NCBI GenBank assembly: GCA_050250255.1
Contig: JBFWOZ010000042.1
Span: forward strand, 1 to 26,507
Direction: 5' to 3'
DNA: 26,507 nucleotides
DNA from: Bdellovibrionales bacterium
GTDB taxonomy: Bacteria; Bdellovibrionota; Bdellovibrionia; Bdellovibrionales; DASUEL01
The position numbers were made by a program, and so were the translations under genes. The notes beneath the pieces are model-generated. The model searched no databases. It saw only the letters and a list, made by a program, of their open reading frames with translations, and was not told the DNA's origin. This document shows, in pieces, positions 1 through 26,507 of the stretch. Each line of letters begins with the position of its first letter. Within the stretch, counting starts at the first letter, position 1.

Positions 1-23
1 AATACGGTAGGTTGTGACATTCT

Positions 24-89
24 GGCCTTTGGCTGAGGGTGAGTTTTTTCTTGGTCGAAAATACTTTTCCCTCGGACAAAGGCCTTTTT
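24..89. terminator. Long imperfect hairpin followed by a T-run, downstream of the 128..1954 gene
   Basis: GGCCTTTG (24-31) pairs with CAAAGGCC (77-84). The stem continues inward as CTGAGGG/CCCTCGG. TTTTT follows at 85-89. Confidence 0.45.
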
Positions 90-127
90 CAATTCTAATC
101 AATGCATTAAACCGGACAGCAGTGGTT

Positions 128-1954
128 CTACTTACAACAGTATTGAACATCATAAGCTGTGCCCGCATCGGTCATTCCGTGTCGAGAGCAGGATTCCGCG
201 CTTGCACGGGTTCCACCAAGAGCGCCGCAAGATTTTAAACACTGGCCATTCTTAGTTCCCCAATGAGGAGACGGTTGCGTGTTTGGATTACAAGCGGGTT
301 GCGTAGGTGAAGGCGCGGGTGATCCCGAAGCCTTACAGCAATAAGCGATGTCGTAGGCTTGGCCTGCATCCACCAAACCATGATTAGAACATGGCGTGGT
401 CATCGCGTGAGTTCCGCCAACAGCTCCGCACGAGCGCAGGCACTGGCCGTTTTTAATTCCCCAATGAGGAGAAGGTTGCGTGCTTGGATTACATGTTGGC
501 TGTGGAGTAGGTGAAGGCGTTGGTGTTGGAGCAGGCGTCGGAGCCGGAGTTCCCGAAGGCTTACAACAATACTGAACATCGTAAGCAGGGCCTGCATCAC
601 TTAAGCCATGGTTCGAGCACGGAGTGTTCGTCGCTTGAGTTCCACCAAGCGCACCACAAGAACGTAAGCACTGCCCGTTTTTGGTTCCCCAAGTAGGAGG
701 CGGTTGGGTGCGCTCATCGCAACTTGAAGGAGGTTGAGGTGGTACAGAATCAGAGACCCACCAATTTGGAATACATCCATCCCAGGTGGCCGAGACGTAA
801 TTTGTTCTTGGAATGGAATCTCCTGAGAAATCCACATTGGATCCTGGAGCGACACTGTAACTGCTCATGCTTTTTGTTCCGCAAGAGGCCGCAAAACTTC
901 CACCCGAATTCGTAACACTGTTATTCGCCAGTCTTAGATTAGCCGTGTGATCGATACTGAATCCTTGCTGGGCATATCTGACCGCATTGTCGTAAACGTT
1001 TCCGCCAAGAACGGGAAGTCCTGTACCTGGGCTTAACCATGCGTCGTTACCGATGTAGATACCAAAACCACATCGACGGCTTGTGCCACAATCAACGGTG
1101 TTGTTATGAACATTTGTTCCGGTGAAATCGCCATTGTGATTGGGAACTCCTCCACCGAGCATGATCCCTGCAAAGGACGATAACAAAAACGATGAGCTAT
1201 GAGTGATCGAGTTGTTACGTACGCTACAATTTTTGCAAGAGAATAAGATAAGATCGACGTCGCTATTATCGCGAATTTCGTTATCTTCAACGGTGACATT
1301 TTCTCCGTTGAGGACGGTGATTCCGTCAGACCAAAGGGAGCCTGTGTGCTGACCATTGGAAACAATAGAATTATTTTTTATAAGTAAGTGAGGGGTTGTC
1401 ATGGTTTGTAATCCAGAACCACACATGGTTTCTTTCGAAACGATATTAGTGACGACGTTGTTCGGGCCATTGATAGAAATGTTAACGCCATACTGGTTGT
1501 TGCCAGCTTTACATTCGTTCCCTCCGATGGCAGAGGTGCGGGCGCTTCGATTTCCATTGATCACAAGGTGATCAAGCCGAGTGTTGGCAGCATCTACAAA
1601 TAGAAGACCGTAGAGTCCTCTTAGTTCAGGGCGACCGATGAGCTCGGCACAACTTGAATCATCGATGTAGTTACATTTCACATCGGTGAACGATCGGCCT
1701 TGGGTTTTAAGTGTGAGAGATTTTCTGATAGCGATTTGCTGACCCACATAGTATTTGCCAGGAGGAAGTTCTAGGGTCCCACCATCAGGAGTCGCATCGA
1801 TACACGCTAGGAGTATGCCACTTGCGTCGTTTTGCGTACCCTGGTACGGAATGAGGCTCGTACAAACTCCTGCAACAGCAAAGCTGTTGAAGAGAGTAGA
1901 GGCTGTTAGGGACACAACAAGCATCGAGACTCTGATATATAATTGATTTGTCAT
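128..1954 (-). CDS. Secreted right-handed parallel beta-helix (pectin lyase-like) protein with three C-terminal Cys-rich repeats
   Basis: N-terminal signal peptide. GGTLELPPGKYY precedes Asn/Gly-rich beta-helix rungs (DGITV..ENVTVEDNEIRDN, SVRNNSI, NVYDNAV). Pro/Thr linkers separate three 54-aa repeats. Confidence 0.85.
   Translation of the reverse strand: MTNQLYIRVSMLVVSLTASTLFNSFAVAGVCTSLIPYQGTQNDASGILLACIDATPDGGTLELPPGKYYVGQQIAIRKSLTLKTQGRSFTDVKCNYIDDSSCAELIGRPELRGLYGLLFVDAANTRLDHLVINGNRSARTSAIGGNECKAGNNQYGVNISINGPNNVVTNIVSKETMCGSGLQTMTTPHLLIKNNSIVSNGQHTGSLWSDGITVLNGENVTVEDNEIRDNSDVDLILFSCKNCSVRNNSITHSSSFLLSSFAGIMLGGGVPNHNGDFTGTNVHNNTVDCGTSRRCGFGIYIGNDAWLSPGTGLPVLGGNVYDNAVRYAQQGFSIDHTANLRLANNSVTNSGGSFAASCGTKSMSSYSVAPGSNVDFSGDSIPRTNYVSATWDGCIPNWWVSDSVPPQPPSSCDERTQPPPTWGTKNGQCLRSCGALGGTQATNTPCSNHGLSDAGPAYDVQYCCKPSGTPAPTPAPTPTPSPTPQPTCNPSTQPSPHWGIKNGQCLRSCGAVGGTHAMTTPCSNHGLVDAGQAYDIAYCCKASGSPAPSPTQPACNPNTQPSPHWGTKNGQCLKSCGALGGTRASAESCSRHGMTDAGTAYDVQYCCK
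131..721 (-). repeat. Three 162-bp intragenic repeats (131-292, 332-493, 560-721), each encoding a 6-Cys domain
   Basis: Translated consensus CxxxTQPxPxWGxKNGQCLxSCGAxGGTxAxxxxCSxHGxxDAGxAYDxxYCCK. Confidence 0.95.
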
Positions 1955-2128
1955 AATATCTTTTCGGTTTTTTTGGTGATTAATAAAAAGATGAGAGATC
2001 TGTTCATCTTTTAGATATTAGAAATGCCGAGTTCGGTTAAATGTAATATACGGAAGTACATCTTTTATTTATTGGGTTTTCAATACGCATATAACTGCAG
2101 GAGTTAAGGCTGGAGGAGCACTATGACA

Positions 2129-2151
2129 CTCGACCTCGACCTCGACCTCGA
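2129..2151 (+). repeat. Hexamer tandem repeat (CTCGAC)x3 plus CTCGA
   Basis: Read directly from the sequence. Confidence 0.85.
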
Positions 2152-2410
2152 ACGCAATCTTTGCATCCATATTTCATCTTAGAAGCGATAAACGAAATTG
2201 TTCGTATATGCATAGTTGTCATACAAAAATTGTGTCTAGATTTCTGTTGAGTCAAATTGGGTAATTTTGTTGAGCCACTTTGTCACATTATCATTTGTTT
2301 AAACCATTATACTGCCATTTGGCACTTTGAAATGTTGGCGCACAGTTTTTGCTTAAATGTTTCATGATGTCGTGAATGAGATGAGATGTAAAAAATAAAC
2401 GGGAGACCAT

Positions 2411-2692
2411 ATGAGTAAAGATAAAAAAGCAAAGAATGCAGTCAATTTTCGTGAAGCAAAAGACGAGGCGAAGTTACAAGCCCATCTTCTAAATCTTGAA
2501 CTTAAAGATGAGTGGGGGCGCCTCAAGAAAGATAAACAAATTATTGAACGAAATTTAAAATCACTTGAGCCAGCCGTTACGGGGGCAGCTACCATTATAA
2601 AAAAGAATTTGGAGTTTGTTGGTAGAAGTTTATTGGAATCCTACAAAAGAATCACATCCGAAATCGGAAACCTTTATACAAGGAAAACATAG
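2411..2692 (+). CDS. Small helical/coiled-coil hypothetical protein
   Basis: GGGAG ribosome-binding site before the ATG; 93 aa with the segment DEAKLQAHLLNLELKDEW; followed by a hairpin. Confidence 0.7.
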   Translation: MSKDKKAKNAVNFREAKDEAKLQAHLLNLELKDEWGRLKKDKQIIERNLKSLEPAVTGAATIIKKNLEFVGRSLLESYKRITSEIGNLYTRKT

Positions 2693-2704
2693 ATATGGTC
2701 GGAA

Positions 2705-2731
2705 GTAGGACCTAAAATTATTAGGTCCTAC
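2705..2731. terminator. 11-bp stem hairpin between convergent genes
   Basis: GTAGGACCTAA-aatta-TTAGGTCCTAC, starting 12 nt after the stop at 2692. Confidence 0.6.
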
Positions 2732-2846
2732 CTTGGGACTGTCGTATATGAGCACATGGGATCTACAAAAGAAAAAATTTAGGTACGGACTCACTTTTGA
2801 GACTCTGAGCGTTTCAAAAGCGTGCCCGTATGTTTGTATTTTTAAA

Positions 2847-3233
2847 TTAAAACTCTGAGCAATCAAGAGTAACGGTGTCGGCATAAGGTGCCCCAGAGTA
2901 CAATTGAACGTAGGCCGTGTATCTACCAGATTTATCAAGTGGCAAAAGTAGATTTACGCTATTCGTTCTGCTTACTTTGTAGCGCTGGTATCTGGCATAT
3001 CGAGCTGTTGGTCGATAGGTTCGATCATAAGCTACGCTTGCTGTACGACGAGCAAGAACTTTATTATCAGCTACATCTTCCACTGTGACGCCAGCGATTT
3101 CATACTGAGCAGCGCGATCAAGCTGTACAACAACAAGATTACCAGTATCTGCACGGCCATAGCATACTACATTTCGTGCAAAGGCAGGTACTGTGAGAAG
3201 TGTGGCAAGTGAGAAAATAAAAAGCGTTTTCAT
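2847..3233 (-). CDS. Small secreted hypothetical protein
   Basis: Signal peptide MKTLFIFSLATLLTVPAFA; AGGGG ribosome-binding site; two Cys, near the N- and C-termini of the mature part. Confidence 0.8.
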   Translation of the reverse strand: MKTLFIFSLATLLTVPAFARNVVCYGRADTGNLVVVQLDRAAQYEIAGVTVEDVADNKVLARRTASVAYDRTYRPTARYARYQRYKVSRTNSVNLLLPLDKSGRYTAYVQLYSGAPYADTVTLDCSEF

Positions 3234-3458
3234 GTAAAACCCCCTAATGGTTTTGTTAATTTACTAAGGAGCCTTTAACACAGCGAGAAATGGAATCAAA
3301 TAACATTCGCTTTTTGATTTTAAAATAGATCGAGTGGTGTTGGTTTGGCTCTTCGAGCTGATGGGCCATATGGTATAAGCGCCGTTTATTTATTCGGAAT
3401 TCAGGATTCAGTATACCTACGGTTCTCCACGGTTGATGGTGGCAGTATTCATGGATGT

Positions 3459-3476
3459 AGGAAAAATGGATGGGTG
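3459..3476 (-). mobile_element. att-like partial copy of the tRNA-Gln 3' end (distal)
   Basis: AGGAAAAATGGATGGGTG versus AGGAAAAAATGGATGGGGTG at 6435-6454. AAAAATGGATGGG (3462-3474) is a 13-bp exact match. Confidence 0.7.
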
Positions 3477-3522
3477 TTTATTCTTCTTCTAAGATATTGA
3501 TTTCATTAGACTATAATTTCAA

Positions 3523-3552
3523 GGTAACCAAAAAGTAACCGTCCTGAAATGC
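3523..3552. repeat. Arm-like site: GTAACC twice at 11-bp spacing, with an adjacent TCCTGAAATGC motif
   Basis: GGTAACCAAAAAGTAACC resembles 4332-4348 and 6305-6321. 3542-3552 is the reverse complement of 4307-4317. Confidence 0.65.
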
Positions 3553-3566
3553 ACTGAAATAGTCGC

Positions 3567-3598
3567 TTTACTTATTATAACCATTTGGTTATAATAAG
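3567..3598 (+). promoter_or_regulatory. Sigma70 promoter of the TA operon overlapped by a palindromic operator
   Basis: TTTACT (3567-3572), 17 nt, TATAAT (3590-3595). Palindrome CTTATTATAACCA-tt-TGGTTATAATAAG (3571-3598). Confidence 0.85.
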
Positions 3599-3603
3599 AG
3601 TCG

Positions 3604-3936
3604 ATGAAAGTATCGTTTTTTACTTCGTTCTCTGGACGTTGTTATGTTGAAGACTTTATTGATGGTTTAAGCAGAAGCGATCAGGCTGCTATTTTAGCTG
3701 TATTAAAAGATGTTGAAGGTTACGGGTTTTCTGCGGTTGGTTGTCAGTTTCGGCAAATTGAAGGCAAGCTTTGGGAAATTAAAATCAAAGCGCCAACCGG
3801 TGGTTACAGAATATTTTATGCGATGCTTTCAAGTTCGGAGATGATGTGTCTTCATGCTTATAAAAAACAAGGACAGAAGGCGCCGAAGAAAGAACTTGAA
3901 GTTGCAAGAAAAAGATTGAAAGAGGTTTTGTCATGA
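3604..3936 (+). CDS. Type II TA toxin, RelE/ParE superfamily (HigB / Gp49-like)
   Basis: Motifs V.DFIDGL, GKLWEIKIK..GGYRIFY and LHAYKKQGQKAPKKELEVARKRLKE. The toxin lies upstream of an HTH antitoxin with an ATGA overlap. Confidence 0.9.
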   Translation: MKVSFFTSFSGRCYVEDFIDGLSRSDQAAILAVLKDVEGYGFSAVGCQFRQIEGKLWEIKIKAPTGGYRIFYAMLSSSEMMCLHAYKKQGQKAPKKELEVARKRLKEVLS

Positions 3937-4232
3937 AAAAGAAATCATTAGATCAGTTGGTCAAAAAATATAGCAAAAATGAAGAGTTTAAAATCGCTTA
4001 CGAAGAAAGACATTTCTATCTTCAAGTGGCTCATTTAATTCGCGATCTGCGAGAGAAAGCAGGTTTTTCTCAAGCCCAAGTCGCCAAAAAAGCTAAAGTC
4101 AGTCAACCGATGATTGCACGTTTAGAGAGCGGGGATAGTCGACGTACTCCAACGATTGATACAGTTCACAAGATCTTGATGATTTTAGGATATCAGTTGG
4201 TGCTGGAAGTAAAGCCTGCTGGGGCTGCGTGA
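3933..4232 (+). CDS. XRE-family HTH antitoxin (HigA-like)
   Basis: IRDLREKAGFSQAQVAKKAKVSQPMIARLESG..PTIDTVHKI; overlaps the toxin stop codon. Confidence 0.9.
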   Translation: MKKKSLDQLVKKYSKNEEFKIAYEERHFYLQVAHLIRDLREKAGFSQAQVAKKAKVSQPMIARLESGDSRRTPTIDTVHKILMILGYQLVLEVKPAGAA

Positions 4233-4267
4233 ACCGTAGAACCCTATGTGACCGGTACGGACCAACC

Positions 4268-4281
4268 AAAAATGGATGGGG
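4268..4281 (-). mobile_element. att-like partial copy of the tRNA-Gln 3' end (middle)
   Basis: AAAAATGGATGGGG is identical over 14 bp to 6439-6452. Confidence 0.75.
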
Positions 4282-4306
4282 CGACGACATGTCACGTAAT
4301 GTCCTG

Positions 4307-4348
4307 GCATTTCAGGATGTTTCAAGTGGTTGGTTACCAAAAGTTACC
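4307..4348. repeat. Arm-like site: ATTTCAGGATGTTTC motif plus GTTACC twice
   Basis: GGTTACCAAAAGTTACC at 4332-4348. 4309-4323 matches 6332-6346 at 13 of 15 positions. Confidence 0.65.
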
Positions 4349-4363
4349 ATCCTACAGTTTCAA

Positions 4364-5008
4364 TTACGGTATTTGAAAGCTTTGCTGTTGTGTCAGATAA
4401 AACTCAACTCTTCTGGTGAGACTAATACCTTTACTTTGTGCATGTAGCGAGTAAAAATATTTCTCTGAAAAGGCTCTTTTAGGATATTTATTAAGATTTT
4501 CTTTGCAAAACTCATATATACGCGCAGAAAAATTTTTTGAGCCGTCGTTTAATACTTGCAAATTTCGCAACTGATTGCATGAGTGTAAAACACTTTGAGG
4601 ATTCCCTTGGTTGTAAAGGGTTAATACTGTTTGCTTGATATGTTCTATATCGTCAAAATACTCGTACTCGAGTTTTGGTCGTGAATTAACAATTACCGTG
4701 TCTATATCTATAGCTTCTTGAAGCATAAAGTCTTTGATGTCGGTTCTAAACGAAGTATAGCAGGGAAAACTCTCTAAATCGGCAACAACCCATAGTCTTT
4801 TGTCATTTTGTTTGTTGTCGTTTAGTAGCCATTTATCCTTAAATAAGGCTGTCTTTATATATGAATCGCTTTTACAATTCCTCAGATAAACTTGTTTGCT
4901 GCCATTCACAATCTCAGAAATATCATCAGCAAAGACAATCCCCTTACTCCTTAATAGGGAGGCAATAAAATTAACTTCGCTAAAACCCTCAACGTAGAAG
5001 AATTCCAT
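4364..5008 (-). CDS. TOPRIM-like protein (DUF4276/RloB/AriB-type), partner of the upstream ATPase
   Basis: N-terminal FFYVEGFSE, then WVVADLE and a later LEYEYFDD. Starts 3 nt after the ATPase stop. AT-rich. Confidence 0.6.
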   Translation of the reverse strand: MEFFYVEGFSEVNFIASLLRSKGIVFADDISEIVNGSKQVYLRNCKSDSYIKTALFKDKWLLNDNKQNDKRLWVVADLESFPCYTSFRTDIKDFMLQEAIDIDTVIVNSRPKLEYEYFDDIEHIKQTVLTLYNQGNPQSVLHSCNQLRNLQVLNDGSKNFSARIYEFCKENLNKYPKRAFSEKYFYSLHAQSKGISLTRRVEFYLTQQQSFQIP

Positions 5009-5011
5009 ATT

Positions 5012-6133
5012 TTACTGAACTGTATACAGCTTAGATTTTGAAATATGTTTTTGATAAATTTCCCAATTCGTCATTTTGGCATCCTGTAGCAGTTTTGCTG
5101 TTTCAGGATTTTCAGTGGGAACTCTTGCATGCACAGCAATTCCTTTGCGGCTAAAAACTCTCCAGTGACTAGGCGAAATAAAGTTACAAGTTACTGGGGA
5201 GTGCGACGAAAAGAAAATTTGTGAATCAGTTGAACGTTCGACTAAATATTCCAATATTGATCCAACATTCTCGTAATCAAGACCATTATCGATTTCATCA
5301 ATGATAATTAATGAGGGTACCTTGCCGGTCACAGAGTCTTTAGAGATCGACAGGGCAATTATTCCCAATACTCTCAGCATTCCCATTGAACAGTCAATTT
5401 GGTTAACGACCTCGCTTACATTTTTTTCAGCAAACCCTAAGATTGGGTATGGAATATTTGGTAAATTTACGGCGACAAAATCCTGAATTTCAAAAAAGAA
5501 TGTTTTAAATGTATTTAGTAATTCTGTGTATAGATGAGGCATGCTTTGCTTCCACTGTAAAACAACACTTCCTAGATTGTTCAAGTTTTCATCTGGAATG
5601 AAGTGACCGGGACCAACAGCTAAATTAGAGGGGTTGTATTTATCGGTACGCAGAAGTCGAACGCCTTCAAAAAAATCTCCTAATTTCTTTATTGTTGGAA
5701 AAATTTTTTCGCTACCTGATATTAACTTGGTTACTGAGTGTTGAGGCGGAAAGAGTTGTTTTACTTGTTTCTTTTCCTGTTCATTGAAGAACTCTTTTGT
5801 CTCCGATGAAAAAAGAACAATATTCTTTGAGGAATTCGTTATTTTTTCTGTTAATAACTGTCCTGGATGTACAGTTAAATCATAGATAATTACTTCATTG
5901 GAATCTATATCTCGGAATGTTAGTTCAAATTTTGCAGTTGATATTATGGATGGCGTTTGGCTGTTTTTTACATGGATGCTTTTTAAAAAACTCAAACGAT
6001 TAAATAGCTGACTCTTGCCGGAGGCATTTTTTCCTATAATTAAATTATAGCGATCGAATTCCACAATACTGTTTTGCCAGTATAAATTGCTACCCTTATG
6101 TTCTTCCATTTTATAAGATGTTAATTCAAGCAA
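5012..6133 (-). CDS. ABC-type ATPase of the AAA_21/AAA_15 (AbiEii/RloA/AriA-like) class
   Basis: Walker A NLIIGKNASGKS; signature-like CSMGMLR; Walker B/D-loop LIIIDEIDNGLD; H-loop FFSSHSP. No transmembrane partner. TTG start after AGGGAG. Confidence 0.85.
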   Translation of the reverse strand: MLELTSYKMEEHKGSNLYWQNSIVEFDRYNLIIGKNASGKSQLFNRLSFLKSIHVKNSQTPSIISTAKFELTFRDIDSNEVIIYDLTVHPGQLLTEKITNSSKNIVLFSSETKEFFNEQEKKQVKQLFPPQHSVTKLISGSEKIFPTIKKLGDFFEGVRLLRTDKYNPSNLAVGPGHFIPDENLNNLGSVVLQWKQSMPHLYTELLNTFKTFFFEIQDFVAVNLPNIPYPILGFAEKNVSEVVNQIDCSMGMLRVLGIIALSISKDSVTGKVPSLIIIDEIDNGLDYENVGSILEYLVERSTDSQIFFSSHSPVTCNFISPSHWRVFSRKGIAVHARVPTENPETAKLLQDAKMTNWEIYQKHISKSKLYTVQ

Positions 6134-6293
6134 ACGAAGCTCCCTGTATATTTCTAAGATATAATTAGAAGAGCCTGATGTTCAAATCTTTATCTTGGTA
6201 GATAGTGCATCATAAACTTATATATGCTGCAGGTTCTAATCAGGTCAACCTCCCGCATCTGAGCAAGTCCCACAAAAAATCGCTTCCAGCGAA

Positions 6294-6346
6294 GTTACCA
6301 AGGTGTTACCAAAAAGTTACCTCGCGCTGAAATTTCACGACGTTTC
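6294..6346. repeat. Arm-like site: GTTACC three times at 11-bp period, plus ATTTCACGACGTTTC
   Basis: GTTACC begins at 6294, 6305 and 6316, about 120-150 bp 3' of the tRNA end. Confidence 0.7.
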
Positions 6347-6443
6347 TTGAAACGTCAGTCGACCTCTAATTCTCTAATCAAATTAAACAAATACACGAAT
6401 CCCTTGAGGGATTTTGAAGGTACTAAAAATGTGCAGGAAAAAA

Positions 6444-6518
6444 TGGATGGGGTGGGAGGATTCGAACCTCCGAATGGTGGAATCAAAATCCACAGACTTA
6501 CCACTTGTCGACACCCCA
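6444..6518 (-). tRNA. tRNA-Gln (anticodon UUG)
   Basis: TGGGGTG/CACCCCA acceptor stem; D-loop AGTGGTAA; anticodon arm GTGGA-TTTTGAT-TCCAC; T-arm GGAGG-TTCGAAT-CCTCC; encoded CCA; 75 nt. Confidence 0.97.
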
Positions 6519-6541
6519 ACAAGAATTGCTTTGAGGGGGGC

Positions 6542-6570
6542 AGATTACGCAGAAGGTGGGAGGTGATCAA
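6542..6570 (-). promoter_or_regulatory. Sigma70-type tRNA promoter with a GC-rich discriminator
   Basis: TTGATC, 17 nt, TAATCT, followed by GCCCCCC, just upstream of the tRNA. Confidence 0.6.
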
Positions 6571-6662
6571 CTCACGACGTCTCGCGTTGTAAAGAGTTCC
6601 TGTTAGAAAGGCGGGCCTTTTTGGGAATTGTAACTTTCTTGTGAGTCTTCCGATGAGACAGT

Positions 6663-7154
6663 GTGGGAAAAATCACGGCTCCTCTTCTATTTCGAAGTTC
6701 ACTTCTCCTTTTAGGTGTTGGGGTTTTACTCAATTATCAAAACTGCGCGCCCGCCGTGCAGTTTGAAAAAGCTCCGCCAAAAATTTCTAGCAAATCATCG
6801 GGTTCGGGGAGTGGTTCAGGCGTTGGTTCTGGCACAACCGGAGGGACAGTTGGTGGATCCGTGGGAGGCTCTGTCGGTGGAAGTACCGATGGCGGTACAA
6901 GCGGTGGATCCAGTGGAGGCTTAACGGGCGGGGGAATTTGCCATGCGGGATTTACGCCGGCGTTTCATGCTTGTAGTTCCACATCAGAATGTTGTTGGGA
7001 AAATGGCGATTACTGTGCAGCTACAGATCAAGATGCTCCACACGGAGCGTGTCGTCCACGTCAAAATCAAGATTGCTTAGCGCAGCTCTACGGAGATCCG
7101 CCGATACCGCCACAGTCCTGGTCTGATGGTTTTGCGATTTGGTTTTGTCCTTAA
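6663..7154 (+). CDS. Lipoprotein with a Gly/Ser linker and a Cys-rich C-terminal domain
   Basis: Hydrophobic leader ending in LNYQNC; (GGS/T-V) low-complexity repeats; 8 Cys in the last ~70 aa. Confidence 0.75.
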   Translation: MGKITAPLLFRSSLLLLGVGVLLNYQNCAPAVQFEKAPPKISSKSSGSGSGSGVGSGTTGGTVGGSVGGSVGGSTDGGTSGGSSGGLTGGGICHAGFTPAFHACSSTSECCWENGDYCAATDQDAPHGACRPRQNQDCLAQLYGDPPIPPQSWSDGFAIWFCP

Positions 7155-7165
7155 TTCATCGTCAA

Positions 7166-7468
7166 CTAGTCGTAGTGATCGTCGCGTTTAAGGCCTTGCA
7201 AGCTTTCACCCATAGATTTGACTTCGTTCTCATAGGCTTCAAAAACGGCTTTCTCAATCATCGTTCGCGTTTCACTATTGAGTGGGTGAGCAATGTCTTT
7301 AAACTGCCCATCTTTGCGTTTTTTGCTCGGCATAGCGACGAAGAGACCCGTTGTTCCGTTGATAATCTTAAGATCTCTCACCACAAAGCAATTATCGATC
7401 GTGATCGACACATAGGCCTTGAGGCGTTCTTCATTCACCGGAAACACCTTCACTTCTGTGATTTCCAT
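7166..7468 (-). CDS. spoVG: SpoVG family nucleic-acid-binding regulator
   Basis: [11 protein letters not shown]...[49 protein letters not shown]. Start moved to the ATG at 7468, which follows GAGGAG. Confidence 0.97.
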
Positions 7469-7599
7469 TGTTGCTCCTCTCATTTGCTGTCTTCAACTGA
7501 CGTGCGTGGCGCAAGACAGATCCCGCGCTTAGTCTCTTTACGGACGTTTGGTCAGTAAACTTTAGTCGAGCTTAGGGATTGTCTCAGAGTGAGAGGGAC

Positions 7600-7791
7600 T
7601 TAGTGTTTTTTTAAGTAATCGGTTTCGTCAGTGGGAGCGGCTGAGCCCTCTTGATGTTCTTCAAGAGTTTTTTTGGCGCTACGGCCGGTAATGCCCACCC
7701 ACTCAGGATAAAAGATCATCAGGAGAAAGTAAGCCCCCGTCGTAACAAACACTAAAAAGAAAATCATGATGGCGATCAATCCAGTTTCGAT
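7600..7791 (-). CDS. Small single-pass membrane protein not in the ORF track (55-63 aa depending on start)
   Basis: Open frame directly after degQ: (I/M)ETGLIAIMIFFLVFVTTGAYFLLMIFYPEWVGITGRSAKKTLEEHQEGSAAPTDETDYLKKH. AAGGAG lies 5 nt before ATC (7791). In-frame TTG at 7779 and ATG at 7767. Confidence 0.7.
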   Translation of the reverse strand: METGLIAIMIFFLVFVTTGAYFLLMIFYPEWVGITGRSAKKTLEEHQEGSAAPTDETDYLKKH

Positions 7792-7805
7792 GGGGACTCC
7801 TTTTG

Positions 7806-9230
7806 TTAGTTTGTGGGGCCTTCGATAAATACAAGGCTTACCATCTCTCCACGTTGAATGCGAAGAACATTTACGCCTTCTTTTAAATTTTGCTGAACCG
7901 ACTTCACAGAATCCACGCGCATACGGTTCACATCCAAAATGACGTCGCCAACACGCAAGTTGGAATTTGAAGCCGGTGAGCCAGGTAGAATTTCTGTAAC
8001 CACGGGAGGCTCACGCTTTTGATAAGACATTTGGAGATCTTTCGCCACGTTTGTGGTTAAGCGAGCGAGCTTGAAACCTAAATTGTAAGGAGTTTCTTCT
8101 CCAGAAATGCTTTTTGGTTTTACAGTTACCCGAGGCTTTTCTTTATTAGATTCGATCGTATGTAAAGTCACTTTCGTGCTTCGACCGTTACGAATCATCT
8201 CTACAGTGACTGGTTTTCCTACCGGTTGATCAAGAACTGCGTTTGAAAGATCTCGTGCCGATTTCACTTCGCGCTCACCAAACTTTGTGATGACGTCGTA
8301 AAGCTTAATGCCACCTTTGTCGGCCGGGCTCGCCGGAACAACATTCACGATCAAAGCTCCTTCAGGGGATTTTAATCCTAGTTGCTGAGCCGAACGGAAA
8401 TCTAAGTCCGCTAAAGCCACACCTAAGAATCCACGGCTAATGCGACCTTTTTCTTTGAGTTGTGGGAGAAGTGTTTTGACCGAGTCGATAGGAATAGCAA
8501 AACCAATTCCTTGAGCGCGCGCATCGATCGCCGTATTCACGCCAATCACTTCGCCTTTCATATTTACGAGAGGACCACCAGAGTTTCCGGGGTTGATACT
8601 CGCATCGGTTTGAAGAAAAGGATAAGCGTTGATCTCTTTAATCGAACGACCTTTCGCCGAAATAATTCCTTTACTCATACTGTCGGTATGACCAAAGGGA
8701 TTTCCAAACGCTGCGACCCATTCGCCCACCTGTACGAGGTCACTGGAACCAAGTTTCACCGTGGGTAAATTTTTTCCAGCCGACTTCACGCGAATGAGTG
8801 CGACGTCTGAGCGTTCATCTTTACCAACGAGTTCGGCGTCGTAGAGCTTTTTATCTCCCGACATTTGTACTTTAATTTCGGTTGCGGCATTTACGACGTG
8901 AGTGTTGGTCACGATCAAGCCATCAGATTCAATAATAAAACCGGTTCCGAGAGCCTGTGCGGGTCGGGGACCACGGTCATTTTGTGGACCCATGAACTCT
9001 TCAAAAAAATCAAAGAAGGGGTCGCCCGAACGCGGTCGTTGGAAAACTTGAGCCTTAGAAGATGTAGAAATACTTACGACCGCCGGGTTCACGAGCTTGT
9101 TGAGTTCAATAAAAATATTGGCAGGCAGTGGATCGCTCAGCTTCATGGCATAGCTTTGAGCGTGAGCCTCGGGATTTTGAAAATAAAAAAAGCCTAAAGT
9201 TAGAAGTGTGAAAAAAGATTTTTTAAACAT
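7806..9230 (-). CDS. degP: Periplasmic serine endoprotease, DegP/DegQ (HtrA) family, with two PDZ domains
   Basis: Signal peptide; LGTGFII; TNTHVV (His); SDVALI (Asp); QTDASINPGNSGGPL (Ser); PDZ motifs RGFLGV and SPA...GDVI. Confidence 0.95.
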   Translation of the reverse strand: MFKKSFFTLLTLGFFYFQNPEAHAQSYAMKLSDPLPANIFIELNKLVNPAVVSISTSSKAQVFQRPRSGDPFFDFFEEFMGPQNDRGPRPAQALGTGFIIESDGLIVTNTHVVNAATEIKVQMSGDKKLYDAELVGKDERSDVALIRVKSAGKNLPTVKLGSSDLVQVGEWVAAFGNPFGHTDSMSKGIISAKGRSIKEINAYPFLQTDASINPGNSGGPLVNMKGEVIGVNTAIDARAQGIGFAIPIDSVKTLLPQLKEKGRISRGFLGVALADLDFRSAQQLGLKSPEGALIVNVVPASPADKGGIKLYDVITKFGEREVKSARDLSNAVLDQPVGKPVTVEMIRNGRSTKVTLHTIESNKEKPRVTVKPKSISGEETPYNLGFKLARLTTNVAKDLQMSYQKREPPVVTEILPGSPASNSNLRVGDVILDVNRMRVDSVKSVQQNLKEGVNVLRIQRGEMVSLVFIEGPTN

Positions 9231-9239
9231 ATAAACCTC

Positions 9240-9506
9240 TTATTTTGTACATTGAACAAAGCGCATTTGAAGATCAGAAACCATAAAATCTAAAAACTTT
9301 TTTTCTTCATCATTGAGATTGTTTTTTGTCTTGTCCTGAAGCATAGAGAGGAGATCGATATTAAATCTTGCAAGATGATTATCTTTCTCGATTTTTCCAT
9401 TTGCGGGATTGGGTGAAAGCCCTAGTGCGATTGCCGCACTAGACCCAATGGAGAGCACCAGGGTGGAAAAAGAAGCTTCAATATTTTCTGGTTGGTTGGG
9501 ACTCAC
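9240..9506 (-). CDS. DUF1844 family protein
   Basis: FSTLVLSIGSSAAIALG..PNP...ARFNIDLLSMLQDKTKNNLNDEEKKFL..LQMRFV. Start moved to the GTG at 9506, which follows GGAGGT. Confidence 0.85.
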   Translation of the reverse strand: MSPNQPENIEASFSTLVLSIGSSAAIALGLSPNPANGKIEKDNHLARFNIDLLSMLQDKTKNNLNDEEKKFLDFMVSDLQMRFVQCTK

Positions 9507-9602
9507 GATAAAACCTCCGAATAAAAACATTTTGTCGACATTTTCATTATGGCGATGAATTTGTCGGAGGCAAGGGGCGAAGACAAATTAAAAATTATTA
9601 AT

Positions 9603-9696
9603 CATATAAAAAGTCTCCGGGCCTTTTTTCTGGCTACGTAGCGTCCACTTTGTGAAGCAATGTAGCCAGAAAAAAGGCCCGGAGACTTTTTATATG
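9603..9696. repeat. 35-bp perfect inverted repeat with a 24-nt spacer
   Basis: CATATAAAAAGTCTCCGGGCCTTTTTTCTGGCTAC (9603-9637) and its exact reverse complement (9662-9696). Confidence 0.95.
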
Positions 9697-10526
9697 GGGA
9701 AGTAGCCTACGAGTTTTTCGATACGCTTTTCTACAGGTGGGTGGGCGACGAAAGGTCGGTAAATTTGTCCTGAATGGAGTGGGTTTACGATAAAGATGTG
9801 GCCCGTTGAAGGGGGGATGTCGGCGGTGTCACTTCCAGCATAAGAGTGAAGTTTCCATAGAGCCTGGGCTAAAGCTTGTGGTTCACCGGTGAGTTTGGCG
9901 CCAAGAGCATCGGCTGCATAATAGTGAGCGGAAGCCACGGACAAATGAATGGGGAGTGAGGCAAACCACGAAGTCATAGATTGTAAAAGAAAGGCGGCCC
10001 CGTTTCTTCGTGAGAGCGGACTACTGAGAAACCAGCGATCAAGAGCTATGGGAAAGGCCATCAGTGCTCCTGAAAGAGAGCTGCTGATTCCAAAAGTCAA
10101 TGTATCGAGGCGTTTGATTTTTGCGATTTCAAATGCGAGGACCGCACGCACTTCTTCTGTTGTGAGAATCTTCAAAAGTCCTTCAGTAATATAAATCGTT
10201 CCTCGTTGCCAATTGCGACCTGTGGAAAACGTTGTGGGTAAGCGATGGGGTAAAAGAATGATCTGCGGTCTAGGAATGCGCGCTTGATGCGAAAGTTGCG
10301 TCACCGTTTCTTCTAATTGCCAAGCATCTTGCCCAAGTAAGACTTGCCCACCAAAAATTTTGCGAAGACGAATATCTCCATAAAAATAAACTAAAAAATT
10401 AATCGAGATAACGATCGCAAACCCAACAAGAAGGCCTTTTCTTTCGGCTAAAAAAAATCCGCCCATCAGCAGAGTGATAGAAAGTGTCGAAAGAAATAAC
10501 CAGGGTTTGATCAGATGACTCATCAT
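9690..10526 (-). CDS. HtpX-like M48 membrane protein with a degenerate zinc-binding site
   Basis: HtpX architecture: two N-terminal TM helices, IPRPQI, FSTGRN, ITEGLL..LTTEEVRAVLA, ADALGAKLTG.PQALAQALWKL and HPPVEKRIEKL. HExxH reads FEIAK. Confidence 0.85.
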   Translation of the reverse strand: MMSHLIKPWLFLSTLSITLLMGGFFLAERKGLLVGFAIVISINFLVYFYGDIRLRKIFGGQVLLGQDAWQLEETVTQLSHQARIPRPQIILLPHRLPTTFSTGRNWQRGTIYITEGLLKILTTEEVRAVLAFEIAKIKRLDTLTFGISSSLSGALMAFPIALDRWFLSSPLSRRNGAAFLLQSMTSWFASLPIHLSVASAHYYAADALGAKLTGEPQALAQALWKLHSYAGSDTADIPPSTGHIFIVNPLHSGQIYRPFVAHPPVEKRIEKLVGYFPI

Positions 10527-10664
10527 TTCAATGGTATGTAAGTGGCGAGATTTTGTCTCTCGTTTTTCATAGTGCCTGGCGTTATTTGAAGTCAGGATTT
10601 CCTATTGATATCCATAACTTAAAGGCGTGAAATAGGAAGATCATTAAGAATGAGGAGTTAACTC

Positions 10665-11660
10665 GTGAATCAACCAACAGATCTTAATCAGTTGAACGAA
10701 ATTATTTTAAGAGAGAGTGCTTTTGTCGATCGACTTTTTTCCGAAGTGTCGCAAACCGTGGTCGGACAACGAGAAATGTTGCAAGGACTTCTGATAGGTT
10801 TGATCACCGGTGGACATGTTCTTTTAGAAGGTGTGCCGGGACTCGCAAAAACTTTGACGATTTCTTCGATCTCCAAAGCAGTATCGCTTCAGTTTCAAAG
10901 AATTCAATTCACTCCCGATCTTCTCCCTTCCGACTTGATCGGTACGATGATCTTCAATCCAAAAACTTTTGAATTCGCTCCTAAAAAGGGGCCTGTGTTT
11001 TCTAACATTGTTCTGGCCGACGAGATCAATCGTGCGCCGGCAAAAGTACAGAGTGCTCTTCTTGAGGCGATGGCCGAGAAGCAAGTGACGATTGGTGATG
11101 AAACTCATAAATTGCCAGATCCTTTCTTGGTACTCGCAACGCAGAATCCTCTTGAGCAAGAAGGAACGTATCCGCTTCCAGAAGCACAGATGGATCGTTT
11201 CATGTTTAAAATTCTTGTGGATTACCCCACCAAACAAGATGAGATGGAAATTTTAAATCGTATGTCACGAGATAAAACTCCTACGATCAAGCCGGTGATT
11301 TCTGGTGAAGATTTACTCCGCGCGCGTTCTATCGTCGATTCGATCTACGTCGATGAAAAAGTAAAAAACTACATCATCGAACTCGTCATGGCTTCTCGTC
11401 ATCCAGCGAAGTACGGCTTAAAGCGTATTGCTCCTCTTATTTCTGTGGGTGGTTCTCCTCGAGCAACGATCAATCTGATTCGTGCGGCCAAAGCGGTAGC
11501 ATTTTTAAAACGTCGTGGGTTCGTGACGGTAGAAGACGTGAAATCAATCGCTTATGATGTTTTAAGACACCGTTTGATTCTTACTTTCGAAGCAGAGGCC
11601 GAGAACATGAAGAGCGATGCCGTGATCAAAGAAATTTTAAATCACGTCGAGGTTTCGTGA
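10665..11660 (+). CDS. moxR: MoxR family AAA+ ATPase
   Basis: GHVLLEGVPGLAKT, RIQFTPDLLPSD, LADEINRAPAKVQSALLEAM, ATQNPLEQEGTYPLPEAQMDRF. Confidence 0.97.
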   Translation: MNQPTDLNQLNEIILRESAFVDRLFSEVSQTVVGQREMLQGLLIGLITGGHVLLEGVPGLAKTLTISSISKAVSLQFQRIQFTPDLLPSDLIGTMIFNPKTFEFAPKKGPVFSNIVLADEINRAPAKVQSALLEAMAEKQVTIGDETHKLPDPFLVLATQNPLEQEGTYPLPEAQMDRFMFKILVDYPTKQDEMEILNRMSRDKTPTIKPVISGEDLLRARSIVDSIYVDEKVKNYIIELVMASRHPAKYGLKRIAPLISVGGSPRATINLIRAAKAVAFLKRRGFVTVEDVKSIAYDVLRHRLILTFEAEAENMKSDAVIKEILNHVEVS

Positions 11661-11663
11661 TTA

Positions 11664-12539
11664 ATGTCATTACCCGAAGAGGTTCTTAAACAGGTACGCT
11701 GGTTAGACATCTCCACTCGTAAATTGGTCAATAACCTCTTTGCGGGCGAGTACCATACTGCCTTTAAGGGTTCAGGAATGACCTTCGCCGAGTTTCGTGA
11801 GTATGTACCGGGAGATGATGTTCGTTCCATTTCGTGGACGCTCATGGCCCGTCACGGAAAACCTTTTATTAAAAAATATGATGAAGAGCGCGAGCTCACT
11901 TTGATGCTCGCGATCGATGTTAGCGGTTCTGGCGATTTCGGCAGTGGACAATTTTTAAAAGCTGAAGTGATCGCCTACATCGCGGCTGTTCTAGGTTTTA
12001 GCGCGGCTAAAAATAATGATCGTATTGGGCTTCTGCTTTTTTCCGATCAAGTGGAGCTCTATCTGCCTCCCAAAAAAGGTCGTGGGCATGTGCAACTTAT
12101 TCTCAGCGAAATTTTAAGTTTTAAACCCAAGAGCAAAGGCACGTCTCTCTCCGTAGGCATTCAACATTTATTTGGAGTTTTAAAAAAGCGCGCCACCGTT
12201 TTTCTTTTAAGCGATTTTATGGATAAGGATTTTAATCAAGATCTTAAGCAGCTAGGGCGTCGTCATGATGCCATTGCGGTTTTGGTGCAAGATCCCGCCG
12301 AGATGGCCGTACCCAACATGGGGCTCGTGCAACTGCATGATGCGGAAACCGATGAGATGGTGGTCGTTGATAGTGCAAGCCCACTCTTTCAAAGGCTCTA
12401 TAAAGAAAAAATCTCAACTCAAGTGAAGAGCCGTGATTTAGAACTTCGAAAAGCGCAAGTGGATTGCATACGAATTGTTTCTGGCGAGAAGTTTATAGAT
12501 CCACTTGTTCAGTTTTTCCAATCCCGGCACAGAAGGTAG
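11664..12539 (+). CDS. DUF58 family (VWA-like) protein
   Basis: FKGSGMTFAEFREYVPGDDVRSISW, IDVSGS and FLLSDF; directly follows moxR. Confidence 0.93.
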   Translation: MSLPEEVLKQVRWLDISTRKLVNNLFAGEYHTAFKGSGMTFAEFREYVPGDDVRSISWTLMARHGKPFIKKYDEERELTLMLAIDVSGSGDFGSGQFLKAEVIAYIAAVLGFSAAKNNDRIGLLLFSDQVELYLPPKKGRGHVQLILSEILSFKPKSKGTSLSVGIQHLFGVLKKRATVFLLSDFMDKDFNQDLKQLGRRHDAIAVLVQDPAEMAVPNMGLVQLHDAETDEMVVVDSASPLFQRLYKEKISTQVKSRDLELRKAQVDCIRIVSGEKFIDPLVQFFQSRHRR

Positions 12540-12541
12540 CG

Positions 12542-13432
12542 ATGGCCAGTAAGTGGACTTGCCAATTTGTAAATAGTGATGGCTCGACAGAGGGAGCCGA
12601 GGCCACACCGTCAGTCACGGTCGGACAAGTCCTCACTTTGAACTGCCAAGGTCCTGAAGTGGTCATGGATGTTTCGAAGCTTCGTGTGGTGCCGGTGAGT
12701 CAGCCAGAATTCACTCTTAAACTTTTGAAGTCAGATTTTCAAAATACGAAAGCCCAGTTTCAGTTCGCCTCTTACCGGGTCGGTGAACACAAAAACGTTG
12801 TGCTTGCGGTGACGGACGATAAAAACTTTTTTGAAAGCGATCCCCTCTCTTGGACCGTCAAAACAGTGATTGATCCGCAAAATCCAGAAGCGATGAAACC
12901 TTTCGGCGCTTATGGCCCCTGGAAAATCTCGTGGCCGCTTTGGTATTTCCTCGTTCTCGTTTTGCTGATCGCGGCCGTTTCTTACGCCGTCTATCGCTCC
13001 GTTCAGGCTTACTTGAAAAAGAAAAAGCTTAAAAAAGATGTCGAAGAGTATCGCAAAAAACATAATCCTTTCGATCAATTCCAAAAAGAGCTACGCGCTC
13101 TCCATCGTTTTGTCGATCGCGCAACGGGTGAAGTACCGACGGAAACTCTTAAAGAATGGTTAAAAGACACCAGGAATTCTTCTTTGATTTATTTGAAAAT
13201 GGAATTTGGTGTAGAGACGATGTCCCAGTCGCCTCGCAAAATTGTTCGTGCTATTAAGAAAAAATACCCACGGGCGCCGGAGTCTCGTCTTAATGATCTC
13301 TACTTATACCTTGTGGAGCTTCAGCAAATGCGTTCAAAAGATTTCACACGTCAGGATGTGGATCAAATTTTAAACTGGGCCCAAAAAACGTCTGACCAAG
13401 TCAATCATGATGAGCTTGGGAGAAAACGATGA
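12542..13432 (+). CDS. Bat-operon single-TM hypothetical protein
   Basis: Lies between DUF58 and batA. Beta-rich N-terminal part, TM WPLWYFLVLVLLIAAVSYAVY, helical C-terminal part. The ATG at 12542 is preferred over 12464. Confidence 0.75.
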   Translation: MASKWTCQFVNSDGSTEGAEATPSVTVGQVLTLNCQGPEVVMDVSKLRVVPVSQPEFTLKLLKSDFQNTKAQFQFASYRVGEHKNVVLAVTDDKNFFESDPLSWTVKTVIDPQNPEAMKPFGAYGPWKISWPLWYFLVLVLLIAAVSYAVYRSVQAYLKKKKLKKDVEEYRKKHNPFDQFQKELRALHRFVDRATGEVPTETLKEWLKDTRNSSLIYLKMEFGVETMSQSPRKIVRAIKKKYPRAPESRLNDLYLYLVELQQMRSKDFTRQDVDQILNWAQKTSDQVNHDELGRKR

Positions 13433-14442
13433 TCACCAGCCAGCTTGTTTCGACTTGGGCCTTTTTACTTCTCATTCCACTTGCGGCACTTATTTTTTAT
13501 CGTTGGCTACAGAGAAACAAATCTTTCCCGAGTATTCAATTTAGTGACATCAGTTCTTTTAAAGACGTGCCTAAAGGATTTCGCGCAAAACTCTTTTATT
13601 TGCCGGATGCCTTAAAGGTGTTGGCCTTTTTGTTGGCGATTTATGCATTAGCAAGACCACAAGAATCCAACACACGAATGAAAAAAAATGTTGAGGGGAT
13701 CGACATCGTTCTCACGATGGATATCTCCGACAGTATGTTGATTGAAGACATGGAGCCCGAGAATCGTTACGGGGCTGCGAAAAAAACGGCGATTGATTTT
13801 ATTAAGAGCCGCGTGTCGGACCGTATTGGTCTTGTGCTTTTCTCTGGGGAAGCCTTCACGCGTGTTCCTTTGACTTTAGATTACCCTTTGCTCATCGATG
13901 CTTGCCGGGACATTGCGGTTTCTCGAAAATTAAAAATGGGGACGGCGATTGGGGTAGGTTTAGCAACGGCCATCGCGAGGCTCAAAGATTCCACCGCAAA
14001 AAGCCGAGTCGTGATTCTTTTAACCGATGGAGAAAACAACAGCGGAACGATCGCCCCTGAAACCGCGCTCGAAATTGCAAAAGGTTACGGCATTCGTATT
14101 TATACAATAGGAATTGGTCGTGATGGGCAAACTCAACTTCCGGTGACGGTAACAGATCCTTTTGGTCGACCGGTTAAAACGTATCAGCCATTTTTTAGTA
14201 AAGTAAATCAAGATCTCTTACAAACTTTGGCGACTGAAACCGGTGGGAAATATTACCGAGCGACCGAAACAAAAGATCTCGCCGCCGTCTATCGAGAGAT
14301 CGATCGTCTTGAAAAAACAAAAGTCGAAGTGAACAAATACACAAAATACACCGAGCTCTTTTCCGGGTATTTAAAGTGGGCTCTCTTTTTCTATCTCCTT
14401 TCTTTCGTCGCCGGACGAACTGTCTTAAGGAGGGTACCATAA
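13429..14442 (+). CDS. batA: BatA: aerotolerance-operon VWA domain membrane protein
   Basis: ALARPQ, EGIDIVLTMDISDSM (MIDAS), DRIGLVLF, PLTLD, GTAIG.GL, ILLTDGENNSG, TGGKYYRA. Confidence 0.93.
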   Translation: MITSQLVSTWAFLLLIPLAALIFYRWLQRNKSFPSIQFSDISSFKDVPKGFRAKLFYLPDALKVLAFLLAIYALARPQESNTRMKKNVEGIDIVLTMDISDSMLIEDMEPENRYGAAKKTAIDFIKSRVSDRIGLVLFSGEAFTRVPLTLDYPLLIDACRDIAVSRKLKMGTAIGVGLATAIARLKDSTAKSRVVILLTDGENNSGTIAPETALEIAKGYGIRIYTIGIGRDGQTQLPVTVTDPFGRPVKTYQPFFSKVNQDLLQTLATETGGKYYRATETKDLAAVYREIDRLEKTKVEVNKYTKYTELFSGYLKWALFFYLLSFVAGRTVLRRVP

Positions 14443-16262
14443 TGTTTCGTTTTGCTGACAAAGCTGCATTCTTTTATCTCTGGTTGATCCCGGTCGTGAT
14501 TATTTTAGGTGTTTGGCTCTCGGCTCGAAGCCGTAAGCTTGTAGAAAAGAATTTAGGTTCAAGGCTCACTCCTTATCTCGTGAGTTCGGTCTCTCGTTCT
14601 AAGCGTCGTTGGAAGTTTATCCTCGAAGCTCTCACGATTTTGTTTTTTGTCATTGCGCTGGCGAGACCCCAAATGGGGAGTTCGCTACAAGAAATCAAGA
14701 GCGAGGGAATTGAGATCGTCATTGCTCTCGACGTTTCTAAAAGTATGATGGCTGAAGACAATAGGCCCAATCGTTTAGAAGTGGTGAAGATTGAACTTAA
14801 AAAATTATTAGATCGTTTTTCCGGGGATAAAGTGGGTCTCGTTGTTTTTGCGGGCTCTTCCTTTTTAGCTTCTCCTCTCACCACCGATTACTCTGCGATC
14901 AAAATGTATTTGGATTCGATCACCACAGATTCGGTGAGTTCTCAGGGTACCGAGATTAAACCTGCTCTTGAAGAGGCCATGACCGCTTTTCAGCATGGTG
15001 GCGTGGACCCCGAAGAACAAGTCGCGGTGACAAGAATTATTCTCGTCGCCTCTGACGGAGAAGATCATGACAAGGGCGCTCTGGCTTACGCACAAAAATT
15101 GGCGCAACAAGGTGTTCGTATTTTTGCGCTCGGCGCGGGTACCGTGCAAGGAGCCCCGATTCCTCTTCGTGATGATTTTGGCTATTTAAAAGGGCATCAA
15201 AAAGATGACAAGGGCCAGATTGTCATGAGTACGCATAAAGGAGAATTCCTCACGGAGCTCGCGCAGTCGACCGGTGGGGGGTATTACCACGTCGATGGGG
15301 GTGCGGCGCAGATGGATCAGCTCAAGGCCCAGTTTGATCGATTTCAAAAGGCGCAATTTGAATCGCAAATGGCAACGGAATATGACGAGCGCTTTCAGAT
15401 CTTCTTGCTGCTAGGACTTCTTTTTGGATTCTTGGAATTCTTTTTAAGCGAAAGAACTTCTCGTTACTCAAGTTTCCGTTGGCGCTCTCGTGTGGCAGGT
15501 CTTGGTTCGCAGACAACAATCTCGTCAGTGGTGTTCTTGTTGCTCTTTTCTTTGCCGGCATTTGGTACAGATATTTTAACTCCCGAAATCATTCGAAAAA
15601 ATAATGAAGCGGCCACTTTACTAGAGCAAGAGAAATTCTCTGAAGCATATCGCGCGACAACTGAAGCCTTGGGCCAAGCGCCTTTTCAACCCGAAGTACG
15701 GTTGAACTTAGGACTCGCGTTTGAAAAGAACGGGGAGAACGAAAAGGCCGTAAAAGAATATTTAGCGGTCGCCAAAGATGAGAAAGTAGATTCTCAACGA
15801 CGTTTTGAGGCGTACTTTAATGCGGCCCGAGTTTCTGGCGATCTCAAAAAAGTTCCTCAGGCGATTGAGCTCTATCAACAGGCTCTCGCCATTAATCCAG
15901 AGAGCGTAGAGGCAAAAACCAACATCGAGTTACTCCTCCAACAGCAATCGGGTGGTGGTGGTAAAGACGATCAGGACAAAAAGCAGGACGAGAAAGATCA
16001 AAAAGACAAACAGGACCAAAAGGGTGGAAAACCCAATGAGCCAAAAGACGATAAAAAGGACGGGCAGAAGGACGCGCCAGGCCAACCTCAGCCCCCTTCT
16101 CCACAACAGGGGAAACAAAAGCCTCGTCCTTTTAAAAGTGAGGAATTGTCAGAGAACGATGTGAAGAATATCCTAGAAGAACTAAAAAGGCAGGAACAGA
16201 AAAACCGAGCCAAGATGCAAGAAAAGCAAATGGATGAGTCCAGCGGTGGACCGGAATGGTAA
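14442..16262 (+). CDS. BatB (VWA) fused to a BatC-like TPR and Q/K/D-rich region
   Basis: ALARPQMG, ALDVSKSM and SDGEDH, then two hydrophobic segments, TPRs (AIELYQQALAINPESVEAKTNIELL), a QKDQ-rich tail and a terminal Trp. The start at 14442 overlaps the batA stop (TAATG). Confidence 0.88.
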   Translation: MFRFADKAAFFYLWLIPVVIILGVWLSARSRKLVEKNLGSRLTPYLVSSVSRSKRRWKFILEALTILFFVIALARPQMGSSLQEIKSEGIEIVIALDVSKSMMAEDNRPNRLEVVKIELKKLLDRFSGDKVGLVVFAGSSFLASPLTTDYSAIKMYLDSITTDSVSSQGTEIKPALEEAMTAFQHGGVDPEEQVAVTRIILVASDGEDHDKGALAYAQKLAQQGVRIFALGAGTVQGAPIPLRDDFGYLKGHQKDDKGQIVMSTHKGEFLTELAQSTGGGYYHVDGGAAQMDQLKAQFDRFQKAQFESQMATEYDERFQIFLLLGLLFGFLEFFLSERTSRYSSFRWRSRVAGLGSQTTISSVVFLLLFSLPAFGTDILTPEIIRKNNEAATLLEQEKFSEAYRATTEALGQAPFQPEVRLNLGLAFEKNGENEKAVKEYLAVAKDEKVDSQRRFEAYFNAARVSGDLKKVPQAIELYQQALAINPESVEAKTNIELLLQQQSGGGGKDDQDKKQDEKDQKDKQDQKGGKPNEPKDDKKDGQKDAPGQPQPPSPQQGKQKPRPFKSEELSENDVKNILEELKRQEQKNRAKMQEKQMDESSGGPEW

Positions 16263-16274
16263 TGAGACGCACCG

Positions 16275-18179
16275 ATGAGCAGTAAGATTGTATTCTATAT
16301 TCTCTTTTTATTTTCTTTTGCGGCTTACGCTGAGCCCAAAGTTGTTGCGACTGTCGATCAAAATGAAGTTGGACTTGGCGATAGCTTCACACTCACTATT
16401 TCTGTGAATTCCGATTCGACGATGTCGATTGGAGACCACAGGCTTCCGCAGCTCGACGGTCTTGATCTCATCAGTCAATTTCCTATGAGAGAATCACGAA
16501 GCGTTTACAACAACGGAAAATTTGAATATCTCCAAACACAAAAATACAACTACGTTTTTCAAACGAACAAAATGGGCACCATTGTTATTCCACCAGTAGA
16601 AATGGTGGTGAACAATAAGGCTTACAAAACGTCCGCGATCACAGTGACCGTGAAAGACCCAGGTTCTGTGAGAGCGAAGCCGCAAAAACGTGCGCGTCCT
16701 CAGCCCACTTTTCCTGACGAAGAAGGAGAAGATCCCTTGGACGAGGCAGAAGCGATGTTCAATCAGCTTCTTCAGCGTCACGGCATCAATCAGCCTCGTG
16801 GTGCTCAACCAAATATCAATCCCAATGACGCTTTCTTTTTACAGTTAGAAGTCGATAAAAACGAAGCTTACGTGGGCGAGCAAGTGACCGCCTCTTGGTA
16901 CATCTACACGCGCAACCAAATTCAAAACATCGATACGTTAAAGTATCCTAACTTGAAGTCGTTCCTAAAAGAAGACATCGAGATTGCGACAAAATTAGAT
17001 TTTCAAGAAGAAGTGGTGAACGGAATTCCGTACCGAAAAGCGCTTCTTGTTTCTTACGCTCTATTCCCGATGAGAGAGGGCGTTGCCGTAGTTGATTCCT
17101 ATAAAGCTCGCTGTACTGTATTGATGGGTAACAGCATCTTTGGCGGAAATAGTTATACCTTTTCTAAAGCAAGCCAAGAAGCCAAAATCAAAGTGAAAGC
17201 CGTTCCTGCCACTCAACGACCGAGTGATTATGCCGGCGGAGTTGGGCAGTTCACGATGAAATCTTCGGTTGATTCGATAAACGTGTCGGTCAACCAGCCT
17301 TTCCCTCTTCGTATCCGCTTAGAAGGAAGAGGAAACGCGAAGTCCATCGATCTACCAACTTTGAATTTGCCACCAACGCTTGAAGAATACAGTCGTCGAG
17401 ATGAATCCAAATACAACCGTGATGGAACAAGTTATAAAGAATTCGAAATTCTTTTGATTCCTCGACAAGCCGGCACCGTAGAGATTCCCGCTTTGAACAT
17501 GAGTTTCTTTGATCCTCGAAGCGGACGCTTTTATAAAGAGACGACTTCAAAAATCGCTCTGCAAGTAGGAGCCGGGAAAGGTGGCGCGACGCCAAGTGCA
17601 GTCAATCCGAGTGCCCGTGAAGCCGCGCCTCAACCGGCAAATCAGTTACCAAATCCGATCGTGGTTTGGGAATCCTATTCACCATCTCAATTTCAAACTC
17701 TCATTTGGGTTGTTGTTTACCTTCTCGTTTTTATATTTCTTGGTTGGAGGGCCCGAGTGGAACTCAAGCTAGGTCAAAAGAAGAGATCCTTACTCTACCG
17801 AATGTCAAAGCGGTTCAAAGTCGTGCGTGCAAAAGTGGAAGCTGGCGATTGGCGGGGTGTGGGAACAGAAGGTCTCAACACAACGTACTTTGTGTTAGGG
17901 GAGCTTGCCGGTGAAACGGGTGGATCAAGTAACGAATTAGAAAAAATGTGGAGCAAGATTGCGTCGAGTGTCCGTCGAGAATTCGAATCACCACTCCGCC
18001 AGGAGATCACAAACTTTGAAACTTTGAGTTTTGCCCCCGAGCATGTCGTTGGCAGCCTCAAAGAAAAATCCCAAATGACCACTCACGTGAATGCTTTAGA
18101 GTCTCTTTTAAAAAAGCTCGTCCAGATGGCCACGAAAGCGACCACCTCAGGTAAAGACAAAGAGTCGGATAAAAATTAG
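16275..18179 (+). CDS. batD: BatD family protein
   Basis: Signal peptide; ATVDQNEVGLGDSFTLTISV; EVDKNEAYVGEQV; GGVGQF; LEGRGN; LIPRQAGTVEIP..SFFDP; C-terminal TM. Confidence 0.9.
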   Translation: MSSKIVFYILFLFSFAAYAEPKVVATVDQNEVGLGDSFTLTISVNSDSTMSIGDHRLPQLDGLDLISQFPMRESRSVYNNGKFEYLQTQKYNYVFQTNKMGTIVIPPVEMVVNNKAYKTSAITVTVKDPGSVRAKPQKRARPQPTFPDEEGEDPLDEAEAMFNQLLQRHGINQPRGAQPNINPNDAFFLQLEVDKNEAYVGEQVTASWYIYTRNQIQNIDTLKYPNLKSFLKEDIEIATKLDFQEEVVNGIPYRKALLVSYALFPMREGVAVVDSYKARCTVLMGNSIFGGNSYTFSKASQEAKIKVKAVPATQRPSDYAGGVGQFTMKSSVDSINVSVNQPFPLRIRLEGRGNAKSIDLPTLNLPPTLEEYSRRDESKYNRDGTSYKEFEILLIPRQAGTVEIPALNMSFFDPRSGRFYKETTSKIALQVGAGKGGATPSAVNPSAREAAPQPANQLPNPIVVWESYSPSQFQTLIWVVVYLLVFIFLGWRARVELKLGQKKRSLLYRMSKRFKVVRAKVEAGDWRGVGTEGLNTTYFVLGELAGETGGSSNELEKMWSKIASSVRREFESPLRQEITNFETLSFAPEHVVGSLKEKSQMTTHVNALESLLKKLVQMATKATTSGKDKESDKN

Positions 18180-18281
18180 GCATTAATCTAACTTTTGTCG
18201 AATTGCTGACTCTAGCAAAAGGTCTAGACTCAAATTTACTTCAATTAAATCCGAGAAGAAGCATAGAATTCAGGAGGCAAA

Positions 18282-20201
18282 ATGCTTCGTTACATCGCAT
18301 TTTTTGTTAGCATGCTGTTTTGCCAATTCGCAGTTTCACAAGAAAAAGTGGCGGTTATAGTAAGTGCGGGAGATCTGCGCATGCTTGAAGATGCTATGGG
18401 TGCGCTTGAGAAGCAAGCCGCTAAAGTTTATTCGGATTTGGGCTTTAAGGTAATTCTAGTGGGAGGAGTTGCTACAAAAGGAGTTGATCTTTCACCTGAA
18501 GTTTTGCGTGAAACGTTAAGTAATTTAAAAAATGTAAAAGACCTTCGCCTTGATTTTATTGGTCATGGAAACCTCATTCCGTCTAGAAACAAACTGATCG
18601 TAGATCCCATTCAAATGTCTGAAGAGAGAAGAGCGATAGGATTTGATAATTTAAATGCCGACAAAAATAAGCTTGTATGGGTTGCTTCTAATAGTTCAAC
18701 GGCCGATCAAATGTATTACGGAGACAAAGCTAAAACGTTTGGCTTTGCCCCTTCTGAGCTAAAACCGATCACTCATAATGATGTCAAATCGGCTTTAGCA
18801 ATGTTTCGAGAGAAAAATTCTTCCGGCATAACAACTATTAATTTACTTAATTGTTTTAGTGGAGCGTTAGCGCAAGATTTGAGGAACACTCCCGATACGA
18901 TCGTTTTTGCAAACTCGCCTTCCAATCAACCGGCATTAGAGCTCTCTGAATTTGCATATATAGGATGGAGCGAAGTAGACGGTTTTATAAAGCCTAATGA
19001 TGGTCTCATGTTTTTTTATGAGGTGTTAGGGGCCTCAACGAAAAAACCTATTTCTTTTCTTGAGGCTCGTCAGAGAGCAAATCAGAAAATGACGAATCAA
19101 TTACGAGATGATCCGACCTCTGTTTATTTGGTTGGTCGCTCGCCTATGTTTGAATCTGCGCTGGGCTGGTGTGAATCCGGAAAACCTGGACAACAAATAA
19201 ACAAAGAACGTATCAACACAGATCCATACACATGGGAACATTCCAACAAAAAGACATTGGCGGTCAGGCTTGCCGACGAAATAAAAAGCATTAAAAGTAT
19301 TTTTGAGTACTCGAGTGCTTTACCTAACAGAAACGAACCTTCAAAAAGAGAAATTGATAATTTGAAGGAATCTTACGAGAGTTGCCTGCGTCCCTCTGAA
19401 GACGACATACAAGGTACTAGAGACAGCTTAAAGCAAGAATTAAAAAAATACGAGGAGTGGCAAGCATTAAGGAAGTTAAGTGCTTCAAATCCGAGTGTGC
19501 CAATGAAGCTACTCATGGATCATTATCTCACGACTCTCAATGATCCCAAAAAGCAGGTCGAAATATTTAATAAAGTACAAGCAAGCATAGAAAATGATCT
19601 GAATAATTTGAAGCGTATGAATCTACCGCGTGAGCGATGGGGTGCGATTAATGCGTTCATCGATGGTATAAAAAGCGGCAGTATCACGAAAGATAAAATC
19701 ATTGGAGATCTCCGTAAATCTGTCGAGGAATTGAAAACAGCTTGCGTTACACAGTCAGTGGAAACCTTCCCGTGTCAGGAATTCTGGAATAAGAATCAGA
19801 GTTTTTATGGATTTATTAATTTTGCCCCAATGGAACGTGACCCAAACACTGGGACTTTGAGTGATCTTGGCTGTGCTAAAAATTCCAAATATTTCGAATG
19901 TGTTCTGAAGAAGTATCCCGGGAACTATGAGTTTCTTTTGGAAACTTATTGGTCTCAAAAGGAAGAGCCTCGTTTAGTGGAACCAAAAAAATCATGTGAT
20001 AATTCACCTTGGATAAGTTATCAAAAAACAAAAGCGAATGTTGCCATGGATGAAGCTTGTATTAAAACGTTCCTAACATCGGCTCCTGACAAGGAATGGG
20101 AAAACCTCGACCGAATTTTGAAGCTGGGAGAGCGCGATATTCAGGGACGTGAGCCTACAATTTCTAATACAAATAAGCCGTCATCAGGAGGCGCACAATG
20201 A
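18282..20201 (+). CDS. Secreted protein with a putative caspase/legumain-like (clan CD) peptidase N-terminal domain and a helical Cys-containing C-terminal domain
   Basis: AGGAGG ribosome-binding site; signal peptide; KVAVIV, LDFIGHG and INLLNCFSG. Confidence 0.6.
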   Translation: MLRYIAFFVSMLFCQFAVSQEKVAVIVSAGDLRMLEDAMGALEKQAAKVYSDLGFKVILVGGVATKGVDLSPEVLRETLSNLKNVKDLRLDFIGHGNLIPSRNKLIVDPIQMSEERRAIGFDNLNADKNKLVWVASNSSTADQMYYGDKAKTFGFAPSELKPITHNDVKSALAMFREKNSSGITTINLLNCFSGALAQDLRNTPDTIVFANSPSNQPALELSEFAYIGWSEVDGFIKPNDGLMFFYEVLGASTKKPISFLEARQRANQKMTNQLRDDPTSVYLVGRSPMFESALGWCESGKPGQQINKERINTDPYTWEHSNKKTLAVRLADEIKSIKSIFEYSSALPNRNEPSKREIDNLKESYESCLRPSEDDIQGTRDSLKQELKKYEEWQALRKLSASNPSVPMKLLMDHYLTTLNDPKKQVEIFNKVQASIENDLNNLKRMNLPRERWGAINAFIDGIKSGSITKDKIIGDLRKSVEELKTACVTQSVETFPCQEFWNKNQSFYGFINFAPMERDPNTGTLSDLGCAKNSKYFECVLKKYPGNYEFLLETYWSQKEEPRLVEPKKSCDNSPWISYQKTKANVAMDEACIKTFLTSAPDKEWENLDRILKLGERDIQGREPTISNTNKPSSGGAQ

Positions 20202-20575
20202 AAATCATATTTTTCACGTTTATCGTTTTTTTAAGTTTGAATGGAATAGCAAAGTCAGTAGACCGCCAAATGGCCGAGGGTTATTTTGCAATGGATTCCC
20301 AAAAAAGAATTTTCTTTCTCAAGAAACGAGGGGTTCTTGACTCAGGTATACGTGTCAAATTCAAAAATCTTAAAGCTCAAAGTACGGTGTGTTTTTTAAG
20401 CAAGCCTTTGCGTTTAGATTGCCCTTTGCAGACGATTTCGTTTGCTCCTAAGCAAGAGTTCGGACATCTAGTTATGGATAAAGCTCAATTGATAGGCGGC
20501 TCAACTGCCTGGCACAAGCTTCGTTCTGCCGAAATGATATTTGGTATTCAGAGGAAGCCAAGCCAAAAGAAATAG
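20198..20575 (+). CDS. Small basic secreted hypothetical protein
   Basis: AGGAGG ribosome-binding site; ATGA overlap with the upstream gene; signal peptide. Confidence 0.75.
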   Translation: MKIIFFTFIVFLSLNGIAKSVDRQMAEGYFAMDSQKRIFFLKKRGVLDSGIRVKFKNLKAQSTVCFLSKPLRLDCPLQTISFAPKQEFGHLVMDKAQLIGGSTAWHKLRSAEMIFGIQRKPSQKK

Positions 20576-20784
20576 AGCATCTTCTATTTTGAAGCACCAG
20601 AACGTTGAGTGCGTTGTTGATTTACGAACTCACGACCTTTTTTCCCATACATGGCTATCGCGATGTCATTTTGCAATGTCTCGTTTTCAACTTCTGTCAG
20701 CGGTGGAGCTGTACCTTACTTAACTTTTAATCATTGGAAAGTGACGAGTGACAAGTTCGGCTAACTCCCTTAGCGCAAAGAACC

Positions 20785-21084
20785 TTAGTGCTGAACGGGA
20801 AACTGCTGTTTCGCAGGTTCTGTGGCGGTTGGAATAGGAGGTAATCCAGGAGCCGCAGAGATGGGTTTCTTCTCGGTCACAGCTTGAATTGATGGTGTCG
20901 CCGAAGAATTCTGTTTTATTTCCGTAAGTGTTGTTTGAATTTTTGTGAGTTCATTTTCGAAGTGACGGATTCTAAAAAACCAAAAAGAAAATTCACGTGT
21001 GAGCAAAACAAAAAGCCATGTTCCTAAAACAATCAAAGCAATCGCGAAGTAAGGAGATGTGGCAATAGCTTCTAATTTTCCCAA
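20785..21084 (-). CDS. Small membrane protein (TM, coiled coil, Pro-rich tail)
   Basis: TTG start after AGAGG; hydrophobic stretch YFAIALIVLGTWLFVLL. Confidence 0.7.
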   Translation of the reverse strand: MGKLEAIATSPYFAIALIVLGTWLFVLLTREFSFWFFRIRHFENELTKIQTTLTEIKQNSSATPSIQAVTEKKPISAAPGLPPIPTATEPAKQQFPVQH

Positions 21085-21135
21085 AGGTTTCCTCTTGTTT
21101 TAAAATTCGCATGAAGATCTAACACAAAGACCTTC

Positions 21136-21843
21136 TTACTTCTTCTTTCTTTTCTTGAGAATTATATATGCGCCGATAGATGCAATTAGTACAGCAATGG
21201 CCAATAACTTTCCAGCTTTTGAAGAGCCGCCGCCACCGTCGGTAGGATAATCCTCAACCGCTGCATCCATTGGACCTGGAAGGGAGGGGCCAATGGTTTC
21301 CGTGCCGGGATTAAGGGGGGCAAGCTGGGTTGTTTCAAAAAGATCTTTGGACGCCACCACTCGAAGACTCTCAACCGCTTTGAAAAAATCGTTGCTGTAT
21401 TTTGTGAAATGTTTTTGATGTCCACTGAATGTCACAAGAATCGCAAGGCGATCTTTCGTCGTTGCGAGGTAGCGTGTGTAATAATTTGGAATTTCGCTAC
21501 TCAAATGCATTCCATCAACCCAAGCGTGTCCTGCAATTTGTCGGCGACGAACATCACGCACGGTGGATTTTAAAGGTTGGCTATTGGGGCCGGGAATGGT
21601 GCGAGGAGTTTTCAAATACAGTTCATAGCCCTCGAGTGTATCCTTGGGATCCACCTCTTTCGCCGTTAAGACGATGATGGCTTCTCGCGAATTACCTTTA
21701 AGTTGGCTATTACAAACCCACTCGGTGCCTTCAAGTCGACATTCCCAGCGGTCAGGAAGTTCGAAGCTCACGTAAGCATTGCTAAAAGTTTTGGCAAAAG
21801 AAACAGACGACGTAAAAACAAGAAGGAGAAGCACGAGTTTCAT
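21136..21843 (-). CDS. Exported protein with a C-terminal membrane anchor (hypothetical)
   Basis: Signal peptide ending SFA; globular domain; Pro/Gly linker; C-terminal TM followed by KKRKKK. Confidence 0.8.
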   Translation of the reverse strand: MKLVLLLLVFTSSVSFAKTFSNAYVSFELPDRWECRLEGTEWVCNSQLKGNSREAIIVLTAKEVDPKDTLEGYELYLKTPRTIPGPNSQPLKSTVRDVRRRQIAGHAWVDGMHLSSEIPNYYTRYLATTKDRLAILVTFSGHQKHFTKYSNDFFKAVESLRVVASKDLFETTQLAPLNPGTETIGPSLPGPMDAAVEDYPTDGGGGSSKAGKLLAIAVLIASIGAYIILKKRKKK

Positions 21844-21942
21844 TCTTAAAGGCTAAGCGATTTCTTTGTGTTAGGCCAGATTGTGTCGTGAAAGCCCATC
21901 CGTTTTGGCAAATGGGCCTGCTTCATGAGCTAGACTTCCGTC

Positions 21943-23637
21943 TTAATCCAGTGGAGGAATCAGACGTGGAGCTCTTAAAGTCTGTAGAGCCGCGTTTATG
22001 TTTACAAATTTCTGTGAAGAAATTTTGCCGCCGTAATCCGTTCGCATTGTGCCTGAAGAAAGAAGCAAAGCTTTTACTTGCGAGGCGGTAAGCGTAGGTT
22101 TTACGGATATTAACAGAGCCGCAGCGCCGGAAATAATGGGTGTAGCCATCGATGTTCCAGAAAGCGGGATATATTTTTTATTGTATCGGTTTTTGTAGAG
22201 CAAAGAAATCAATCCACCATCGGCCTCTGAGCCGCCAGGAGCCGCAATCGCCACATGCGTACGTCCCACATTTGTATAGGTCGTGAGATTTCCCATGAGA
22301 TCCGTCGCAGCTACGGTGATCAAGGTTGGTGAAACATAAGAAGCTGGGTAAGTGGGTTTCAAATCAATATCGACGCTGTCATTTCCTGCAGCGACTACGA
22401 CAAGAACTCCCTTTTGTGCTGCATAAGCAATCGCCTTTTCGAGGCTTGGTACAGGCTCGTTTCCACCTAAAGACATATTGATGATGCGCGCTTTTGAATC
22501 CACTGCGTAGTAGATGGCGCCGGCGAGCGAAGCCATATCACCGCCAAAGGGTCCAAGAACTTTTACGGGAAGAAGTTTTGCGGCAGGAGCGACACCAACA
22601 TAAGAACCAGAAAGCCCTGCCACATGTGTTCCGTGCATATCATCATCATAAGGCATGTTGTCGTTATTCACGAAGTCCCAACCTATGTTGTCGTCAATGA
22701 AAGTGTTGCCATCATCGTCACGACCGTTCGCAAGTTCTGCCGTTTTCACGTCTACGTTCGCAGAAAGATCTGGATGGTTGTAATCCATGCCGGTATCGAG
22801 AACCGCAATCTTCACATTGTAACCACTCGCAAACTTCCAAGCGTTTCCAAGTCCTAAGCTGTTGAGGTGAGGAAACTGTGCGAGTCGATCCATTTCAGGA
22901 AGCGGTCGAGCGGTGGTGGCACCAGTAAAAGGCTGATTCTCCGTTACACCAAACATAAAGTTGCGGATACAAGCATGAGTTTCGCTCAGCTTTACGACCA
23001 AATAAACTTCGTATTCTCCTAATTCATCAGGAAGAAATTGAACGAGTGGACCGGTGATTTTTCTTTTAAGTTGAACGGAAGTCATGGGAGCAAATACTGT
23101 CCACGAATATTCCGGTTGCACACCTGTGAACTGCACGTGTGCAGAAAATCCCTTCGTGTTCCTTCGGTTCATGAGGACGGGATCTTCAGGCAGAAGAGGC
23201 GAACCTCCCACTTCAGCCTGAAGAGTCATTTGCGGTGCCGTCGGAATACGATGACAGTAGTTTTGAATTCGAATTGTAGGTTGCTGTTGTTTTTTTCGCG
23301 TGAAAACATTTTTATGAAATTGGCTATGTGGAACTTTCTCGCCAATTTCTTCTGTCGATAATCCGTAGACTTCAAACAATCCATGTCGAGGATTAATGCT
23401 ACGGATTCTTCCACCTTTTGCTTCAAGAGCGGTAACGGTAGCTTCTATTTTTTCTGGATTTTCGGCATCGTCCGAGAGGTCGATGACATAACCCGTTTGG
23501 TTTTCACTTTGAGGAGCGGAGATCATTCGTCGTTCTGGTTGTGCGGATTCTTTTGAGCAGCCCACTATCGTCAGTGTGCTAAAAAATACAGAACCGAGGA
23601 TCACTGGTGTCAAAACAATCTGCTTGATCTTCTTCAT
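21943..23637 (-). CDS. Subtilisin-like S8 serine protease lipoprotein
   Basis: Lipobox TIVGC; catalytic IAVLDTG, HGTHVAG and GTSMATP; oxyanion AAGN; DDDGNTFIDDNIGWDF calcium-loop insert. Confidence 0.95.
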   Translation of the reverse strand: MKKIKQIVLTPVILGSVFFSTLTIVGCSKESAQPERRMISAPQSENQTGYVIDLSDDAENPEKIEATVTALEAKGGRIRSINPRHGLFEVYGLSTEEIGEKVPHSQFHKNVFTRKKQQQPTIRIQNYCHRIPTAPQMTLQAEVGGSPLLPEDPVLMNRRNTKGFSAHVQFTGVQPEYSWTVFAPMTSVQLKRKITGPLVQFLPDELGEYEVYLVVKLSETHACIRNFMFGVTENQPFTGATTARPLPEMDRLAQFPHLNSLGLGNAWKFASGYNVKIAVLDTGMDYNHPDLSANVDVKTAELANGRDDDGNTFIDDNIGWDFVNNDNMPYDDDMHGTHVAGLSGSYVGVAPAAKLLPVKVLGPFGGDMASLAGAIYYAVDSKARIINMSLGGNEPVPSLEKAIAYAAQKGVLVVVAAGNDSVDIDLKPTYPASYVSPTLITVAATDLMGNLTTYTNVGRTHVAIAAPGGSEADGGLISLLYKNRYNKKYIPLSGTSMATPIISGAAALLISVKPTLTASQVKALLLSSGTMRTDYGGKISSQKFVNINAALQTLRAPRLIPPLD

Positions 23638-23778
23638 TTTTCCCCCATTTACAGGCTATTAAAAACTCACTTGGGAACAACGGCTACGGGCGACCTGTAA
23701 AAATTTCAACTATGGGAATATGCTGGGGTTTAAAGGGTTTCAAATGACAATTTTTATCGTGACCTATTAGTAATTTTA

Positions 23779-24702
23779 ATGGATAATGGGAACATGAATT
23801 TACATCAACTTCAGACATTCTCAACCGTCCTAACTGAAAAGAGCATGACAGCCGCGGCTCAAAAACTTTTCTTGACCCAATCCGCAGTGAGTCAGCAAAT
23901 TCGACAACTCGAAGATGAATTAGGAATTGAACTTTTGGTGCGAGGCACTAGACAGGTTGCGCCAACACCGGCCGGAACCGTTCTCGCCGATTACTCGCGT
24001 AAAATTCTTCATCTTGTTTCACAAGCCGAGCTCGCTGTTCAAACAGTGAGTGCAGAAGTAAAAGGTCCTCTTCGCATTGGAACTTTAAGTTCTATCGGTC
24101 TTCAATTGATCAGCCCAATTTTTGGTCTCTTCTTAAAAAATAACCAAGAGGTCTCCGTAAAACTTCGTTATGGCGATGGTGCCACTCTTCTTCACGCGCT
24201 TGAAGCGGGTGAACTCGATGTTGCGATCGTTCCCGAAGCGAGTCGTGAGTTTGGTGGAATGTCTTCCTCAGCTTATGAGCAGCGAATCGTTTTAGAAGAT
24301 GAAATGTGGCTTGTTGCGAACATGCCTAACATCGAAGAGGGAATGGTCCTTGAAACTTTAGGTGGCTTAAACAAAAACCCTGTGATTTGGCTCACACAAG
24401 AATTTCCTGGTTTTGAAAACTACATGACCAAAGAACTCAAAAGACAAGGTGTCAACATCCGTCCCGTGTTTGAATCTTCAAACGTTGGAACTGTAAAACG
24501 AGTGATTGAATCAGGCTCTGGTTGGGGATTTCTACCGGCCCACAGCGTGCGGAAACAAGTTCGTTCCGGCCGCATGAAGCATGTGAAGATTGAGAACTTC
24601 TATTATCCCATCACTCTCACTTGTTATTTTCCAAAGAACCTCAAGTCAGCAAAAGTCCTTGAAGTGTTCTTAAAATCTCTCTCAAGCCAATTCGGTTCTT
24701 AA
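23779..24702 (+). CDS. LysR family transcriptional regulator
   Basis: MNLHQLQTF...SMTAAAQKLFLTQSAVSQQIRQLEDELGIELLVR...PTPAG. Divergent from the S8 gene. The start may instead be the ATG at 23794. Confidence 0.95.
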   Translation: MDNGNMNLHQLQTFSTVLTEKSMTAAAQKLFLTQSAVSQQIRQLEDELGIELLVRGTRQVAPTPAGTVLADYSRKILHLVSQAELAVQTVSAEVKGPLRIGTLSSIGLQLISPIFGLFLKNNQEVSVKLRYGDGATLLHALEAGELDVAIVPEASREFGGMSSSAYEQRIVLEDEMWLVANMPNIEEGMVLETLGGLNKNPVIWLTQEFPGFENYMTKELKRQGVNIRPVFESSNVGTVKRVIESGSGWGFLPAHSVRKQVRSGRMKHVKIENFYYPITLTCYFPKNLKSAKVLEVFLKSLSSQFGS

Positions 24703-26057
24703 CGACTCGTAGCAGGTTTGGGGAATCTCTTAAGCATCTCTAAATTCGGAGAGGGCTTTTTGCAGCGTTCTTCAGAATAATCTTTGAATAATTGAACGAT
24801 ATTAGCATGTGAGGTTGGATCAAACTCAGGAGTCACAGTCCATATAGTGAGAGGTAGGCCATTTATAGTAGAATTATTTTTAGGAAGTTTCGCCCAACTT
24901 AAAAGATTTTTATAAGCTTGAGCTCTCTTAATAAGTATATCTGAATTTATCTTTACCGGCGACGCCCTTGTGTCCAATTCCGCACGGGCAATATTTTGTC
25001 CAAGCGCAAATTCTCCCACCGCAAAAGGCTTACGCAAAAGACTATCGTTGGTGCAGCCTAAATACATTCGCTTCGACCAAAAAAGATGATTAGGTTTAAA
25101 AATATTTTTTTCAATATTTTCGGAAGCTAGTTCGTGCGCTAGCGTTTGCAATTTTGTTTTAAACCCATTCGAGTTTGACAGGGAATAGCGAACTTCGGAC
25201 TCTCTGTAGTAGGCTTGGGTTATGCCTTGGTCAGTTTTGCTCCAGTCTCCATAGAAACTTGGTGCAAAAAAATCATTTTCATCTGTGAATTTTAAATAAT
25301 CTGAGCAGGTGGTTTTTGTTAAACTCTTTTTGGGAAATGCGACCCCGTAAATCCAATTGGGAGCCCAGCCGATTTTTACTGAGTTAGACAGTTGTTTTAG
25401 CCGTTCTTTCATATTTTTTGTGAAATTGAGCCAAAATTGAGGAGAATCTGCCAGGGATTGTTCGAGCTCTGTCATAGTAATCACGGTGACCTTTTGTACT
25501 CCTCCTGAAAGTTCGTTTTTATGAGTTTGAGTCCATTCAAAAAATTCTTTGAATAACTCTTCGTAATTACTTTGTGAACCCACTTTAAAACTAGCTCGCC
25601 ATTCCTCTTCTTGGCCAGATTTCGAATTTAATGTTTGTGCAGAATCAAGATGGGGTTTGAAAACAATATTCAAACCACTCTTCCAAATTCTTTCAAGACA
25701 AGATTTGATTTCCCCAGGCCACAAAGAGCCTGAGAGAACTTTGTGGCTTTTAGTATCAAATTCAAAAGTAGGTGTGAGAGTGATAGATGTAAAGCCCGAT
25801 CGTTTGGCGGTTTCAATTTTCTTTTGGCAGTCACAATCAAGATCGCCTTTATGAAATCCAGCAAGCGTATAGGATAAGTCCATTGAATCATGGTTCACGG
25901 GGATACAGTAAGGACCGGGAGAGCTGTCACTCACAGGCTGAACTTGGTTAGCTCGGCAGTCTCGAACGGGAAGAGGCTTGGGACTCATGATTAAATCTCG
26001 TGCATTGGCAGCTGGTGAAAGTAAGAATAAAATGATGAGAAATGAAAATAGGCGCAC
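24699..26057 (-). CDS. Secreted TIM-barrel glycoside hydrolase, GH113-like (clan GH-A)
   Basis: Signal peptide; GFTSITLTP, GLNIVFKPHLD, EWRA, TMTELE (candidate acid/base), IGWAPNW and VGEFALG (candidate nucleophile). Confidence 0.6.
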   Translation of the reverse strand: MRLFSFLIILFLLSPAANARDLIMSPKPLPVRDCRANQVQPVSDSSPGPYCIPVNHDSMDLSYTLAGFHKGDLDCDCQKKIETAKRSGFTSITLTPTFEFDTKSHKVLSGSLWPGEIKSCLERIWKSGLNIVFKPHLDSAQTLNSKSGQEEEWRASFKVGSQSNYEELFKEFFEWTQTHKNELSGGVQKVTVITMTELEQSLADSPQFWLNFTKNMKERLKQLSNSVKIGWAPNWIYGVAFPKKSLTKTTCSDYLKFTDENDFFAPSFYGDWSKTDQGITQAYYRESEVRYSLSNSNGFKTKLQTLAHELASENIEKNIFKPNHLFWSKRMYLGCTNDSLLRKPFAVGEFALGQNIARAELDTRASPVKINSDILIKRAQAYKNLLSWAKLPKNNSTINGLPLTIWTVTPEFDPTSHANIVQLFKDYSEERCKKPSPNLEMLKRFPKPATSR

Positions 26058-26121
26058 CCTTTTTTTTCGGTATTTTAAGATCTCTTATTAAGAAAAGCTG
26101 GAGGAAAGCCTGGTCTAGCTT

Positions 26122-26507
26122 TTAGAACAAAATATCTTTGCGTTTACCAAGGCGTGAGGTCACAACTCGCGCGATTTCGGTCGCGGTTTCTTCAAGCGCG
26201 CGCTCGGTGACATCGAAGACAGGCCATTTTTTATTTTGCTTAAAGAGATCGAGCGAAAATTCAATCTCTTCCTGAATTTGTTTGGTGCTCGCATAATCAC
26301 CGCCTTGATCTTGTCCAAACTTTGCGAGGCGGTTTCGCCGAATGCGCGAGAGCTTCTCTTGATCAATGATAAGCCCGACGATTTTCTTTTGATCTACTTC
26401 AAATAGTTGTTTTGGTAGTGTAGAATTTAAAACCACTGGAACGTTTGCAACTATCCACCCTATGTGACTAAAGAAAATCGAAAGCGGTTTATTCGATGAA
26501 CGGCTAA
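26122..26507 (-). CDS. PEP synthase/PPDK regulatory kinase-pyrophosphorylase (PSRP/DUF299), 5' end cut by the window edge
   Basis: The frame is open to the edge: SRSSNKPLSIFFSHIGWIVANVPVV...LF.VDQKKIVGLIID.EKL.RIRRNRL...YAS...I.EE...WPVFDVTERALEETA. Confidence 0.9.
   Translation of the reverse strand, partial: SRSSNKPLSIFFSHIGWIVANVPVVLNSTLPKQLFEVDQKKIVGLIIDQEKLSRIRRNRLAKFGQDQGGDYASTKQIQEEIEFSLDLFKQNKKWPVFDVTERALEETATEIARVVTSRLGKRKDILF

Follow-up and report, generated by a model that had tools for sequence, protein, structure and literature searches.

The tRNA-Gln locus of a Bdellovibrionales bacterium raises the question of how small gene units that encode no recombinase come to be stacked behind a single tRNA gene. 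The window, which is the whole stretch of DNA analysed, comprises 26,507 nt (GCA_050250255.1, contig JBFWOZ010000042.1, positions 1 to 26,507, forward strand) of a 3.09-Mb genome assembled into 95 contigs. The original prediction described two integrase-less cassettes that are delimited by att-like cores, mobilised in trans and stacked like an integron array, with decay of larger islands as the alternative. The reading preferred here, to which a probability of about 55% is given, is that the two tandem units are CIME-type ICE passengers, which would be mobile only with integrase and excisionase supplied by an ICE.

The tRNA-Gln Target and Its Cores

6444..6518, minus strand: tRNA-Gln(TTG), the target gene (ARAGORN)
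6439..6452, minus strand: core 1, the tRNA 3' end CCCCATCCA plus T run (sequence match)
4268..4281, minus strand: core 2 (sequence match)
3462..3474, minus strand: core 3 (sequence match)

The target is the only tRNA-Gln found in the assembly. Three direct copies of the core had been claimed and were confirmed, as the 13-mer AAAAATGGATGGG occurs at 3462-3474, 4268-4280 and 6439-6451 and the 14-mer is limited to 4268 and 6439. Since only 2.2-2.4e-4 copies of the 13-mer are expected by chance per 3 kb of one strand, the two extra cores are far above chance. Against this, the 13-mer has three further copies elsewhere in the 3.09 Mb (0.46-0.50 expected), apparently inside coding sequence. The arm profiles match this contig alone within the genome at E<0.01. 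From core to core, the ATPase-TOPRIM unit measures 2,171 bp and the TA unit 806 bp, in agreement with the sizes (~2.2 and ~0.8 kb) and gene contents first given. The cores are real, and the units they delimit are unequal, both arms being present solely in the ATPase unit. Each core belongs to a larger attachment site, in which GGTAAC arm repeats and RTKTC arrays of 10-bp period stand at fixed spacing. The evidence supports true att junctions, made by a tyrosine-integrase system that targets tRNA genes.

The ATPase-TOPRIM Unit

6294..6438, minus strand: left arm with three GGTAAC (6316-6321, 6305-6310, 6294-6299), aligned with 23 other left arms
6349-6353, 6339-6343 (variant) and 6329-6333, minus strand: left-arm pentamer array of 10-bp period, preceding the GGTAAC repeats
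5012..6133, minus strand: ABC/AAA_21 ATPase, 373 aa (PF13304, E 1e-17)
4364..5008, minus strand: TOPRIM-fold protein, 214 aa (conserved residues and fold model)
4282..4348, minus strand: right arm "type C" with a GGTAAC pair (4343-4348, 4333-4338), 53 bp before the core
4289-4323, inside this right arm: type C array, four inverted RTKTC pentamers of 10-bp period

This unit, as well as the composite of both units, retains attL and attR (core, left arm, right arm, core). Its left arm is full length, has three perfect GGTAAC and scores 108 bits, as ICE left arms may do, on a profile that includes this arm itself. The GGTAAC repeats are predicted integrase arm sites and the pentamer array predicted excisionase sites. 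The type C build recurs in one relative (G344; G-numbers are genome labels), the nearest neighbour by filler sequence.

The ATPase matches the PADLOC models AriA (2e-20), AbiLi (3e-19) and HEC-01A (4e-16), with MAD3 roughly equal to these, and is a predicted defence sensor. In the 214-aa protein, E7-G8..E11 and D77 are invariant among 20 homologues, and the top fold matches of its structure model (pLDDT 93) are to the OLD C-terminus (Foldseek TM 0.52, E 1.6e-3; Z 11.4, rmsd 4.5, 174 aligned); this model replaced an earlier one from four sequences (pLDDT 61), which gave middling matches only. It is a predicted nuclease effector. The protein itself matches neither HEC-01B nor any other defence-system model; seven of the 20 homologues match one HEC-01B model, and the matches of homologues to HEC-01B and AbiLii are weak. 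The order of the genes, an ABC ATPase followed by a TOPRIM-fold gene, is that of HEC-01/AbiL-like systems. The pair resembles HEC-01, AbiL, PARIS and OLD systems in having two genes, an ATPase and a TOPRIM-fold partner with conserved acidic residues, and differs in that the locus proteins give distant profile matches only. Because of these distant matches, and because HEC-01 conferred no protection in the assays of its preprint (bioRxiv 10.1101/2024.01.29.577857), a role of the pair in phage defence is a prediction.

The TA Unit

3475..3560, minus strand: right arm "type B" with two ATTTC (3556-3560, 3546-3550) and a GGTTAC pair (3535-3540, 3524-3529)
3567..3597, plus strand: sigma-70 promoter TTTACT-17-TATAAT (sequence prediction)
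3604..3936, plus strand: Gp49/RelE-HigB-type toxin, 110 aa (PF05973, E 2e-18)
3933..4232, plus strand: HTH_3 antitoxin (HigA-like), 99 aa (PF01381, E 8.5e-14)
4243..4264, minus strand: end of an IS481-like element, a 22-bp stub in the place expected for the left arm

The type B arm lies 50 bp from core 3 and includes a match to the IHF consensus at 3490-3502. A perfect 12-bp inverted repeat overlaps the predicted promoter and is likely the antitoxin operator. No left arm was found in this unit, the interval between core 2 and the antitoxin stop being 36 bp with the IS stub, and the TA unit taken alone thus does not retain both attL and attR. In the same genome, identical or nearly identical ends follow four further tRNA genes at a distance of 9-11 bp; the longer copy coincides with the 3' end of a transposase gene, which scores 221.8 bits on the IS481 model NF033577 (cut-off 224).

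Search for Recombinase and Transfer Functions

The two units hold only four ORFs, all open. The claim that neither the units nor the window contain a recombinase ORF survived both a six-frame search for integrase fragments with the seven tyrosine recombinases of the genome and a profile of 13 cognate ICE integrases, which found none in the window (best E 1.5). Integrase, excisionase, relaxase, coupling-protein and T4SS genes are likewise missing from both units, and ICE ORFs give no match, as expected of non-autonomous units. Carrying no recombinase gene and yet ICE docking sequences, the units likely move only with an integrase lent by an ICE. Mobilisation in trans was thereby upheld insofar as the integrase must come from elsewhere, and not for transfer: no oriT-like segment common to units and ICEs was detected, so that intercellular transfer more probably takes place in cis, together with a neighbouring ICE. 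No remnant of an ICE backbone was found in the two window units, so that their ICE descent is inferred and not observed; this weighs against the CIME-passenger reading.

The genome's two integrases nearest to the cognate ICE integrase (46 and 44% identity) run up to TTGCTTC arms, and their cores resemble tRNA-Pro and tRNA-Met. On the basis of identity and of arm/core sequence, the XerC/D-like, C25, C76, C80, C36 and C40 recombinases were rejected as resident helpers. The cognate integrase is absent from the 95-contig assembly, from which an ICE may be missing. A phage helper was rejected as well, since the 14 and 1 loci from two viral scans gave zero arm-profile matches. A dif/XerCD origin of the GGTAACC repeats was discarded because they stand at fixed distances from tRNA cores and beside ICE integrases. 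An IME has its own integrase and its own relaxase or oriT; here there is no integrase and no shared oriT-like segment.

The Probable Parent ICE Family and Related Units

Across the order, among 384 genomes surveyed, the left-arm pattern was found at tRNA-Gln in 33 (control 0), and the right-arm-plus-core pattern gave 22 matches in 19 genomes (control 0) with a gap of 50-53 bp. Directly upstream of 13 of the 22 right arms ends an integrase gene, be it whole, broken or cut by a contig end. When the core is left out, the type B pattern is no more frequent than chance (17 genomes, with a similar number of control matches), and only core-linked or profile-supported type B matches were used. A scan of the genome collection gave 120 loci, 20 of which passed the arm filter, the remaining 100 being set aside as chance matches or as parts of other systems. 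A metagenome scan for type B arms gave nine loci, three of them real and apparently representing two arrangements already known here.

In the parent ICEs, which range from 13.9 to at least 46 kb, the tRNA is followed by a core and the left arm, then by cargo together with type IV secretion genes, a small HTH gene and the integrase (364 aa), which ends just before the right arm and the second core. Left arms resembling the one analysed here are present in genomes of the divergent G248/G035 integrase subgroup. Integrase-bearing elements include those of G027 (28.2 kb), G250 (a tandem of 27.6 and 13.9 kb) and G032 (at least 46 kb), and the elements of G026 and G032 encode domains of VirB4, VirB9, VirB10 and coupling proteins. 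Relatives also contain units that have both arms but no integrase:

G010: 1.2 kb, RES domain
G032: 3.3 kb, TA
G344: 3.6 kb, RES-Xre and Schlafen
G117: 3.6 kb, core lost, Fic-like by reading
G008: 2.0 kb, at a sister core

In G032, G026, G096, G344 and G200, such units lie next to an element that encodes an integrase. Traces of ICEs occur in some of them, namely a 33-aa integrase tail in G023, an integrase piece in G096 and an ICE left end in the G032 unit (83% identity over 249 bp). The proposed stacking of cargo at one tRNA is common at tRNA-Gln, and TA and defence genes make up much of this cargo.

When the tRNA-Gln/spoVG region was compared over 40 other genomes, which included no close relatives, none could reveal gain or loss at the cores; the family has one other genome only, which weighs against the CIME-passenger reading. 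So does the ATPase, with homologues at E<=1e-30 in 0 of 383 other genomes, and thus the spread of the ATPase-TOPRIM unit itself lacks demonstration. No excision or empty-site joints were found at the cores in contigs with locus DNA from three landfill-metagenome runs of one study, contigs being apt to drop rare variants.

Weighing the Explanations

Integron cassettes are small, often carry TA pairs and are moved by a recombinase encoded elsewhere. An integron-like array, with XerC/D or the 180-aa tyrosine recombinase on C40 as the resident enzyme, would fit the small size of the cassettes, their TA and defence genes and the seven tyrosine recombinases of the genome; it is highly improbable, as the arms are those flanking the specific 364-aa ICE integrase family, no recombinase gene is present at the locus, the boundaries are tRNA-derived cores with direct-repeat arms and without attC hairpins, and the genes lie in both orientations with a predicted promoter of the TA pair's own. 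The integron likeness of the original prediction is unsupported because neither a resident recombinase nor a promoter for the cassettes came to light. Both units might instead be dead remnants of successive ICE insertions with inactive arms, kept for useful or addictive genes. The missing left arm and the IS stub of the TA unit, truncated arms or broken integrases in many relatives and the lack of a helper in this assembly speak for decay, which is nevertheless unlikely as the whole story: the left arm of the ATPase unit is full length and scores like those of ICEs, the 50-53 bp spacing is kept in both right arms, and all four genes are open. Decay is partly true, for the TA unit and for several relatives' units with ICE scraps, and the cassette and decay readings merge within the known CIME concept.

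The type B/C units could also be a self-standing, att-only satellite lineage with a purpose-built right arm that bears additional excisionase sites; visiting ICEs would integrate and excise the units in trans, and the units would be exchanged independently of these ICEs. Equally tentatively, the array of such 1-4 kb Bdellovibrionales satellites might make their excision respond to the excisionase of a tRNA-Gln ICE entering the cell, perhaps regulate the TA operon, and build a swappable defence stack. Among the 22 right arms, seven have an array without integrase sequence, 14 have integrase sequence without an array and one is untestable, a split that hints at a dedicated lineage, although the array classes were defined post hoc and related genomes are not independent. 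Since the arrays are missing from all 14 integrase-linked arms, plain deletion does not explain them, which weighs against the CIME-passenger reading. Array-to-arm spacing is 4-5 bp in type B arms versus 7-8 bp in left arms, so the type B arm is not a simple left/right fusion; B fillers are mostly mutual nearest neighbours (permutation 0.019), the two C arms pair, type B/C units occur in at least five families, and a divergently read gene abuts six of seven type B arms (a TA toxin in four). Against a separate lineage stand the lack of an oriT-like sequence in common with ICEs, the ICE left-end genes that open the G032 and G344 units, the chance level of the core-free type B pattern, and the fact that no identical cassette was found in two hosts.

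For the CIME-passenger reading, the closest precedent is streptococcal. In the studies defining CIMEs and tandem accretion at att sites on streptococcal ICEs and IMEs, classical CIMEs measure 1.2-13 kb (PMC5704250, PMC7563491) and always lie farthest from the target gene (PMC7563491). The present units are similar in lacking integration and transfer genes, keeping att sites, carrying cargo, being stacked at one target gene and falling within or near this size range. They differ in phylum and ICE family, in the tRNA-distal ICE integrase, in the extra periodic array of integrase-less right arms, and in a mobility predicted from sequence. Unlike in the streptococcal description, a unit without integrase lies between the tRNA and an integrase-bearing one in at least one case (G344), which weighs against the CIME-passenger reading. 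On sequence, the locus matches the CIME/tandem-accretion model and not an integron.

Phage lambda has a tyrosine-integrase att system with arm sites and an oligomeric excisionase. As there and in ICEMlSymR7A, the reconstituted attP core would be flanked by five arm repeats (2 + 3), whereas the motifs here are GGTARC and RTKTC and the protein sites putative. The 10-bp-period array beside the arm sites fits the one RdfS per 10 bp given for IntS/RdfS of ICEMlSymR7A (PMC11963761). Acinetobacter pdif modules are also small cassettes, often with TA pairs, with a recombinase encoded elsewhere. The present locus differs from these modules and from integron cassettes in having, at a tRNA, the long att arms of an ICE in place of XerC/D sites, and in having no resident recombinase.

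Under the CIME-passenger reading, the TA unit would have arrived first, an IS481-like element would have landed behind the tRNA with loss of the TA-unit left arm, and the ATPase-TOPRIM unit would have entered last at the tRNA end. The 2,171-bp unit may circularise through its cores, or a 2,977-bp composite may do so with the core 1 left arm and the core 3 right arm, whereas no circle of 806 bp is predicted. Transfer between cells would proceed in cis, the units being joined to an ICE that has integrated at one of the cores, while the TA pair would favour retention of the units and the ATPase-TOPRIM pair supply predicted phage defence.

Significance

An ICE family and its att system at tRNA-Gln are defined here with base-level ends in predatory Bdellovibrionales; no description of a Bdellovibrionales ICE was found in the literature searched, and the family is apparently undescribed there. 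A survey of 20,000 genomes reported zero CIMEs (PMC10201445). Integrase-anchored tools miss CIMEs, which the arm patterns used here detect directly. With integrase, excisionase candidate, core and arms all known, the system could be developed into a tool for site-specific integration in Bdellovibrio. The units would be evolved ICE parasites and not debris if their special arms prove to be functional. The stacking at tRNA-Gln is a possible route by which Bdellovibrionales gather TA and defence genes.

The tRNA-Gln Site and Its Core Copies

Copies of the tRNA-Gln 3' end lie in the window, which is contig C42 of a 3.09-Mb assembly (95 contigs, 99% complete; G000 in the 384-genome order collection, whose genomes, contigs and loci are coded G, C and L). 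The features of the window are as follows.

128-1954, minus: 608-aa predicted secreted beta-helix protein; three cysteine-rich C-terminal repeats, Pro/Thr linkers between
3462: core 3, 13-mer only; the TA unit (806 bp) runs to it from core 2
4231-4243, minus: motif GGTTCTACGGTTY
4268: core 2, 13-mer and 14-mer; the ATPase-TOPRIM unit (2,171 bp) runs to it from core 1
6439: core 1, 13-mer and 14-mer
6444-6518, minus: tRNA-Gln(TTG)
9603-9696: 43-bp inverted repeat, 93% complementary, 8-nt loop, overlapping the end of an M48-like protease gene; probably a repeated element, because contigs break and vary there

The three-core cluster of the original prediction is real, because a Markov model expects just 2.2-2.4e-4 core copies per 3 kb. 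Three more copies occur elsewhere in the genome against 0.46-0.50 expected, yet arm-profile matches with E<0.01 are restricted to C42. The window had also been read as free of any recombinase, and searches for integrase fragments in it found none. The GC contents of the units are 35.8% and 38.6%, and that of the host genes to the right is 45%.

The ATPase-TOPRIM unit has a core and an arm at each of its two ends, and the TA unit has a right arm only; taken together as a composite (core 1 to core 3), the two units retain one left and one right arm. The flank of core 2 contains a 22-bp stub, and four other tRNA genes of the genome are followed, after 9-11 bp, by sequence that matches it; the longer copy corresponds to the 3' end of a gene for an IS481-like transposase. 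The distance from stub to CCA is the same at core 2 as at the real tRNAs, which suggests that the flank of core 2 once followed the tRNA and that the ATPase unit was the last to arrive.

The IS481-like end stands behind two tRNA-Met genes, a tRNA-Pro and a tRNA-His (C24:17706, C24:44467, C35:29418, C89:108), and three of these copies run into contig ends. The pattern suggests an IS targeting tRNA 3' flanks; a literature search returned no match for it. The motif GGTTCTACGGTTY was also found at L013/L031, L053, L062, L200, L284 and L288, mostly where the left arm is shortened or absent, and in G029 as about nine tandem 8-bp copies. Its distance downstream from an att core is 16-183 bp in 7/8 genomes whose fetched loci hold it, the exception being beside a P4-like integrase (G000:C36).

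Arms and Periodic Arrays

In tRNA orientation, core 1 leads into a left arm of 150 bp, the last part of which comprises a 10-bp-period pentamer array and three GGTAAC repeats, and a GGTWAC pair lies 53 and 50 bp upstream of cores 2 and 3, respectively. The left-arm pattern was detected in 33/384 genomes of the order and the right-arm pattern in 19/384 (22 matches), with 0 in each reversed control. Most named records sharing the left arm are labelled Bdellovibrionales or near it, and the taxon given here for the system rests on these labels. The repeats are predicted integrase arm sites and the array predicted excisionase sites. The model for this reading is ICEMlSymR7A, whose attP has five arm sites, and in which one RdfS binds every 10 bp next to an arm site (PMC11963761). 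GGTAAC arms were also seen at a different core, CCCCGCCA, in L060 (G008:C43), where a 2-kb integrase-less unit precedes several TA-like pairs, and in L285 (G242:C7), with a 62% identical integrase.

The right arms fall into two groups: 14/22 lack a periodic array and follow integrase sequence, and 7/22 have an array but are free of integrase sequence over 1.3 kb; the remaining one, at a contig end, could not be placed in either. The Fisher value of 7e-5 overstates this split, because the classes were defined after the data were seen and the genomes are related. Five arrays (type B, core 3 included) stand 4-5 bp outside the arm pair, and two (type C, core 2 included) are placed in inverted orientation between the arm pair and the core. 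No other run in G000 reaches the four pentamers seen at 4289-4323. Type B fillers cluster weakly, while the two type C arms are mutual nearest neighbours. Among the elements found, no autonomous one has a type B or C right arm. That these special arms mark a dedicated satellite lineage is doubtful.

Parent Elements and the Search for a Helper Integrase

An integrase gene (~364 aa) ends just upstream of 13/22 right arms (one of the genes is broken and another is truncated at a contig end), and the elements of G026 and G032 encode VirB4-, VirB9-, VirB10- and coupling-protein domains. Therefore, the parent is an ICE with its integrase at the tRNA-distal end. Matches below cut-off were obtained for VirB6, for a MobC-like relaxase and for an HTH_17 gene that precedes the integrase of G344. 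In G027 the element is complete and spans 28.2 kb between tRNA-Gln and the right core; G250 has tandem elements of 27.6 and 13.9 kb, and the integrase-bearing element of G032 measures at least 46 kb. The TOPRIM gene of the window ends where the integrase would end, 16 bp short of the right arm. Another element, L227 (G344:C9 16153-27240), is 11 kb long and integrase-bearing without a secretion system; with HATPase, helicase, methylase and AbiE genes, it may be a defence island that uses this att family.

Mobilisation in trans had led to the expectation of an integrase with matching core and arms elsewhere in the genome, and this was not borne out in the 95 contigs. The nearest enzymes are 46% and 44% identical to that of G026; the arms at which their genes end are of the TTGCTTC type, and the cores there resemble tRNA-Pro and tRNA-Met. 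These sites belong to a sister ICE-type system (C37:23326-23490, C25:27568-28668, C80:4047-5138) with an ATTTC-like array as at tRNA-Gln but different arms; C25 carries conjugation-like genes. A 180-aa tyrosine recombinase at G000:C40 11746-12288 has the catalytic domain only and no obvious surrounding element.

Integrase-less Units in Relatives

Integrase-less units with both arms in related genomes (genome, length, remark)
G010, 1.2 kb, RES domain
G032, 3.3 kb, Gp49-HTH TA
G344, 3.6 kb, RES-Xre and Schlafen
G117, 3.6 kb, core lost
G008, 2.0 kb, at the sister core

Furthermore, the ICE of G026 is followed by a TA unit that lacks the left arm. Thirteen units were compared with 8 integrase-bearing elements for ICE remnants. 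The G023 unit keeps a 33-aa integrase tail, the G032 unit ICE left-end sequence, and two G096 units an integrase piece and ICE left-end sequence, respectively. An integrase tail in G200 and an ICE-type first gene in G344 were seen by reading only. The window units and those of G010, G008 and G026 gave no protein matches to the 8 elements, and the comparison found no oriT-like internal segment common to units and ICEs.

Cargo Genes

The 373-aa protein, an ABC ATPase of the AAA_21 type, matches AriA, AbiLi and HEC-01A distantly and has closest homologues at 58-61% identity, two of which lie on short contigs equal in size to those of partner homologues. The 214-aa partner has no Pfam match, and its original TOPRIM call is upheld by a 20-sequence model (pLDDT 93) that best fits the TOPRIM region of OLD nuclease, followed by PH0156, OLD and an AriA-AriB chain. 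A defence role for the pair is still a prediction, because HEC-01, described with the same ATPase and TOPRIM layout, gave no protection when tested (bioRxiv 10.1101/2024.01.29.577857). The TA pair consists of a Gp49/RelE-type toxin and an HTH antitoxin; a promoter and a palindromic operator are predicted for it.

Mobility and Relation to CIMEs

The locus is represented in contigs from three runs of a single study, in which a second sample spans parts of both units. None of these contigs has a joint at the cores, though they may miss rare excision. CIMEs are described (PMC5704250, PMC7563491) as derivatives of ICEs or IMEs whose recombination and transfer genes are gone but whose attL and attR remain, and which an incoming element mobilises by accretion. 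In structure, the ATPase unit and the core 1-core 3 composite fit this description, and the TA unit by itself does not. In streptococci, CIMEs as a rule occupy the position farthest from the target (PMC7563491); G032, G026 and G096 follow this rule and G344 breaks it. A literature search (supplements outside its scope) found no prior description of this tRNA-Gln ICE family or its arms. The units of the window are thus real: they lack an integrase, are bounded by att sites and belong to an ICE system of Bdellovibrionales at tRNA-Gln.
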